DNA of 63,862 bases, filler included. It is 5 parts of 5 records of this genome, joined end to end, with 100 filler letters (N's around TTAATTAATTAA, not from the genome) between each part and the next. Parts side by side here need not be neighbours in the genome. Positions count along the whole stretch, not along the records: positions 57,259 to 63,862 come from SRR20825006_191; 4 more parts are not named here. The stretch is one strand, 5' to 3'. The position numbers were made by a program, and so were the translations under genes. The notes beneath the pieces were generated by a model, which ran no database searches, was not told the DNA's origin, and was given only the letters and a program-made list of their open reading frames with translations. Below, piece by piece: positions 1-63,862 of the stretch (position 1 is the first letter of the stretch; every line of letters starts with the position of its first letter).

Positions 1-1265
1 ATGCCGCCGGTTTCTGTCTGCCACCAGGTGTCTACCACGGCGGCCTGGCTGTTACCCAGCTGGTCATGGAACCATTGCCAGGCGGCCGGATTGATAGGCT
101 CGCCGGCCGTGGCCAGGATGCGCAGGCTGTCGCGTTGACTGTTGGCACAGCAATGGTCGCCACCGGCCATTAATGCGCGGATGGCGGTGGGGGCGGTATA
201 GAGAATGTCCACGTTGTAGCGGTCAATAATGTCACCAACACGTTGGTCATCCGGGTAGTTGGGCACCCCTTCGAACATGACACAGGTGGCGCCGTTGGCC
301 AGTGGGCCATAAACCAGATAGGTGTGGCCGGTAATCCAGCCCACATCGGCGGTACACCAGTACACCTGCCCCGGGTGGTAATCGAAGGCCAGCTGGTGGG
401 TCAGAGAGGCATAGACCATATAGCCGCCGGTGGTGTGCAGTACGCCCTTTGGCTGCCCGGTGGAGCCGGACGTATAAAGGATGAATAGCGGGTCTTCCGC
501 ATTCATGGGTTCTGCTGGGCATTCAGCGTCACTGAGTGACAGCTGCTCATGGAAATCCAAGTCACGTTGTGCAAACCAGTGGCTGTCACAGCCAACATGG
601 TTGACCACTAGAACGGTTTCCACGCTGCCGGTGCCGTCCTGTTCCAGGGCCGCATCCACGTTGTCTTTAAGCGGAACGATCTTGCCGCCACGGCGCCCGC
701 CATCTGCGGTAATCACCATTTTGGCACCGCAATCGGCGATGCGGCCGGCCAGTGCATCCGGCGAAAAACCAGCGAACACCACCGAGTGAATGGCGCCGAT
801 GCGGGCGCAGGCGAGCATGGCGAATACCGCTTCGGGGATCATGGGCATGTAAATCATCACCCGATCACCTTTGCCAATGCCCTGCTGTTTGAGGGTGTTG
901 GCCAGCTTGCCGACGTGTTGGTGTAGCTGCTGATAGGTAATCTGCCGGCGATCCTGGTCCGGAGAGTCCGGTTCCCACAGTAGTGCAATGCCGTCTCTGT
1001 TAGTGGCCAGGTGGCGGTCAATACAGTTTTCTGCGGCATTCAGCTCGCCATCATGAAACCAGCGAATGTGCAGGTCATCGGGGCTGAAATGGGTGTCGCG
1101 AATCTGTTGGGGGAAGTGCTGCCAGTCGATGCGCTGTGCCTGACGGCGCCAGAAGCCAACGCTGTCATCCAGACTCTGTTGGTACAACGCATGGTAATCA
1201 TTGCCGTCAATCCAGCAGCGGTCTTTCAATGCCTCTTTAACCGGCATACGCAGGCCCGTTTCCAT
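1..1265 (-). CDS. acs: Acetyl-CoA synthetase (3'-truncated at window edge)
   Basis: Not in ORF track. Minus-strand frame from ATG at 1265 ([14 protein letters not shown]...), with GAGGG RBS. Contains [24 protein letters not shown] and [12 protein letters not shown], both Acs signatures. Confidence 0.93.
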
Positions 1266-1642
1266 GGGACTTCCCTCACTTGAAAAGTGCTCACCAGAAA
1301 AGTGGAGCAGAAATGAAGTCAAGAGTGTGCAAAAACAGGAGGCCGTGCTGAATTAGACCTTGGTATTAGAGGCGCAATACGCAACACGCTCCAGGCAACA
1401 AGGAAAACGGCCAAGGCATGGCTTCAGGGTTATCCCTCTTTTGTGGGCAGCGATGCTCGCATCGTGCGGTATTCCGTCGGCAGAAACCTTGTTGTCTCTC
1501 TCGCTTTTTTTGTCAGGCATCTTGCATTGGGGCTTTGGCGTTTAATCACCTTCGACCTATGGCTAATAGAGTGTTGGTACAACGCTCAGCAAGCTGTCAA
1601 GCGAAGTCACTTTCGTGTTGATGACAACAAGAGGACAGGGCC

Positions 1643-2842
1643 ATGACAGCAAGAAAAGCCACGTACCTGTGCGGCGCTCTCGTGCTGGCGCAGGCAGGCA
1701 TTGCCAGCGCCGATAGCACGCTGGAGGAACGTATCATCGTGCTTGAAGAGCGCATGGATGGGGTGAAAAGCGGTAATACACAAATTGATTTCGGCGGTTT
1801 TATCAAAGCCGATACCATGTTGAGTAAATACAGTGACGGTGATTTGGCGGGTGGTTCTATTGGGCGTGATTTTATGGTGCCGTCCACCATTCCTGTTGGT
1901 GGTGAGGCTAGCTCGGAAGAGCTGGACTTTATCGCCAAACAAAGCCGTTTCTGGCTGAAGAGTGAAACCATGACTTCCGCCGGTATGGTGCGGGGGCATA
2001 TCGAGATTGATTTCCAGACCAACGATATCGGTGACGAGCGCATCAGTAACAGCTATGCACCACGTATCCGTCATGCTTATTTAACGTGGGACAAGTGGTT
2101 GTTCGGGCAGACCTGGTCCACGTTCTTTAATGTGAGCGCACTACCGGAAACGCTGGATTTTGTTGGTTCAGCGGGGACGGTGTTTGAGCGTCAGCCACAG
2201 ATTCGTTATACCAGCGGCGGTTTGATGCTTGCGGTTGAGAACCCGTCCACGACGCTCTATGGCGGTGCACAAAACCCCTATGACGACAATGCCATGCCGG
2301 ACCTGGTGGCGCGCTATAACATTGCCGGTGATTGGGGCAATGTCAGTGTCTCTGCCATGGGGCGTGAGCTGGCCTATCAAGATACGATTGGTGGTGTGGA
2401 TCAGGATGAAAGCGAGTATGGCTATGGCCTGTCGCTGGCGGGCCGCATGATGCTGGGCGCCATGGACGATATTCGTTTTCAGGCGAACTATGGTAATGCG
2501 CTGGGTCGTTACACCACGCTCAACGCGTTCCGCTCAGGCCAGATCGAGGCGGATGGCAGTATCGAGCTGATTGATCAATGGAGCGGTGTGCTGGCGTTGC
2601 GCCATCACTGGAGTGATCGCTGGCGTTCCAACTTTGCGGTCTCAGTCAGTGAAGCGGATAACCCCGATACCGTGGCGGTGACCACCAGCAAGCGGGTGCA
2701 AAGCGCCCACGCCAACCTGATCTGGCAGGTAGCCAAGCCACTCTCTCTCGGCGGCGAGCTGATCTATGCTGACCGGGAAATCGAGAATGGGGACGACGGC
2801 AATCTCAAACGCGTGCAGTTCACCGCCAAGTATGCGTTCTGA
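1643..2842 (+). CDS. DcaP-family trimeric outer-membrane porin
   Basis: Signal peptide, short coiled coil, FGGFIKAD, RIRHAY, GQTWSTF, C-terminal KYAF. Divergent from acs. Confidence 0.85.
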   Translation: MTARKATYLCGALVLAQAGIASADSTLEERIIVLEERMDGVKSGNTQIDFGGFIKADTMLSKYSDGDLAGGSIGRDFMVPSTIPVGGEASSEELDFIAKQSRFWLKSETMTSAGMVRGHIEIDFQTNDIGDERISNSYAPRIRHAYLTWDKWLFGQTWSTFFNVSALPETLDFVGSAGTVFERQPQIRYTSGGLMLAVENPSTTLYGGAQNPYDDNAMPDLVARYNIAGDWGNVSVSAMGRELAYQDTIGGVDQDESEYGYGLSLAGRMMLGAMDDIRFQANYGNALGRYTTLNAFRSGQIEADGSIELIDQWSGVLALRHHWSDRWRSNFAVSVSEADNPDTVAVTTSKRVQSAHANLIWQVAKPLSLGGELIYADREIENGDDGNLKRVQFTAKYAF

Positions 2843-2950
2843 ATAAGAGGCGCTGCACTCCACACGCAAAAGCAAGGGGGCGCTTCGGTGCTCCTTTTGA
2901 TTGCGGGTTTGGCGTGAAGCATGGTGGATGTTGCGGCCGCGAAGCGGCAC

Positions 2951-2979
2951 AAAAAAGGACGCCGAAGCGTCCTTTTTTT
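2951..2979. terminator. Bidirectional intrinsic terminator between the porin and ectC
   Basis: AAAAAAGGACGC-CGAA-GCGTCCTTTTTTT between convergent genes. Confidence 0.85.
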
Positions 2980-3015
2980 GCGTGCAAGCCTGTTGCATGC
3001 AGCATGATACGTCTC

Positions 3016-3414
3016 TTAATCCACATCTGCCGGATACACGCCGTTCTCGTCATGCACTTCCTTGCCACTCAGGGGCGGGGTGAAGGCACAGGCGACGACC
3101 ATGTCTTCGTTTTCGCCACCGTAGAGGTAATGCTCATCGTGCTCGTCGAGCAGATAGATCGTGCCCGGGGTCAGGTCGTAGACCTTGCCGTCATCCAGGG
3201 TTTCGATCTTGCCGCTACCGGAAATCACGTAGACGGATTCCCAGTGGTTGGCGTATTTGATGTGGGTCTTGGTGCCTTTGAAGATGGTGGTGATGTTGAA
3301 CGAGTGCCCCATCTTGTCTTCTTTCAGAGACAGGCGAACAGACTGCCAGTTGCCGTTTTCGGCTTTCACACAGCGGTCAGACTTCTCGGCTTCAGCCAGA
3401 GTGCGAACGATCAT
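3016..3414 (-). CDS. ectC: L-ectoine synthase
   Basis: MIVRTL...W.S.RL.LK.D.MG.SF.IT.I...Y.NH.ESVY...G.G cupin, ending [10 protein letters not shown]. Start moved to ATG 3414 (AGGAG RBS). Confidence 0.95.
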
Positions 3415-3508
3415 GGATAACTCCTGAGCTAAAAAATCGGGAAAGGGAGAGGAATAACGCTCCCCCATTCTCCCGAAAAAAGGAGGCGGGGGAGCGTGAA
3501 CCGCCGTG

Positions 3509-4849
<1,341 letters not shown>

Positions 4850-4874
4850 TTAGGGTTGCTGGTTCGGGGTGCGT

Positions 4875-5417
4875 TTACGCGTCGTCGCGATTGAACGGGC
4901 CGATACGTAGCAGGTATTCGTCGTTATGTTCGCCGGCAAAGTGAATGCGCGAATCGAACAGAATAAATTCTTCCGTGGGCATGCTGCGCTGGTAGGCGAA
5001 GCTGCGGAACATGCCCCAGGAGGCTTCGTTGTCCGGGGTGATGGTGGTCTCAATGAACTGAACATCGGTGCTTTCTTCGCGCTCGATGAGTTCGGCCAGC
5101 ATGCGCTTGGCCAGGCCCTTGCCCCGGGCTTTTTCGTGCACCGCTACCTGCCAGACAAACAGGACATTTTGCTGCTTGGGCGGGATGTAGCCGGAAATAA
5201 AGCCGACCAGGTCCCCGTCCATTTCTGCCGCCACGGAGGTGTCGGCAAAGTGGGTGCACTGCAGCAAGTTACAGTAGACGGAGTTCTCGTCCAGAGGCTT
5301 GCACTCGCTGATCAGTTTGTGAACCCGGCTACCGTCCTGGCTTTCAGGTTTACGAAAGGTGATGTCATCCGATTTGTCGGTGGATGAATCCGTTTTTTTC
5401 GCATCGTCTGCTGACAT
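4875..5417 (-). CDS. ectA: Diaminobutyrate acetyltransferase
   Basis: PLDENSVYCNLL, LFVWQVAV...RGKGLA, ETTITPDNEASW: EctA GNAT motifs. Confidence 0.95.
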   Translation of the reverse strand: MSADDAKKTDSSTDKSDDITFRKPESQDGSRVHKLISECKPLDENSVYCNLLQCTHFADTSVAAEMDGDLVGFISGYIPPKQQNVLFVWQVAVHEKARGKGLAKRMLAELIEREESTDVQFIETTITPDNEASWGMFRSFAYQRSMPTEEFILFDSRIHFAGEHNDEYLLRIGPFNRDDA

Positions 5418-5421
5418 GGTT

Positions 5422-5958
5422 TCACTTATGGTCCGTTTTGGAGAAAGAGTTTGCGTCCCGGCGGCTGTTCATTTCTACCGCCGGTTGCGCGCGATCAATG
5501 GCCCCCAGATCCAGTACCGGCGAGGCGTCGATATCGCCGGCATTCATCATTGCCGCAACCCGCTGCAGGGAGCTAAGAATTAGAGATTGCTCCCAATCCT
5601 CAAGGCGGTCAAAGCGCTCGATGAATTCGTCCTGGAGCGGGGTGGGGGCCTTCTCGATGATATCCAGGCCGGCGGAGGTCAGGTGGGCATAAACACGGCG
5701 TTTATCCTGCTCGCCGCGCTTGCGTCCCAATAGATCCCGCTTTTCCAGACGGTCGAGAATGGTGGTGACGGTGGCCTGGCTCAGTGATACCTCGTTGGCC
5801 AGATCCCCCATGGTCATCTCACCGTGCGCCGCAATCGCCTGCATGATGAGAAGCTGGGGCGATGTCAGGCCGGATACCTTGCTCAGCTTGCGTGAGTAGA
5901 GGTCCGTGGCGCGAATGATCTGTCGTAATGCGATTAGCACGTCTTCGTGTCTGGCCAT
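5422..5958 (-). CDS. ectR: MarR-family regulator of ectoine genes (EctR/CosR-like)
   Basis: VLIALRQIIRATDLYSRKL...GLTSPQL...SLSQATVTTILDRLE...DKRRV. Stop lies 4 nt before ectA. Start moved to ATG 5958. Confidence 0.85.
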   Translation of the reverse strand: MARHEDVLIALRQIIRATDLYSRKLSKVSGLTSPQLLIMQAIAAHGEMTMGDLANEVSLSQATVTTILDRLEKRDLLGRKRGEQDKRRVYAHLTSAGLDIIEKAPTPLQDEFIERFDRLEDWEQSLILSSLQRVAAMMNAGDIDASPVLDLGAIDRAQPAVEMNSRRDANSFSKTDHK

Positions 5959-6113
5959 TGCCGAAAATTCTCTTGATAACAAAGTAATGTGACCGAAATT
6001 AGACATGGTTTGTCTGCAATCACCTTTGAGATGTAAAGATTCTATCTCCATCAAAACAGGGCAATGGCGAGTAATCCCTTGCGATAAGTGGTAGGCTATC
6101 TTAGAGATAAAAC

Positions 6114-6129
6114 ATTTAGATGTCAAAAT
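6114..6129. promoter_or_regulatory. Candidate EctR operator (pseudo-palindrome)
   Basis: ATTTAGA-TG-TCAAAAT in the AT-rich divergent region between ectR and the TRAP genes. Confidence 0.35.
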
Positions 6130-6316
6130 AAATACCGGGCGGTGACGGTGTCATGACCGGCTATATCGCCTGCATTCCTTGCTCTGCGGGGGTTTACGAC
6201 CTGCCAGGGTGAAAGGCTCGCAGTTTCGACAATCGCACATGTTTTGTGTCACAAAGGACTTCTCCAGTTCCCGAATCCGGGGGCCGTTTTTCGTCGTCGT
6301 GTTTATAGGCGTTGCC

Positions 6317-6901
6317 ATGATGATTGATTCCTTTCTTCTCGTACTTTCCTGGCTGGACCGCACTTTGGGCGTGATTGAGCGCGTCATTATCGGTGGCTGC
6401 ATTCTGGCCATGGCCCTGCTGATGAGTGGCCATGTGGTGGGGCAGACCCTGTTTGATGAGGGGATTCCCGGCACCTATGAAGTGGTGAAAATGCTGATCG
6501 TGATACTGACTTTCGTGGGGCTGGGCTACGCGGCCCGCCATGCCCGTCACATTCGCATGTCTGCTATCTATGAGCAGCTCAATGGCAAGGCGCGCAAGGG
6601 GCTGCAGATGCTGATTTGCCTGGGCACGGCGGTGTTGATGTTTTATTTCGCCTGGAAATCCGGTCAGTACGTCTTTGATATTCAGGAGCGCGGCCGGGTG
6701 AGTGCATCACTGCAGGTGCCCATGTGGCTGGTCTACCTGTCGCTGCCCGCAGGATTCAGCATGGCCGGCATCCAGTACCTGCTGACTTTTACCCGCAATG
6801 CGGTATCAAAGGGTGTCTGGCGGTCGTTCAACGAAGAGGAAAGCTATGAAGCGGTGCCGCTGGAAGCGGCGGCTGTGGATGATCAGGATGGCCAGCGCTG
6901 A
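6317..6901 (+). CDS. TRAP transporter small permease (DctQ, TeaB-like)
   Basis: 4 predicted TM segments, LTFVGLGYAARHARHIRM, SASLQVPMWLVY. Start moved to ATG 6317. Confidence 0.85.
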   Translation: MMIDSFLLVLSWLDRTLGVIERVIIGGCILAMALLMSGHVVGQTLFDEGIPGTYEVVKMLIVILTFVGLGYAARHARHIRMSAIYEQLNGKARKGLQMLICLGTAVLMFYFAWKSGQYVFDIQERGRVSASLQVPMWLVYLSLPAGFSMAGIQYLLTFTRNAVSKGVWRSFNEEESYEAVPLEAAAVDDQDGQR

Positions 6902-6952
6902 TGCGTAGCCGTTTTTTTGCTGTGAGTGCTGCTGAATGAGGGGGTTGTCGCT

Positions 6953-8233
6953 GTGTTAATCATTCTGGCTGTGATCATGCTGGTGTTGCTGATGATGGGG
7001 TATCCCATGATGGTGCCGCTGGCGGTGGGGACATTGTTCATGATGTTCACCGGGCTGACTTTCTTCGGCCCGGACCAGGCCATCACCTGGATGGTCAATG
7101 GGGTGGGTAGCTGGGTGCTGGCGGCGGTGCCCATGTTTATCTTTGCGGCGGACATTCTTACCAAGGGGCATACTGCCAACCGCTTGCTGGATCTGGTGGA
7201 TGCCTTTACTCGGCACCTGCGTGGCGGTTTGCCGATTACCACGGCGGCGTCCTGCGCCGTGTTCGGTGCCGTGTCCGGTTCCACCCAGGCTACGGTGGTG
7301 GCCATGGGCGGGCCCATGCGCCCGCGCCTGCTGGCCAAGGGCTATTCCGACAGCTTTGCGCTGGCATTGATTATCAATGCCAGTGATATCGCATTGCTGA
7401 TTCCGCCCAGTATTGGCTTTATCGTTTATGGCGTGGTGATGAAGACCTCCATTGGCGACTTGTTCCTGGCGGGTATTCTGCCTGGCTTGCTGGTGCTGTT
7501 GATGTTCTCCGTTTATTGCTGGATTGGCGCCAGGCTCAAAGGTATTGAGCCGGAGGAGCGGGCCAGTTGGGGAGTGCGTTTCAAGGCCATGCGGGGGGCG
7601 ATCTTGCCACTGGGGTTTCCGATTCTGGTGGTCGGCGGCATTTATGGCGGGTTGTTCAGTGCGGTGGAGGCGTCGGCCATCGCGGTGGCCTATGCCTTGC
7701 TGCTGGAAGTGGTGATTTTCCGCAAGGTCAGCGTGAAGGACCTGGGAGGGCTGGCGTTGTCCTCCGGGATGATCACCGCTGTGGTCTTTATTCTGGTGGC
7801 CATTGGTGCGGCGTTTTCTCACACCCTGGGGACTGCCGGAATTCCCGAGAAGCTGCTGGGGCCGGCCATTGAATCCATTGGCCAGAATCAGGTGGCGGCG
7901 CTGGCGTTGATCGCCGTGGCATTCTTTATTGGCTGCATGTTCGTGGACCCCATCGTGGTGATCCTGATTCTGGTGCCGATCTTCAAGCCATTGATCGAAT
8001 CCGCCAACCTGGACCCGATCCACGTGGGTGTTATTGTTACCTTGCAGGCGGCCATCGGCTCGGCCACGCCGCCGTTCGGGTGCGATATCTTCACCGCCAT
8101 CGCGGTATTCCGTCGCCCCTATCTGGAGGTGATACGCGGTACGCCGCCGTTTATCTTCATGTTGCTGATAGCGACCTTCATTCTGATTCTGTTCCCGCAG
8201 TTGTCACTGTGGTTACCGGCACTGGGCGGCTGA
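6953..8233 (+). CDS. TRAP transporter large permease (DctM, TeaC-like)
   Basis: LAAVPMFIFAA, FGAVSGSTQAT, LLIPPSIGFIVYG, IGSATPPFG. GTG 6953 follows a GAGGGGG RBS; the ORF is open from 6926. Confidence 0.92.
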   Translation: MLIILAVIMLVLLMMGYPMMVPLAVGTLFMMFTGLTFFGPDQAITWMVNGVGSWVLAAVPMFIFAADILTKGHTANRLLDLVDAFTRHLRGGLPITTAASCAVFGAVSGSTQATVVAMGGPMRPRLLAKGYSDSFALALIINASDIALLIPPSIGFIVYGVVMKTSIGDLFLAGILPGLLVLLMFSVYCWIGARLKGIEPEERASWGVRFKAMRGAILPLGFPILVVGGIYGGLFSAVEASAIAVAYALLLEVVIFRKVSVKDLGGLALSSGMITAVVFILVAIGAAFSHTLGTAGIPEKLLGPAIESIGQNQVAALALIAVAFFIGCMFVDPIVVILILVPIFKPLIESANLDPIHVGVIVTLQAAIGSATPPFGCDIFTAIAVFRRPYLEVIRGTPPFIFMLLIATFILILFPQLSLWLPALGG

Positions 8234-8281
8234 TTAGCTGTTAGCAGCCTGCGTGCCCCTATTGTGGCCGCAGAGCGGCAC

Positions 8282-8313
8282 AAAAAAAGCCCGGCCAACA
8301 GGCCGGGCTTTTT
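8282..8313. terminator. Bidirectional intrinsic terminator
   Basis: AAAAAAAGCCCGGCC-AACA-GGCCGGGCTTTTT between the convergent dctM and dctP genes. Confidence 0.88.
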
Positions 8314-8334
8314 CATTTTCGGCTACCGGGGGAA

Positions 8335-9357
8335 TTACTGTCCCTTGGCGGCCTCGTCGAAGGCGGACAGCAGGGCATTGAGTGATTGCTCACCCCGTGC
8401 GCCCACTTCATCAATGTAGATCTGACGTACCGGTTTGGCCTTCTTGCGGAAGGCATCACGCTGGGCCTCAGTCAGTTCAACAATATTGATGTCGCTCTTC
8501 TTCTTGATGGTCTCCAGCCGTTCTTCGTTGTACTGGGTCTGGATATCATGACCTTCACGCACCAGGGTCTTGGTGATGTTGTCGATCATTTTTTGCTGGT
8601 CCGCAGACAGGCCGTCGTACCAGTCGGCGTTACCGATCAGGGTGGCCACGAACTGGGACTGCTGCGCAAAGATCATGTAGTCCTGTACTTCGTAGAACGC
8701 CATTTCCTCGTGGGCAAACACCGGCTGGATGTTACCTTCCGCCTGACCCTGCTGCAGCGCGCTGTACAGCTCGCCGTAGGCAATGGAGGTGGGGGAGGCG
8801 CCATAGGCCTTGTAGGTGGCCCGCAGTAGGCTGTTGTCCATCACGCGGATGCCCAGGTTTTCGATGTCATCCGGGGTGTTGATGGCCTTGTTGGAGGTCC
8901 ATACCTGATAGCCTTCCGGCAATGCCGCCAGCGGCACCAGGCTGCGCTTGCGGAACGATTCCTGCCACGCCTTGCTCTTCAGGAAGGTGTCGCTGTTCAG
9001 GCCTTGTGCGGTTACCCATTGATCGCTGGGCATGATGTAGTTCAGGTTGAGCAGCTGGCTTTCCGGTACGGTGCCGCCCAGGGCGCCGGAACCGAAACCA
9101 AGCTGAATGGCGCCGCCCTGAATCGCGTCGTACAACGCGGAGTAGCTGGAGCCCCATTTGCCATAGGGAAGAAGCTGAACATCAATCTCCCCGTCACTTT
9201 TTTCTTCCACCAGCGCTTTGAAACGTTCGGCGTAACTGTGCTGAACACTGCCTTCAATTTCCTCCAGGCCGAAACGCCAGGTGTCGGCGTTAACGGTGGT
9301 GGTCGTGGCGGCAAGAAAGCCAAAAGTAGCGGCGCAAATAAATCGATTAAGTCGCAT
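8335..9357 (-). CDS. TRAP substrate-binding protein (DctP, TeaA/UehA-like, probable ectoine/hydroxyectoine binding)
   Basis: Signal peptide, then DTWRFGLEEIEGSVQ, PEG, IRVM, YKAYGASPT, GELYSALQQG, FYEVQDY. Resembles TeaA; ect genes are adjacent. Confidence 0.8.
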   Translation of the reverse strand: MRLNRFICAATFGFLAATTTTVNADTWRFGLEEIEGSVQHSYAERFKALVEEKSDGEIDVQLLPYGKWGSSYSALYDAIQGGAIQLGFGSGALGGTVPESQLLNLNYIMPSDQWVTAQGLNSDTFLKSKAWQESFRKRSLVPLAALPEGYQVWTSNKAINTPDDIENLGIRVMDNSLLRATYKAYGASPTSIAYGELYSALQQGQAEGNIQPVFAHEEMAFYEVQDYMIFAQQSQFVATLIGNADWYDGLSADQQKMIDNITKTLVREGHDIQTQYNEERLETIKKKSDINIVELTEAQRDAFRKKAKPVRQIYIDEVGARGEQSLNALLSAFDEAAKGQ

Positions 9358-9553
9358 GCCTTTACCTTGATATTGCTTGTGGGTGGCATTCACTACATTG
9401 CATCGGGGTCAGGCTGTCAAGGGAGCAGCCTGCAACGCTGGTACCTCGGCAGGCTTGATGCGACCATAGGCAATGTTTCCCGGTGTGTTCCCGTCTGTGC
9501 GAGTTTTCCTGGCGGGAAAGGCACAGGCAAAAGGCGATTGAGAGGGCAAGGCA

Positions 9554-10465
9554 TTGATCAGACACATTCTGCGTACCGGTCTATTGGGCATGTTGTTAGC
9601 GCTGGCTGGCAGTCTCTGGGCAGAACAGGAGCCCGCTTCGCCTGAACAAGCGCCAAGAGCGGAGGCCCAGAGCGAGATCGAAAAAGGGCCGGTGATTTCC
9701 CAGTTCCGGGAAAACTGGATCCTCGGTGAGCTGCGTTCCCTGCGCCAGGACATGATGGAATACCGCAACCAGATGAACCTGCTGGTCACCGACCGGGAGC
9801 TGGAAGTGGCGGACAAGGCCATGGGGTACGCCACCAACACGGTCACCTACTTCTTCTACCTGATCGCGGGCGCCGCCTCGATTCTCGCGCTGGTAGGCTG
9901 GTCCACCATTCGTGACCTGAAGGACAACGTGCGGGTATACGCGGAAAAGGAAATGGCTCGCCTCACCAGCGAGTATGAGTCCCGTCTGGCCGATCTGGAG
10001 CGTGAGCTGCGCCGCAAATCCCTGTCCATTGCCGAGAACCAGGAAGAAATCGAGCGCACCAACGACATTCACAGCCTGTGGCTCAAGGCCACCAAGGAGC
10101 CCAGCGCTCAGGCCAAGATCGAGCTCTATGACCGGATTCTGGAATTGCGCCCGGATGATCCGGAAGCGCTGGCCTGGAAGGCCGATGCCGCTCTGGAGCT
10201 GGGCGAGCAGCGCTGGGCGCTGAGCCTGTGCGACCGGGTGCTGGAAGTGGACGAGGAGAACTCCCATGCCCTGTACCAGCGGGCCTGCGCCTGGTCCGGG
10301 TTGGGAGAAATCGAGAACGCCCTGACCGACCTGGCTGCCGCCATTCAGACCTCAGAAACATTGCGTCGCCACGCCCGTAGCGAAGAAATGTTCGAGCCCC
10401 TGCGCGAGCTGCCTCGCTTCCTGGAATTGGTCGGAAGCGACGAAGATTCGGGCTTTTCTGCCTGA
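9554..10465 (+). CDS. Membrane-anchored coiled-coil/TPR protein
   Basis: Signal peptide, one TM (YFFYLIAGAASILALVGW), coiled coil, TPR repeats (ALAWKADAALELG, ALYQRACAWSGLG). Confidence 0.8.
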   Translation: MIRHILRTGLLGMLLALAGSLWAEQEPASPEQAPRAEAQSEIEKGPVISQFRENWILGELRSLRQDMMEYRNQMNLLVTDRELEVADKAMGYATNTVTYFFYLIAGAASILALVGWSTIRDLKDNVRVYAEKEMARLTSEYESRLADLERELRRKSLSIAENQEEIERTNDIHSLWLKATKEPSAQAKIELYDRILELRPDDPEALAWKADAALELGEQRWALSLCDRVLEVDEENSHALYQRACAWSGLGEIENALTDLAAAIQTSETLRRHARSEEMFEPLRELPRFLELVGSDEDSGFSA

Positions 10466-10628
10466 TAGTCCCTTTCTGTTGCGGTTATAGCGAAACCTGC
10501 GCCCGTAAATGGTCAATTTGCGGGACAGTTTCTGCTAGACTTGCCCCCCTTGTATGAGCGGGCGATGACGAACGGATTACCGTTTCGTTCACCTGGGCAG
10601 CCTTATCCTGGCTGTTTTCAGTGCCCCT

Positions 10629-11600
10629 ATGGAGAATCCCATGACTCGTGACAACGGTGCCGGTAGCACCAAACAGATGCCGGATGTGGCGTCCAACTCC
10701 ATGGTGGATCATATCCACACGACCCTGGATTGGGTGGGCATGAGTGAGATCCACTTGCCAGCCCGCGTCAGCGATACCCTGGCAGGCGAGCGCCCGGTGA
10801 GCACCTCTATTCAGGCCTATGTGAACCTGGCCAATGCGGATGCCAAGGGCATTCACATGTCGCGCCTGTTCCTGATGCTGGAAGAAACCTTTGGTGATCA
10901 CTCGGTCAGTGCCGGCTCCATCGAGCAACTGCTGCGTAACTTCCTGCAGACCCATGAAGGCCTCAGTACCCGTGGCTTCGTGCAGCTCGACTTTGAATAT
11001 TCCATGCGCCGTGCGGCACTGAAGAGCAGCTATTCCGGCTGGAAAAGCTACCCGGTAAGCATCAAGGGCACCCTGTGCGAAGACGGCATGCGTATCGAGC
11101 TGTCGGTGGAAGTGCCGTACTCGTCCACCTGCCCCTGCTCGGCGGCGTTGTCCCGCCAGCTGATTCAGGAGCAGTTCCGCAAGGACTTCGCTGAAGGCAA
11201 AGTGGATGCGGACGCGGTGTTCGAATGGCTGGGCACGGAAGAGGGCGTACTGGCCACTCCGCACAGCCAGCGTTCCATCGCTCAAGTGCGCGTGCTTCTG
11301 GATCACACCGAAGGCGATGCCTTCCCGATCACGGCGCTGATCGATTCCATTGAAGGGGCCCTGAAAACCCCGGTACAAACGGCAGTGAAGCGTGTGGACG
11401 AACAGGAATTTGCGCTGTTGAACGGGCAAAACCTGATGTTCTGTGAAGATGCGGCCCGCCGCCTGAAGACCGCGCTGGACCCGCAGTCCTGCTACAAGGA
11501 TTTCTGGTTGCGTGTGAACCACCTGGAAAGCCTGCACGCCCACAACGCGGTGGCGATTGTGACCAAGGAAGTAGATGGTGGATACCTGCCGATTCCTTGA
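10629..11600 (+). CDS. folE2: GTP cyclohydrolase IB
   Basis: [51 protein letters not shown]. Confidence 0.95.
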
Positions 11601-11683
11601 TTGAGAGACGCTGCACGTAACATGCTTCATGCAGCACGCAAAGAAAGATTTCGCGTAGCGGTCATCGTTATCGCGGATAAATC

Positions 11684-11723
11684 AAAAAAGCCCTCTTCCT
11701 TTTGTCGGGAAGGGGGCTTTTTT
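11684..11723 (+). terminator. Intrinsic terminator after folE2
   Basis: AAAAAAGCCCTCTTCC...GGAAGGGGGCTTTTTT hairpin with T tail. Confidence 0.8.
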
Positions 11724-11961
11724 GTGGTTGCAGGTACAGGCCTGACGCCTAACGCCCGGAGCCTGACGCAGTAGCTACACCCTGCTTGTCTTCTTCGCTA
11801 CGCGGCTACGACATTGCACCCACGTCCAAGTGAAATGCGAACCCGGTACGCGTATGCCGTGCCGCTATCCGCTAAATTGCCTATTAAAGAAACATCCAGA
11901 GTGCGCGCGGGAATGTGCTAACTCACTGAAAAATAATAAAAAACGCCAGGAAGCGATTGCT

Positions 11962-14592
11962 ATGCCCAGCTCGGAGACGCCCCGGCCCCTGAGTGGCCGG
12001 TTTTATCGTGCAGACCTTGTCACCCTTCTGAACCAGTCGAACCGGGTGCCGTTGACCCTGTTGCTGGCCCCCGCCGGTGCCGGCAAGTCCACCTTGTTGA
12101 ACCAGTGGGAGGCGCAGCCTGGTGAGCACCATGTGGTGCAGATGGGGTTGCAGCGCGCCGATGATGATCCAGTGCGGTTCTTGCGCCGTTTCGCAGAGAA
12201 GACCCGGGCCGCAGTGCCGGCGTTTGACACCTCCTGGTTTATGCCCTTCGACGTGTCCGAATTGCCACCGTCTTCCATTGCTGACTCACTGTATGACGCC
12301 CTGCAGCAAGTGGTGCTGCCGCTGTTTATCGTGTTCGACGACTTTCAGCATATCCAGAGCGAAGAGACGCTCAGCGTCATCGCCACCTTGCTGGCAGACC
12401 CGCCCGATAACGTGCACCTGATTATTGCCAGCCGCACCCAGCCATTGTTTGACGTCAGCCGGCTGCGGCTGGACGACAAGGTGCTGGAGATCAGTGCCGT
12501 TGACCTGAAAGTGCGGCGCAGCGAGGTGAGCGAACTGAATCAACGCCTGGGCGGTGAGGCTTTGGAGGAGCAGGCACTGGATCACCTGATGGCGATTACC
12601 GAAGGCTGGGTGGCCGGGGTGAAAATTGCCCTGCTGGCAGGGATTCGGTCGGGCATGCAGACCCTGCAGGACTTTAACGCCAGCCAGCCGGAAATAATGG
12701 ACTATTTTGGGCATGCGGTGCTCAAGGGGCTGCCGGACTCTGCGCGCACCTTGTTCCTGCAAAGTGCCCTGCTGGAGACCGTCAACGCCGAGCTTGGCGA
12801 TGAAATTCTGCAAACCCGCCAGTCCGCACGGTTGATTGATGAACTCACCAGCCGGGAGCTTTTTCTGGTGCCGGTGCCAGGCAAGCCGGCCAGCTATCGC
12901 TATCACGCCTTGCTGCGGGATTTTCTCCAGGCCCGGCTGAAAATCGAAATGCCCGACTGCATTGTGCCGATTCACCGGCGGGCGACCCGTTACTTCATCA
13001 AGACTGGCAATTTTGAACAGGCTGTCTGGCATGCCTGGCGCACCGGTGATGCCGCGCTGTTCGGTAACTGTCTGGAAAAAAGTTTCGAGTTCTGGCTGCA
13101 GGAAGGGTATTCCAGCCACATTCTTGAATGGGCGGAAACCCTGGACGATGAAACCATACTGGGCCGACTTGAGCTGGCGGCTCCCCTGATCAGCACGCTG
13201 ACCCTGTCACGGCGTTTCTTTCGCGCCCGGTATTATCTTGATGCGCTCAAGGAGCAGGACTTTTCCGGTAAGGAGGCTCGATACCATCACAGTCAGACGG
13301 TGGATTTTCTGGAGCTGCATTTGCAGTTATTCCAGCACGATACCGACTTCATGGAAGGGGCTAATCTTTCGTTGCTTATGGAAAGCAGCGGCCACCGGGA
13401 TATCCGTGCCTTCTCGCTGGCCATGGTGGCCTATTACCACTTGCAGCATGGTCGCCTGGAGTCCGCGCTGGCCTTTTCCTCCCAGGCCCGGGATGTGTTG
13501 TTGCGGTTGGGGCAGCGTTTTACGGCAGGCTATGCCGGCTTGATCACTGCGTTGGCCAACCAGCAGCTTGGCCACATTGGAGAAGCGGTGGCCTTCATCG
13601 TCGAGAACTTTAACAACACCCGCAGGGATTGCCCTACCTGGTCGCTATGGGCTACCGGCATGGTAGTGGTGTTATACGACCAGAACCGGCTGGAGGAGGC
13701 ACAGCAGGTATGTGAAGACTTGCTGCCCATGGTCTCGTCTGCTTCCGCGACAGAAGTGATATCCACCGTTTATCTCACCCTGTCACGGCTGCAGCATCTG
13801 CAGGGAAAGCAGAAAAGCGCCGAGCGGATGCTGGAGAAGCTCTTGGGCATTTTGCAGCTGGGGAATTATGAACGCTTTGTGAGCATGGCGGTGTTGGAGA
13901 TGACGCGCCAGGCGTTACTCACCGGCAACTGGCAGCGACTGGATGTGGTAGTGGACCGTTTTGAATTGGCGGCCTGGGTGGAGGAAAACCTCGAGGGTGA
14001 GGCGTCCATGTATAGCCAGAGCTGGGAGCGGCGCGGGCTGGCCGCAGTGTACTGGCTGATGGCCCATGGCCGTAATGTGGAGGCAGAAACACTGTTGTGC
14101 CGGTTGTTGGTCGTGGTGAAAGGGGCGGGCATCAAGACCCGGGCTTCCATCATCGAGGCCAACCTGCTGGTGCTTACCTCAAAAGCCGCCACCGCCACTG
14201 AGCAGAGTCGCAAGGTGGATGCGTTGATCACCCGCTATGGCCTGCTCAACATCAATCGTTCCGTGTTTGATGAAGCGCCAGGCCTGGCGGGGTTGATGAA
14301 TCGATTATGGTCGGCAGGGCAGTTGCTGTTGCCGGACTTCTATACCGGGCTGTTTCCGGCGGTATTCAACGCCACCCCGGCCAGTGATCCCCTGGAAGTG
14401 GATCCGGACTCTGTCCTTACTCCCAAGGAAAACGAAATTTTCGAGCTGCTGCAAAGTGGCATGACCAATGCCCAGATCAGCGAACGCACCGGCGTTTCTG
14501 TCACCACCACCAAATGGCACCTGAAAAACATCTACAGCAAGCTGGGTGTCTCCAATCGGACCGAAGCCGTGCTGCGCGCCACGCCTAGATGA
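11962..14592 (+). CDS. MalT-like (STAND ATPase, TPR, LuxR HTH) transcriptional regulator
   Basis: Walker A APAGAGKST, Walker B IVFDDFQ, TEGW, YRYHALLRDFL, C-terminal LuxR HTH (TTKWHLKNIYSKLGV). Start moved to ATG 11962. Confidence 0.9.
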   Translation: MPSSETPRPLSGRFYRADLVTLLNQSNRVPLTLLLAPAGAGKSTLLNQWEAQPGEHHVVQMGLQRADDDPVRFLRRFAEKTRAAVPAFDTSWFMPFDVSELPPSSIADSLYDALQQVVLPLFIVFDDFQHIQSEETLSVIATLLADPPDNVHLIIASRTQPLFDVSRLRLDDKVLEISAVDLKVRRSEVSELNQRLGGEALEEQALDHLMAITEGWVAGVKIALLAGIRSGMQTLQDFNASQPEIMDYFGHAVLKGLPDSARTLFLQSALLETVNAELGDEILQTRQSARLIDELTSRELFLVPVPGKPASYRYHALLRDFLQARLKIEMPDCIVPIHRRATRYFIKTGNFEQAVWHAWRTGDAALFGNCLEKSFEFWLQEGYSSHILEWAETLDDETILGRLELAAPLISTLTLSRRFFRARYYLDALKEQDFSGKEARYHHSQTVDFLELHLQLFQHDTDFMEGANLSLLMESSGHRDIRAFSLAMVAYYHLQHGRLESALAFSSQARDVLLRLGQRFTAGYAGLITALANQQLGHIGEAVAFIVENFNNTRRDCPTWSLWATGMVVVLYDQNRLEEAQQVCEDLLPMVSSASATEVISTVYLTLSRLQHLQGKQKSAERMLEKLLGILQLGNYERFVSMAVLEMTRQALLTGNWQRLDVVVDRFELAAWVEENLEGEASMYSQSWERRGLAAVYWLMAHGRNVEAETLLCRLLVVVKGAGIKTRASIIEANLLVLTSKAATATEQSRKVDALITRYGLLNINRSVFDEAPGLAGLMNRLWSAGQLLLPDFYTGLFPAVFNATPASDPLEVDPDSVLTPKENEIFELLQSGMTNAQISERTGVSVTTTKWHLKNIYSKLGVSNRTEAVLRATPR

Positions 14593-14620
14593 GTTGAAAG
14601 TTCAAAGTTTAAAGTTGAAA
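14593..14620 (+). repeat. Heptamer tandem repeat (GTTNAAA)x4 running into the contig end
   Basis: GTTGAAA GTTCAAA GTTTAAA GTTGAAA directly after the regulator's stop codon. Confidence 0.7.
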
Positions 14621-14621
14621 A

Positions 14622-14721
14622 NNNNNNNNNNNNNNNNNNNNNNNNNNNNNNNNNNNNNNNNNNNNTTAATTAATTAANNNNNNNNNNNNNNNNNNNNNNN
14701 NNNNNNNNNNNNNNNNNNNNN
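14622..14721. other. Artificial contig spacer
   Basis: N run, TTAATTAATTAA, N run (100 nt in total). Confidence 0.98.
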
Positions 14722-15334
14722 ATACTGGATGCATAACGGCCATCTGATGGTTGAAGGCGAAAAAATGTCCAAGTCCTTGGGCAATTTCGTCACCGTGCAT
14801 GACTTGCTGGAAAACTGGTCGGGCGAGGCGATCCGTCTTGCGATGCTGGGCACCCATTATCATCAGCCGATCAACTGGACTGAAGATAACCTGCGTCAGG
14901 CCAAAGAGTCGCTTGATCGGTTCTATACCGCCCTTCGTCAAAGTGCCGATGTGACCCCGGAAAACGTTCCGGCACCGCGTGCGGTTCTTGAAGCATTGTG
15001 TGATGACCTTAATACGCCATTGGCGATTGCGGAATTCCACAATCTGGTGACGCGCCTGAACAAGTCTGAAAAGAAATACGAGCGTGCCGAAGCCAAGGGC
15101 GAAATTCTTGCTGCGGCCAAGCTGCTTGGCATTCTTGAAGCGGATCCGGAAGCATGGTTCACCGGCAGTGCCGATGAAGACGAAGCCGCCGAGATCGATG
15201 ATTTGATCACGCAGCGTGCCGATGCCAAAAAGAACAAGGATTTCGCAGCGGCGGACAAAATCCGCAATGATCTTTTGGCCCGTGGCATCCTGCTTGAAGA
15301 CTTCAAAGAAGGTACGAGCTGGAAGCGCGTGTGA
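14722..15334 (+). CDS. cysS: Cysteinyl-tRNA synthetase (5'-truncated)
   Basis: YWMHNG...KMSKSLGNF, HY.QPI, DDLNTP, RADAKKNKDFAAADKIR...GI.LED. Confidence 0.95.
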
Positions 15335-15373
15335 AATGCGGCTGTTCAGTGATTTATTCTAAGGGGGAATGAA

Positions 15374-16753
15374 ATGTCAGATGTTTTGGAGCAAAGAGCT
15401 TGTGTCTTAATCACTGATTTAGACAACACCCTCTTTGATTGGGTCGACGTTTGGCATTCATCCTTCGATGCTATGATTCGGGAGATTTCGCGAATCAGTG
15501 AGATAGATATTGAACAGTTATTGCCTGAAATAAAGGCTGTTCACAGGAAGCATGGCACTTCTGAGTATGCATTTCTTCTTGAGGAATTGGGTAGTATTAA
15601 ACAGAAGTTTCCCGATGAAGATTTGATGGAAGTTTTCGAGCCTGCGATAACAGCATACCGTGAAAAGAGAAGAGAACATCTAAAACTCTACGATGGAGTA
15701 TGGGAAACTCTTACAGAACTGAAAAAACGTGGTGTGCTTATAGTTGGGTATACTGAGTCGAAGGCATTCTATACAAACTATCGTATGCGGAAACTAAATT
15801 TAGATGGTGTTATAGACTATCTTTATTCGCCTCCTGATCATGAGATTCCCAAAAACTTAAATCGTAATGACATCCGAAAATATTCAGATGATACTTATAA
15901 TTTTGATTATACAGAGCATCGATACACTCCCGAGCACGAGCTGAAACCAAGTATTAGTGTTTTGAACAACATTATTTCAGACTTAGGTGTGATGCCAACA
16001 GAGTGCGTATACGTAGGCGATAGTCTGATGAAGGATATCGCTATGGCTCAAGGGGTCGGTGTATTAGATGTTCACGCTGAGTATGGAAAAGCGCAAGATC
16101 GTGATGCCTACGAGCTTCTCAAAAAAGTAACGCATTGGACTGACGATGATGTCGCTAGGGAAAAGGCAATTCTCGAAGGTCGGTCCGTTAAGCCATCAAT
16201 TACTCTTCGATCCTCAATGGAAGAGATTCTTTATAAGGTTAAATTTTCTCGGTTTGAACGACAGATTAATCAAGAAAAAGTTTTAGATCTGATGTTTCGG
16301 TCTTGGGAAAAGACCGTTGACGTTCAACAGCACTTTAATGACTTGCAGATGAAGGTTCGTAGCTTCGCAATTGCAATCATTGGCGCTTTCATGGGCGGCG
16401 CAGGTCTAGCGATAAAAAATGATGCTTTCGTGCTTTTTTGGGGAAAAGAGCTATCGGTTTCAGCTTTAATAGTTGGAGCAGCTATTCCAATTTGGTTTGT
16501 CTTTTACTTGATGGATCGTTTTTGGTATCACAACTTTCTGACTGGAGCCGTTAAGCAGGGGCTATTCTCTGAAAAGCTGTTGAAGCCATTTGTGCCTAAC
16601 ATAGGACTAACCGACTCTATTGGTAAAGAAAGCCCGAACCAAATTGGTGCGCGCAAAATTCACTCGCGTCACAAGATAAACATATCTTATTTTATTATTG
16701 GTTTGGTTCTTGTTGTTCTTTGCATTGGACTACTTACTGTTTCGCCAAGCTAA
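15374..16753 (+). CDS. HAD-superfamily phosphatase fused to a C-terminal 3-TM membrane domain
   Basis: HAD motif I (TDLDNTL), a motif III Lys (LKPS) and motif IV (YVGDSLMKD), then three hydrophobic helices. Visibly AT-richer than its neighbours. Confidence 0.8.
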   Translation: MSDVLEQRACVLITDLDNTLFDWVDVWHSSFDAMIREISRISEIDIEQLLPEIKAVHRKHGTSEYAFLLEELGSIKQKFPDEDLMEVFEPAITAYREKRREHLKLYDGVWETLTELKKRGVLIVGYTESKAFYTNYRMRKLNLDGVIDYLYSPPDHEIPKNLNRNDIRKYSDDTYNFDYTEHRYTPEHELKPSISVLNNIISDLGVMPTECVYVGDSLMKDIAMAQGVGVLDVHAEYGKAQDRDAYELLKKVTHWTDDDVAREKAILEGRSVKPSITLRSSMEEILYKVKFSRFERQINQEKVLDLMFRSWEKTVDVQQHFNDLQMKVRSFAIAIIGAFMGGAGLAIKNDAFVLFWGKELSVSALIVGAAIPIWFVFYLMDRFWYHNFLTGAVKQGLFSEKLLKPFVPNIGLTDSIGKESPNQIGARKIHSRHKINISYFIIGLVLVVLCIGLLTVSPS

Positions 16754-16825
16754 TAGAAAAGAACAGTGGTGTTCGAGGATTGAGAAAAGGTGTTTCGATT
16801 TTCGGACTAAAATTTAATCTGTCAG

Positions 16826-16855
16826 AAGGCCGCAGCATCCAGTTGCGGCCCTTTT
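16826..16855 (+). terminator. Intrinsic terminator
   Basis: GGCCGCAG-loop-TTGCGGCC followed by CTTTT. Confidence 0.7.
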
Positions 16856-16980
16856 CGTGTCTATGTCCCGTGATTTCATCCAAGATACACCAAAGGTTGC
16901 GCATGGGCAGATTTCTGCCCAACTCTTAATGGACTATCGATGACCATTGGCAAGACGCAACAATCAGGGTGCTCTCGACC

Positions 16981-17922
16981 ATGTCTGACATTGACCGGCG
17001 AAAATTTCTGCAAGCCACAGCGGTCCTTGGCGCATTGGCAAGTTTTGGATTGGGGCGGGCCGCATCGGCGCAAGGTAAATCGCCCGGAGATCTCCCCGAT
17101 ATCCTTCGTAAACCGATCCCATCGACGGGTGAAGAAATCCCCGCCATCGGGCTTGGCAGTTGGATCACGTTTAATGTCGGCAATGATCAGGTATTGCGTG
17201 ATCAATGTGCCGATGTGATTTCGGCGTTTTTTGCGGCTGGCGGGCGGATGATTGATAGCTCCCCGATGTATGGTTCGGCGCAAGAAGTCATTGGTTATTG
17301 CCTTGATAAGCTTGGGGCCCGTGATCAGGTGTTTTCAACCGACAAGGTTTGGACATCGGGCGACGGGATGGCGCAAATTGATCAGACACTTGCGCGATGG
17401 CATATGCAAAAGTTTGATTTGTTGCAGGTCCATAATCTTTTGGGGATTACGGATAACTTGCGGCTGTTGTTCCGCCTCAAAGACGAAGGTTTGCTGCGCT
17501 ATGTCGGGGTGACCACATCGCACGGGCGACGCACCGATGATTTGATCGCGGTGATGAAAAACGAACGGCTTGATTTCGTTCAGGTCACTTACAATCCGAT
17601 TGACCGTAAGGTCGAAGAATATCTGTTGCCGATGGCTTATGATCGCGGAATTGCGGTGATTGTAAACCGGCCATTTCGCGGGGGCAGTCTGACCGAACGG
17701 TTGGAAGGCGAACCATTGCCGGAATTTGCTTCTGATTTGGAAGTGGAAAGCTGGGCGCAGCTTATTTTGAAATATCTGATTGCCCATCCATCGGTGACCT
17801 GCCCCATCCCGGCAACAACCAATCCCGGTCATGCGGCCGAAAACATGCGCGCGGCAACCGGATTACTGCCCGATGATAAAATGCGTGAACAGATTGCCGC
17901 CGTGATTGGCGTTCTGGTTTAG
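16981..17922 (+). CDS. Aldo/keto reductase with twin-arginine signal peptide
   Basis: DRRKFL signal, IPAIGLGSW, IDSSPMYG, DLLQVHN, RYVGVT, IPAT. Confidence 0.88.
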   Translation: MSDIDRRKFLQATAVLGALASFGLGRAASAQGKSPGDLPDILRKPIPSTGEEIPAIGLGSWITFNVGNDQVLRDQCADVISAFFAAGGRMIDSSPMYGSAQEVIGYCLDKLGARDQVFSTDKVWTSGDGMAQIDQTLARWHMQKFDLLQVHNLLGITDNLRLLFRLKDEGLLRYVGVTTSHGRRTDDLIAVMKNERLDFVQVTYNPIDRKVEEYLLPMAYDRGIAVIVNRPFRGGSLTERLEGEPLPEFASDLEVESWAQLILKYLIAHPSVTCPIPATTNPGHAAENMRAATGLLPDDKMREQIAAVIGVLV

Positions 17923-17946
17923 GCAAAGCGATATGGGAAATCAGGC

Positions 17947-18654
17947 ATGAGTGAATGGTGGGATTACGGGTTGGCAGATTTACTGCTGTTCTCGCCACGG
18001 GTTTATTACCGGCTGTTTGAAACGCTTAACACCACATGGTGGCTGGTGGTTGCCAGTGCATTTGTTGCCGGGCTGATTGCCTTTGGTCTGGCTTTGCGCC
18101 ACGGGCATCGCGGCAACCGGGTGATTTTGGTGTTGCTGTCCCTGATCTGGGGGTGGGTGAGTTACGGCTTTTTGTGGCAATTTTATATGCCGATCAATTG
18201 GGCGGTGCCCTATTTCCTGCCGGGGTTTGTTGCCGAAAGTGTCTTGCTTGCTGTGTTTGCCGCACGCCCCTTGCCACTTCGGTTTGGCTGGCGGGGGGAT
18301 CTTTCATCCTATGTCGGTGTGGGATTAATGGTCTGCGCCTTTGTCCTCTATCCGTTCGCCGGATTGATTGAAGGCCGCAGTTTGATCCAGGCCGAATTGT
18401 TTGGCAGTGCAGCCGATCCAACAGCCCTTGGTACATTGGGTTTTGTTTTGATGGCGCGGGGTACTTGGCGTTGGTTGCTGTTACCCGTCCCTTTGATCTG
18501 GTGCGTTCTTAGCAGTGCGACATTGTGGGTGATGGATCAGAATATCGCATTGGTGCCGCTGATTGCGGTGTGGGTAACGGTATTTTGCGGGTGGCTTGAT
18601 CTTAAAAACGGTGTTACGACGCGAAAGCTTACCGAAGCTGAATTGGCGGATTAA
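17947..18654 (+). CDS. Integral membrane protein (DUF6064-like)
   Basis: MSEWWDY.L.D.LLFSPRVYYRLF, YMPINWA, DPTALGTLG. About 7 TM segments. Confidence 0.7.
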   Translation: MSEWWDYGLADLLLFSPRVYYRLFETLNTTWWLVVASAFVAGLIAFGLALRHGHRGNRVILVLLSLIWGWVSYGFLWQFYMPINWAVPYFLPGFVAESVLLAVFAARPLPLRFGWRGDLSSYVGVGLMVCAFVLYPFAGLIEGRSLIQAELFGSAADPTALGTLGFVLMARGTWRWLLLPVPLIWCVLSSATLWVMDQNIALVPLIAVWVTVFCGWLDLKNGVTTRKLTEAELAD

Positions 18655-18899
18655 GCGAACTGCCAAGGTTCAGGCACATTACGCGAAAATTACCCTGTTA
18701 TCTGGCATGCAAAACCCCACCTATGGTCTGGGCGCGCCTTCTTAAGGGCAGCGGAATTTCTGCTTTTGTCTAAAAAGTAGTGGAAACCCATCTGAATCAA
18801 TGGTTTCGTGAATTTGCCAGCATATGTTTTCATCCTGCTTGATCACTGTGCAGCAAGTGAATTCATATCGTAGTGCTGTCGTGCATGAAAGGGCGGTCG

Positions 18900-20222
18900 A
18901 TGATTAAGGTTTTGTCCAGTGTTTGGGCACTTTTACTGGGCATCGTCCTGATCATGCTGGGCAATGGCATGCACTTTACCCTGATCGGTTTGCGCGGCGG
19001 GATCGAAGGATTTTCACCGGCTGCACTAGCAATCGTAACGTCGGGTTATTTCGTTGGTTTTCTATCTGGCGCACGGTTGACGCCGGTCATGATCCGGCGT
19101 GTTGGCCATGTGCGCGTTTTTGCCGCATTGGGCAGTTTCATGTCGGCGGCCGTGATAACCTTGCCGCTACTGACCGAACCGTGGGCATGGACGATTTTGC
19201 GGGTTCTGGTCGGGTTTTGCATGTCGGGCATTTATGTGACAGCCGAAAGCTGGCTGAACGATGCATCAAGTAACGAGACCCGGGGTAAGGTATTGTCGGC
19301 CTATATGATTGCCCAGACATTGGGGCTGATCGGGGCGCAGGGACTGCTTACACTTGGCGATGCTGCGACTTCTGCACTTTTCATTGTGGCGTCCATTCTT
19401 GTTTCGGTTTCGTTTGCACCGATCTTGCTGTCAGTGACAGCCGTTCCGGTCACAGAGGCCGCACGTCCGATGCCCTTGCGGCAACTTTTTTCCGATGCGC
19501 CGCTGAGTACGGTCGGGATCTTCCTTCTGGGATGTGTTTATGCGACGCAAACCGGGATGGCGGCTGTTTTCGGAACGCAGATTGATCTGACTGCGGACCA
19601 GATTGCGATGTTTGTTGCGATGATGTTTGCCGGTGCCTTGATCTTTCAATATCCGATCGGCTGGCTGTCGGACCGGATCGACCGGCGTAAAGTTATCTTC
19701 TATGCCGCCGTGATCGGGGCGTCTGCGTGCGCGATTGGCTGGTTTGCGGAGGATCGGTTTTGGTATTTGATGGCCGCTGCCTTTTTGGCCGGTGGGGTGA
19801 CAGCGCCGCTTTACGCATTGTTTCTGGCCTATACCAACGATTTTCTATCGCTTGAAGACATGCCGGCCGCATCGGGTGGTCTTGTTCTGACTTTTGGCAT
19901 TGGTGCGATCATGGGCCCGTTGATTGCAGGTTGGGCCATGCAACATTTCGGTCCCTTTGCCTTCTGGTTGGTGATTGGCGTGACATTCATTGGCATCGCC
20001 CTTTACGCGCTTTATCGGATGACCAAACGCGCAGCCCTTCCGGCCGAAGAAACCGAAAGCTATGTCGGTGTCTTGCCAACCGCATCGCCGATGGCGGTCG
20101 AAACAGCCGGTGTCTGGGCGGCAGAGCAGGCCGAAGCCGCAGCTGAAGAAGCCGTCGAGGCCGAACAAGCTGAAGCCAAAGCCGGTTCCGAAGTTGCCAA
20201 GGAAGCGAAAACCAAGCCTTAA
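18900..20222 (+). CDS. MFS transporter (YcaD-like)
   Basis: 12 TM segments, RRVGHVRVFA, AESWLN, QYPIGWLSDRIDRR, Ala/Glu-rich tail. Confidence 0.88.
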   Translation: MIKVLSSVWALLLGIVLIMLGNGMHFTLIGLRGGIEGFSPAALAIVTSGYFVGFLSGARLTPVMIRRVGHVRVFAALGSFMSAAVITLPLLTEPWAWTILRVLVGFCMSGIYVTAESWLNDASSNETRGKVLSAYMIAQTLGLIGAQGLLTLGDAATSALFIVASILVSVSFAPILLSVTAVPVTEAARPMPLRQLFSDAPLSTVGIFLLGCVYATQTGMAAVFGTQIDLTADQIAMFVAMMFAGALIFQYPIGWLSDRIDRRKVIFYAAVIGASACAIGWFAEDRFWYLMAAAFLAGGVTAPLYALFLAYTNDFLSLEDMPAASGGLVLTFGIGAIMGPLIAGWAMQHFGPFAFWLVIGVTFIGIALYALYRMTKRAALPAEETESYVGVLPTASPMAVETAGVWAAEQAEAAAEEAVEAEQAEAKAGSEVAKEAKTKP

Positions 20223-20237
20223 GCAGGTATTGCTGAC

Positions 20238-20894
20238 CTAGCGGCTAAACAGCAATCTGATCCCGACGACGGTAAAGAAGACACCAAGCAATCCATTGAT
20301 CCAGCTTGCCGCCCGGCGATAAATCGAAATGGCCGGGGCGGTGGAAAAGGCCGTGGCATAAAGCAGATGAATGGATGTTGAAATCATCCCGCAACCAATG
20401 ACAATCGCAGCCCCGACCCAAAACGGTGCGCCGTCGCTAAACCCGATAGATATGATTGCAATCCAGGTCAGGATGGCTTTTGGGTTGGTGAGATGAAGCG
20501 CAAGGCCGCGCAGGTAATACCCGCGTCCGGTGATTTGGCGGGCGTTTTCGGCAATGGTAGTGCTGTCGACTGCCGGGGGCTTGCGAAAGGCAGTACGAAA
20601 CGCCCGATAGGCCATCCATAATAAATATAGCCCGCCAAAAATCCGAATGGCGGTCATGGCATCGGCATAGGTGGCAAGAACGGCCGACAGTCCGGTCAGG
20701 GTTAAAAGACCGATGGAAAAAGATCCGGTGCCGATTCCCAAGGCAAAGCGTTGCCCGGCATGACGCCCGCGATCAAGCGAGACACCCATCAACCCCAAAA
20801 GAGCGGGGCCGGGGCTGATCAACCCGACAAGCAAGGCGGCATAGGACAGTAAAATTCCGGGTAGGTGTTGTGTGAATTCGGCAATATCAGGCAT
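20238..20894 (-). CDS. LysE/RhtB-family translocator
   Basis: SPGP motif, GGLYLLWMA, LTNPKAIL. Confidence 0.9.
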   Translation of the reverse strand: MPDIAEFTQHLPGILLSYAALLVGLISPGPALLGLMGVSLDRGRHAGQRFALGIGTGSFSIGLLTLTGLSAVLATYADAMTAIRIFGGLYLLWMAYRAFRTAFRKPPAVDSTTIAENARQITGRGYYLRGLALHLTNPKAILTWIAIISIGFSDGAPFWVGAAIVIGCGMISTSIHLLYATAFSTAPAISIYRRAASWINGLLGVFFTVVGIRLLFSR

Positions 20895-20962
20895 GGGGCG
20901 TTCTTGTCAGAGTTTGGTCACGGTCAGAGATTATGCTGGCCATGCCCAGCTGTCGAGCAGGC

Positions 20963-20991
20963 AAAAAAGGACCCCTGCCAAAAGGCAGGGG
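20963..20991 (-). terminator. Intrinsic terminator after the aldolase
   Basis: Minus strand CCCCTGCC-TTTT-GGCAGGGG followed by TCCTTTTTT. Confidence 0.7.
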
Positions 20992-21051
20992 CGAGGGAGC
21001 TTGCTAAGTTTCGGTGTGGAACGAAGGGAAAAGCACTGAAACCGCAGGGAG

Positions 21052-22299
21052 TTATTTCTTCTGAAGTTTTGCCTGTTCGAGTGACCAGTATTCCATATCA
21101 AACAGATCGGCCTCGTTGATTGGCTGGAACGTGCCAATTTTTTCGGCGGCATTGATTATGCGCGCGGTTTGTTCGCCAAGATCACCTGCAATGCGGGCGG
21201 CCTTGTCATTGGCACCAAGTCCGACAAGGCCAAGCTCCTTGATCAGGACCATGCGCGGCCATGGATCAAGCATGACCTTTTCTTCGCTGGCATTTGGCGC
21301 ATTGCGTTCGAAATAGGCGCGGTAGCGGGCTTTGTAATCCTCAAGCGCGGACGCGATATCTTTGAGGCTGGCATCAGCGTCAATAATCAGCGGGAACGGC
21401 TTAATGCGGATGACGTGGTCCGGTGTTGCTGTGCCACGCACCGCTATGGTTTCAAGCGCGTCATTTGAAAGATATGTGCGGATTGACGGGGTGCTGCGAA
21501 AATCAATCGCAAAAGCGTCTGAGAATGGCGAGGTGTCGCTGCTAAGCGCGGTTCTAAGTTTGTCAGCAATGGCCGGGTCAAGATCACGATCCGATGTTTC
21601 TGGCCCCGGAAGGGTAATGCCCTTGGCTGCTAGGTAGTTTTCCGCATCGGTCACGAAATCAATCATGCGGTCATAGGATTGTTTAGCCGTGGTGCCAAAG
21701 GTGAACAATCCATGGTTTTTAAGCCACAGACCTTCGCAATTGGGGAAGCGATCATAAAGATCAGCACCGGCAATCGACAGGTCATAGCCTGGCATAACAT
21801 AGGGCAAGAATGCCAAACGGTCGCCGTAGATTTCACGCATGATGTCTTCGGATTTGTCTTGGTTGGCAAGGGCCAAGACAGCGGTGGAGTGGGTGTGGTC
21901 GACAAAATCAAACGGCAGATACGCATGCAGTAGAGCTTCGACCGACGGGTTTGGCGCGGAGGGGTCAAGCAGATTGCTGCGCAAAAGAGCAACCATTTCA
22001 GGGTCAGACAGCTTTTTTTCTTTGCGTGCGGCGTGAAGTGGGGCGAGCTTCACAGCCGGCAAGCCGGGTGCCTCGATGGTTTCAAGATCCCAGCCGCTGC
22101 CTTTGACATGCATGATGGCGTTGCCGTCATTGTCGGTGACTTTAACCGAGGTATTGCCACCGCCATGCAGAACAAGGTCGGCAATCTTGCCGATGATGCG
22201 CGATGTATAGACGCGCAAGCCCAATGCTTCGGGTAGACCGGCTGTTTTAGCGTCATTGGCGTAGTGTGCCGCGTCGTTTTCGTTCCAAAGGTTTTCCAT
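21052..22299 (-). CDS. Class II aldolase (aldolase domain of the RhaEW-type aldolase/SDR family, without the SDR domain)
   Basis: LVLHGGGNTSVK, VKGSGWDL, PSVEALLHA, VDHTH, NHG, TPDHVIR. Ends at MEYWSLEQAKL. Confidence 0.85.
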   Translation of the reverse strand: MENLWNENDAAHYANDAKTAGLPEALGLRVYTSRIIGKIADLVLHGGGNTSVKVTDNDGNAIMHVKGSGWDLETIEAPGLPAVKLAPLHAARKEKKLSDPEMVALLRSNLLDPSAPNPSVEALLHAYLPFDFVDHTHSTAVLALANQDKSEDIMREIYGDRLAFLPYVMPGYDLSIAGADLYDRFPNCEGLWLKNHGLFTFGTTAKQSYDRMIDFVTDAENYLAAKGITLPGPETSDRDLDPAIADKLRTALSSDTSPFSDAFAIDFRSTPSIRTYLSNDALETIAVRGTATPDHVIRIKPFPLIIDADASLKDIASALEDYKARYRAYFERNAPNASEEKVMLDPWPRMVLIKELGLVGLGANDKAARIAGDLGEQTARIINAAEKIGTFQPINEADLFDMEYWSLEQAKLQKK

Positions 22300-22342
22300 C
22301 GGGCTTTATCCGTAAGTTTATCAAAAAATCAGCAAGAAAATT

Positions 22343-22376
22343 CGGGTACGGCCCATCCCCACGAGAGCCGTACCCG
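22343..22376 (-). other. Stem-loop between lsrB and the aldolase
   Basis: CGGGTACGGC...GCCGTACCCG, a perfect 10-bp stem. Probably stabilises the mRNA or partly terminates it. Confidence 0.6.
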
Positions 22377-22388
22377 TTTATCCAAAGA

Positions 22389-22574
22389 TTAGAAATCGAA
22401 ATCGTCGATATTGTCTTTGGTAAAGACAGTGCGGTTCGGCAGCAGGATGATGCCGTTGCCGTCTGCTTCGTAGTCGTAGCCCTGAACGCTGTTCGGGGAA
22501 ACTTCAACGGTACCAACACCCGGAATGTCGAGCGTATCGCCAACATTCATCGGACCGCTATCAAGAACGTGGTT
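22389..22574 (-). CDS. lsrB: AI-2 ABC transporter substrate-binding protein, C-terminus (5'-truncated)
   Basis: Not in ORF track. Translates as [61 protein letters not shown], closely matching the enterobacterial LsrB C-terminus as I recall it ([23 protein letters not shown]). Confidence 0.82.
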
Positions 22575-22674
22575 NNNNNNNNNNNNNNNNNNNNNNNNNN
22601 NNNNNNNNNNNNNNNNNNTTAATTAATTAANNNNNNNNNNNNNNNNNNNNNNNNNNNNNNNNNNNNNNNNNNNN
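22575..22674. other. Artificial contig spacer
   Basis: N run with TTAATTAATTAA. Confidence 0.98.
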
Positions 22675-25035
22675 GAGCCGTTCTGAAAAGTCGGGCTGTT
22701 CCAGTGTTGGCGCCGTTATATTGATGCTCAGTTGAATACTTACCCCCGCTTGTTGCCACGCTGCCAGCTGGCGCAGGGCTTTCTCGATAACCAAGTAGTC
22801 GATTTGTGGCATCAAGCCTGACTCAGTAGCAATGCCCAGGAATTTGGCAGGGGCGATAAAGCTGCCTTCGTCATCGAGCATTCTGACTAAGCTCTCACAA
22901 TGACTAATGCGCTGGCTTTTGAGATCGATGATCGGCTGGTAAAAAAGGACGAGGCGGTTATTGTTCAGTGCTTGTACAAGCTGCTCTTTCAGTAAGTATT
23001 TTTCCTGCCGGTTTTCACGGCTGTCCTCTTCATCAGCATAGTAGACATGACCCTTGGCCTTATTTTTCATTCTTTGCATCAAGGACGTGGCATTGGAGAG
23101 TAATTCGTCCACAGTGCAGGCATCGCGTTCGTACTTGTCGACGATGACCGTCGCGTTAATAGACTCGGTATGATTGCCGAGGGTTATTTCAAAGTGACTG
23201 ATGGCATCGAGCTGCTGCGGTGAGGCCGGAGGCTGTGAGGCAAGCAATACACAGTATTCCCCCGATCCGGTGCGCGCTAGCAAGCACGAGTTATCGAGGA
23301 TCTGACTAATATGGTTCGCGAATTTGCGTAGTAGGTCGTCACCGCAGTCAAAGCCGAAGCGGTCGTTGAACTCAGAGAAATTGTCGATATCGACCATGAT
23401 CAGGCTTATGGCTTGCTCGTCCTCAAGCAGGTGAATTCGACGGTCGGCCTCTTCAATAAAGGTACTTCGGTTAAGCAGTCCGGTGACTCGGTCGTGTTCG
23501 CCTAACCAGCGCAGGCTTTCCTCGGCACGTCGGGTTTCGGTAATGTCTACGCCCAGAGACAGGATCAGCTTTGTACTGTCTAACTCAACAATTGAGTGAG
23601 TCCAAAGGAAGTCGTGAATTTGCCCGTCAGCCGCGAGGAAGGGCAGTTCATTTTGAAATTTCCGCTGATTTTTATCGGCCATATTTCGCAGCGAATTGCT
23701 GAGCGTGACATCGCGCTCCGGGTCGCGAACCCACTGATTGATATTGGCATTGACGGGTAGGTTGCTATTTAAGCCGCTGAGCATGCGTCCCATCGCGTTG
23801 ATGTTCTGAATCGTGCCATCCAAGCGGTGTGTAACGACGACCATCGGCGAGTTTTCCAGCAGCATTTCATTAAACTGCTTGGCTTCTGTTAGGGCGTGAA
23901 CCTTGTCTTGAAGTTCATACTGGTGGCGGGCGATATCCTTGTTGAGCAGTTCCAGCGCATCGGTTACCTGTTCTGCCGTGTCGTGTAAGAGGTCAATTTC
24001 GTCAGCATAGTGGCGATGTCGTGGGACGGTGCTGAGGGCCTTGCGTGCCTCGTCAAATCGCGAGGCAGATAAAAGAGGCAGGGTTTCGGTAATCGTATTG
24101 AGCTTGCTCAGAGGAGGCCGCAGCGTTAAGTAGACGACGATAATAACGAGTACCGACGTGGAGAGGGCGGCAATGAGTATCTCGCGCAGCGTTGCTCTCG
24201 CTAGCGAGGAAATATTTGATTCGTCAGAGATAATGGCCAGATGCAGGTTGCCGTTCGGCATTTCAAAATAGCGTGCCCCAAGGTAGGCACCATTTGTCGA
24301 CCCAAAGAATGTGCCCTTCGAAAGGAGGGTTGAGCCGCTCGTTGCCAGTATGCCCGCCAACATCTGGGCGCTTTTGTTGCCGTGACTGGAGAGTAGTGTT
24401 TGTTGGGCGACATCATCGCTTTCTGCCGATGAAAAAATAACCAGTTCGGCGCCAGTAATATCAAAAAAATCTTCAACTAACAGCGAGGCTGAGCGATTGA
24501 TGTTTACAATTAATTCGTTGCCATCATCGTTTATTAGTGGAATAAAAACGCTTTGCGTACAGCTTGGGTTACAGGTTATCGAGGCGTGCGGTCGCTGGTT
24601 TTCAGTAATACTCGCTACCGCGAGCTGAATGTCCTGCTCACTGGGCTGGTAGCTTGTGCCTTCAAGGTGTGCTGACGCTAAGATGGCCCCGTTTATCGAT
24701 ATGAATACCACAGAATCGATGCCCGACATTAACGACGGCGGCGGTACATTGTTGTTGCTAATTGCTTCGATACTGGGGAGCTGGTAGTGATCGGCGCTGC
24801 GAAATAGCTCGCGGCTTGAGCGCTCAACAAGGGTTTTAAAAGTGGATTCCAGCCGCTGCAGGCGCTTGTGCACACCGGCTTCATAGTCATTTAGGGTGTT
24901 GTAGTAGGTGAGCGCCCCCCGACCAAACATGATCAGCGTGATCATAACGAAAATGATGGCGCACAGTTTTTGAAATAGGCTCAGCCCCTTCACAGTCTCC
25001 CGCAGTTGTGCGGAGTGCGGCAGTTTTGAGTTCAT
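22675..25035 (-). CDS. Membrane sensor with PAS, degenerate GGDEF and EAL domains (3'-truncated)
   Basis: 2 TM segments flanking a periplasmic domain, PAS, HDRVTGLLNR...DIDNF..FND.FG...GD, active site ARTGSGEY, then FYQPI...ESLVRM. Confidence 0.88.
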
Positions 25036-26168
25036 TAGAAACGGTAGCCGACCATGACCGCGAGCATTTCGGTTCGCTCACGGGTGCCATTTGGGTTGTC
25101 TATGTCGGGAATGCCTCCGGTGCCGCGCATGCCTAACAGGTCGGCAGCAATCGTCCAGTTTTGCGATGGTGACCATTTTGTGCCGACCACGAGGTGCTGT
25201 GTATCCGTCGCGTTGCGGTTATCACGATCGTTCACGCTGTATTCTACGCGGCTATGTAAGCTGATTTTCGGTGAAAGCCGGTATTCAGCCTGAAGGTAGG
25301 TCGCTTCAATATCGTTCTTGGCATTGCCCAAGCGCCCGGCTTCATATTTGACGGTGGTGAGGCTGTATTCCGCAGTAAATGACCAGTCCTGCAGGTTGTG
25401 CTGCGCTGACAGCACGTAACCACTGGCGTAAAGATTTAGACCGTCAGTGCCCATAAAGTTGGTGTCGAAGTCTAAGCCAACATTGTACATCGACAGAGCG
25501 AAGCGGCTGCGTCCACCTGACATCGCGTGAGAAAACTGCGCAAAAATGGGGTGATCGAGACTACCCTGTGCAATTAACTGAGAGGTTGATGTGCCGAGCA
25601 AGTTCTTAATAACATCTTTCGACAGGCGTTTATTCCGCCCTGCAGTCAGCGAAAAGCTGGTCGTAGAGTCTTCGGCGTCCCAATAGCTATAGAGTTGAGC
25701 GCCATCAGATGAAAACAACAGCTCTCTTAAGCCGTTGCCCTCGTAGTAGATCGCTTGCGGCATAAGAATGCTGGGCCGGGTAAATAAGACATCCCTTGTT
25801 TCATTGTAAAAACCGTAGGCATTGCGAACGCGTCCCACACGGATGCCCAGTCCGGTGACATCATTTTCTATTGCTTTATAGTCGGCAAAAAGAAAATCCA
25901 CGCGAAGGCTGCCGTTGTCGGTGGCGCCGGCATCTCTGCTAAGTAATTGCCCGGCAAAATTGAGAGAGTTGTTAAGCCGCCAATTCGCGTTCAGGCCAAT
26001 TTCGGTCAGTTCGGTAGACCCGCGTTGGCTGTCGCCGTAAAAATTGTTGCTGTCACTAAGCAAGTAACCTTGTGACGCAAAGCCGTGAATTTGCCCACCC
26101 GGGATTTCCAGCGCTTGTGTCGCGGCTGGAATAAGGGCGAGTAGCGAGACAATTGCAAATTTATTCAT
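25035..26168 (-). CDS. Outer-membrane porin-like beta-barrel
   Basis: Signal peptide, IHGFASQGY, GRVRNAYGFYNETRDV..TRPSI.MPQ.IY, C-terminal GYRF. Stop overlaps the next start (TAATG). Confidence 0.75.
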   Translation of the reverse strand: MNKFAIVSLLALIPAATQALEIPGGQIHGFASQGYLLSDSNNFYGDSQRGSTELTEIGLNANWRLNNSLNFAGQLLSRDAGATDNGSLRVDFLFADYKAIENDVTGLGIRVGRVRNAYGFYNETRDVLFTRPSILMPQAIYYEGNGLRELLFSSDGAQLYSYWDAEDSTTSFSLTAGRNKRLSKDVIKNLLGTSTSQLIAQGSLDHPIFAQFSHAMSGGRSRFALSMYNVGLDFDTNFMGTDGLNLYASGYVLSAQHNLQDWSFTAEYSLTTVKYEAGRLGNAKNDIEATYLQAEYRLSPKISLHSRVEYSVNDRDNRNATDTQHLVVGTKWSPSQNWTIAADLLGMRGTGGIPDIDNPNGTRERTEMLAVMVGYRF

Positions 26169-26632
26169 GGCTGTAGTCCGGTGGGCACGATGGCGTAGTA
26201 CTGCTGCTTATTTACCGATAATTCGCCAGGCGCATATCCAATGGCACCAGGAGTAGAGGTAACAATCCTCCGCAGCTCCTCAATATCTTTTACTGTGGTT
26301 GGCGGTGTCCCCACGCCGCTGAAAATCACGCGATCCCACTGGTCTCGAAGAACATAGGGGTAGATTTTCAGTACCGTTTTGCAGAAGTTTTTATGCAATG
26401 GATGGTTGTCGGGTAGTACAAAAACCTTGATAGGTGTTTGGTTTTCCCAGCTACGCTTTCGCAAGGAGAATATCGCCCGCAGGGTGCTGGTGTTGAGCTT
26501 GTCGACATTCACGCTTTCGTGTGCGATGAGCGTGACGGGGGTGCCCGCCGATGAAAAGTTGCAGGCGAGGAAAGACCACAGCAGCAAGGTTGCTACAAGC
26601 CAGCGGGGGCGATTAAGTGACCCTATGCCCAC
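26165..26632 (-). CDS. Small periplasmic PBP/PstS-like domain protein
   Basis: Signal peptide, LRAIF..RKRSW, VFVLP...H..F, V.STPGAIGY. ATGA overlap with the porin. Confidence 0.75.
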   Translation of the reverse strand: MGIGSLNRPRWLVATLLLWSFLACNFSSAGTPVTLIAHESVNVDKLNTSTLRAIFSLRKRSWENQTPIKVFVLPDNHPLHKNFCKTVLKIYPYVLRDQWDRVIFSGVGTPPTTVKDIEELRRIVTSTPGAIGYAPGELSVNKQQYYAIVPTGLQP

Positions 26633-26799
26633 AGTGCTGTGGCCTCCGTATTAGTTAGGGTCGATTAAGGAGAGGAATCATCGACCCTTGGCGTCATGCA
26701 CGAGTATTTCGGTTTCGGAGATGGTTACTCATTCTCGCGAGGACGTCTGTTAGGGTAAACCGAAATAAACGTCCTTCGTCCACCTACTATAGACCGCAA

Positions 26800-27522
26800 C
26801 TACGGTTGTTGCATGGTGTGTAAGCGCTGGGCCAACTTTGCATTGAAGCGCATGATTCTCTCGGCGTTCGCGCCGAGATCACCCTTGCCAACGCGTGATA
26901 CGGAGCGCAGGTCGATTTTGCTGCCATCCTCGGTTTCTTGCAGCCGGATGACGATGTCGTCGGTAAAGCCAAACCAGAAACTTCGGCTTGTCGCCTCTAT
27001 GTGGCCGCGTTGTTGGTAGTGTATTTCCCAGCCCATGTCCTGCGCGGTGATGATGCAGAGTTGCTGAGCGCGATCCAGCGGCAAGGCAGTGGTAATACCT
27101 GCGAGATCTGGGTAGGCCGCGCGCTGTATGTCAGCGACCTCTTGGCTGTAGCGCAGCGGGTTGTCGCCCGGCTTGCGTAACGACGCTGCTGCAATGAAGC
27201 TCGGCGGTGACACCAGGTCAGTACTGATGTTGTGGATCAGAGGGCGATTACTGCCGGAAAGGATATTGAAGGCCATAAAACTGATGGCGGGTAGTGCAAT
27301 AACGGCGGCGCGGCTAAGCTTTTTTTGATCATTTGCATCTTTGCAGCGACGGCTAAATAGGGCGGATAGTGTGATGGCGCTTAGCGAGAAAAGTGCCGAA
27401 GCGGCAAAAATCAGCAGCCCCACTCTAAAATGGGCGAGGTCGGCGCGCACGGTAACGGCGCTTGCTACCAGCATGATCAGTGATAAATAGGCGAGCCTCT
27501 CGGCCAGATAGACGATGCGCAT
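26800..27522 (-). CDS. DUF1499-domain membrane protein
   Basis: 3 TM segments, then IHNISTD..PP.F, AYPDL, FGFTDDIVIR, DLRSVSRVG.GDLGANA.RI. Confidence 0.85.
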   Translation of the reverse strand: MRIVYLAERLAYLSLIMLVASAVTVRADLAHFRVGLLIFAASALFSLSAITLSALFSRRCKDANDQKKLSRAAVIALPAISFMAFNILSGSNRPLIHNISTDLVSPPSFIAAASLRKPGDNPLRYSQEVADIQRAAYPDLAGITTALPLDRAQQLCIITAQDMGWEIHYQQRGHIEATSRSFWFGFTDDIVIRLQETEDGSKIDLRSVSRVGKGDLGANAERIMRFNAKLAQRLHTMQQP

Positions 27523-27758
27523 TGTGTCTCCCGTGTCGCAGAATAGGTGGCTAGCACGCTGAGCGTAGTCGATACAAAGGATAATTAAAATGACTTGCAG
27601 GCGGTGTTTTTGCCACTGAATTCTTACCAAAGCGTAATTGCGTCGCGCTATGTTTTTTCACGATAGCGTGATTTACTGTTCTGGTTATAGATGTGTAACT
27701 CATCGCCAGTGGGCCGCTCCACTGGCGAGACTAATTTAAGAAGAAAGAGGTTTTTACG

Positions 27759-28535
27759 ATGGGTAGAGTCGCCGGGAAAGTCTGCATTGTGACAGGCGCT
27801 GCAAGTGGAATGGGTAAAGCTGACGCAATCATGCTGGCCGCTGAGGGCGCGAATGTCGTGCTGACCGATCTCAATGAAAAAGATGGCCAAGCAGTGGCCG
27901 AACAGATCGGTGAGAAAGCGATATTTATCAAGCACGATGTGAGCAGTGAAGCGGATTGGCAAAATGTTGTGAATACCGCTGTGGAGACGTTCGGCCGCTT
28001 GGACGTGTTGGTAAATAACGCTGGCATGATGGCTCTGGGCAACATTGTAGAGTGCAGTTTGGAAGACTATCGCCGGGTAAACTCGGTAAATAGCGAAGGG
28101 GTATTCCTCGGTTGTAAAACGGCGATTCCCGCTATGGAAGCCAGCGGCAATGGCGGTTCGATTATTAACATGTCTTCAGTGGCGGCACTGCACGGTATGT
28201 CTTTCGTTGCTGCCTACAGTGCCAGTAAAGGCGCTGTGGCTGCATTGACTAAGGCAGTGGCGCTGTATTGCCGAGAAAAACGCAACGGTATTCGATGCAA
28301 CTCCATTCATCCCGATGGCGTGAAAACCCCGATGGTATTCAAAGTTGCCACCGGTGCTGAAACCGCTAGCCGCGAGGAGATTGAGTCCTTGTCTACCGAG
28401 GCAAACCCAATGTGTGAGCCCGAGGATATTGCCGCGTTGGTAACTTACCTGGCCTCGGATGAGTCTCGTTTTGTCAACGCCGCAGAAATGCTGATCGACA
28501 ACGCCGCTACGGCAACGCCACCCATCGGTATTTAA
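27759..28535 (+). CDS. SDR oxidoreductase (hydroxysteroid/cyclic alcohol dehydrogenase-like)
   Basis: TGAASGMG, NNAG, YSASKG, IRCNSIHP. Confidence 0.9.
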   Translation: MGRVAGKVCIVTGAASGMGKADAIMLAAEGANVVLTDLNEKDGQAVAEQIGEKAIFIKHDVSSEADWQNVVNTAVETFGRLDVLVNNAGMMALGNIVECSLEDYRRVNSVNSEGVFLGCKTAIPAMEASGNGGSIINMSSVAALHGMSFVAAYSASKGAVAALTKAVALYCREKRNGIRCNSIHPDGVKTPMVFKVATGAETASREEIESLSTEANPMCEPEDIAALVTYLASDESRFVNAAEMLIDNAATATPPIGI

Positions 28536-28557
28536 TTTAGCAAGGGGCTCTCTGCCA

Positions 28558-29253
28558 ATGCGCAAGATACAAATTTTTTTGTGGGCCTCTGGGTCTGCCG
28601 AGGACTTTTTTGACCGTGTATTGGCGGATGTTCCGCCCGCGCTGCTGGCGCTGGAGGGGCTGAGCCGCCTGCAACTAAACCTTGCCGATGGCGACGTTGC
28701 GGCGGCCGCTGAAAAGCGTATCGCCAGCGACGGCGTGGCACTATTTGATGCAATGTGTAGTTTTTATTGCGAGGCTGATGAAACGCTTGATCAAGCCATA
28801 GCGGTGCTCGCAAACGTGGCGGCTAAGGTTGCGGTGTATCAGGTGGAGGCAGAAGAGCCTCTACGAAATACCCGGTATCCGGTTGCAGCTGGGCAGCGCA
28901 CCCCGGGTTTTAGTCAGGTGGCACTGCTGCGTTGTCCCGAATTTCTGACATACGAGCAGTGGTTGGGCTACTGGAAAAATACCCACACCCAAATTGCCAT
29001 CGACACACAGTCCACCTTTCGCTACGTGCAAAATCGTGTGGTGTCGGGGCTGAACGAGGACGGTGGCGCCTATCAGGCGATCGTCGAAGAGTGCTTTCCT
29101 GCTGAGGCAATGACCAGTGCAGAGGCGTTCTACAACGCAGATGGCCAGCCCGAGCTCTGCCAGCAGCGTATGCAAGCCATGCTGGAGAGTTGCGCGAAGT
29201 TCATCGACTTTAACGAAATCGATGTTCAGCCCACCAGCGAGTACTGTTTTTAA
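28558..29253 (+). CDS. EthD-domain protein
   Basis: GQRTPGFSQVALLR.P..L....W...W...HT, YVQNRV, AIVEECFP. Confidence 0.75.
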   Translation: MRKIQIFLWASGSAEDFFDRVLADVPPALLALEGLSRLQLNLADGDVAAAAEKRIASDGVALFDAMCSFYCEADETLDQAIAVLANVAAKVAVYQVEAEEPLRNTRYPVAAGQRTPGFSQVALLRCPEFLTYEQWLGYWKNTHTQIAIDTQSTFRYVQNRVVSGLNEDGGAYQAIVEECFPAEAMTSAEAFYNADGQPELCQQRMQAMLESCAKFIDFNEIDVQPTSEYCF

Positions 29254-29272
29254 CCCACGCCTTGGCGGCGGC

Positions 29273-30082
29273 TCAATCTTCTTTGGGTAGTTGTTTTAAT
29301 ATGGACTCGAGCTTGTCTGCCAAAAAGCGGCTTGCCGCGTAGTCCATGGCCCGACCTAATTCCGCATCTACTACAATTTGAGCGAGGGGGCGCAGGCGCC
29401 ATACTAACTCGGCAATTTGCGGAAACTCCTCTTTGGGCGGAAGGGGCTGTTCACCGTAGGGCTCGAGCACATGCTGAGTGACCAGTTTTACAAAGGAGTC
29501 TGCGACGGGCTGAACCTTGCCCCGCATTAGGGTGAGGATCTCCAGCAGATCCTCGAGTGGAATACCGGTTTTACACAACTCCTGGGCGACCTTAAGGGTG
29601 TTCATACTGGTCACCCGCAGTTGCGCGCCGTTGACCGAAAATAAGTCCAACTCAGCCGCTTTTTTTATTGCTGTCGGCGTCAGTTTGGTGCCAAACATTT
29701 TTACCATTTCGGTCATTGGCAGGTTGATTGGGTCTTCCTTCCCCCAGGGCGAATTTATCGCCGACTCCATTCCCAGTACTTCGCTTAGGCCAATGCCTTG
29801 CTCCATTGCCGAGAGCAGTTCCCTGATTGAGGAGAGGGTATAGCCACGCTCCAACAGGTTACTAATTAGTCGCAGTCGCGAGAGGTGCTGGTTGTTGTAA
29901 ATGCCTTTGCGGCCGCGCAGCGCGGGTGGTGGCAGGACACCGCGGTCCTGATAGGCGCGGATGTTGCGAACGGTGGTGTTCGCCGCCAAAGCCAACTCCT
30001 CAACACTGTATTCACGTTGCTCACTGTCGCTCGTGGCATTGGCCTCCGCCCCTTGGGGCAGGTATTGAGCGATGTTGTTCAT
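29273..30082 (-). CDS. MerR-family HTH regulator
   Basis: YSVEELA.AANTTVRNIRAYQDRG.LPPP..RGR...Y...HL.RL. Start moved to ATG 30082. Confidence 0.88.
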   Translation of the reverse strand: MNNIAQYLPQGAEANATSDSEQREYSVEELALAANTTVRNIRAYQDRGVLPPPALRGRKGIYNNQHLSRLRLISNLLERGYTLSSIRELLSAMEQGIGLSEVLGMESAINSPWGKEDPINLPMTEMVKMFGTKLTPTAIKKAAELDLFSVNGAQLRVTSMNTLKVAQELCKTGIPLEDLLEILTLMRGKVQPVADSFVKLVTQHVLEPYGEQPLPPKEEFPQIAELVWRLRPLAQIVVDAELGRAMDYAASRFLADKLESILKQLPKED

Positions 30083-30240
30083 GGTGTCTTCGGGGAAATG
30101 CATTGGCTTTTTGCTGCTCGGACTGGGTTGAAGGCTTGGCAGGCGTACATGAGCTGCCATGAAAATCTATTCTAATCAAAGGCTTGAGTAATTTCAGCCC
30201 CGGGTGCATGTCGGTACTGCACAAAAATACCGTCACTGTG

Positions 30241-30290
30241 TTGACAAGGCGACGGTCGCCATTTATGTTTCATCAAATAATGTAACATAA
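30241..30290 (+). promoter_or_regulatory. Sigma70-type promoter overlapped by an 11-6-11 inverted-repeat operator
   Basis: TTGACA (30241)-17 nt-TATGTT. The operator TTATGTTTCAT-N6-ATGTAACATAA spans 30263-30290. Confidence 0.65.
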
Positions 30291-30317
30291 TAAATTGCAA
30301 CATAAGGGCGTGTCATA

Positions 30318-32792
30318 ATGGGTAGTTTTAGCATATTACGCGCGGGCGGCATAGCGCTGGCCTGCGCCGTTCCGGTGTCTTCGTTTGCGGCGAAACTTGA
30401 GGAGGTGCTAGTCACTGCCCAGCATCGCGAGCAAAGTTTGCAAGATGTGCCCGTTTCCGTGAGCGCCATCGGCGGCGAAAAAATGCTCGAAGCGGGCATT
30501 AACCGCATGGAAGACCTGCAGGCCTACGTCCCCAATCTTACCGTCACTGAAAGTGGTATCAGCACCGATATCTACGTGCGTGGTATCGGCACCGGCATGA
30601 ACCAGGGGTTCGAGCAGTCGGTAGGGATGTATGTAGACGGTATTTATTATGGGCGCGCCCAGTTAGCCCGCGCGCCTTTTCTCGACCTTGCGCGCGTTGA
30701 AGTGTTGCGCGGCCCGCAAAATATTCTGCAGGGCAAGAATAGTATTGCCGGGGCGATCAATATTATTACAGCGTCGCCCGGCGATGAGCTTGAGGGGCTG
30801 TTCTCCGCGCTTTACGAACCAGAATTTGATGAGAAAGTGGTCGATGTGATGTTGTCGGGGCCAATTACCGACAATTTTGGTTTGCGGTTTTCTGCGCGCT
30901 TGCGGGAGTTTGGTGGCTACATGGAAGACCTCAATTTAGATATTGAGGGGCCTCAGTACGACCAGGCCACGTTTCGCTTGAAGGGCACCTGGGATGTGAC
31001 TGACCAGCTGCGCGCCGAGTTAAAATACGAGCGGGGCAAGTTTGACACTGTGGGGCGTCACGCGGAGATCATCAACGATGAACCTTCGACGTCGAGCAAT
31101 TTTGTCTTGGCGGGGCGCACACAATCGGAAATTCTCGATCGCAGCTTTTATCCTCCTTTTTTGGACGTTGATACCGACGACTCGGTTCGAAATAACTATC
31201 TCGACTACAAGGGGCATTCCAACGGGAATTACAGCAATAACGACACCAATAACCTGACGCTGAATGTCAGCTGGGTTAGCCCGGATGGTCATGAATTTCG
31301 GTCTATCACAGGGATTCTCGATTACCAGTACAACGACCTGTGCGACTGCGATGCCACTGCCGCAGAGTTGTTTAAGTTTGAGATGGAAGAGGACTACCGT
31401 CAGGTCAGTCAGGAGTTTCGCTGGGTCTCTCCCGGTGGGGAGTTTGTGGATTATATCGCCGGGGTGTATTTCCAGCAGAACGACTTACTATTCAATGATG
31501 AGTTAATTCAAGACTCGAATCTGGTGGTAGAGCTGTTAAATGCCGCCGACTTTATAGAGGGCGGTGCCAGGGGCGATCTTGACCCCTTAACACTGGCGGC
31601 AGACCCCTACGAAATCCTGGGTTTTGGTGATGCGGGGAATGCTATTAGAGACATTAAAGGCCCCCGGGAATTTACCAGTAAATCCAAAATTGCCTCGGCG
31701 TTCCTGCAGGCAACTGTCAACCTGCACGATACCTTGCGGTTAACCCTCGGTGGCCGCTATACCTATGAAAACAAGAAGGGAAGCAGAAAGCTGACTATTA
31801 CGGATCTTGATGGCAATGAATTGCCGCAGGGTGAGGTAGACACGGTGGCAGCAATCACCTTTGCGATGGAGCGCCATGACTTACAGGGCGAGCGCAGCGA
31901 AAGCCAGTTTTCTCCGCTGATAAATGTGCAGTGGGACTATTCCGATGAGGGCATGGCATATTTCACGGCGACAAAAGGCTTCAAGGCAGGGGGCTTTGAT
32001 GCGCGCTCTAACCAAACGCCAGAAGCTGAATTGACCTATCGCAATCCCAACGCACTCGCACCGAATCAAACCATTCTCGAGGGCACCTTCGAATACGATG
32101 AGGAGGAGGCCCTGAGTTATGAGTTGGGCCTGAAAACCGGCCTGTTTGACGGTGCGGCAGAGTTTAATATTGCCGCGTTCTACACCGAATACAGCGACCT
32201 GCAGATCAGTATTTTTGATGGCAGCATCGGCTTCCAAGTGGGGAATGCCAAGGAGGCTGTGACCATGGGTATCGAGATGGACGGTCGCTGGCAGGTTACA
32301 GACTATCTCACTCTCGGGGGAGCGCTGGCCTTGCTCGATTTTGAATTCAAAGATTTCCAAAATGGTCAGTGTCGCCAGGACCAGGCGCCCGACGCCCCCA
32401 ATGGCCGCGACTGCGATTATACCGGGTGGTCGAACCAGTATGTGGCGGATTGGTCGGGTACCTTTATTGTGGGTTACGTTCGACCTATCAGTCCCACCAT
32501 CGGCATTGGCGCTTCGCTGGATGTCATTTTCACCGATAAATACAACCCTTCCAGCAACCTTGACCCGCGCGTTGAGCAAGAGGGTTTCTACAAATTCAAT
32601 GGCCGTTTGGGCGTGGGGGCCATTGACCAAAGCTGGGAGCTGGCGCTGGTTGGCAAAAACCTGACGGATGAAGTGATTGTCGTCTATGCCGCCGATACCC
32701 CACTTGCCAAGACACTGTTTGGCACGACCAGTCACACAGGGTTTATTGAGGCTCCGCGTTCAGTTGCCCTGCAATTCAGTTACCGCCTGTGA
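30318..32792 (+). CDS. TonB-dependent receptor
   Basis: LEEVLVTAQ.RE.SLQDVP, RVEVLRGPQ....GKN..AGAINI, TKGFKAGGF, C-terminal SYRL. Confidence 0.93.
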   Translation: MGSFSILRAGGIALACAVPVSSFAAKLEEVLVTAQHREQSLQDVPVSVSAIGGEKMLEAGINRMEDLQAYVPNLTVTESGISTDIYVRGIGTGMNQGFEQSVGMYVDGIYYGRAQLARAPFLDLARVEVLRGPQNILQGKNSIAGAINIITASPGDELEGLFSALYEPEFDEKVVDVMLSGPITDNFGLRFSARLREFGGYMEDLNLDIEGPQYDQATFRLKGTWDVTDQLRAELKYERGKFDTVGRHAEIINDEPSTSSNFVLAGRTQSEILDRSFYPPFLDVDTDDSVRNNYLDYKGHSNGNYSNNDTNNLTLNVSWVSPDGHEFRSITGILDYQYNDLCDCDATAAELFKFEMEEDYRQVSQEFRWVSPGGEFVDYIAGVYFQQNDLLFNDELIQDSNLVVELLNAADFIEGGARGDLDPLTLAADPYEILGFGDAGNAIRDIKGPREFTSKSKIASAFLQATVNLHDTLRLTLGGRYTYENKKGSRKLTITDLDGNELPQGEVDTVAAITFAMERHDLQGERSESQFSPLINVQWDYSDEGMAYFTATKGFKAGGFDARSNQTPEAELTYRNPNALAPNQTILEGTFEYDEEEALSYELGLKTGLFDGAAEFNIAAFYTEYSDLQISIFDGSIGFQVGNAKEAVTMGIEMDGRWQVTDYLTLGGALALLDFEFKDFQNGQCRQDQAPDAPNGRDCDYTGWSNQYVADWSGTFIVGYVRPISPTIGIGASLDVIFTDKYNPSSNLDPRVEQEGFYKFNGRLGVGAIDQSWELALVGKNLTDEVIVVYAADTPLAKTLFGTTSHTGFIEAPRSVALQFSYRL

Positions 32793-32826
32793 GCGCCGAG
32801 CGGCGCACGCTGAAAGAGGACAGATA

Positions 32827-33507
32827 ATGATGACGTTGATGAAGAAGTTTACCGGCGCCGAGTGGCTGGCCGCAGTGTGTTTGATGATGCTGGCTACATT
32901 CAGCCACGCCGCAGAGTGGCGCGAAGAAAAGCGCGAGCAGGGGATAGCGGTATTTACCCGTGAGGTGGCGAACTCTGCTTTCAGGGAATTTCGCGGTGAG
33001 GCAAAGGTGGACGCGGAGATTAACCAGATTATGGCAGTGCTCGATGATACGGAGGCCTTTACCGAGTGGATGTACAACTGCCGGCAGGCGGTATTACTCC
33101 ATAAGTCGTCGCTGTTGGATCGCTATCAGTACTTATTAAATGATTTCCCTTGGCCTGCCGCTGATCGCGAAATGCTGATTCGCAATCAAATTAGTCAGGA
33201 CCCGGCAACCAGAGTGACGCGAATTAGCCTGGAAAGTGTCGCCGAGGATGAGCTGCCGGCGAGCAGTCGGGACGCTGTTCCAAAGGCCAAAGGTGTTAAG
33301 CGGGTTACCGCGTTGCGTGGGTACTTTGAGTTAACGCCGCAAGAAGGTGGCACAACAAACGTGGTGTTTCAGCTGCATCTGGATCCTGCCGGCGGCTTGC
33401 CCTCTGGCCTGGTTAATAGCCTGATTGTGGACAATCCGTTCGAGACCTTAAAGCAATTGCGCGTTGTCGTTCAGCAAGCGCAATACCAGAATTTCAATCC
33501 GTTCTAG
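32827..33507 (+). CDS. Exported START-domain (lipid-binding) protein
   Basis: Signal peptide, GIAVFTR, FREFRG, FPWPAADR, DPAGGLPSGLVN. Start moved to ATG 32827. Confidence 0.82.
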   Translation: MMTLMKKFTGAEWLAAVCLMMLATFSHAAEWREEKREQGIAVFTREVANSAFREFRGEAKVDAEINQIMAVLDDTEAFTEWMYNCRQAVLLHKSSLLDRYQYLLNDFPWPAADREMLIRNQISQDPATRVTRISLESVAEDELPASSRDAVPKAKGVKRVTALRGYFELTPQEGGTTNVVFQLHLDPAGGLPSGLVNSLIVDNPFETLKQLRVVVQQAQYQNFNPF

Positions 33508-33544
33508 CCCCAGCGGGCCAGACAAAAAATAAGTCAAAATTAAT

Positions 33545-33594
33545 TTGACATAGATTGATGTAATATTAATTATACATCAAATGGTGTAACATAA
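33545..33594 (+). promoter_or_regulatory. TTGACA plus a second copy of the operator
   Basis: CATCAAATGGTGTAACATAA (33575-33594) matches 30271-30290 at 18 of 20 positions. An extra inverted repeat TGATGTA...TACATCA lies at 33556-33579. Confidence 0.6.
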
Positions 33595-33622
33595 ATTGAT
33601 GGCTCATCAGGAGGCGCAAGCT

Positions 33623-33783
33623 ATGAAAACAACAGTGATGCCCGTAAGACGTAATTTAGAATTTAATCTCCCGGCAGACCGGGTTGGCGATTGGCATGCC
33701 AAAGGGGTTCATGTCAGTCATTTCTTCAATGCGATGTCGCTGTTTTTTCCCGACGGTGAGCGCTTCTTTATCGACAGCGTGCG
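33623..33783 (+). CDS. Predicted metal-dependent hydrolase, N-terminus (3'-truncated)
   Basis: PVRRNLEF...SHFFNAMSLFFPDGERFFIDSVR, with GGAGG RBS. Confidence 0.8.
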
Positions 33784-33883
33784 NNNNNNNNNNNNNNNNN
33801 NNNNNNNNNNNNNNNNNNNNNNNNNNNTTAATTAATTAANNNNNNNNNNNNNNNNNNNNNNNNNNNNNNNNNNNNNNNNNNNN
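33784..33883. other. Artificial contig spacer
   Basis: N run with TTAATTAATTAA. Confidence 0.98.
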
Positions 33884-35044
33884 GGTGCACAAGGTGAATA
33901 TGCTGGTTTGATGGTTATTCGTGCGTATCACGAATCTCGCGGAGAAGGTCATAGAAACATTTGCTTGATTCCTGCATCTGCACATGGAACAAATCCTGCA
34001 AGTGCTGTAATGGCTGGTATGAAAGTAGTTGTAACCAAATCTACCGAAGAAGGAAATATAGACGTTGATGATCTTCGTGAAAAAGCAATCAAACACAAAG
34101 ACAATCTTTCTTGTTTGATGGTTACTTACCCTTCAACCCATGGCGTATACGAATCTGCAATTAGAGAAATTACAAGCCTAATTCATGAAAATGGCGGGCA
34201 AGTATATATGGATGGTGCAAACATGAACGCACAAGTAGGATTAACAAATCCTGGAGCTATTGGAGCAGATGTTTGCCACTTAAACCTTCATAAAACCTTT
34301 GCTATTCCTCACGGTGGTGGCGGACCAGGTGTTGGCCCAATTTGTGTTGCAAAGCAATTAGTTCCTTTTTTACCTTCAAATCCAGTGATTCAAACAGGTG
34401 GCGAAAAAGCTATTTCTGCAATTTCTGCAGCACCTTATGGCAGCTCATTAGTTTGTTTAATTAGTTACGCTTATATCTGTATGCTTGGCGTAAATGGTTT
34501 GAAAAAAGCTACTCAATATGCTATTTTGAATGCCAATTATATAAAAGAAAGGCTAAACGGACATTATGAAGTTCTTTACGCAGGCGAACGTGGACGCGCA
34601 GCACACGAAATGATTGTAGATTGCCGCCCATTCAAAGCAAAAGGAATTGAGGTAACAGATATCGCAAAACGATTGATGGATTATGGATTCCATGCACCAA
34701 CAGTTTCGTTCCCAATTGCAGGAACATTAATGATTGAGCCAACTGAAAGTGAAAGTAAAATTGCTTTAGATCAGTTCTGTGATGCGATGATTTCTATTAG
34801 AAAAGAAATTGAAGAAGCAGATAAAGACAATCCAAACAATGTTTTGAAAAACTCACCACATACATTACAGATGCTTACTGCAGATGCTTGGGATTTTCCA
34901 TACAGCAGACAGGAAGCAGCATTTCCGTTGGAATATGTTTCAGAAAATAAATTCTGGCCATCCATCCGTAGAGTTGATGATGCATTTGGAGATAGAAACT
35001 TAATTTGCACTTGTAATCCAATTGAAGATTATATGGAAGTTTAA
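33884..35044 (+). CDS. gcvP: Glycine dehydrogenase, P protein (5'-truncated)
   Basis: [60 protein letters not shown]. Confidence 0.97.
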
Positions 35045-35055
35045 AAAGTTTTCAG

Positions 35056-35108
35056 TAGCAGTTTTCAGTAGTTCGTTTTAAACAAAACAAATATACTGGA
35101 AACTGCTA
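35056..35108 (+). terminator. Long hairpin after gcvP
   Basis: TAGCAGTTTTCAGTA...TACTGGAAACTGCTA, a 15-bp inverted repeat. Confidence 0.45.
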
Positions 35109-35159
35109 TTAATTACTTAACGCTTTTTTTTCCGTACTTTTAAAAAAACTTTTCACTAT

Positions 35160-36221
35160 ATGAATGTCAAAATAACAGGTATAGGTAGTTATATTCCAAG
35201 CGAAATTGCAAAGAATGAGCAATTCGGCCAACATCATTTTTACAATGAGGATGGCACTCGTTTTGGGCAAGAAAATGAGACTATAATTGAAAAGTTCAAA
35301 GCCATTACTGGTATTCAAGAACGACGTTATATTCCGAAGTCTCTTTCTACATCAGACATTGCGTCTTTTGCTGCAGAAAATGCACTAAAAAATTCTGGGA
35401 TAAACAAAGAAGAGCTAGATTATATTATTGTAGCTCATAATTACGGCGATGTTAAAGACGGCTCTGTGCAAAGTGATACAGTGCCAAGTATTGCAACCCG
35501 CGTAAAGCATAATTTAAAGATTCAAAACCCAACATGTGTGGGTTATGATGTGCTTTTTGGATGTCCGGGATGGATTGAAGGAATGATTCAAGCTTATGCC
35601 TTTATCAAGGCTGGCATCGCTAAAAAATGCTTGGTTATTGGAGCCGAAGCGCTTTCAAGAGTTGTAGATCCTCACGATCGTGATTCTATGATTTATAGTG
35701 ATGGCGCAGGTGCCGCTGTTGTTGAAATTACAGATGAAACCACAAGTGGTATTCTAAATCATTTCAGCGCAACTTTTGCATTTGAAGAAGCACATTTTAT
35801 CTTTTTTGGAGAAAGTAATAATTTAGAAAAAAAAGACAACCGCCGTTATATAAAAATGTACGGTAGAAAAATATATGAATTCGCTCTGAATAACGTACCA
35901 GACGCGATGAAAACCTGCCTAGATAAAAGCGGAATTGGCATTGATGAGGTGAAAAAAATATTTATTCACCAAGCCAATGAAAAGATGGATGAAGCCATTG
36001 TAAACCGTTTTTATAAACTTTACGACAAAACACCTCCAGAAAACATTATGCCAATGAGCATAAACAAATTAGGAAATAGCAGCGTTGCAACCGTGCCAAC
36101 ACTTTATGACTTAGTGCTAAACGGAGAGCTAAAAGGGCATTCCGTTCAAAAAGGAGATGTGGTTATTTTTGCCAGCGTTGGAGCAGGTATGAATATTAAT
36201 GCAATTGTTTATAGAGTATAA
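35160..36221 (+). CDS. 3-oxoacyl-ACP synthase III (FabH)-family protein
   Basis: ITGIGSYIP, TGIQERR, catalytic FGCPG, DGAGA, HQAN, GNSS. Confidence 0.9.
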   Translation: MNVKITGIGSYIPSEIAKNEQFGQHHFYNEDGTRFGQENETIIEKFKAITGIQERRYIPKSLSTSDIASFAAENALKNSGINKEELDYIIVAHNYGDVKDGSVQSDTVPSIATRVKHNLKIQNPTCVGYDVLFGCPGWIEGMIQAYAFIKAGIAKKCLVIGAEALSRVVDPHDRDSMIYSDGAGAAVVEITDETTSGILNHFSATFAFEEAHFIFFGESNNLEKKDNRRYIKMYGRKIYEFALNNVPDAMKTCLDKSGIGIDEVKKIFIHQANEKMDEAIVNRFYKLYDKTPPENIMPMSINKLGNSSVATVPTLYDLVLNGELKGHSVQKGDVVIFASVGAGMNINAIVYRV

Positions 36222-36745
36222 TGTACGAAGGCAAGTTTCCGAAGAAAAGATACAAACACACACTTAATTTTCTAAATGAAGTAATTTCAAAAGAAGACAA
36301 AATTCTTGATTTAGGTGTTTCTAATCCTTTTTCTGAAATACTTCTAAAAGAAGGCTTCAATAATGTAACCAATACCAAAGGAGAGGATTTAGATCTAGAC
36401 ACGAATGTTGTAAAAACCACCGAATTTGATGTTGTAACAGCTTTTGAAATCTTCGAGCATTTGGTTTCTCCATTTAATGTTTTAAACGATATAAAAGCAA
36501 AAAAGCTAGTTGCTTCCATACCTTTAAAACTTTGGTTTGCTTCAGCTTATAGAAGCAAAACAGACAAATGGGATCGCCATTACCACGAATTTGAAGATTG
36601 GCAATTTGATTGGTTGCTAGAAAAAGCTGGTTGGCGAATTGTAAAGAGTGAAAAATTTACAAACCCAGTAAAAAAAATAGGAATTCGACCAATTCTTAGA
36701 ATGATTACACCACGCTATTACTTGGTTTATGCTGTAAGAGATTAA
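36221..36745 (+). CDS. SAM-dependent methyltransferase-like protein
   Basis: KILDLG, FDVVTAFEIFEHL, HYHEF. TAATG overlaps at both ends. Confidence 0.75.
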   Translation: MYEGKFPKKRYKHTLNFLNEVISKEDKILDLGVSNPFSEILLKEGFNNVTNTKGEDLDLDTNVVKTTEFDVVTAFEIFEHLVSPFNVLNDIKAKKLVASIPLKLWFASAYRSKTDKWDRHYHEFEDWQFDWLLEKAGWRIVKSEKFTNPVKKIGIRPILRMITPRYYLVYAVRD

Positions 36746-37596
36746 TGAATTTCTACATCATCATCCCAGCCCATAATGAAGAAGCATATCTTAAAAAAAT
36801 GCTTCAATCCATTGTTGAGCAAACAATTCTTCCAAAAAAAGTTATTGTCGTAAACGATGCCTCAACAGATGGCACACAAAATATTATCCAGCAATTTTCT
36901 GAAACATATCCATTTATTGAAAGTGTTTTTCACAATTCTAAAAACACCCATGAACCTGGAAGCAAAGTAGTTAATGCTTTTTACAAAGGATTTGAAATAG
37001 TCGACACAAATTTTGACTTCATCGGAAAATTTGACGCAGATCTTATTTTACCAACTAATTATTTCGAAAAAGTTTTAGAACTATTTTTTTCAGATAAAAA
37101 AATAGGTATTGCAGGTGGCAATCTTTATGTTGAAAAAGAAAATAACTGGGAGTTTGAAGCTATTTCAAAAAAAACCAAAGTTCGTGGCCCAATAAAATTA
37201 TATCGTAAAGAATGTTTTGAAGAAATCGGCGGACTTAAAAAATCAATCGGTTGGGATACTGTAGACGAACTAGTAGCGCAATACCACGGCTGGAAGATTA
37301 AAACAGACACTTCCTTGCACGTAAAACATTTAAAACCCACAGGAAAAGTATATTCAAAAACTTCAAAACACAAACAAGGCGAAGCATTTTACAAAATGCG
37401 TTATGGGTTTTGGCTTACAATTATAGCTTCCGCTAAATTAGCTTCCAAAAAACACAGTTTTATTTATTTTATAGACTGTTTAAAAGGGTATAAAAAAGCT
37501 AAAAAAATGCAGCTTGAATTCATCGTTTCTGAAAAGGAAGGAGCATTTATACGAAATCTTCGGTGGAAAAACATTAAAAAACTAATAGGATTTTAA
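36745..37596 (+). CDS. Family 2 glycosyltransferase
   Basis: IIIPAHNEE, VNDASTDGT, KFDAD, GWDTVD. Confidence 0.92.
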   Translation: MNFYIIIPAHNEEAYLKKMLQSIVEQTILPKKVIVVNDASTDGTQNIIQQFSETYPFIESVFHNSKNTHEPGSKVVNAFYKGFEIVDTNFDFIGKFDADLILPTNYFEKVLELFFSDKKIGIAGGNLYVEKENNWEFEAISKKTKVRGPIKLYRKECFEEIGGLKKSIGWDTVDELVAQYHGWKIKTDTSLHVKHLKPTGKVYSKTSKHKQGEAFYKMRYGFWLTIIASAKLASKKHSFIYFIDCLKGYKKAKKMQLEFIVSEKEGAFIRNLRWKNIKKLIGF

Positions 37597-37656
37597 CAAC
37601 CTAGAAGTAACATCATAACGTATAATATTGTTTAATTTTACAAACAAAACATTTCA

Positions 37657-38763
37657 ATGAAACACAACATATCCCTTCTTTCAGCTTTCTTAATTTTTGC
37701 TTTACTTTTTGTTTCCTGCGTATCTGTTCAGGTTAGCGACAATACTGTTTCAACTATTTCTTCAGAAGTAAAAAAACCAAAAAACATCATTCTTCTTGTT
37801 GGTGATGGAATGGGATTAAGTCAGGTTTCAACAGCTATTTATTACAAAAACGGAAAACCAAATTTTGAACGTTTCAATACAATTGGTCTAAGTAAAACTT
37901 CCTCCGCCAGTGATTTAATTACCGATTCTGCTGCTGGAGCAACAGTTTTTGCTTCTGGAGTAAAAACGTATAACGGTGCAATTGGTGTGGACAAAGACAC
38001 CATTCCAGTTCCGACCATTGTTGAGCACCTTACTAAAAATGGCTATAGCACGGGTATAATTTCTACTTCGTCCATTCAACATGCTACTCCTGCAAGTTTT
38101 TATGCACACGTAAAATCAAGAAGATTTTATGAAGAGATTACCACTTTCGCTCCAAAATCTGGTGTAAACTTTTTTGCAGGTGGCGGATTAAAATTCTTTA
38201 ATGATAGAAAAGATGGAAAAAACTTTTTAGAAGAAATGAAAGCAAACGGTTATGAAGTTTTCACTGATCAACTTCCAAAAAATCCGAGTGAAAAAAATGA
38301 AATTATTTTGCTTGCCGAAGATGGAATGCCGCAAATGAATAAAGGCCGTGGCGATTTTTTACCAAATGCAACCAAATTAGCTTTGAAGAAACTTTCTAAA
38401 AATGAAAAAGGTTTTTTCTTAGTGGTTGAAGGAAGTCAGATAGACTGGGCAGGGCATAATAATGATGCAGAATATTTAATAGCTGAATTATTAGATTTCG
38501 ATAATACCTTGGGTGTTGCCTTGGATTTTGCCAAGCAAAATGGCGAAACGCTTGTAATTGTTACTGCAGACCATGAAACTGGGGGCTATACGCTATCATC
38601 AGATGGGAAAGATTACAACAAAATTAACCCTACTTTCTCCACATCGGGGCATTCTGGGACTATGATTCCTGTTTTTGCTGAAGGACCAGGTGCTTCATTA
38701 TTTAACGGAATCTATGAAAACACAGCGATTTTCGATAAAATGATGGTTCTTTTTGATAAATAA
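37657..38763 (+). CDS. Alkaline phosphatase (PhoA family, lipoprotein)
   Basis: KNIILLVGDGMG, TDSAAGAT (catalytic Ser), HATPA, VEGSQIDWAGH, TADHETGG. Lipobox FVSC. Confidence 0.93.
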   Translation: MKHNISLLSAFLIFALLFVSCVSVQVSDNTVSTISSEVKKPKNIILLVGDGMGLSQVSTAIYYKNGKPNFERFNTIGLSKTSSASDLITDSAAGATVFASGVKTYNGAIGVDKDTIPVPTIVEHLTKNGYSTGIISTSSIQHATPASFYAHVKSRRFYEEITTFAPKSGVNFFAGGGLKFFNDRKDGKNFLEEMKANGYEVFTDQLPKNPSEKNEIILLAEDGMPQMNKGRGDFLPNATKLALKKLSKNEKGFFLVVEGSQIDWAGHNNDAEYLIAELLDFDNTLGVALDFAKQNGETLVIVTADHETGGYTLSSDGKDYNKINPTFSTSGHSGTMIPVFAEGPGASLFNGIYENTAIFDKMMVLFDK

Positions 38764-38831
38764 AAGCTAAAAAAAGCTTTTTCAAAAAACAGTAACCTAA
38801 TTTTAGTATTTTAGCCATAGCGATCTTATTT

Positions 38832-39572
38832 ATGAAGTACATACAAGATATTGGTTCCTATTTTTTGATGCTTAAAAAAGTGTTTGGCAGTTTTACCAAA
38901 ACATCTGTTTTAAAACATCTAATTTTTAAGGAAATAAACGACCTTATTATCAACTCTTTAGGCATTGTTTCATTCATATCCTTCTTTGTGGGAGGAGTTG
39001 TAGCAATCCAAACAGCGTTGAATATGGACAACCCATTAATCCCGAAAAGTCTTATCGGTTTTGCTACGCGCCAATCTGTAATTTTAGAATTTGCACCCAC
39101 TTTTATCTCCATTATTATGGCAGGAAAAGTAGGTTCATTTATAACATCCAGCATAGGTTCAATGCGTGTTACAGAACAAATCGATGCTTTAGAAGTAATG
39201 GGGATCAACTCGCTTAATTATTTGGTTTTCCCAAAAATTGTCGCCCTGCTATTTTACCCTTTTGTAATTGTTATTTCAATGTTTTTAGGAATTTTTGGAG
39301 GTTGGGTAGCTGGTGTTTATGGCGGATTTTCAAGTTCCACAGCATTTATTTCAGGATTACAAGACAGTTTTATACCCTATCAGCTTTTTTATGCCTTCTT
39401 TAAAACCACAGTGTTTGCTTTCATCCTCGCAACAGTGCCTTCATGGCAAGGTTTTAACATGAAAGGTGGCGCACTTGAAGTAGGTAAAGCCAGCACCAAT
39501 TCCTTCGTGTGGACTAGTGTGCTTATTATTGCTGCAAATTATATTATAACCCAACTCCTTTTAAGCTCATGA
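38832..39572 (+). CDS. mlaE: MlaE-family ABC permease
   Basis: EFAP, AGKVGS.I.S.IGSMRVTEQIDALEVMG, GGALEVGKAST. Confidence 0.9.
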   Translation: MKYIQDIGSYFLMLKKVFGSFTKTSVLKHLIFKEINDLIINSLGIVSFISFFVGGVVAIQTALNMDNPLIPKSLIGFATRQSVILEFAPTFISIIMAGKVGSFITSSIGSMRVTEQIDALEVMGINSLNYLVFPKIVALLFYPFVIVISMFLGIFGGWVAGVYGGFSSSTAFISGLQDSFIPYQLFYAFFKTTVFAFILATVPSWQGFNMKGGALEVGKASTNSFVWTSVLIIAANYIITQLLLSS

Positions 39573-40333
39573 TAAAAGTAGAAGACGTACATAAAAGTTT
39601 TGGGGATGAAGAAATCCTAAAAGGAATAACCACCGAGTTTGACAAGGGAAAAACAAACCTTATTATTGGTCAAAGTGGTAGTGGTAAAACCGTTTTGCTT
39701 AAAAGTTTAATTGGACTTTTTAGCCCAGAAAAAGGACGGATTTATTATGAAGATAAAGCCATTCAGGATATGGACGACGAAGAGCAACGAAAACTTCGTG
39801 AAGAAATAGGCATGCTTTTTCAAGGCGGCGCATTATTCGATTCCATGAATATTGAGGAAAACGTAATGTTTCCATTGCGTATGTTCACCAAACAGAAAAA
39901 AACTGATATGGTGGAACGTGTAAATGAAGTATTAAAAAGAGTAAATCTTGAAAACGTAAATAAAAAATTTCCCGCCGAAATATCTGGAGGAATGCAAAAA
40001 AGAGTTTCCATAGCACGCGCTATTGTAAACAAACCAAAATTTCTTTTTTGTGACGAACCCAACTCTGGTCTGGACCCGAAAACGGCAACGCTTATTGATA
40101 CGCTAATCCAAGAAATTACACATGAATACGACATTACTACAATTGTTGTAACCCACGATATGAATTCCGTTATGGAGATAGGCGAAAAAGTGGTGCTATT
40201 AAAAAACGGTAAATTGGTTTGGCAAGGCACCAATCAAGAGATATTTAAAACAGATAACGAAGATGTTACAAGCTTTGTGTATTCTTCAGATTTATTCAAA
40301 AAAATACGCGAAGTACAGCTAAAAGAGGGTTAA
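39569..40333 (+). CDS. mlaF: MlaF-family ABC ATPase
   Basis: GQSGSGKT, LFQGGALFDS, ISGGMQKRV, DEPNSGLDP. Overlaps mlaE. Confidence 0.9.
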   Translation: MIKVEDVHKSFGDEEILKGITTEFDKGKTNLIIGQSGSGKTVLLKSLIGLFSPEKGRIYYEDKAIQDMDDEEQRKLREEIGMLFQGGALFDSMNIEENVMFPLRMFTKQKKTDMVERVNEVLKRVNLENVNKKFPAEISGGMQKRVSIARAIVNKPKFLFCDEPNSGLDPKTATLIDTLIQEITHEYDITTIVVTHDMNSVMEIGEKVVLLKNGKLVWQGTNQEIFKTDNEDVTSFVYSSDLFKKIREVQLKEG

Positions 40334-40339
40334 AATATC

Positions 40340-41776
40340 TTATTTATATTCTGTAACCTGAAGCGTATCAAGCTTTAATTTATATTTCACCCATTTCTCA
40401 ATTTTCTTTAACCCTTCTTGTTTTTCATTTGGAGTAACGCTTTTATTCCAACGAATATTTATTACTGGCAACGTATCTGTTTTAGAGAAATTTGTAGTTA
40501 TCTTATTTGAAAAACTAAAGGTTTCCACTCCTTCATAGTTAATTTTAAGCTCTTCGCTCAATTCTTTAAAAGGAACATTCTGAACTTTTATAAGTGCTAT
40601 TTCATTTTCTAAAAAGCGTATTTTTTCATCTTTATCTTGAATTAGCTGCTCATTTTTTACGTATAAATCTTCTAAAATACCTGCTTTAATTTCACCTGAA
40701 AGTTTGGCTGCCATTTCTCCACTTTGATCCGCACCTTGGTAAATTCTTAAATGCGCTTCTTCTAAATTTTCAGTACGCTCTAAATTTGCTACCCATTCAT
40801 TTATTTTATTCTGAGGCACGGGACGACCAATTAAATAAACATCGATGCTCTTGGTTTCATAATTCTGAGTAAACTTTACCACTTCAGTTCCTTCATAATC
40901 TATATTATGGTTTACAAACTCTTTCGATTTGGTTTCAAAAACTTGTTGCTCCAATAATTTAACAAAAAGCCAAACACTTGGCACCATCACAGCGATTGCA
41001 ATCAATGATGCAACTTGTGCTGTTCTACGACGGCGTTTGCTATTCGCATAGCGCACTAGTGGAAATTGTAAAACTTTAGATACAATAAAAGTTGACAACG
41101 CAATAAAAACAGCGTTAATAGAAAAAAGATATAAAGCACCTCCTGCGTATGAAGCGTTTCCTACCGCCAAACCATAACCTACGGTACACAAAGGCGGCAT
41201 CAATGCAGTTGCAATTGCAACTCCAAAAATAACACTCGCCATAGTTCCGCTTTTGGTTTTAGCAACTATCAATCCTAAACCACCAAAAATTGCAATTAGC
41301 ACATCCAAAATTGTAGGATACGTACGTGCTATAAGCTCTGGAGTTTCTTCGGTAAGTGGTGATAATTTAAAATATAAAAATGCTGTAAGCACGCTTAAAA
41401 AAACCATTACACCAAGGTTTATTAGCGACCTGCGTAAGGTTTCTACATCATTAATTGCCACCGAAAGACCAATCCCAACAATCGGCCCCATTAATGGAGA
41501 AATAAGCATCGCTCCAATTACAACTGCGGTACTACTTACATTCAACCCAATGGAAGCAACAAATATGGAGAAAATTAGAATCCATGCCGTATGGCCTTTA
41601 AAAGGAATGTCCTTTTTTACCGCTTCAATAGTGGCGTCACGATCAGAATCTGAGCGAATATCGAATAATTCACTAAAGAATTTTTTGATGCTTGCCCATG
41701 TATTAAGCTTTACATTTTCAAATTCTCCATCATTAGGAGTAATTTTCACATCATTATTTTTATCTGAATTCTCCAT
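40340..41776 (-). CDS. DUF389-domain membrane protein
   Basis: ASIGLN..STAVVIGAMLISPLMGP, ART.P, GVAIATALMPPL. Confidence 0.88.
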   Translation of the reverse strand: MENSDKNNDVKITPNDGEFENVKLNTWASIKKFFSELFDIRSDSDRDATIEAVKKDIPFKGHTAWILIFSIFVASIGLNVSSTAVVIGAMLISPLMGPIVGIGLSVAINDVETLRRSLINLGVMVFLSVLTAFLYFKLSPLTEETPELIARTYPTILDVLIAIFGGLGLIVAKTKSGTMASVIFGVAIATALMPPLCTVGYGLAVGNASYAGGALYLFSINAVFIALSTFIVSKVLQFPLVRYANSKRRRRTAQVASLIAIAVMVPSVWLFVKLLEQQVFETKSKEFVNHNIDYEGTEVVKFTQNYETKSIDVYLIGRPVPQNKINEWVANLERTENLEEAHLRIYQGADQSGEMAAKLSGEIKAGILEDLYVKNEQLIQDKDEKIRFLENEIALIKVQNVPFKELSEELKINYEGVETFSFSNKITTNFSKTDTLPVINIRWNKSVTPNEKQEGLKKIEKWVKYKLKLDTLQVTEYK

Positions 41777-42856
41777 TTATAGATACTTTTTTCCAAATTT
41801 GTTTGAAACTTCTTTCAGCAATTCTTTTATTTCCTGTTCTTTTTTCTTCGGAAAAACTAGTAAAACATCTTCTTTATCCACCACAATATAATCTGTAACA
41901 CCTTCAACTACAACTAGCTTTTTCGATGCTGTAAATATCATATTATTTTTGGAATCTTTTAAAAATGTTTCTGCATTTACAATTGAATTTTCATCTTCAT
42001 CCTTTTCTAACTTATCATAAAGTGCGCCCCAAGTTCCTAAGTCGTTCCAATCGAATGTCGCTTTTTTAATAAATACATTGGTTGCTTTTTCTAAAATACC
42101 GTAATCTATCGATATATTTTCTGCTTTAGGATACTGATTTTCGATGAATTTTTTTTCTTCGGGAGTGTTTAAAACATCAATTCCTTTTGAAAAAAGCATA
42201 TTCATTTCAGATAAATTCTTTTCAAAAGAAGTAACAATACTTTTAGCGCTCCAAATAAAAATTCCTGCATTCCAAAGAAAATTACCAGCTGCAAGAAATT
42301 GTTTAGCAGTTTCATAATCTGGCTTCTCTCGAAATTGTGCTACTTTTTTTATTTCAGAAGCATCATTTTTATCACTTTCAATATAACCGTAACCTGTATT
42401 TGGGAAAGTTGGCTCGATACCTAGAGTTAATAAAATATCGTCTTTTTGCGCAGCATCAAAACAAGTTTGAATATCGTTTGCAAATGCATTTTCGTCCTCA
42501 ATCCAATGATCGCTAGGTGCTACAAGCATAAGCGCGTTTGGATTTTCCTTTTTAATTTTTAAAGCTGAGAGAAGAATACAAGGTGCCGTATTTCGCATAG
42601 CAGGCTCTAACACAACTTGTGCTTCAGTAATATTTGGCAACTGTTTTAAGGTGATACCCAAATACATTTCGTTTGTAAGAATGTAAATATTTTCTGAAGG
42701 AATTATTTTATTGAGCCTTGAAAAAGTTTTCTGAAGTAAAGTTTGTCCCGTTCCCAGCATATCATGAAATTGCTTAGGAAATTCTTGGGTACTCATTGGC
42801 CAAAATCGTGAACCGATTCCACCTGCCATAATTACTGCGTAATAATCTTTATTCAT
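41777..42856 (-). CDS. manC: Mannose-1-phosphate guanylyltransferase
   Basis: MAGGIGSRFWP.S...PKQF, EP.MRNTAP, PSDH, TGYGYI, FREKP, WNAG, SIDYG, WNDLGTW. Confidence 0.93.
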   Translation of the reverse strand: MNKDYYAVIMAGGIGSRFWPMSTQEFPKQFHDMLGTGQTLLQKTFSRLNKIIPSENIYILTNEMYLGITLKQLPNITEAQVVLEPAMRNTAPCILLSALKIKKENPNALMLVAPSDHWIEDENAFANDIQTCFDAAQKDDILLTLGIEPTFPNTGYGYIESDKNDASEIKKVAQFREKPDYETAKQFLAAGNFLWNAGIFIWSAKSIVTSFEKNLSEMNMLFSKGIDVLNTPEEKKFIENQYPKAENISIDYGILEKATNVFIKKATFDWNDLGTWGALYDKLEKDEDENSIVNAETFLKDSKNNMIFTASKKLVVVEGVTDYIVVDKEDVLLVFPKKKEQEIKELLKEVSNKFGKKYL

Positions 42857-42956
42857 CTAAAAAAGTTTAAAAGTTTAGGATGTCTAAAAGTTTAGTCGGC
42901 TTATTAACAATTTATTTGTTTAAAGCTTAAAACCGAAACTAATATACACTCTCTAC

Positions 42957-43553
42957 TCATTTTAAAAATTCCACCTCCGCATTTGGGTTAAAAAGATAGG
43001 TTCTTCCAGTTGCTACCTCCAAACACTCAAAACGTTTTACACGTTGTTTGCCACGTTTAAAAATTTTGCCATTATACAATCTAAAATGTCCGCCATAAGG
43101 TATTTCAAAGATATAGTTTTTATCATTCGCTGGGTCAAATTGCTTTAATGCCAATGCCAATACCGCATCTGTATCACTCGAAGCCTTTGGATTTTTAAAA
43201 TGGCGCGCCAGCAATGGCAATAATTGGTTTGGAAAAACTTCAGGGCGTAAAAAAGGAAGCATTAAAAGTTGAAAAGTTTTTTTCCACTCTAAGCCATGTG
43301 GTTTTATAAAACGTCCATATTTTGTGAAAGCTTCCAAATGTGCAATTTCATGTACCAACGTAATTAAAAACCGGTATTTGTTTAAAGTTGCATTTACGGT
43401 TATTTGATGTTGACCCGTTGCGGTTTTTCGATAATCTCCATGCCTAGTAACCCGTTCATTTACAATTTTAAGATGCACATTATGCGTTTTTATCAACTCG
43501 AAAGCTGAAACTACAGAAGCTTGTGGAATGTATTTTTCAAGGATTTCTGTCAT
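42957..43553 (-). CDS. SprT-like zinc metalloprotease
   Basis: TLVHEIAH, PHG.EWK. Confidence 0.85.
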   Translation of the reverse strand: MTEILEKYIPQASVVSAFELIKTHNVHLKIVNERVTRHGDYRKTATGQHQITVNATLNKYRFLITLVHEIAHLEAFTKYGRFIKPHGLEWKKTFQLLMLPFLRPEVFPNQLLPLLARHFKNPKASSDTDAVLALALKQFDPANDKNYIFEIPYGGHFRLYNGKIFKRGKQRVKRFECLEVATGRTYLFNPNAEVEFLK

Positions 43554-43556
43554 AAA

Positions 43557-44237
43557 TTAAGGCGTAGTACTTGAAACCTGAAGTATTTTTCCGTTGTAAA
43601 ATTTATTCCCTGTTAGTGAAAAATTCATAATATACTGCCCCATTTCTATGGCAGAAAGCGGGGCTTTAAACCCTGGAAAAGCTTCCGCTAACATTTCTGT
43701 TTGCACAGAACCCAAAGCCAAAACATTAAAAGACGGCCCTGTTTCTTTGTATTCTTCAGCAAGCAATTCGGTTAACGTAATTACGGCACCTTTGCTACTA
43801 CTATATGCACTAAGCCCAGGAAACTTCACACTTCCTTGAATACCGCCCATACTACTAACATTTACCACATGTCCGCTTTTTTCCATAAAAGGGAGCACTG
43901 TTTGTATTAAAGTAGCTACACCAAACACATTTATTTGGTAACATTTTTTAAATTCTTCGGAAGTAATTTCAGAAAAAGATTTGTTTACCAAATGACCAGC
44001 ATTATTTATCAAAACATCCACCGATTTCATGTTTACTTGAAGGTATTCTGAAAGCTTACTGAATTCATTTTCATTCGCAATATCAAAATCGATAGCAGTT
44101 ACATTTTTCAGTTTTAAGGCTGCTACTGGAATTGAATTTCTAGAAAGTGCTAAAACAGTATGTCCTGCTTCCGAAAAAAGCTTTACCATCTCAAAACCTA
44201 TTCCACGGGAAGTACCTGTTATTATTACGTTTTTCAT
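43557..44237 (-). CDS. SDR oxidoreductase
   Basis: TGTSRGIG, NNAG, YSSSKG. Confidence 0.9.
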   Translation of the reverse strand: MKNVIITGTSRGIGFEMVKLFSEAGHTVLALSRNSIPVAALKLKNVTAIDFDIANENEFSKLSEYLQVNMKSVDVLINNAGHLVNKSFSEITSEEFKKCYQINVFGVATLIQTVLPFMEKSGHVVNVSSMGGIQGSVKFPGLSAYSSSKGAVITLTELLAEEYKETGPSFNVLALGSVQTEMLAEAFPGFKAPLSAIEMGQYIMNFSLTGNKFYNGKILQVSSTTP

Positions 44238-44252
44238 ATTTTAAATATACAC

Positions 44253-44293
44253 AAATCCCGATAGATTCACCAAAAAGGAAGCTATCGGGATTT
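44253..44293 (-). terminator. Hairpin after pdhC
   Basis: AAATCCCGATAG...CTATCGGGATTT inverted repeat. Confidence 0.6.
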
Positions 44294-44312
44294 TATTAAA
44301 TAATTAAATTTT

Positions 44313-45953
44313 CTATACAAACATCGTCACAGGATTCTCGATATACTGACGTAAGGTCTGTAAAAATTTAGCTCCCGTTGCCCCATCAACTGTTCTGTGA
44401 TCGCAGGCTAAAGTTACCGTCATTGTATTTCCAACAACAATCTGTCCGTCTTTAACAACTGGTTTTTGTATAATAGCTCCAACAGATAAGATCGCTGAAT
44501 TTGGTTGATTTATTATAGAAGTAAACTCTTTAATTCCAAACATTCCTAGGTTTGAAACTGTAAAGGTACTTCCCTCCATTTCTTGTGGAGTAATTTTTTT
44601 AGTTCGTGCTTTTCCAGCAAGTTCTTTTACCTGACCTCCAATTTGTGAAAACGTCATTTGGTCTGCAAACTTTAAAACTGGCACCAACAAACCTTCATCT
44701 ACTGCAACCGCAACCCCAATATGAATGTGCTTTGCAATTTTAGTAGCTTCTGGAGTCCATTGGCTATTTACTTGTGGATGCTTACGCAATGCCATGGCAC
44801 AGGCTTTTATCACCATATCGTTAAAAGAAATTTTAACGTCTGGATCTGAATTTATAGCTGTACGAGCAGCAATTGCATGATCCATATCCAACTCAATCGT
44901 TAAATAATATTCTGGTGCGGTAAATTTAGATTCGCCCAAACGCTTTGCAATTGTTTTGCGCATTTGAGAATTTTTAACTTCCTCAAAATTTTCAGTTCCA
45001 ACTGGCGTGTATGCTTGACTGCCACTTGCTGTAGGCTGATAATTTTCAATATCGCTTTTTACAATACGACCATTTTCGCCACTACCGTTTACTTGACGTA
45101 AATTGATTCCTTTTTCTTCGGCCAATATTTTAGCTAAAGGCGAAACAAAAATACGTCCTTCATTTAGTGTTTGAGTTGGTTCTGATTTTTTTTCTGAGGG
45201 CGTTGCTTTTTTTGTTTCTTTTACTGAAGTTTCTTCTTTTAAAGGTTTTTCTTCAGAAGTTTTGGTTTCAGAATTTGAAGAAGCATCCTGCTTTTTAAAA
45301 TTTTCAATAATCCCAGAAACATCTGTTCCTTTTGGACCAATAATTGCCAAAACTGCATCAACTAGTGAAGACTCACCTTCGCCAATTCCTATTTTCAATA
45401 AGGTTCCGGAGTAGAAAGATTCAAACTCCATTGTTGCTTTGTCTGTTTCAATCTCAGCAAGAATATCGCCTTCTTCTACGGCATCTCCTTCTTTTTTAAG
45501 CCAAGTTGCAACGGTGCCTTCCGTCATTGTATCACTTAAACGAGGCATTGTAATAACCTCAACACCTTCAGGCAATTCGATTTTATTTGATGAAGTTTCA
45601 GTTTTTTCTTCTGAATTTTCCTCCTTATCAGCTACTTCTTTTTCGCTTTTAGTTGCTTCTTTTTTTGAACCTTTATCAGAAGATTTCCCGCTTAATAAAT
45701 CTGAAATATCTTCTCCTTTTTCACCAATAATTGCTAAAAGTGAATCAACCTTAGCGGTTTCTCCTTCTTGAATCCCAATATGAAGCAAGGTTCCTTCATA
45801 AAAAGACTCAAACTCCATTGTGGCTTTATCAGTTTCAATTTCGGCAAGAATATCGCCTTCTTTTACAGTATCACCCACTTTTATAAGCCAGGTTGCCACT
45901 GTACCTTCTTCCATCGTGTCGCTCAATCGCGGCATGTTTATTACTTCTGCCAT
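44313..45953 (-). CDS. pdhC: Pyruvate dehydrogenase E2 (two lipoyl domains)
   Basis: Two EIETDKATME lipoyl motifs, SPLA...GSG..GRI.K.D, TVSNLGMFG, DHRTVDGA. Confidence 0.95.
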   Translation of the reverse strand: MAEVINMPRLSDTMEEGTVATWLIKVGDTVKEGDILAEIETDKATMEFESFYEGTLLHIGIQEGETAKVDSLLAIIGEKGEDISDLLSGKSSDKGSKKEATKSEKEVADKEENSEEKTETSSNKIELPEGVEVITMPRLSDTMTEGTVATWLKKEGDAVEEGDILAEIETDKATMEFESFYSGTLLKIGIGEGESSLVDAVLAIIGPKGTDVSGIIENFKKQDASSNSETKTSEEKPLKEETSVKETKKATPSEKKSEPTQTLNEGRIFVSPLAKILAEEKGINLRQVNGSGENGRIVKSDIENYQPTASGSQAYTPVGTENFEEVKNSQMRKTIAKRLGESKFTAPEYYLTIELDMDHAIAARTAINSDPDVKISFNDMVIKACAMALRKHPQVNSQWTPEATKIAKHIHIGVAVAVDEGLLVPVLKFADQMTFSQIGGQVKELAGKARTKKITPQEMEGSTFTVSNLGMFGIKEFTSIINQPNSAILSVGAIIQKPVVKDGQIVVGNTMTVTLACDHRTVDGATGAKFLQTLRQYIENPVTMFV

Positions 45954-45956
45954 TTC

Positions 45957-46955
45957 TTATAATTTATCTGATAAAAAAGGATAATCTTCCTGCTCGTAAA
46001 CAACATCGAACATTACATTTTTCTCTGGATATGGCGAATCTTCAGCGAATTTTTCACATTCATTCACTAAATCTTTCACTCTTTTGTCAATCTTTTTAAT
46101 TTCAGCTTCAGTTGCCCATTTATTTTCATAAATCTGGTGAAGCACGTATGTAATTGGATCTTCTTCTTGCTTTTTGGCAACTTCTTCTTTGGTACGGTAA
46201 TGTTGTGCATCACTCATAGAGTGCCCACGATAACGGTAGGTTCTTAACTCTAAAAATGTAGGGCCATCACCGCGACGTGCGCGCTGAATTGCTTCATCCA
46301 TTTCTTTAGCAACAACCTCTGGTTTCATAGCATCTACAGGCTTGCAAGGCATTTCATAACCAAGACCAAGCTTCCAAATATCGCTATGGTTTGCTGTTCT
46401 TTCTACAGAAGTTCCCATTGCATAGCCATTGTTTTCTACACAAAAAACCACTGGAAGTTTCCAAAGCATTGCAAGGTTAAAAGTTTCGTGAAGCGAACCC
46501 TGACGTGTTGCACCATCACCCATATAGGTTAAGGTTACAGCATCTCTATTGAAATATTTATCGGCAAAAGCTAAACCTGCACCTAATGGAATTTGACCTC
46601 CAACGATCCCGTGACCTCCATAAAAACGGTGTTCTTTTGAAAAAATATGCATAGAACCACCCAAACCTTGTGAAGTCCCTGTGCTTTTCCCATAAAGTTC
46701 AGCCATTACTTTTCTAGGATCTACGCCCATACCAATTGGCTGAACGTGGTTTCGGTAGGCAGTAATCATTTTGTCTTTTGAAAGATCCATTGCGTGCAAT
46801 GCACCCGCTAAAACAGCTTCTTGACCATTATAAAGGTGAAGGAAACCTCTTACCTTTTGATTGATATATACTTGCGCTAGTTTATCTTCAAACTTGCGCC
46901 AAAATAGCATGTTTTCGTACCAATCTAGGTACGTTTTTTTGGTGATTTTCTTCAT
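45957..46955 (-). CDS. pdhA: Pyruvate dehydrogenase E1 alpha
   Basis: RGFLHLYNGQEA, GGSMH, GDGA..QG, ENN, YRYRGHSMSD. Confidence 0.96.
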   Translation of the reverse strand: MKKITKKTYLDWYENMLFWRKFEDKLAQVYINQKVRGFLHLYNGQEAVLAGALHAMDLSKDKMITAYRNHVQPIGMGVDPRKVMAELYGKSTGTSQGLGGSMHIFSKEHRFYGGHGIVGGQIPLGAGLAFADKYFNRDAVTLTYMGDGATRQGSLHETFNLAMLWKLPVVFCVENNGYAMGTSVERTANHSDIWKLGLGYEMPCKPVDAMKPEVVAKEMDEAIQRARRGDGPTFLELRTYRYRGHSMSDAQHYRTKEEVAKKQEEDPITYVLHQIYENKWATEAEIKKIDKRVKDLVNECEKFAEDSPYPEKNVMFDVVYEQEDYPFLSDKL

Positions 46956-47002
46956 CTATCGGCTATAAGTATCTCCCGAAGGAAAATTTATTAAACGGAT
47001 AA

Positions 47003-47010
47003 CAAAAATA
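47003..47010 (-). promoter_or_regulatory. Bacteroidota -7 promoter element upstream of pdhA
   Basis: Minus strand TATTTTTG fits TAnnTTTG. Confidence 0.5.
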
Positions 47011-47186
47011 GCACTTTATATGCAGAAAAAGCAAATTACAATTCTCAAATTCTAAATCTCAAAAAAAAAATAAAAAACACCTTATAAACTTCTAGAATAT
47101 AAGAATGATAAATTGAAGATTAGAAACTCCAGCTATTGATAAATCTGAAGTTTTTTGATAGTTTAAAATTGAAGCTTGCCGTTTCT

Positions 47187-47669
47187 TTAAAGGTATTTTC
47201 CATCAAAACTTAATGGCAACAAATCCATTACAGAAGCCATTTTAATGATGTTTCCTGTTTCGCCCATAAAATAAATTTCAATTGGGCTTTCCTGTTTTTT
47301 CTCGTATTCAGAAAGGGATTGTCTACATGCGCCGCAGGGAGCGATTGCTTCCGTTGTTAACTGATTTTCGGAACGTGCAGTAATTGCAAGGGTTGTAATG
47401 GTTTGATTGGGAAAATTTGCTCCAGCATTAAAAATTGCGACTCTCTCTGCACAAAGGCCAGACGGAAAAGCAGCATTTTCTTGATTATTTCCTGTTACAA
47501 TTTGCCCTGAAGAAAGGCGCAGAGCTGCACCTACTCTAAAATGTGAATAAGGCGCATAAGCATTTTCACGTGCTTGCTGCGCCTTATTCATTAATTCTTG
47601 AATATCTTTTGGAAGTTCTGAAACAGTATCAAAAACTTCTAGGTCAATTTCAATTTTTTGTTTTTTCAC
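47187..47669 (-). CDS. cdd: Cytidine deaminase
   Basis: AYAPYS.F.VGAA, NQENA, CAER, PCGACRQ. Confidence 0.93.
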   Translation of the reverse strand: MKKQKIEIDLEVFDTVSELPKDIQELMNKAQQARENAYAPYSHFRVGAALRLSSGQIVTGNNQENAAFPSGLCAERVAIFNAGANFPNQTITTLAITARSENQLTTEAIAPCGACRQSLSEYEKKQESPIEIYFMGETGNIIKMASVMDLLPLSFDGKYL

Positions 47670-47678
47670 TTGTTATTT

Positions 47679-48839
47679 CTAGTATTCGTCGTACGAATCT
47701 CCGAAGTTGAATGTAAGTCCAAAACGAAGTGTTCCATCCAATGGGCTATTTGCCAGTTTAGACGTAGAGAATAAATATGAAATATCAATATTGATTGCAG
47801 TATAACGGAAACCTGCTCCTAATGAAGCAAATTTTCTTGAGCCTTTATCGTCGCTTTCATTAAAGTAACCTGCTCTAAAAGCAAACACATCTTGGTACCA
47901 GTATTCAGCTCCTAAAGACCATGTAAATTCTTTTAACTCTTCTCCAAAACCGTCTGGAGCATCACCAAAAGAAGAAAACATTCCACTAACAAAACTTTCG
48001 TTGTAGTAATCGTCTTCACTATTAATTACACCATCTTCGTTTGAATCGCTTGGTGTTGGCACTAATAATTTGTTAGCTTGAGCTGAAACACCTACTTTGT
48101 TGTATTCGTCAAGAATAAAATCGAATCCACCACCAAGGGCAAGATTTGTTGGAAGGTTGCTTTCAGAACCTACTTCATCATACTTTAATTTTGGACCAAT
48201 ATTCGAAATATTGAAACCCATTCTCCAACGCCCATCAAAATCGTTGTAAGGAATTTCTTCACTTTGATAATAACCTGCAACATCTACTGCAAATGAACTT
48301 GCAGCGGAAGCATCATCGTTTGAGGTTTGTAATTTTAGGTCTGAACGAATATACCTACCCGCAACAGCCATTGCAAAACGTTCACTTAATCTAAGTGAAT
48401 AAGAAACATCAAAAAGAAGTTCGTTTGGTTTTACTAATAAAGGTACTTCGTCTGCAGTTTGGCGAAGTTCTATTTCACCATTACTGAAATAACGAAAACT
48501 TGCAGCAACCGCGCTTTTTTCGTTTAATCTATTATAATAGGTAAGATTTCCTAAAAATATATCGTTTACCAATTTACTAAGGTAAGGTGTATAAGTTACA
48601 CCTACTCCTTGTTTTGATAGTGAAAAAGCATATTTTGCAGGATTCCATTGTTGCGAAAAAGCATCTGCTGAAGTTACAACCCCCATATCCCCCATACCAG
48701 CTGCACGTGGATCAGCAGCTATCAATACAAACGGAACACCTGTAGTAATCACACGGTTTTCAATTCCTGTATTGTCTTCTTGCGCCATAGATTTAAAAGC
48801 AACTAAACCTAATAAAATTGGAATAAATAATTTCTTCAT
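47679..48839 (-). CDS. porV: T9SS shuttle barrel PorV
   Basis: ITTGVPF..IA.D.RAAGMGD, WNPAKYAF, YTPYL..LVNDI, KGSRKF. Directly downstream of porU. Confidence 0.93.
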   Translation of the reverse strand: MKKLFIPILLGLVAFKSMAQEDNTGIENRVITTGVPFVLIAADPRAAGMGDMGVVTSADAFSQQWNPAKYAFSLSKQGVGVTYTPYLSKLVNDIFLGNLTYYNRLNEKSAVAASFRYFSNGEIELRQTADEVPLLVKPNELLFDVSYSLRLSERFAMAVAGRYIRSDLKLQTSNDDASAASSFAVDVAGYYQSEEIPYNDFDGRWRMGFNISNIGPKLKYDEVGSESNLPTNLALGGGFDFILDEYNKVGVSAQANKLLVPTPSDSNEDGVINSEDDYYNESFVSGMFSSFGDAPDGFGEELKEFTWSLGAEYWYQDVFAFRAGYFNESDDKGSRKFASLGAGFRYTAINIDISYLFSTSKLANSPLDGTLRFGLTFNFGDSYDEY

Positions 48840-48855
48840 GTTAAATAATTTTGAG

Positions 48856-48863
48856 CAAATATA
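48856..48863 (-). promoter_or_regulatory. Bacteroidota -7 promoter element upstream of porV
   Basis: Minus strand TATATTTG. Confidence 0.5.
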
Positions 48864-48873
48864 ATTTTAATTT

Positions 48874-51800
48874 TTAAAGGATAACGAGTTTCTCGAATTT
48901 TTCAACCCGCTGATTTGTTAACGCAGATCTTACCGTAATCTTATAAACATAGACACCTTTTCCGATGCGATCGCCAAAATCATCGCGGCCATCCCAAGTG
49001 ATTTCACGACTAAGGTAGCTACCAGACGGGGCTAAGCTTGCATTTTTTGTCCAAACTACTTTCCCAGTAACCGTAAATACCTGAACCTGTACATCAAGGG
49101 TTTCATCTGGTCTGTTATGATTAAACCAAAATTCGGTGTAATTAACAAATGGATTTGGGTAATTAAGTACGCGGCTTATTTCTAACTTTTCACTACCAGC
49201 AACAATAAATTGTATTTCTGCTGTGGATGAATTATTATAAACATCCCACGCTTTCAGGGTTAGTGTATGCAAACCGTCTTCTAAATCACGGAATTTATAA
49301 TTTGTAATCCCTTTGGTATAATCATCTACTTCGGCTTGGTAAAATTCATTTAAAAGAAAAGGATTAGACTCATCGCCATCGAGCACCGCAACAATATCAT
49401 GTCCAATACCACTTGCCGTATTAATTCCGTTAGGATCTTCTAGTTTCACGAGTAAAATTGGTGAGTCATCAGTAATTCCACCTGAAACGAAACTTTCATC
49501 ATTCATAAAAAGCTTAATAGCTGGACCTTCATTGTCTTCGGGAGCATCCTCATTTAAGCCTCCTACATTCAAATCGAGATTTACACCGGTTTGGTCCTCC
49601 AAAACATCATTTCTTTTTGAATAGAGACTTACCCTTCCCTTACCAACTGGGATTTGTATATCGCGTGGAACTACAAACTCAAACTCAAAAACACCGTTTG
49701 TAATGGATGCTTGACCGTTAAAAAGACCTTCACCCAAAGTAGTGAAATCCATAAATTTATTGTTCCCATCGTTATCTAGCGTTCTACGATTTACTTTTTT
49801 ATCATATATTTTTGCCTCCAGCACACCGTTATATTCCGACATTAAGGAACCACTTTGGCTTAAAACCTCACCTTCCAATTTTATTTTACTTAGCGCTTTT
49901 AAGGTATCTGTAGCTTGGGCAATAGGCACACCGTTTAACTTTGTTAAGCGAATACTTTTTTTAGGGAATGCAAGTCGCATTGCTGGGTCTCCAATGTAAA
50001 AAACAACCCGTCTAAGGGTTCTACCCACTCCCATAGTATTCTTTGAAATTCGCAATCCTTCAGCCGGAGTATTTGGAGGGTCATCACTAAACCCGAATAA
50101 TTGATCCGCCAATAACTCATTAAATGTAACCCCATCATTTATATAAATTGCCCTGGTGGTTGTAACTAGTGATATAGCACCACCTTCCTTATTTTGATAG
50201 GTAAGCTCCCCAGCTGTAATTCGTAATGGGTTATCGAATTTTGTAAACTCGCAAGTAACTGTTATGATACAGGGAAGGTTATCTGAATTTTTTAACTCAA
50301 TTGCTGTTTCTTTTGTATAAATGACTTCTGAAGACAAGCCATCTTCACCTCCATGACCAAAATAATCTATAATAATCGCGCCAACATCAATAGCACTTTT
50401 AATGGCGTCATTAACTTCGGGATAGCGATTTCCTCCGGCTGAAGCTTGTTGTTGGTAGGAATCTGAGTGAATTTTTTTTACATTTATAAAAGGCTTTTCG
50501 GCTTCAATTACATTTCCTAGAGAATCTAATTTTTTTTCTAATATGTCTTCAGATGCTTTATCTACATCATCAGAAATTAACACGAAATTATTTCTCCAGT
50601 TACCATAAGAAGACTGGGATTCATACCTAATAATTTTATCTACCATAGCGTTTGCCAGTGAAACATTATCCACAACAATTCTTCCCATTGCTATATCTAA
50701 CAAATCAATATCTGTTAACGCGCTATTATTGCCAATATCATAGGTTCTACCTCCAATTGTACCTTCATCTTCGTCCATATTACCGAAAAAATCATCAGAC
50801 ATAAATGAGCTACTAATACTAGTGCCCAGTTGTGTTTGGTAGGTTGCCACTATATTATTATTGTTCGCTAGCCGGTTTTTGTAATCAATGGATGCATCGC
50901 CCATTATCCCAACATACTTAACACGTTTATCTATAGAAGAAGCATTGTAATAAACATACCTGATAAAATTTCTAATTGCAGCAATGTCTTGTCTTCCGGA
51001 ACTAAACTCTTCATAAATTTTATCGGTAGTAACCACCTTTACATTGAGCCCTTGAAGGTTTTTATGATAAGTAGCCAAACGTAATGCTGGCTGAATCAGA
51101 AACGGAGCTGTAATAATAATGTAATCTACATCTTTAAAATTTCCAGATTGATCTTTAAAAATAGTCCCTTTTAAATTTTGGTTTTGAACTTGGGACTGTG
51201 CAAGTTTCACTGGAACATAATAGTCATTTGGATTTATTGCAACGTAATTTCGCACTTGCCCCATTGTTTGCTTAAAACTTAATGTAGCCTCATTATTTTC
51301 ATTTTGTTTTGAAGTGATAAACTGAAAGTCTGTTACATCCCAAACTTGTGAAAACTGCGTAGCATTTGTTATTTGATACTCCCCTACTCCTGTTATTGTT
51401 GCGGCATCATTATATTGAAAAAGCAATTGACCAGTTACACCGCTCAATTTTCGTTTTGCCCAAATACTAATATAATCTAGATACCCAACACTGGACGGGT
51501 TACTAGCATTGTTATACTCCAAATCTACAGTCACAGTTTCCCCACTTGCTGGAATATCGACCGTTAATTGATCCATACCTAATAAGTTTCCATTCCCTAA
51601 TTTGGCAAAATTAAGTGGATCCAAACTCGTGCTATTTGCAGACACCGCCATTGAGGTCGTGCTTTCTGAGGTTGCTGCTGCTTTTACTGTAAGTGTAATT
51701 GGTTTTCCTGAAATAATGTTGGGAAATTCAAAACTAAAACTCTGTTCACTTTCAATATCAAAACGGTTCCCGAACCACTTTCTTCCAACTTTTGAAGGGC

Positions 51801-52740
51801 TATACTCGTCTTTTTCATAAAATTGATAATCATCAAACTCAGTGATATTTATATTTGCTGCGCCAGAAGGCTCTACCATTGGCACCACTCTTTTCCCAGG
51901 AGCCCCACCAACAGTAACATAATAATAGGAATCGTCACTATATGGATTTAGATTTGAATCATTTTCCTTCACATATCCTTCGGTACTAGTTCCATAAAAC
52001 AAAATGTAGTCTCCACCATCAAAACTACCATCTGCTTCACCTACAACCTGTATTGCATTTTCAGGTAAATCAAAATATTTGGTTTGTCTATTTAATAAAG
52101 GAAGTGAGTTTCCACCGTTACCATAAATTTTAATATTTCTAGGGTTAATACCATCTGTATTCATTCCCAAATCATTTAGAAATGATCTGTCTAACTTATA
52201 AACCCCCGTTTTAGGCACTTTAAATTTAAACCATTGCCCAGTTGCTAAAACTGAATTGGTTATTGCAGGAGGTGCGTTTTTACGCTGAGAACCATAGGTA
52301 TAGTTAATATCAAAAGAAAGTACTTTTTGATAGGTTCCATTATTTTTTATGATAGGAGAAATATTGAAAATAGTATAAAGCTCATCTCTCGCCATTGTAC
52401 TAGAAATAGAATATTCAAGCTTAGTTGGTAAGTTATTAGGATTTATTTTTTTTAATTCTTCTGAAGAAACAGATCCATAACGCACATTCGTAACAGTTAT
52501 GGAGTTTTTATCAGCAAAACCACCGTCTTTCCATTGGGTTGCATAACTCACATTATCCTTATTCAACTGAAGCTTAAGTCTATCTAAAGCTTCTTCATAG
52601 GCAGAACCTGAAGATTTTCCACCAGCGAAACTTTTGGATGTGCTGGTTGAAGCACCCCAATTTATAGTTATGCTTTTTGATTGCGCTTTTCCTATAAAAG
52701 GCATCAAAATTAGGGTAAATAAAAGTATCGTTTTTCTCAT
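48874..52740 (-). CDS. porU: T9SS sortase PorU (peptidase C25)
   Basis: SVLATGQWFK, C25 domain with YFGHGG and VTCEF catalytic dyad, AWDVYNN, CTD (NYPNPF...WDGRDD.G..IGKGVY.Y). Start moved to ATG 52740. Confidence 0.94.
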   Translation of the reverse strand: MRKTILLFTLILMPFIGKAQSKSITINWGASTSTSKSFAGGKSSGSAYEEALDRLKLQLNKDNVSYATQWKDGGFADKNSITVTNVRYGSVSSEELKKINPNNLPTKLEYSISSTMARDELYTIFNISPIIKNNGTYQKVLSFDINYTYGSQRKNAPPAITNSVLATGQWFKFKVPKTGVYKLDRSFLNDLGMNTDGINPRNIKIYGNGGNSLPLLNRQTKYFDLPENAIQVVGEADGSFDGGDYILFYGTSTEGYVKENDSNLNPYSDDSYYYVTVGGAPGKRVVPMVEPSGAANINITEFDDYQFYEKDEYSPSKVGRKWFGNRFDIESEQSFSFEFPNIISGKPITLTVKAAATSESTTSMAVSANSTSLDPLNFAKLGNGNLLGMDQLTVDIPASGETVTVDLEYNNASNPSSVGYLDYISIWAKRKLSGVTGQLLFQYNDAATITGVGEYQITNATQFSQVWDVTDFQFITSKQNENNEATLSFKQTMGQVRNYVAINPNDYYVPVKLAQSQVQNQNLKGTIFKDQSGNFKDVDYIIITAPFLIQPALRLATYHKNLQGLNVKVVTTDKIYEEFSSGRQDIAAIRNFIRYVYYNASSIDKRVKYVGIMGDASIDYKNRLANNNNIVATYQTQLGTSISSSFMSDDFFGNMDEDEGTIGGRTYDIGNNSALTDIDLLDIAMGRIVVDNVSLANAMVDKIIRYESQSSYGNWRNNFVLISDDVDKASEDILEKKLDSLGNVIEAEKPFINVKKIHSDSYQQQASAGGNRYPEVNDAIKSAIDVGAIIIDYFGHGGEDGLSSEVIYTKETAIELKNSDNLPCIITVTCEFTKFDNPLRITAGELTYQNKEGGAISLVTTTRAIYINDGVTFNELLADQLFGFSDDPPNTPAEGLRISKNTMGVGRTLRRVVFYIGDPAMRLAFPKKSIRLTKLNGVPIAQATDTLKALSKIKLEGEVLSQSGSLMSEYNGVLEAKIYDKKVNRRTLDNDGNNKFMDFTTLGEGLFNGQASITNGVFEFEFVVPRDIQIPVGKGRVSLYSKRNDVLEDQTGVNLDLNVGGLNEDAPEDNEGPAIKLFMNDESFVSGGITDDSPILLVKLEDPNGINTASGIGHDIVAVLDGDESNPFLLNEFYQAEVDDYTKGITNYKFRDLEDGLHTLTLKAWDVYNNSSTAEIQFIVAGSEKLEISRVLNYPNPFVNYTEFWFNHNRPDETLDVQVQVFTVTGKVVWTKNASLAPSGSYLSREITWDGRDDFGDRIGKGVYVYKITVRSALTNQRVEKFEKLVIL

Positions 52741-52757
52741 TAGTACCATTAACGCTG

Positions 52758-52842
52758 CAAATATACACTTAGTATAAGCTAACAATTTAAACTTTTCACC
52801 TAAAATGATATTAGGATAATAATTTTAAAACTAATACGTTTG
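52758..52842. promoter_or_regulatory. Divergent Bacteroidota -7 elements for porU and gldJ
   Basis: TATATTTG on the minus strand (52758-52765) and TACGTTTG on the plus strand (52835-52842). Confidence 0.5.
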
Positions 52843-52959
52843 CATACCAGATTGGTCTTAAAATCTTTTAAAACCCTACAATACAATATTAACAAAATAT
52901 TATTGTGTTTTTATCGTTAATTACTATATTGCGAACCCAATTTTATCATATTTGAATTT

Positions 52960-54636
52960 ATGATGTTAAGAAAAAACCTAGCATTAAAGCTATTTATCAC
53001 TGTTCTTATAGCCACACTTTTTGTAGGCTGTAACAAATCTAGGGACTATAAAGACAGTTCCCGTGCAACAGGTTGGAAAATGAACGCTAAAGAAGGCGGC
53101 TTCCAATACAATCCACAATCCAAAGAACAAGAAACAGGCCCAGGACTTGTATTTGTTGAAGGAGGAACTTTTACAATGGGAAAAGTGCAGGATGATCCAA
53201 TGCACGATTGGAACAATTCCCCAAACCAACAACACGTTCAATCATTCTATTTGGATGAAACCGAAGTTACAAACCTAATGTATCTTGAATACTTAGATTG
53301 GCTTAAAAAGGTTTTCCCTCCTTCTGATGAAAATTACAAAAGAATTTATGATGGCGCTGTACCTGATACATTAGTTTGGAGAAACCGTTTAGGTTTTAAC
53401 GAAGTAATGACAAACAACTATCTACGCCACCCTGCCTATGCAGAGTATCCTGTAGTTGGAGTTAGCTGGGTACAAGCTGTAGAATTTAGCAACTGGAGAA
53501 CAGACCGCGTTAACGAAATGGTTCTTGAAACTGAAGGCATAACATCTCGTAATGCTCGCTATGAAGTTGAGCCAGGCGAAACTTTTAATACAGAAACATA
53601 CTTAAACGCTCCAACACTTACCTATGGAGGAAATGACTCGATAACACGTGGTGGAAAACGTTCAGAGTCTATTAAGAAAAGAAGTAAAGACAGCACCAAC
53701 CTATACATTCAGCGTAAAGATGGATTGTTAATGCCTGCATATCGTCTTCCAACGGAAGCAGAATGGGAATATGCAGCACTTGGTTTGGTTGGACTTAGAA
53801 ATTACAACGTTTATAGAGGAAAGAAAAAATATCCATGGGAAGGTCAATACACACGTTCTGGAAAAAGAAGATCTCGTGGCGACCAAATGGCTAACTTTAA
53901 ACAAGGCGATGGTGATTACGGAGGTATAGCAGGATGGAGTGATGATGGTGCAGATATTACCGCTCAAGTAAAATCGTATGAGCCAAATGATTTTGGCCTA
54001 TATGATATGGCTGGTAATGTTGCCGAATGGGTAGCTGATGTATATCGCCCAATTGTTGATGATGAATTTAATGATTTCAACTACTATAGAGGTAATGTTT
54101 ACACCAAAAACGCTATTGGAGAAGATGGAAAAGTAAAAGTTGTGACTATGGACTCAATAGTTTATGACACATTAAGCAATGGAAAAATTGTAGCACGTAA
54201 CTTACCTGGAGAAATTCTTCAAGTGCCGATTGACGAAAATGAAACTTATTTAAGACCTAATTTTTCGGAAAGTGATAATCGTGATTATAGAGATGGAGAC
54301 AAACGTTCTTCTCGTTACTACCAATCTTTTGCTGACGATGAATCTGAAGGTTCAGATGGATCAAACCGTATGTACAACTCACCTATTCAAAAAGTGAATG
54401 CAGACAGTACAGGAACATTAGACCGTCAATATGACAAGACAACAACTCGAACCACTCTTGTAAACAATGAAGTTCGCGTATACAAAGGAGGTTCTTGGAG
54501 AGATAGAGACTACTGGTTAGACCCTGCTCAAAGACGTTATTTCCCTCAAGATATGGCATCAGACTATATTGGTTTTAGATGCGCAATGAGCCGCGTAGGT
54601 TCTAAATCTAAAAAAGGTAAACGACCAAGAAATTAA
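52960..54636 (+). CDS. gldJ: Gliding motility lipoprotein GldJ
   Basis: Lipobox FVGC, SRATGW, PGLVFVEGGTFTMG..QDD.MHDWNN, RLPTEAEWEYAA, MAGNVAEW. Canonical porU/gldJ/murF synteny. Confidence 0.94.
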   Translation: MMLRKNLALKLFITVLIATLFVGCNKSRDYKDSSRATGWKMNAKEGGFQYNPQSKEQETGPGLVFVEGGTFTMGKVQDDPMHDWNNSPNQQHVQSFYLDETEVTNLMYLEYLDWLKKVFPPSDENYKRIYDGAVPDTLVWRNRLGFNEVMTNNYLRHPAYAEYPVVGVSWVQAVEFSNWRTDRVNEMVLETEGITSRNARYEVEPGETFNTETYLNAPTLTYGGNDSITRGGKRSESIKKRSKDSTNLYIQRKDGLLMPAYRLPTEAEWEYAALGLVGLRNYNVYRGKKKYPWEGQYTRSGKRRSRGDQMANFKQGDGDYGGIAGWSDDGADITAQVKSYEPNDFGLYDMAGNVAEWVADVYRPIVDDEFNDFNYYRGNVYTKNAIGEDGKVKVVTMDSIVYDTLSNGKIVARNLPGEILQVPIDENETYLRPNFSESDNRDYRDGDKRSSRYYQSFADDESEGSDGSNRMYNSPIQKVNADSTGTLDRQYDKTTTRTTLVNNEVRVYKGGSWRDRDYWLDPAQRRYFPQDMASDYIGFRCAMSRVGSKSKKGKRPRN

Positions 54637-54656
54637 AAACTTAAAATTTTAAAAAC

Positions 54657-54691
54657 AACCCTCCATTGCATTTAGCTTCGGAGGGTTTTTT
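54657..54691 (+). terminator. Intrinsic terminator after gldJ
   Basis: AACCCTCC...GGAGGGTTTTTT. Confidence 0.65.
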
Positions 54692-54705
54692 AGTATATTT
54701 ATTTT

Positions 54706-55986
54706 ATGAATACAGCATCACTTCACGATTTTTTTCTGAAGAGCTCTGGCATCTGCACAGACACTCGAAAAATATTTAAAAATTGTATATTTTTTGCTTT
54801 GAAAGGAGACAACTTCAATGGCAATCTATTTACTCAAGAAGCTCTAGATAAAGGCGCCTTCAAGATTGTAGTTGATGAATCAGCTTTTCATAAAAATACT
54901 GGTGAAACAATTTTAGTTGACGATGTTTTAATGGCACTTCAGCAATTGGCGCAATTTCATAGAACCTTTTTAAAACTTCCTATAATTTCACTTACTGGAA
55001 GCAATGGAAAAACAACCACTAAAGAACTTATAAACGCAGTTCTTTCAAAAAAATACAAAACTACTGCCACAAAAGGGAATTTAAACAACCATATTGGTGT
55101 TCCATTAACCCTTCTTGATATGAACAAGGATACCGAAATTGGCATCGTTGAAATGGGTGCTAATCACCTAGGAGAAATAAAAATGCTAAGCAATATTGCG
55201 GAACCAGATTATGGGTACATCACTAATTTTGGCAAAGCACATTTAGAAGGATTTGGAAGTATAGAAGGTGTAATTAAAGGAAAAACAGAATTGTATCAGT
55301 TTTTAAAAACCCAAAAAAAGAAAGTTTTTGTAAACACCAACGATTCGCAACAAGTATTAAATTCAGAGGGTATTGACAAAGTTACTTTTGGAACAAATTC
55401 TGCTGATTTCAACATTCAATTAATAGACAGCTCCCATCAGCTACTCGTATCATTCAAAGGCATTGAAATACAAAGTAATTTGGTAGGTGCATACAATTTT
55501 GCAAATCTTTCTGCTGCAATTGCAATTGGCGCATACTTTAAAGTTCCAATAGAAAAAATAAAAACTGGAATTGAAGAATACATCCCCACAAACAATCGTT
55601 CGCAATTAGTTACAAAAGGAACAAACACCATTTTGATGGATGCTTATAATGCAAATCCCACAAGTATGCTGGCGGCATTAGAAAACTTTAAACAATCTAA
55701 AGGAGAAAATAAAATTTTATTTCTTGGCGATATGTTTGAATTAGGAAATGATGCAGAGATAGAACATCAAAGCATAGTAGATTATCTTCTTGAAAATTCC
55801 TTTGGAAAAGTATTTTTAATAGGAAGTAATTTCTTTAAAACAACTAATCAAGCTTCACACATTCATTTATTTAAAACTTTTGAAGCGTTAAAAGATGAAA
55901 TAGAAAACGAACCACCCCGAAATGCAACAATTTTAATAAAAGCATCACGCGGAATGGCTTTAGAAAGAATTCTAGATCTATTTTAA
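54706..55986 (+). CDS. murF: UDP-MurNAc-tripeptide--D-Ala-D-Ala ligase
   Basis: DTR, TGSNGKTTTKE, NLNNHIGVP, EMGANH.GEI, DAYNANP.SM, LGDMFELG, KASRG. Confidence 0.95.
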   Translation: MNTASLHDFFLKSSGICTDTRKIFKNCIFFALKGDNFNGNLFTQEALDKGAFKIVVDESAFHKNTGETILVDDVLMALQQLAQFHRTFLKLPIISLTGSNGKTTTKELINAVLSKKYKTTATKGNLNNHIGVPLTLLDMNKDTEIGIVEMGANHLGEIKMLSNIAEPDYGYITNFGKAHLEGFGSIEGVIKGKTELYQFLKTQKKKVFVNTNDSQQVLNSEGIDKVTFGTNSADFNIQLIDSSHQLLVSFKGIEIQSNLVGAYNFANLSAAIAIGAYFKVPIEKIKTGIEEYIPTNNRSQLVTKGTNTILMDAYNANPTSMLAALENFKQSKGENKILFLGDMFELGNDAEIEHQSIVDYLLENSFGKVFLIGSNFFKTTNQASHIHLFKTFEALKDEIENEPPRNATILIKASRGMALERILDLF

Positions 55987-56013
55987 ACTATTTAAAGAAA
56001 ACGAAAGCTGAGC

Positions 56014-56985
56014 CTATTTATCAAATTTTTTAATTGGCTTCTTTTTAATCATCCCTCCTTTGGCATCTTTCACCGAAGTCATAATCATAAACGCATGTTT
56101 ATCAATTTTATCAACTTCTGTTTTAAGCTTACTCATTTCTAAACGCGTTATCACGGTATAAACCACATCTACAGGTTTACGGGTTTCGCCCACTTTTGAA
56201 AAGCCATTTTCAGCTTTAAAAATAGTACAACCTCTTCCTAGCTTTTCAATAATTGCAAGGCGTATTTCATCATTTTTTTCAGAAATAATAGTTATTCCCA
56301 TAAACTCCTCAACACCATCTATTACAAAATCTACTGTTTTTGAAGCTGCGAAATAAGTAAGAATTGCATAAAGTGCAATTTCAGTTGAAAGAAAATATGC
56401 CGCAGTCATAAATATAATCACGTTAAATATCAGGATTACATTTCCAACCGTAAGTATTGTTTTTCGGCTTATAAAAATTGCGAGTACTTCAGTTCCGTCA
56501 ATAATAGCTCCTCCGCGAATCGCCAAACCAATTCCAAGACCTAAAAACAAACCACCAAATGCAGCGATTAAAATTTTATCGTCTGTAATCTGTGGATACG
56601 GTATAAGTGCAACAGCAACCGCTAAAAGAACTATTCCGATAATACTTTTTATTGCGAATCTTTTACCAATTGCAAAATATGCTATTAATAAAAAAGGGAG
56701 ATTAAAACACACTAATAAAAGTGAAAGTGAAATTCCAGTTAGTTCATTTATCATTAAGGAAATACCTGTTACACCCCCATCAATAAAAGCACTTGGCATT
56801 AAAAACCCTTTTAAACCAAATGAAGCCGCTATAATCCCTAATAATAAATAGAAAAAATCCCAGAACTCGTGTGTAACCTCAACCTCCAAGTCTTTTATTT
56901 CTTGATCTAAAGTTGCTGCTGGCAGGGGTTTTTGTTGATTTTTTTGACGGTTCTTAACAAGGTTAGTAATAATGCTTTTAAACAT
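56014..56985 (-). CDS. YitT-family membrane protein
   Basis: DGGVTGIS, GG..DGTEVLA, LGRGCT, C-terminal DUF2179-like domain. Confidence 0.88.
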   Translation of the reverse strand: MFKSIITNLVKNRQKNQQKPLPAATLDQEIKDLEVEVTHEFWDFFYLLLGIIAASFGLKGFLMPSAFIDGGVTGISLMINELTGISLSLLLVCFNLPFLLIAYFAIGKRFAIKSIIGIVLLAVAVALIPYPQITDDKILIAAFGGLFLGLGIGLAIRGGAIIDGTEVLAIFISRKTILTVGNVILIFNVIIFMTAAYFLSTEIALYAILTYFAASKTVDFVIDGVEEFMGITIISEKNDEIRLAIIEKLGRGCTIFKAENGFSKVGETRKPVDVVYTVITRLEMSKLKTEVDKIDKHAFMIMTSVKDAKGGMIKKKPIKKFDK

Positions 56986-57078
56986 AGTGCTTTATAATTA
57001 TTTTAAGGATGTTCAAAGTTAAACTTATTACAAGTGTTTTATTTAAGAATGGGAAGAAAATAAAAATTTAGGAATAAA

Positions 57079-57106
57079 AAAAACCGAAGTTTTCACTTCG
57101 GTTTTT
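57079..57106 (-). terminator. Terminator after tRNA-Val
   Basis: AAAAACCGAAGT-TTTC-ACTTCGGTTTTT, with a longer T tail on the minus strand. Confidence 0.8.
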
Positions 57107-57111
57107 AAATC

Positions 57112-57158
57112 TGGTGGGCGATGAGGGGTTCGAACCCCCGACCCCCTCGGTGTAAACG
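57112..57158 (-). tRNA. tRNA-Val(TAC), 5'-truncated by contig end
   Basis: Minus strand CG-TTTACAC-CGAGGGGGTCGGGGGTTCGAACCCCTCATCGCCCACCA: TAC anticodon, GTTCGAA T-loop, CCA end. Confidence 0.92.
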
Positions 57159-57258
57159 NNNNNNNNNNNNNNNNNNNNNNNNNNNNNNNNNNNNNNNNNN
57201 NNTTAATTAATTAANNNNNNNNNNNNNNNNNNNNNNNNNNNNNNNNNNNNNNNNNNNN
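57159..57258. other. Artificial contig spacer
   Basis: N run with TTAATTAATTAA. Confidence 0.98.
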
Positions 57259-57373
57259 AATTTCCCGGAATTTCCCCGAAATTTTCCCTGAAAGTTTTCC
57301 CGTCGGGAATTTTCTCGGAATTTCCCGGAATTTCCCCGAAATTTCGCCCAGAAGTTTTCTCGTCCGGGAATTT
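57259..57373 (+). repeat. Left-end tandem repeat: about 1.9 copies of a 60-bp unit built from ~10-bp TTTCnnnGAA subunits
   Basis: AATTTCCCGGAATTTCCCCGAAATTT... starts at 57259 and again at 57319. Confidence 0.9.
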
Positions 57374-57664
57374 ACAGCTACTTTTCATAAACTTATGTGC
57401 AGTGGTTATCCTCGTATACGTGCGATGCATTTCCCGGTAAGTGTAATGCATGCGTTTTACAAACTGTATTTTTATAGTCATACGTAGTACACATAACATA
57501 CGTATACACGTTTAGAGGTGTATAATAACCACGTGTTTAACATATATGTTGTACGTGTTGACGACGTATCATTAATGCTAATGCATATTAAGAAAAGCTA
57601 GGTGATGTTGTATGTTGTATCTATCCGGAAGGTTACCGTAATCGAATTAGAACTATGCAGTATT

Positions 57665-60600
57665 ACACCTTTCCTGGGATGGTACTCGTAACGGATATAC
57701 TCCGGGAAACATAACACGATGCATTAACATATTACGTATAAGCATAATTTGTAGTTATATGCTTGGTATTGTAAGGGGTTCACGTGAAAATAATAGCTGG
57801 TGCAATACAAGCATTTAATTAATATTTTTTATGTTTTATACAGATACATATTTGTAGGTATTACCTGGAAAGGTGGCATTGCGCACGTCTAACATACGCT
57901 ACAACCCGTGGGTGACATTAATTACACTACGGGCAGTATAATAAACTCGACGCCATCACCAACGCAAGTTATGTTACATATTGTGTAAGCACTCCCACGG
58001 CTATCACATACAGCATGGACATATACAACACACCTTTCCTGTAAAATTAAGTACGTATAAACATAACGCATACAAAACAAATCTAAATACGTTGTAAGCA
58101 AGTAGTCACGTACAACACTATGTATGCGCTGTGGGTATTACCTGGTAAGCGTCTAACCATCTCAACATGTCCTCGTAGTTATAGGATACAAATAATAAGA
58201 AACAATGCAATGCACCTTTCCTATGTTAGCAAGTGTATGCATATTGGTTTATCGGACAACAAAATACGACATGTAATTGTAATGTAACCTTAGATACACA
58301 GTAGCTCTCCCGCAGGTGAAATGTGCGGTACTCCATACGTTACAATTACGTAGTGTATCGTGTTATACTTATGCATACAGTCTGATGTAATGTTATATAC
58401 CTAGTACGTGTATATTATTAACGTACAATACTATTAATATGTATATAGCAAAACACCAAAAAAAAAAAGAGCTGTAACGTAAGTTATGACTAACGTCCCG
58501 TGTGTCTATAATTTTTAAGGCATGCTTACCACGTGGTCTGTTGTACACTACCCGCAGGCATTCACTCATACATGTTACGTGGTGGGAGTATGCACACCTT
58601 TCCTTAAAGTTCATGTACACCTAATAAGTAACGACACATAAAATACCACACCGAACACACCCATGAGTATAGCCTATACAGACGTGCATACAACAGGCGT
58701 TTTAAAACAGTTAAATGCGTAACATGCTACACGTGTTACCGTAACACGTGTACGAGACGTACGTATTGTACGATAGTGGTGCATGATCCCGAGTTATGCA
58801 TTTTAAATTTTATACATATCAGTGTATGTGGTTACTGACTTTTTTCCGGAAGGCGTGTATCGAGTAATTACACGGCATTACATGCATACACGGTATTCCG
58901 TATCACATGCATAGTCCACATATATAACGGGTTACACCTTTCCTGTAAAAACGATGTTCTCTCGGCATGTACGTATGCAACAACAAACAAATACATAACT
59001 CACATACATGTAATAGATGTAACAACATGCAGTAGTTACTGAAATTTTTTTTAATGCGTTTCCACATAACACGCCTACGTAATGCGTAATATCCCGTGGT
59101 ACGATATGTACGTTGTTAAGTTACGCACACGACGCGGTGTATTTCCGATCGCGATACCTACTATGGTCGTACATGCATGTCTATCGTGGTTTTTTGTCAT
59201 TACAATACCCGTAAAACGCGACAGGTTTGGAAAGGTGTCCGTCCAGGGATATTCATATAGATAAGCTGTCTTCTAATTATGTAATGCCTACACCTTTCCG
59301 TAATTGATAAGTACAGCGTTAACGTAACACAACGAAAACACTCAAAAGCAAAAGTACATATTATGGCATGCATCCCGGTTATGCCGTACCCGATGCATAC
59401 TGTACTTTACTATTTTGTTTTGTTACGTGCGACGGAATACTCATACTACACTTCCCAGGAAAGGTGTGCATATTATATGCTACGTACATCGTATATACTA
59501 TACTAAAAAGTTGGTACACAAAAACTATACGGATATGTATTGTACATGGTGGTACAAACGTACGCATGTAGTAATACACCCCTGCTTATTACTTACCTGT
59601 GTAGTTTATGTTTTATTTGTGTTTGTGTTACAAGGATACTATTACCACGGCGTATAGGAAAGGTGTGTCCAGCTACCACTGAACATGTGTGTTATCATAT
59701 AACTTACCATATGTACGTATACGTTAACATGTGCAGTACATGTTATGCACGTGTAATACGGATCATATTACAAGCAAGTACGCGGGGTGTTTGTTATCAC
59801 GAAAACAAAAAGGCATGCATCCCTATGCATGGTGGCTATACGTAACGTATATTACGTAACATGTAATCACGTAAATAACCCGCGTATTATGCACTGTGTA
59901 TATACGTATACAAAAATATGTTATGTTATACCGTGACACACCAGGATAAGCACATCTCAAATCCTTATTTTTGTTTTCATTTTGATGCACACTGGATGTA
60001 TTAAATTTATTAAAAACGGTGTAACTGTATTGGTATGACTGTATTGTTACACTCATCCGTTACATTTTTTTACATACACGGATATGGTTAATGATCTACC
60101 AGTAATAACAGGTGGTACATGCGGCATACCGACATACAGATTCCGTTCAGTATTAACCACAAAACTACGTGCATTAAAACGTATTAACGCGTACATGCGA
60201 TTATGTAGTAGACATACGAAAAGTACAGACTCCCGAAGCGTGCAACGCAATGCACAATCTCGTCGTGTACATTATTGGACGTAGCCTTACCGGAGTTACT
60301 AAAACTAATTGTGCTTGGTTTATGTTTTTTATACACGTGGAGATACGTGCGTGTATGCGCTGGAAAGGTGTTATACGCGTACGTCCATAAGAATATACTT
60401 TTCATAGGTAAAGCATTTAAAGTACGATAAACGCACCCAAGGCGGTATAGTCGGAGGTACCCTACAATGCGGGCATCCCACAGCCAACGCCACACGCATA
60501 TTATGTAAGCTGTGCACCTTTCCCGTAATCGTGTTATGTACTGCTTATATAGCAATAACAAAACCTAGAATTGAAAGATGTCGCATTACATGTTATACTT

Positions 60601-63600
60601 GATGCATTGTGCTGCCCATATATGTACGCATATACTCCGTATATTACGTATGCTGCATGTTATGTATGTAATGCTACACATGTACACCCGCTCTGTATAT
60701 ATGTTTTGCATGTACCACACATGTCAGTATACATAGTTTCGGAATGGAGACGTTGCGTATGTGTCGTTCCATGATAACGGATGTCTTAATTTTATTTTTT
60801 TGTGATTATAAATTTCATGGAAATAACCTATATTTATTAGGAAAGGTGTAAACGTATATCCCATCGTGCATGACAATAATAAAAACGCATAGTACAACCA
60901 TATGGTATAACTCTATAGCGCATACCGTACACATCTCACGTCCCACGACGGTGTAGGCTGTACTACACCTTTCCTAGTGGATGTAGATGCCCCATACCCG
61001 TGTAAAAAACATCAAAATAAATTTGTAAGTGTAATATGCTGGCACATTACACATGTGTGCGTGACTAAGGGGTATTTACATGATGTACTACCTAGTCCGT
61101 ATAGTTTAATACATCCCATGTGATTGCACCTTTCCTGGTATGTAGCGTATACCGTAAAGTGCAGCAAACAACAAAAATAAGCTCAGTAGAATATTGTAAT
61201 ACCTGGGAAGTATCACATATACGATGTGCACTGCTACTAAGTGAAACGTACTACTCATACAAGGTGTACAGTATATAATAGTATACCTCTCTGTGCTTAT
61301 GACATACGCCGTACGTACACCTTTCCTGGGTAACAACGACATTTAAAAAACACCGCACAACCAAAAACTATAAAACTAAATAATACTTTTTATGTAACGT
61401 ACATTACGTAGTGCGTCGCGGTGTATTAATACGTTGTTTTACCGTTTGGTAGATACGTACTATATCGTGCACATGTTATATACACGTATTTATGTCGTAC
61501 GCGTATAAGTAAACTTTGTTTTGCTGTTTTGCTCGCGTACACTCCATGGTATACTACGTGGAGGACATACACCCATATACATATATAACACGTACCGGCT
61601 CGGGTGTACACTTACACGTACACCTTTCCTCAAGTATAGTAGATACGTATACACACGTAACAACATTAAAAAACTATATTATCATACTCCGATGGGCGTT
61701 ACATTGATAATACACTTACGTCGTGGCGTATTATTAACCCCACTCCGGGGATGCTATCCCTACACCGTGCACGGTACACAACACGTGTACGCGAAGTAAC
61801 GTCAATACTTATTCCGTTTACGTGCACGTCCCAGGTAGCATATACAAATTTATTATTTGTGTAATAATAGATACACGCTGTTCATGCAGATACCTACCCG
61901 GTAATGCGTATACCCATGCACGCCTACCAACATAGTAACGTAACTTGCTTGTGTGTGTACGCGCATGGAGAACCCTACAAGGTAACCTTTCATCATGTGG
62001 AATACATAACTGCCCGCATATAGCACAGCGTATATCGTGTTACAACTCTTGTGTAACCTTCCCATTATGTATGGAGATTACGTAATTAGTAATCCGACAG
62101 ACCTGCCTAGGAAAGGTGTACCCCGGTGTTGTATGGTACTAACGGACTACCATCACAGGTGCATGTGTGTATTGTAGATACCTATACCCTTACAATCACA
62201 TTGTGTAATTGGGATTACGTCACTATACGTACATTACCCACATGATTGTGGTATGTTAACTGTACGTAAGTATATCAAACGACGTTACTGTATATATACC
62301 CCGATAGGAGAGTATACGTTACTACCCTGCAATGTATACGTGTGGTTTTTTGTCATGTTCGTACATGTACCTGCAGTGTTATAGGAAAGGTGTGACTATT
62401 TACCCTTACGTTACATATAGTACTGTGCGTACATCATTCTATACTGCAAAGGTTATACTATTACTTATTATATACAAGTATGAGTATTACATGCGTGTTG
62501 GGATCTTCCCCGGTACACCACCAGACTACGATAAAATTTACACGGTATGGTACTGTACCGTTTACGTACACGCCACACCTTTCCAGAGTATGCATGTACT
62601 ATCTAACCTATATAGAACAAACAAAAAAATAGAGTAACGTTATACATTGTACGGACTTGAACGTCTGTAATTGATTTAATATATGTAGTGCAGTATATTG
62701 CTACCTGTTACCCGTCATGTAGTTGTTACGGAACGTGTTTACCGTTGTACCCCGGTTACTACTGTTGGAAGGGTTTGTTGTTTTTTTATAATCGTTTACA
62801 ATACATACCCTGCCCGGAAAGGTGTATTGTTTCACGTTATATGCAGATACCATCCCGCACAGGGTTTGCATTGCACCGCTGATCACGTATTATGTACATG
62901 ACTTACGTATCCTGGAAGTTCTTGTGCATGCTTGTCTTTGTTTGTTCTGAATTGTATGATAGCATACTATACCGGAGGGGTTATCTCGGAAAGGTGTGCA
63001 TGCTATCCAACAGGATTAGTGTTGATTACGTTGTATGCTTTCATGTTAATAATCAGACACGTACAACATCGGAAAGGTGTGAATCCCGCATGTTTTACGT
63101 ACGTATATATATCGTAATATATAATATATTACGAAACTCACACCCCGCGGAGGGCACACCTTTCCGAATATGAATTAACAAATTAATAACTAACAAAACT
63201 TAAACACCGTAAGCACATGTGATACAAACTATGCAACCACAGTACCACGTACATGATGTGCATGTAGTATTGCGTTATGCCGTTACGTGTAGGTATGTAT
63301 CGCGATAGCGATTGTACATATATCGTGTGTTTGTTGGAAAGGTGTGTACATGTAGGTTGTAATTACATACTACGTAATGTGTTTTGTACATTTACGCATA
63401 CAGAGTGTGTAACAGTTAAACCGTTGTGTACTTAGTGCACGTATGCAATACCGGACTTTCCCCGGGGAATACATCGTTATTAACCCACCTGCGCTGTAGA
63501 TGTGTACCCCCCCCCCCCTTAAAAAATGTAGTCCCATGTTTTAAAAAAACAGATGCGTTAATCTTACGACAGTACTGCACCGACATGCTGTAACAGTGAT

Positions 63601-63651
63601 ATTTTTATAAAATGTGCAAATACATTTATATAATTAATGTTACACCTTTCC
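57665..63651. repeat. Dispersed array of 26 GGAAAGGTG(T) motifs with linked T-tracts in non-coding DNA
   Basis: Plus strand: 57867, 59229, 59458, 59657, 60362, 60840, 62110, 62384, 62816, 62988, 63071, 63336. Minus strand ((A)CACCTTTCC): 57665, 58030, 58213, 58594, 58934, 59290, 60515, 60965, 61127, 61317, 61620, 62575, 63156, 63642. Confidence 0.92.
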
Positions 63652-63828
63652 AGCAGTATGCGGCGTATCTGGGTATACAACACACAAAATAAAAAAATAA
63701 ATAATAGTGTGTATATCTAACCCGTATAACATAGTAAGCTTGCCGTATATGATGTTGATATATGGTAAACAAAACATAACGACTATGTATAACATGTAAT
63801 AACGTATTGTATATTTCAGATAATAACA

Positions 63829-63862
63829 GGAAAAATTCCCGACGGGAAAATTTTCGGGGAAA
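63829..63862 (-). repeat. Right-end repeat, inverted relative to the left end
   Basis: 63832-63850 is the exact reverse complement of 57295-57313, and 63852-63862 of 57271-57281. Confidence 0.85.

What the first reader, a model, noticed from the sequence alone, without database searches (positions are those of the whole stretch)
57259..63862. ORF-free 6.6-kb element built of about 26 oriented bipartite cassettes (T-tract, ~30 nt, GGAAAGGTGT) on both strands
Seen: the 9-mer GGAAAGGTG occurs 26 times (12 plus, 14 minus). About 0.05 copies are expected by chance at uniform composition. In about 22 of 26 copies a T(G)-rich tract lies 30-50 nt upstream on the same strand, and it flips with motif orientation. 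Examples: TTTGTTGTTTTTTT at 62774 before 62816; AACAAACAAAAAAA at 62617 after the minus site 62575; AAACAACAAAAA at 61166 after 61127. Two units share GTGGTTTTTTGTCAT (59186, 62342) at 43 and 42 nt before the motif. Exceptions: 62110 and 63336; weak: 57665 and 63071. The rest of each unit is unique, so this is neither satellite DNA nor CRISPR. There is no credible ORF. Inference: a fixed element plus a variable payload at a fixed distance is how arrays of individually specified small RNAs are built (kinetoplast gRNA cassettes, nematode Ruby-motif piRNA loci). A protein-binding or origin array is the alternative. I do not recognise the motif.
Basis: partly seen in the sequence, partly recalled or inferred. 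Interest (0 to 1): 0.88.

Follow-up and report, generated by a model that had tools for sequence, protein, structure and literature searches.

The report
Linear mini-chromosome packed with guide-RNA-like cassettes
This 6.6-kb gene-free stretch is a separate linear DNA molecule from a marine microbe, carrying 26 small oriented cassettes that most resemble the guide-RNA genes of kinetoplastid mitochondria, in an arrangement not found in the papers searched.

Summary
GGAAAGGTG occurs 26 times (12+, 14-), only in 57259-63862 (0.51 expected). A T/G-rich tract lies 31-58 nt upstream on the same strand in 22 of 26 copies, against 9% of all positions.

The stretch is a whole contig, joined to four bacterial contigs by N linkers. 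It has no ORF beyond chance under any stop set. Its ends are inverted tandem repeats of 60 nt.

A Tara marine scaffold (L004, 7878 bp) has the same build: 70-nt inverted end repeats, 32 motifs and the same odd base composition, with an otherwise unrelated interior. In one sequencing run the end repeats have about 100 times the depth of the interior, and other 6.3- and 8.0-kb contigs carry them. So this is one member of a family of linear mini-chromosomes.

The closest known system is the linear guide-RNA molecules of Trypanoplasma borreli. My best reading (about 0.5) is a guide-RNA gene array from an undescribed marine kinetoplastid-type mitochondrion. No targets or small RNAs could be tested. 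CSB3 and the T. borreli motif are absent. I rate it a new variant of a known kind.

The parts
57259..57373 (.). Left terminal repeat array: 1.9 copies of a 60-nt unit built of ~11-nt TTTCCC/GGAAA-type subrepeats. The contig starts inside the array.
   Evidence: (D7); summed contig depth 4502.8 against 43.1 inside
63832..63862 (.). Right terminal repeat, an inverted copy of part of the left unit (31 nt, 94% complementary). The contig ends inside it.
   Evidence: I1, I23; depth 1681.5 in the last bin
57665..57732 (-). Cassette 1 (motif 57665-57674, weak tract, score 11). For all cassettes, strand is the strand that reads GGAAAGGTGT; the proposed guide RNA would be the opposite strand.
   Evidence: related to the L004 588- unit
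57809..57876 (+). Cassette 2 (motif 57867-57876, GGAAAGGTGG variant at position 10, tract score 13)
   Evidence: related to the L004 777+ unit
58030..58097 (-). Cassette 3 (motif 58030-58039, tract 13)
58212..58279 (-). Cassette 4 (motif 58212-58221, GGAAAGGTGC, tract 13)
58594..58661 (-). Cassette 5 (motif 58594-58603, tract 14)
58934..59001 (-). Cassette 6 (motif 58934-58943, tract 14). A contig of run X1 lies on it from 58928 onward.
59171..59238 (+). Cassette 7 (motif 59229-59238, tract 13)
59290..59357 (-). Cassette 8 (motif 59290-59299, tract 14), back to back with cassette 7, 51 nt between the motifs
59400..59467 (+). Cassette 9 (motif 59458-59467, tract 13)
59599..59666 (+). Cassette 10 (motif 59657-59666, tract 14)
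60304..60371 (+). Cassette 11 (motif 60362-60371, tract 14)
60514..60581 (-). Cassette 12 (motif 60514-60523, GGAAAGGTGC, tract 13)
60782..60849 (+). Cassette 13 (motif 60840-60849, tract 14)
60965..61032 (-). Cassette 14 (motif 60965-60974, tract 13)
61126..61193 (-). Cassette 15 (motif 61126-61135, GGAAAGGTGC, tract 14)
61317..61384 (-). Cassette 16 (motif 61317-61326, tract 14)
61620..61687 (-). Cassette 17 (motif 61620-61629, tract 13)
62052..62119 (+). Cassette 18 (motif 62110-62119, no tract, score 11)
62326..62393 (+). Cassette 19 (motif 62384-62393, tract 14). A contig of run X1 shares the sequence from 62380 onward but has other letters before it.
62575..62642 (-). Cassette 20 (motif 62575-62584, tract 14)
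62758..62825 (+). Cassette 21 (motif 62816-62825, tract 15)
62930..62997 (+). Cassette 22 (motif 62988-62997, tract 14)
63013..63080 (+). Cassette 23 (motif 63071-63080, weak tract, score 12), only 73 nt after cassette 22; possibly decayed
63156..63223 (-). Cassette 24 (motif 63156-63165, tract 13)
63278..63345 (+). Cassette 25 (motif 63336-63345, no tract at the usual place, score 11)
63642..63709 (-). Cassette 26 (motif 63642-63651, tract 14)

Best explanation
The stretch is one complete, or nearly complete, linear mini-chromosome of a multipartite organellar genome. The owner is a marine protist whose DNA was co-assembled with bacteria.

Shown. The molecule is capped by inverted arrays of a 60-70-nt tandem repeat that many sibling molecules of 6-8 kb share. 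It codes for no protein. It carries about four cassettes per kb on both strands. Each cassette has an invariant GGAAAGGTGT(A/G), a ~30-nt spacer with bulk composition, and a sequence-unique T/G-rich, C-free tract at -58..-31.

Inferred. Each cassette is a guide-RNA gene of the kinetoplastid kind. The complement of the motif (ACACCTTTCC) would act as a promoter or processing signal. Transcription would run away from it on the opposite strand. The A/C-rich complement of the tract, about 28 nt, would be the information part of a small RNA that pairs with U/G-rich edited mitochondrial mRNA and directs U insertion and deletion. Tens of such chromosomes would give several hundred to over a thousand guides.
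For: Architecture
- 26 of 26 motif copies are perfect and confined to the contig. Together with L004 there are 58 perfect copies against only 2 one-mismatch variants, which indicates strong selection on every base.
- A strand-coupled tract occurs in 22 of 26 and 23 of 32 copies, against 9% background. Its proximal edge is sharp at -31/-30.
- Footprints (-55..+10) overlap in 0 of 56 neighbour pairs. By my own estimate about 12 overlaps would be expected for random placement.
- Minimal spacing by orientation is 51 nt back to back, 73 and 88 then at least 120 in tandem, and at least 158 convergent. This gives a cassette of roughly 105 nt.
- Orientation is mixed without pattern.

Tract composition. 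It is T .52-.60, G .19-.21, A .13-.19, C .06-.10. U-rich with G > A >> C is what I recall for pan-edited kinetoplastid mRNA. Perkinsela edited ORFs are 40-62% U (PMC4669381, Table 1).

Family of molecules. The end bins have depth 4502.8 and 1681.5 against 43.1 inside. X1 contigs of 6313 and 7978 nt carry the same ends. L004 from a Tara marine metagenome has the same ends, motif and composition but an unrelated interior.

Non-coding, and no fold signal in the cassettes. See for coding and for folding (mean z -0.15 and -0.35).

Published parallels
- T. borreli guide-RNA molecules are probably linear and flanked by inverted repeat arrays. Loci lie on both strands without pattern. The motif RYAGGCTTT lies 20-40 bp from the mRNA-like hit, upstream of the guide. 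The median duplex is 28 bp with few G:U pairs (PMC9679448, passages).
- Species-specific motifs at a fixed distance from guide genes occur in T. brucei, L. tarentolae and L. pyrrhocoris (PMC8034629, passages).
[quoted passage not shown] The only feature its candidate guide genes share is 'an A- or an A/C-rich tract' (PMC4669381).
- Linear ~600-bp guide molecules occur in Apiculatamorpha (PMC7859406).
Against: - No target mRNA, gene-bearing chromosome or marker gene of the organism was available, so complementarity to edited mRNA is untested.
- CSB3, found on all trypanosomatid minicircles and in the T. borreli end repeats, is absent within 2 mismatches from the element and the L004 end repeats; L004's single interior match is at chance level. 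The T. borreli motif is absent too.
- The 58 tracts are no more alike than column-shuffled tracts: the top score is 16 against 13-18 in 12 nulls. So no redundant or overlapping guides were seen. With a 10-kb target space I would have expected about 3 detectable overlaps. A merely compositional T/G element explains the tracts as well.
- The transition-only divergence I first saw between related units came from selecting on purine/pyrimidine identity. Unbiased local alignments give 14 transitions to 29 transversions in the 12 best pairs. There is therefore no G:U-tolerant covariation signal.
- The strongly enriched core is only about 17 nt, which is short for a guide.
- Perkinsela authors place the A/C tract upstream of the complementary region. 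That would put the guide distal to the tract, where I see only background composition.
Confidence: 0.5

Rival explanations
1. A DNA-level bipartite signal array. The C-free G/T-rich strand (tract plus motif) would be bound as single-stranded or duplex DNA by a sequence-specific protein. The sites would serve as replication or priming sites, or as segregation or packaging sites, spread along a non-coding linear organellar chromosome. No specific RNA product is made.
For: - The tracts carry no detectable sequence information beyond position-specific composition.
- The tract sits at a fixed place with a sharp edge and a G peak at -34, like a spaced two-box site.
- By eye, the motif consensus AGGAAAGGTGTA matches the minicircle origin block CSB3 (ggggttggtgta, as printed in PMC8034629) at 8 of 12 positions, including the last six.
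- I recall that CSB3 is bound as G/T-rich single-stranded DNA by UMSBP.
Against: - 26-32 origins on both strands of a 7-kb molecule have no precedent that I know of.
- An unwinding element would be A+T-rich rather than T/G-rich with A depleted.
- An 8 of 12 match, chosen among several known blocks and offsets, is weak.
- A chromosome with no product would have no reason to persist as tens of distinct sequence classes with unique interiors.
Confidence: 0.15
2. Small-RNA genes of another kind, or in another lineage. Examples are guide-like RNAs of a diplonemid or an unknown marine euglenozoan (for U-appendage or transcript joining), or promoter-driven mini-genes comparable to nematode Ruby-motif piRNA loci, on an extrachromosomal linear element.
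For: - The fixed motif plus individually specified short variable part on both strands is generic to such arrays.
- The source is marine (a Tara scaffold), where diplonemids are abundant (PMC7049700, abstract start in the search listing).
- The 6.3-8.0-kb size range recalls diplonemid chromosomes of 6 and 7 kbp (PMC7049700, passage).
- No kinetoplastid hallmark (CSB3) was found.
Against: - Diplonemid chromosomes are circular and share a constant region that makes up most of the molecule (PMC7049700). Here only the ends are shared.
- Antisense or guide RNAs were looked for and not detected in D. papillatum (PMC12699882, passages).
- The depth relations and shared ends fit a high-copy multipartite organelle-type genome rather than a nuclear piRNA cluster.
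Confidence: 0.15
3. A decayed or selfish repeat landscape. The cassettes would be copies of a short mobile or recombination-prone element (MITE-like) that spread through a non-coding linear plasmid, with no cellular function.
For: - In run X1, contigs share cassette-sized pieces with the element and then diverge at the motif (loose ends at 58928 and 62380).
- There are a few short patches of similarity between cassettes of the two chromosomes.
Against: - Copies of a mobile element would share their whole length. Here only 10-11 nt are shared and they are invariant (58 perfect, 2 one-off), while everything else is unique.
- No terminal inverted repeats or target duplications flank the cassettes.
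- There is no match in the plasmid or phage collections.
Confidence: 0.05

Closest known systems
ScaI-flanked guide-RNA molecules of Trypanoplasma borreli kDNA (PMC9679448; passages seen)
   Same: Probably linear. A unique interior is flanked by inverted arrays of a tandem repeat. There are no protein genes. Putative guide loci lie on both strands without order, about two dozen per molecule. A short conserved motif lies 20-40 bp from the mRNA-like region, on the guide's upstream side. The duplexes are short (median 28 bp) with few G:U pairs.
   Different: About 70 kb against 6.6-7.9 kb here, so cassette density is about ten times higher. The motif differs (RYAGGCTTT is absent). The T. borreli end repeats carry a CSB3-like block, and ours do not.
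Trypanosoma brucei minicircle guide-RNA cassettes (PMC8034629 passages; PMC9202587 title and abstract start in a search listing only)
   Same: Several cassettes per molecule, each bounded by a conserved short sequence. [quoted passage not shown] The payloads are individually specified. There are many sequence classes.
   Different: 1-kb catenated circles with a conserved region (CSB1-3) and 18-mer inverted repeats around each cassette. Here the molecules are linear, there is no CSB3, and each cassette has a single one-sided 10-mer.
Perkinsela sp. mitochondrial DNA (PMC4669381; section 6 part 1 and passages)
   Same: Marine. [quoted passage not shown] The mass of non-coding mtDNA is very large. 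The only feature its candidate guide genes share is an A- or A/C-rich tract, which is what the complement of our tract is.
   Different: The authors report no other common motif, an average contig length of 730 bp, and no similarity among the end repeats of the three gene-bearing contigs. Whether our element is Perkinsela DNA was not testable, because no Perkinsela sequence was at hand and the supplements are closed.
Linear ~600-bp guide-RNA molecules of Apiculatamorpha spiralis (PMC7859406; passages)
   Same: Linear, high-copy, non-coding guide-RNA carriers in an early-branching free-living kinetoplastid.
   Different: One guide region of ~85 bp per molecule, with the rest highly conserved. 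Here there are 26-32 cassettes and the interior is unique.
Nematode Ruby-motif 21U/piRNA loci
   Same: It works alike in outline: a short upstream motif at a fixed distance from each of thousands of individually specified small-RNA mini-genes on both strands.
   Different: Those are nuclear chromosomal clusters with a different motif. Here the molecules are high-copy linear mini-chromosomes with shared telomere-like ends.

Membership tests
Kinetoplastid guide-RNA-bearing kDNA molecules (minicircle class in the wide sense) | Short species-specific conserved sequence at a fixed distance from each guide locus | tested here: met
   Invariant 10-mer in 58 of 58 copies, with the variable tract at -58..-31 and a sharp edge. 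The feature is as described in PMC9679448 and PMC8034629.
Kinetoplastid guide-RNA-bearing kDNA molecules (minicircle class in the wide sense) | CSB3 / universal minicircle sequence (ggggttggtgta) on the molecule | tested here: not met
   There is no match within 2 mismatches in 57259-63862. L004 has one interior match at chance level. Both contigs stop inside the end arrays, so more distal repeats are unseen. The cassette motif itself matches 8 of 12 by eye.
Kinetoplastid guide-RNA-bearing kDNA molecules (minicircle class in the wide sense) | Variable region complementary, with G:U pairs, to edited mitochondrial mRNA | not testable with these tools
Indirect tests were null: no excess similarity among tracts and no transition bias.
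Kinetoplastid guide-RNA-bearing kDNA molecules (minicircle class in the wide sense) | Expressed small RNAs (about 30-60 nt, 3' oligo-U) from the loci | not testable with these tools
   No RNA holder is listed. The one run guessed to be RNA gave only low-depth contigs with no relation to the cassettes.
Kinetoplastid guide-RNA-bearing kDNA molecules (minicircle class in the wide sense) | Many sequence classes that share a conserved part and differ in the guide-bearing part | tested here: met
   The ends are shared at about 100-fold depth. Sibling contigs of 6313 and 7978 nt exist. The L004 interior is unrelated apart from the motifs.
T. borreli-type linear guide-RNA molecules | Unique interior flanked by inverted arrays of a tandem repeat | tested here: met
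   A 60-nt unit is present in 1.9 copies at the left end, with an inverted copy at the right end. L004 has a 70-nt unit in 3.1 copies and an inverted array at the other end.
T. borreli-type linear guide-RNA molecules | Motif RYAGGCTTT near the loci | tested here: not met
   0 matches in the element (the 4 matches in the window all lie in the bacterial contigs) and 0 in L004.
T. borreli-type linear guide-RNA molecules | About 70 kb with about 23 loci per molecule | tested here: not met
   6.6 kb with 26 cassettes, and 7.9 kb with 32.
Diplonemid mitochondrial chromosomes | Circular, mostly a constant region shared within a class, with one short unique cassette holding a gene module | tested here: not met
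   Inverted terminal repeats at both contig ends. Only about 115 nt of ends are shared with L004. There are 26 cassettes and no coding signal. The feature is from PMC7049700.
CRISPR array / satellite DNA | Direct repeats of one orientation at regular spacing (CRISPR), or head-to-tail repeat units (satellite) | tested here: not met
   Both orientations occur (12+/14-) and spacing is 62-705 nt. The only tandem arrays are at the ends.

The most novel reading that the evidence does not exclude
The cassettes are guide-type small-RNA genes in a marine euglenozoan lineage for which no guide RNAs are known, such as a diplonemid relative or a so far unsampled group. Alternatively they serve an RNA-guided process other than U-indel editing. 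Either way the family of telomere-capped 6-8-kb chromosomes would be a new kind of dedicated small-RNA genome. The lack of CSB3, the lack of any redundancy among 58 payloads and the unexplained purine/pyrimidine-alternating bulk DNA leave room for this reading.
Probability: 0.15. Interest if true: 0.85.

Novelty: new variant of a known kind. Interest (0 to 1): 0.62.

Why it matters
How guide RNAs are encoded outside trypanosomatids is known for only a handful of species. For free-living kinetoplastids a 2026 preprint counts just two public nuclear genomes and notes that kDNA is hard to assemble (10.64898/2026.09.29.755400, passage).

If the reading is right, this is a complete guide-RNA chromosome of a marine kinetoplastid-type organism. 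It has a new positional motif and roughly ten times the cassette density of the T. borreli molecules. It uses telomere-like capping instead of circles and lacks the origin block found on all trypanosomatid minicircles. That bears on how kDNA architectures arose and how such genomes are replicated.

The invariant 10-mer is also a practical handle. It lets one pull the whole set of such chromosomes out of marine metagenomes. It also flags this DNA as eukaryotic organellar contamination in bacterial bins.

Tried and rejected

Sequencing runs
- No RNA holder is listed.
- X5, guessed to be RNA, gave six low-depth contigs unrelated to cassette borders. This says nothing on expression.
- The holes in cover in X4-X6 are uninformative.

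Collection scans
- Genome contigs: a 26-mer of the end repeat gave 0 hits. A 19-mer gave 12 hits, and none of those 12 loci carries the cassette motif.
- Viral contigs: 0, 1, 0 and 11 hits for four patterns. Those loci carry at most 1-3 motif copies, so I read them as chance.
- Metagenome contigs: 5 hits. Only L004 is a sibling. L003 is a chance hit in a GC-rich bacterial contig. L001, L002 and L005 are repeat-rich marine contigs without the motif.
- Plasmid and phage collections: no match.

RNA families and folding
- Rfam gave nothing at gathering level. Only sub-threshold, low-complexity matches fell on the end repeats.
- The cassettes show no fold signal.

Coding
- Open frames under TGA-only stops (475 codons) exceeded mononucleotide shuffles. 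Markov controls that keep the GA depletion match them: 49 of 100 at order 1 and 98 of 100 at order 2.
- Table-4 frames translate to Y/C/T/V/R/H-rich strings.
- 0 of 5 ORFs match Pfam.

Guide-specific tests
- Purine/pyrimidine-level repeat search. One 31-nt in-register run stands out, 57867+ against L004 777+. It lies in a weakly homologous left subterminal arm.
- In the two payload windows of that arm I counted 15 transitions to 2 transversions. That count is circular, because the pair was picked by purine/pyrimidine identity.
- Unbiased alignments give 14 transitions to 29 transversions.
- The tracts are not more alike than column-shuffled tracts.

Literature
- A search for the motif strings found only primer-like hits among the 30 of 1,240 papers listed.
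- Four topic searches listed no paper whose title or abstract start describes this motif or a 6-8-kb linear guide-RNA chromosome. The supplements of PMC4669381 (File S3, candidate guide genes) could bear on this but are closed.


Full report
WHAT IS THERE

The window is not one piece of DNA. Four linkers of N44-TTAATTAATTAA-N44 split it into five contigs. The finding covers the whole of the last one, 57259-63862 (6604 nt, 38.5% G+C).

The other four contigs are densely coding bacterial DNA of unlike composition, 33-58% G+C in 2-kb windows. One carries the type IX secretion sortase PorU. Others carry MalT-like, GGDEF/EAL and TonB-receptor genes. The element was therefore co-assembled with more than one bacterium.

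THE OBSERVATION

GGAAAGGTG occurs 26 times, 12 on + and 14 on -, only in this contig. Shuffles give 0.51, and 0 of 100 reach 26.

Aligned on the motif, the strand that reads GGAAAGGTG has T+G of 0.80-0.89 at -45..-31 and no C at -40..-36. By a fixed rule (a 15-nt window with at least 13 T+G within -62..-25), 22 of 26 copies have the tract against 9.4% of all positions. Only 2 of 26 pass on the mirror side, and 0 of 26 have an A/C-rich window upstream.

The motif extends to GGAAAGGTGT (52 of 58 with L004) followed by A or G (52 of 58). G is avoided just upstream of it.

No open frame exceeds composition-matched chance under any of four stop sets. The five longest ORFs have no Pfam match.

THE ENDS AND THE FAMILY

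The contig begins with 1.9 copies of a 60-nt unit built of ~11-nt TTTCCC/GGAAA-type subrepeats. It ends with an inverted copy (31 nt, 94% complementary).

A 21-mer of that repeat found five metagenome contigs. One of them, L004, is a 7878-bp Tara marine scaffold with the same design:
- It has 3.1 copies of a 70-nt unit at one end and an inverted array at the other.
- It has 32 perfect motifs, 15+ and 17-.
- A tract is present in 23 of 32.
- It has no ORFs beyond shuffles, 38.0% G+C, and the same dinucleotide bias.

BLAST finds only the ends in common. A more permissive BLAST finds little beyond the motifs themselves. MAFFT shows a weakly homologous left subterminal arm that includes the first two cassettes of each molecule.

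Six public runs from three studies hold the element, three of them completely. In run X1 one 6551-nt contig at depth 43.1 covers it. The bins with the end repeats sum to 4502.8 and 1681.5. Other contigs of 6313 and 7978 nt carry the same repeat. Further contigs lie on single cassettes and then diverge.

I infer tens of sibling linear chromosomes of 6-8 kb. That means some hundreds to more than a thousand cassettes. The count is an estimate, because the number of repeat copies per end is unknown.

ANATOMY OF A CASSETTE

The bulk DNA of both molecules alternates purines and pyrimidines (0.646 and 0.641 against 0.5). GA/TC is at about 0.5 and AC/GT at about 1.5-1.67 of expectation.

Only two places break this pattern, the tract at -60..-31 and the motif at -10..+10. 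The ~30-nt spacer between them looks like bulk DNA.

Footprints never overlap, 0 of 56 neighbour pairs. The smallest distances between motifs depend on orientation: 51 nt back to back, 73 and 88 then at least 120 in tandem, and at least 158 convergent. From this I infer a cassette of roughly 75 nt on the tract side and about 22 nt on the other side. This rests on minima of 12-15 values per class and is rough.

The motif is under very strong constraint, with 58 perfect copies against 2 one-mismatch variants. The cassettes do not fold.

WHAT IT MOST LIKELY IS

The best parallel in print is the kDNA of Trypanoplasma borreli. Its contigs have unique interiors flanked by inverted arrays of a repeat and are probably linear. 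Putative guide-RNA loci lie on both strands without order, about 23 per molecule. Each has the motif RYAGGCTTT 20-40 bp from the mRNA-like hit, upstream of the guide. The median duplex is 28 bp with few G:U pairs (PMC9679448, passages).

Positional motifs next to guide genes are general in kinetoplastids (PMC8034629, passages). [quoted passage not shown] Its candidate guide genes share only an A- or A/C-rich tract (PMC4669381, passages and section 6 part 1).

Read on the opposite strand, our cassette is ACACCTTTCC, then 30 nt, then about 28 nt of A/C-rich unique sequence. Its complement is U-rich with G > A >> C, as I recall for edited kinetoplastid mRNA.

I therefore read the cassettes as guide-RNA genes and the motif as their promoter or processing signal. 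The molecule would be one chromosome of the guide-RNA part of a kinetoplastid-type mitochondrial genome. I give this about 0.5.

WHAT SPEAKS AGAINST IT

- I could not reach any mRNA, gene-bearing chromosome or marker gene of the organism, so pairing with targets is untested.
- CSB3 is absent within two mismatches, and the T. borreli motif is absent.
- The 58 tracts are no more alike than column-shuffled tracts. There is thus no sign of the redundancy typical of guide sets, and the tract could be a purely compositional element.
- I first saw transition-only differences between related cassettes. That signal came from selecting on purine/pyrimidine identity. Unbiased alignments give 14 transitions to 29 transversions.

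RIVALS

- An array of protein-binding, priming or origin sites. By eye the motif matches CSB3 at 8 of 12 positions, including the last six (CSB3 as printed).
- Small-RNA genes of another kind or lineage. Diplonemids have 6- and 7-kbp chromosomes, but these are circular and mostly constant region, and guide RNAs were sought there and not found (PMC7049700 and PMC12699882, passages).
- A selfish repeat.

NOVELTY

No paper listed by five searches shows this motif or a 6-8-kb linear chromosome with ~30 cassettes in its title or abstract start. The supplements of the Perkinsela paper, which list its candidate guide genes, were closed. I rate the element a new variant of a known kind.

A marine kinetoplastid such as Perkinsela or a bodonid is a lead, not a result.

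Noticed in passing
window 14622-14721, 22575-22674, 33784-33883, 57159-57258: Four N44-TTAATTAATTAA-N44 linkers show that the window is five contigs strung together. The contigs differ widely in G+C, from about 0.33 to 0.58 in 2-kb windows.
   Followed up: yes
window 48874-52785 (-) and contigs 1-33783: The low-G+C contig (33884-57158) encodes a full-length type IX secretion sortase PorU. In my experience this is typical of Bacteroidota, but that is recalled. The higher-G+C contigs encode MalT-like, GGDEF/EAL and TonB-receptor proteins. At least two different bacteria seem to be mixed with the element.
   Followed up: partly
window 57106-57158: The last bases of the fourth contig look by eye like the 3' part of a bacterial tRNA on the minus strand (a GGTTCGAA-type T-arm), cut by the contig end. 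ARAGORN calls nothing there.
   Followed up: partly
whole element and L004 260-7700: The bulk DNA alternates purine and pyrimidine (0.64-0.65 of steps). GA/TC is halved and AC/GT is raised 1.5-1.67-fold. Only the tract and the motif break the pattern. The cause is unknown. It makes purine runs and T runs rare outside the cassettes.
   Followed up: partly
L001, L002, L005 (marine metagenome contigs): These contigs are full of TTTCCCGGAA/GGGGAAATTT-type short repeats like the element's ends. They have no cassette motif and a different, homopolymer-rich style. L001 and L005 look by eye like the same sequence on opposite strands. They could be other DNA of the same or a related organism, or unrelated low-complexity DNA.
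   Followed up: partly
window 57374-57900 against L004 230-800: The left subterminal arms of the two chromosomes are weakly homologous, in patches of 60-90% identity that include the first two cassettes of each. The right arms are not. This suggests that the chromosomes arise by duplication and divergence from the ends inward.
   Followed up: partly
window 63509-63535; L004 about 5808-5840: There is a run of 11 C followed by TTAAAAAA in the element, and a G run next to A runs in L004. These are the only long homopolymers in the interiors. I saw them by eye only.
   Followed up: no
window 59667-60361, 61630-62109; L004 3727-4376: Cassette-free gaps of 480-700 nt occur in each chromosome. BLAST found no similarity between them, and their content is unexplained.
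   Followed up: partly

Follow-up and report, generated by a model that had tools for sequence, protein, structure and literature searches.

Kinetoplastid U-indel guide RNAs are small primary transcripts of about 30-60 nt that carry non-templated 3' oligo(U) tails and are antisense to edited mRNA, pairing by Watson-Crick and G:U contacts from a 5' anchor. A repeated motif had been read, from the letters alone, as heading cassettes for such RNAs, and we asked whether this is what the locus encodes. The window, meaning the whole 63,862-nt stretch of DNA that was analysed, consists of five contigs with N linkers between them. The guide-RNA-like array is confined to its own linker-bounded contig of 6.6 kb (57259-63862), a boundary that the sequence-only reading had not pointed out. 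The remainder of the window is bacterial, and the bacterial contigs beside this contig are unrelated to the array.

A motif-rich contig without open reading frames

The motif, RCACCTTTCC, occurs in 26 copies in the contig on both strands. Searching the window for ACACCTTTCC at no more than one mismatch returned 30 sites against 3.69 expected, and the shuffle maximum was 8 (0/100 shuffles reached 30), confirming that the repeated motif is real. Twenty-six of the 30 sites fell in 57665-63651, 22 of them exact and four with G or C as the first base. The array therefore starts at 57665 and not at 58030, so that of the proposed span (58030-63710) the array itself held and the start did not. Base preferences at the motif were assessed over the 404 units of the window contig and 18 relatives (described below), with R at -2, Y at -1 and C at 4-8% over +10 to +16. 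The dinucleotides that compose the motif, GA/TC and AG/CT, were depleted elsewhere (odds 0.51 and 0.64). CRISPR arrays have direct repeats of 23-50 nt and integrons have attC sites in one orientation, with regular spacing and adjoining cas or integrase genes. A cassette array of either type was rejected, as the motif is 10 nt long, lies on both strands (14 on +, 12 on -) at irregular spacings of 61-705 nt and is accompanied by no genes.

No ORFs were found in the contig or across the 19 related sequences (99,890 bases), where the longest stop-free frame was 156 aa with table 1 and 239 aa with table 4. A coding-capacity check of the guide-RNA-like contigs found no Rfam families or tRNAs. The peptides MLVFVCSEL and LDLFC, previously taken as hints of COX3, were present as read; when payload-sense frames of the window contig were compared with mitochondrial Pfam families, 0/10 matched at E up to 10, and the COX3 hints were not sustained.

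The contig carries inverted repeats at both ends (Table 1). A 6551-nt contig from run X1 equals 57315-63862 at a depth of 43, and summed depth in this run was 4502 in the left terminal bin and 1681 in the right, about 100 times and 40 times that of the body. Two other run X1 contigs, of 6313 and 7978 nt, each aligned at one end to the left terminal repeat (57278-57364) with 8-10 mismatches.

Table 1. Features of the array contig and its left boundary; motif and tract positions are given for each unit.
Feature	Coordinates	Strand	Motif	Tract	Remarks
Artificial contig linker	57159-57258	.			N44-TTAATTAATTAA-N44; right of linker is a separate contig
Left terminal repeat	57259-57373	.			Two tandem ~60-nt copies (57259-57313, 57319-57373) with TTCCNGGAA-like sub-units; common to many other molecules
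Left subterminal region	57374-57664	.			Without units
Unit 1	57665-57717	+	57665-57674	57707-57717	Weak tract (score 8.5); ATACTCCGGGAAAC common to an L040 unit
Unit 2	57825-57876	-	57867-57876	57825-57837	Motif CCACCTTTCC
Unit 3	58030-58090	+	58030-58039	58059-58090	
Unit 4	58212-58271	+	58212-58221	58256-58271	Motif GCACC...
Unit 5	58594-58663	+	58594-58603	58630-58663	
Unit 6	58934-59008	+	58934-58943	58978-59008	
Unit 7	59186-59238	-	59229-59238	59186-59197	
Unit 8	59290-59353	+	59290-59299	59326-59353	
Unit 9	59413-59467	-	59458-59467	59413-59424	
Unit 10	59598-59666	-	59657-59666	59598-59629	
Unit 11	60309-60371	-	60362-60371	60309-60330	
Unit 12	60514-60565	+	60514-60523	60553-60565	Motif GCACC...
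Unit 13	60790-60849	-	60840-60849	60790-60807	16-nt word common to an L054 unit
Unit 14	60965-61021	+	60965-60974	61004-61021	
Unit 15	61126-61180	+	61126-61135	61165-61180	Motif GCACC...
Unit 16	61317-61386	+	61317-61326	61345-61386	Longest tract (42 nt)
Unit 17	61620-61674	+	61620-61629	61651-61674	
Unit 18	62049-62119	-	62110-62119		Tract unconvincing (score 6)
Unit 19	62340-62393	-	62384-62393	62340-62353	15-nt word common to unit 7
Unit 20	62575-62629	+	62575-62584	62616-62629	
Unit 21	62763-62825	-	62816-62825	62763-62787	16-nt in-register word common to an L091 unit
Unit 22	62918-62997	-	62988-62997	62918-62958	Source of the MLVFVCSEL translation
Unit 23	63013-63080	-	63071-63080	63013-63041	Weak tract (score 9.5); 83 nt from unit 22
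Unit 24	63156-63208	+	63156-63165	63185-63208	
Unit 25	63287-63345	-	63336-63345		Payload not A/C-rich
Unit 26	63642-63704	+	63642-63651	63677-63704	Example given in the sequence-only reading
Right terminal repeat	63832-63862	.			Inverted relative to 57283-57313 (31 nt, 94% complementary); truncated by window end

An A/C-rich tract at a fixed distance from the motif

A tract was called where an A/C segment scored at least 10 within +25 to +80 of the motif start, and windows of equal size served as controls. Tracts were present in 22/26 window units, with onsets 24-35 nt past the motif and an A/C-rich, G-poor composition, while the same score was reached in 3/26 and 6/26 control windows. Over all 404 units the tract was found in 321, against 37 and 55 in the two control sets. 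Tract starts peaked at +33 to +41 from the motif start, that is 24-32 nt beyond the motif end, and between +37 and +54 G fell to 2-9% and A rose to 50-68%. The 404 units thus have the fixed distance between a conserved element and a putative gene by which guide-RNA genes are recognised. Past the tract end G returned to 22-28% for about 7 nt with C still low at 6-14%. The G-poor stretch about 30 nt after the motif, the return of the Gs and the example at 63678 had all been described correctly from the letters alone. In the complement of the tract U would make up about 60%, G 20%, A 12% and C 4%, a composition that resembles pan-edited mRNA, in agreement with what had been proposed for the antisense strands; low complexity accounts for part of the tract similarity. 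The tracts had no 3-nt periodicity and no A-tract phasing (A autocorrelation 1.02 and 0.98 at lags 10-11).

We then used the 398 neighbouring pairs to measure how closely units can be packed. Tandem neighbours were at least 73 nt apart with a single exception of 46, convergent neighbours were at least 140 nt apart with a single exception of 49, and divergent neighbours came as close as 10-30 nt. A unit therefore needs its motif plus about 65-75 nt downstream, or about 70-75 nt when counted from the motif start, and nothing upstream. Conserved positions downstream of the tract were absent to +150 in the 404 units. With nothing conserved there and convergent spacings spread over 140-809 nt, a T. 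brucei-type cassette, with inverted 18-bp repeats 100-150 bp apart, was rejected.

Unrelated units had specific 13-22-nt words in common, in register inside the tract and with unrelated flanking sequences. Shared words of at least 24 bits between different units numbered 29 at +30 to +65 against 2 with reversed partners, and the same count was 11 vs 2, 6 vs 6 and 10 vs 3 in three control windows. At a threshold of 22 bits or more, 33/53 words were in register within 3 nt, compared to 25-44% in the controls (9/29, 11/33, 16/36). In a wider window at all offsets the excess over the reversed control shrank to 2-3 fold. The payload of unit 25 contains ATCGCTATCGCGA, which lies at a similar offset in units of L079 and L035.

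Guides that redundantly serve the same site differ mostly by transitions, reflecting G:U tolerance. The 3' flanks of the 35 best in-register pairs had no transition excess relative to random pairs (identity 0.30 in both, transitions 0.18 against 0.21, transversions 0.52 against 0.49), and the flanks of shared words overall had transitions of 0.18-0.24 compared to 0.21-0.22. The claim of a G:U-rich guiding region consequently found no backing here. The absent transition bias weakens the guide-RNA claim, although few truly redundant pairs may be sampled.

Related marine contigs with common ends and unique bodies

Eighteen of 118 metagenome loci matched by a motif-pair pattern were relatives, contigs of 1-12 kb from open-ocean and other marine metagenomes that have termini, motif and tract in common with the window contig; together with it they make up the 404 units and 99,890 bases (about 100 kb) of the family set. 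Their GC was 0.36-0.41, and both strands carried motifs, at densities of 1.6-6.2 per kb among all 18 and of 3.2-6.2 per kb in 16 of the contigs. Inverted termini of the TTCCNGGAA type were found in several relatives, and inverted termini measured 292 nt at 87.7% in L061 and 216 nt at 91.7% in L066. Termini were 80-94% identical among the window contig and seven Tara contigs (L081, L061, L087, L013, L054, L091, L100). When the contigs were compared by BLAST only 7/246 pieces were remote from the contig ends on both sides of the match, and 6 of these 7 were within a single contig; the bodies are therefore unique. L066, whose termini differ, is more distantly related; in it the core ACCTTTCC is present in 31/35 CCTTTCC sites and the tract is kept at the same distance from the motif. 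As described in the available part of a review, minicircle equivalents combine a region conserved in all molecules of a species with a variable guide-bearing region (PMC12936278), and common termini with unique bodies were found here. A diplonemid mitochondrial chromosome, which would be circular, consist mostly of a common constant region and bear a gene fragment (module), was also considered as a candidate and rejected, as the ends are inverted repeats, the bodies are unique and no coding fragment was seen in the 10 payload-sense frames of the window contig or as ORFs.

Known guide-RNA systems and alternative explanations

The closest published arrangement that we compared is that of Trypanoplasma borreli. 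The available part of that report describes 17 kDNA contigs, roughly 70 kb long and ending in inverted repeats, that bear some 23 guide loci apiece on both strands, identified by alignment to edited mRNAs, with a motif RYAGGCTTT 20-40 bp upstream of guides of about 28 bp that have 0.11 G:U per base (PMC9679448, Gerasimov et al. 2022). As in the 'ScaI-flanked' contigs of T. borreli described there, the family here comprises numerous different molecules whose bodies are unique but whose two ends carry shared tandem repeats, oppositely oriented, and the molecule is therefore probably linear. Both systems have no protein genes, loci placed without pattern on both strands, and a conserved 9-10-nt motif 20-40 bp upstream of a short putative guide with few G:U pairs; compared by eye, both motifs start R-Y-A and contain CTTT. 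Unlike the T. borreli molecules as reported, those here are 6-12 kb and not about 70 kb, are ~12 times denser in units (about 4 per kb where T. borreli has about 1 per 3 kb), use ACACCTTTCC in place of AGGCTTT, and end in a repeat unit of about 60 nt without CSB-3, whereas the T. borreli unit measures about 1 kb and includes a CSB-3-like 12-mer. The loci here were found by motif and composition and those of T. borreli by edited-mRNA alignment. CSB-3 (GGGGTTGGTGTA, as spelled in the earlier account) had no match at one mismatch or fewer in the 99,890 bases, in which the outermost termini may be unassembled; allowing two mismatches gave 16 matches, of which the 12 listed were scattered. The suggestion that the motif's end is that of CSB-3 was accordingly not supported.

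Other systems share some traits, as far as the available parts of the reports describe them. T. brucei guides initiate 30-32 bp after an 18-bp forward repeat and nucleotide bias at a fixed distance serves to predict guide genes (PMC6868439, Cooper et al. 2019), a fixed-distance start from a conserved repeat that resembles the arrangement here; there, hundreds of sequence classes exist as 1-kb circles with 3-5 cassettes, paired 18-bp inverted repeats, CSB-1 to CSB-3 and a bent region (PMC6868439; PMC12936278), unlike the lone motif, random orientation and linear molecule here. Guide candidates in Perkinsela have an A- or A/C-rich tract on their 5' side, the sole common feature reported, and as here the kDNA is not mini- or maxicircles and gene-bearing contigs end in short tandem repeats; that tract lies upstream of the mRNA-complementary part and an upstream motif is not reported in the part available (PMC4669381, David et al. 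2015). The HL-circles of Vickermania are likewise far larger than minicircles (15-22 kb) and hold several guide genes, but are circular with conserved-region cassettes and 2-5 inverted-repeat-flanked guides per molecule (PMC12936278).

Three other explanations were weighed. The units may specify short guide-like RNAs of another kind or host that act by 13-22-nt pairing and not by U insertion/deletion, for example as antisense guides by which a non-kinetoplastid organelle, such as that of a diplonemid relative, joins or otherwise processes its transcripts, or as payloads of a selfish linear plasmid. We regard this as unlikely. A short constrained block (13-22 nt) without wobble-type continuation, the missing CSB-3, the open-ocean and other marine sources of the relatives and the fact that no host marker was seen would suit it; however, the implied target composition (about 60% U, 20% G) is the kind that U-insertion editing yields (pan-edited ORFs of Perkinsela reach 55-62% U; PMC4669381), the architecture agrees with T. 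borreli point by point as far as reported (PMC9679448), and diplonemid chromosomes are, by a published description, circular and have non-coding regions that are mostly shared (PMC6792441), against unique bodies here. Rather more doubtful is a reading without genes, in which the motif and the A-rich stretch beside it are protein-binding, replication or packaging sites repeated along a non-coding linear DNA of selfish or satellite type (organellar, viral-satellite or nuclear extrachromosomal). Binding sites would make the one-sided 70-75-nt exclusion zone and the in-register payload words of unrelated units superfluous, and A-tract phasing is absent, even though the tract is defined mainly by composition, unit transcription is deduced and the depletion of the motif's dinucleotides fits avoidance of stray sites. 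A bacterial genome or mobile element (an integron- or shufflon-like cassette array, phage or plasmid) or an assembly artefact is highly improbable. The bacterial contigs in the rest of the window and a GC of 0.38, close to the 0.35 of the neighbouring Flavobacteriia-type contig, would speak for it, but only an artificial linker connects the two and the contig is without ORFs. It had zero matches among 72,556 plasmids and 50,697 phage records, and a terminal 21-mer had only two matches, both by chance, in GTDB genomes. In addition, the sequence recurs at 100% identity in runs from three studies and has relatives in other metagenomes.

Together these data support an anatomy in which small-RNA genes follow a conserved motif at a constant interval, on a multi-unit molecule devoid of ORFs, and suggest, with a probability of roughly 0.5, that the contig family represents guide-RNA chromosomes of a kinetoplastid. 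Of the original payload interpretation, the small-RNA-gene anatomy and the target-like composition are retained, without COX3, CSB-3 or the G:U-rich guiding region. That the units are transcribed and from which strand, where their RNAs end, which mRNAs these target, and which organelle and host they belong to, is inferred. If the guide-RNA reading is correct, the contig would belong to a large set, of tens or more, of small linear DNA molecules from a eukaryotic organelle. It would then most likely be kinetoplast DNA from a marine kinetoplastid, either free-living or symbiotic, which was co-assembled or binned with bacteria. The molecules would be capped by inverted arrays of ~60-nt repeats and their bodies filled with minimal small-RNA genes, about 4 per kb in random orientation. 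Each gene would consist of a positioning or promoter element (R-Y-ACACCTTTCC then a C-free stretch of about 7 nt), a spacer whose sequence is unconstrained and, from 24-35 nt after the motif, an RNA-coding payload that is A/C-rich and near G-free over about 15-35 nt. The payload RNA would pair, nearly all Watson-Crick, with U/G-rich edited mitochondrial mRNA and serve as a short guide of about 20-35 nt in U insertion/deletion, as has been proposed for T. borreli. Such a molecule would indeed differ from classical minicircles, as had been claimed, and for T. borreli a multi-guide molecule that is probably linear has already been published, as described in the available part of that report (PMC9679448).

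Placement and content of the motif array

The window is interrupted by four N44-TTAATTAATTAA-N44 linkers and is therefore made of five concatenated contigs. GC content was 0.56-0.58 in the first contig, 0.47-0.55 in the second and third, 0.33-0.37 in the fourth and 0.38-0.40 in the fifth, wide differences that mark the 'genome' as a mixed bin or a contaminated draft. Proteins encoded on the fourth contig matched PorU, the sortase of type IX secretion (E = 0), and GldJ, a gliding protein (E = 9e-289), and a pyruvate dehydrogenase E2 was also present, which makes this contig Bacteroidota/Flavobacteriia-like. MalT-like, GGDEF/EAL and TonB-receptor genes were found on the earlier, higher-GC contigs. 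The end of the Flavobacteriia-like contig (57110-57158) contains GGTTCGAACCCC, which resembles a tRNA T-arm severed at the contig end. With ARAGORN, the sequence from 56900 onward gave no tRNA.

Linkers and bacterial genes in the window
Feature	Position	Strand	Remark
Linkers	14622-14721, 22575-22674, 33784-33883, 57159-57258		four in the window
PorU	48874-52785	-	fourth contig (33884-57158, 35% GC)
GldJ	52960-54636	+	fourth contig (33884-57158)
Pyruvate dehydrogenase E2	44313-45953	-	fourth contig (33884-57158)

The motif array was confined entirely to the fifth contig (57259-63862, the window contig), and because the contigs were concatenated its adjacency to bacterial genes is an artefact. 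The motif ACACCTTTCC, allowing one mismatch, occurred 30 times in the window as compared to 3.69 expected, and none of 100 shuffles reached 30. Within 57665-63651 lay 26 of the 30 matches, 22 of them exact, with 14 on the + strand and 12 on the - strand. The sequence-only reading had correctly recognized this array but began it 365 bases too late. The A/C-rich, G-poor tract that it described after the motif was present in its example at 63678, and generally in 22 of the 26 units as compared to 3/26 and 6/26 control windows, confirming and generalizing the observation. Both peptides that it quoted were present in the sequence as read. A C11 run followed by A-rich and T-rich runs was seen at 63505-63550, right subterminal and outside all units.

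Related molecules and their ends

Metagenome contigs (L numbers) were searched for two motifs 151-181 nt apart, which returned at least 118 loci. With relatives defined by a GC of 0.36-0.41 and a density of 1.6-6.2 motifs per kb, lying on both strands, 18 of the matches listed qualified, of which 15 came from one ocean sample, two (L034 and L060) from a second metagenome and one (L066) from a third. The remaining 100 listed loci were set aside by motif counts, strand and GC as one-strand satellites or two-motif chance matches, and contig ends were also checked for six of these.

The window contig starts with two tandem copies of a 60-nt repeat made of TTCCNGGAA-like sub-units and ends with an inverted copy of it (57283-57313 versus 63832-63862, 94% complementary). 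Inverted repeat ends of the same kind were found in L081 (both ends), L061 (292 nt, 87.7%) and L066 (216 nt, 91.7%), and the first 138 and last 50 bases of the window contig matched L081, L061, L087, L013, L054, L091 and L100 at 80-94%. When the 19 sequences were compared by BLAST, just 7 of 246 matching pieces lay more than 600 nt from the contig ends in both of the matched sequences, and 6 of these were repeats inside a single contig, indicating that the bodies are unique. At one end of L079 (1-236) and L100 (4135-4731), tandem repeats of about 79 nt (76-87% between copies) replace, or stand outside, the TTCCNGGAA-type repeats, and a subterminal region of about 400 nt is common to L040, L091 and L035 at 76-86% identity. 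By eye, a TT-R-CAGC-Y ... AAATCA-like element was seen just inside the terminal repeats of the window contig (57374-57400), L066, L040, L035 and L091, and is a possible origin or end-processing site.

The sequence of the window contig or parts of it occurred in six public sequencing runs (X1-X6) from three studies, with all of its sampled words found in the three runs of one study. Contigs of four of the six runs were compared with it. X1 contained a 6551-nt contig identical to 57315-63862 at a depth of 43, whereas the summed depth over the terminal bins of the window contig was 4502 and 1681, so the ends are common to many other molecules. Two further X1 contigs (6313 and 7978 nt) aligned at one end to the left terminal repeat (57278-57364) with 8-10 mismatches. 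Runs of the two other studies gave pieces at 100% identity and low depth, and gaps in the cover of X4-X6 were uninformative. None of the runs was listed as RNA. X6 was only guessed to be RNA, and its six pieces (181-429 nt), 100% identical apart from an A>G change and an additional A within a run of A, are no demonstration of transcription. The 6.6-kb non-coding sequence thus stood at 100% identity in all three studies, whose runs bore five different coded organism labels, which suggests that the samples share a single clonal organism or a culture contaminant.

No ORF longer than 125 aa was found in the window contig under table 11, and no tRNA or Rfam family was detected there, with two sub-threshold chance Rfam matches at E up to 1. 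Across the 99,890 bases of the 19 sequences there was no credible ORF, the longest open frames being 156 aa (table 1) and 239 aa (table 4). Several overlapping frames stayed open for 300-700 codons when TGA was the sole stop (table 6), solely because TGA and TCA are rare. The dinucleotides GA/TC (odds 0.51) and AG/CT (0.64) were depleted, AC/GT (1.54), TA (1.30) and CG (1.24) were enriched, and purine and pyrimidine alternated at 61.6% of steps in these same sequences. The motif is composed of the same dinucleotides that are depleted.

Unit anatomy and payload words

To describe the unit (the 10-nt motif, a spacer and the A/C-rich tract or payload), 404 units were aligned and numbered from the motif start, excluding those that lay within 60 nt of a contig end on the upstream side or within 140 nt of one on the downstream side. 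Position -2 was a purine and -1 a pyrimidine (T 57%, C 29%). C made up 4-8% of +10 to +16, composition was background-like over +17 to +35, and at +37 to +54 A rose to 50-68% with C at 17-33%, T at 9-23% and G at 2-11% (2-9% to +52), before composition gradually returned to the background level near +70. The most frequent start of the best A/C segment was +33 to +41 and its most frequent end +51 to +68, and it scored at least 10 in 321/404 units as compared to 37/404 and 55/404 controls. For about 7 nt past the segment G was restored to 22-28% while C was still low. Among 398 neighbouring motif pairs, same-strand spacing was at least 73-86 nt (one exception, 46) and convergent spacing at least 140-150 nt (one exception, 49), while divergent motifs came as close as 10-30 nt. 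A functional unit thus comprises the motif and some 65-75 nt to one side of it, and needs no upstream sequence. Of the relatives among the matches listed, L066 was the most distant; it kept the core ACCTTTCC in 31 of 35 CCTTTCC sites and had the tract at the same distance from the motif.

Exact tract matches of at least 15 nt numbered 61 as compared to 26 with one partner reversed, and low complexity accounts for much of the tract similarity. Shared words were weighted by information with motif words masked, and the comparison of payloads was confined to exact words, since with wobble allowed the information in an A/C-rich anchor drops to only about 1 bit per base. Words of at least 24 bits common to different units numbered 29 at +30 to +65 versus 2 with reversed partners, while three control windows gave 11 versus 2, 6 versus 6 and 10 versus 3. 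Among payload words of at least 22 bits, 33/53 lay within 3 nt of an equal motif offset as compared to 9/29, 11/33 and 16/36 (25-44%) in controls. The flanks of shared words, spacer included, were unrelated. Examples are a 22-mer in L013 and L066, a 17-mer in L054 and L079, and ATCGCTATCGCGA, common to the window unit at 63336 (-), L079 and L035. Words shared in register between unrelated flanks indicate that 13-22 nt, set at a fixed distance from the motif, form a block held for its sequence, as would be expected of a guide or an anchor. No 3-nt (codon-like) periodicity was found in the tracts, which counts against classical guide RNAs. In a minority of units, for example 63287-63345 (-) and 57665-57717 (+), the payload was not A/C-rich. 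Such words (ATCGCTATCGCGA and ATACTCCGGGAAAC) recurred at about equal offset on unrelated Tara contigs and, if the units are guides, would be candidate anchors on unedited RNA.

Proposed guide-RNA chromosomes and competing explanations

The organization described here resembles known guide-RNA systems in several respects. According to Gerasimov et al. (PMC9679448), T. borreli has 17 contigs, each about 70 kb long and made of a unique body flanked by tandem repeats, whose opposite orientation makes the contigs probably linear; each carries about 23 putative guide loci, on both strands and without pattern in their placement, with RYAGGCTTT 20-40 bp upstream. In T. brucei, according to excerpts of PMC6868439, guides begin 30-32 bp past the forward 18-bp repeat and guide genes have been predicted from nucleotide bias at a fixed distance. 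For Perkinsela, the sections used of PMC4669381 give a 5' A- or A/C-rich tract as the sole common feature of guide candidates, short tandem repeats at the ends of gene-bearing contigs, and atp6 and rps12 ORFs of 55-62% U (Table 1). With about 60% U and 20% G, the sequence complementary to the tract is consistent in composition with a pan-edited mRNA. A literature search on linear guide-RNA molecules in marine kinetoplastids found T. borreli alone, and a search for the motif itself gave only unrelated papers among the matches listed.

More specific features of the proposed U-indel guides were not borne out. Redundant guides using G:U pairs should differ mainly by transitions, whereas the 3' flanks of the 35 best pairs showed an identity of 0.30, transitions of 0.18 and transversions of 0.52, as compared to 0.30, 0.21 and 0.49 in random pairs, and a set of 121 pairs was likewise random-like. 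The suggested minicircle element CSB-3 had no match at up to one mismatch in 99,890 bases, and its likeness to the motif amounts to the six bases GGTGTA. The hints of COX3 fared no better, as ten payload-sense frames including both peptides, translated with TGA as W, gave no match to any mitochondrial family in Pfam up to E = 10. The T. borreli guides have a median of 28 bp with 0.11 G:U pairs per base and tolerate mismatches, as reported in the sections cited (PMC9679448). We favor, at about a one in two probability, a kinetoplastid guide-RNA chromosome with putative short guides that would form almost only Watson-Crick pairs, which would be a novel form of the organization seen in T. borreli.

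Other explanations account for the array differently. Guide-like small RNAs of another kind in another host would share the sequence-held block, and this is unlikely. The motifs may instead be binding sites that are not transcribed, carried by a selfish linear DNA, a reading that we consider doubtful. BLAST against plasmids and phages gave no match, and bacterial origin is very unlikely. Viral contigs gave no match to the terminal 21-mer, two chance matches to the motif pair (GC 0.52) and 119 to a 14-nt terminal word, none with more than one motif; two genome contigs matched the 21-nt terminal-repeat word, both in ordinary coding or unrelated sequence. Another reading, which we regard as improbable, is that these are undescribed organellar or extrachromosomal 'guide libraries' of a marine protist other than a classical kinetoplastid, with a function other than U insertion/deletion. 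Thousands of sequence-specific RNAs of about 20 nt would then be encoded on gene-free linear mini-chromosomes and might, for example, act in trans to join gene fragments in diplonemid-like mitochondria, where such guides have long been sought.

If the molecules are kinetoplastid guide-RNA chromosomes, they would represent a new kinetoplast DNA architecture, in which linear molecules of 6-12 kb end in inverted repeats and each carry 25-50 minimal guide genes. The portion used of a 2026 review table (PMC12936278) lists circles of 0.7-2 kb, circles of 15-22 kb and the 70-kb T. borreli molecules, and has no counterpart to 6-12-kb linear molecules with 25-50 units; among the organisms in that portion (section 6.2) the guide-gene density would be the highest. 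As a practical warning, DNA that resembles a eukaryotic organelle's was here grouped with contigs of bacteria as one bin or draft genome. The 10-nt motif and tract together provide a simple signature for locating such DNA in marine metagenomes and, if these are guide-RNA chromosomes, the signature would also reveal editing-competent kinetoplastids there.
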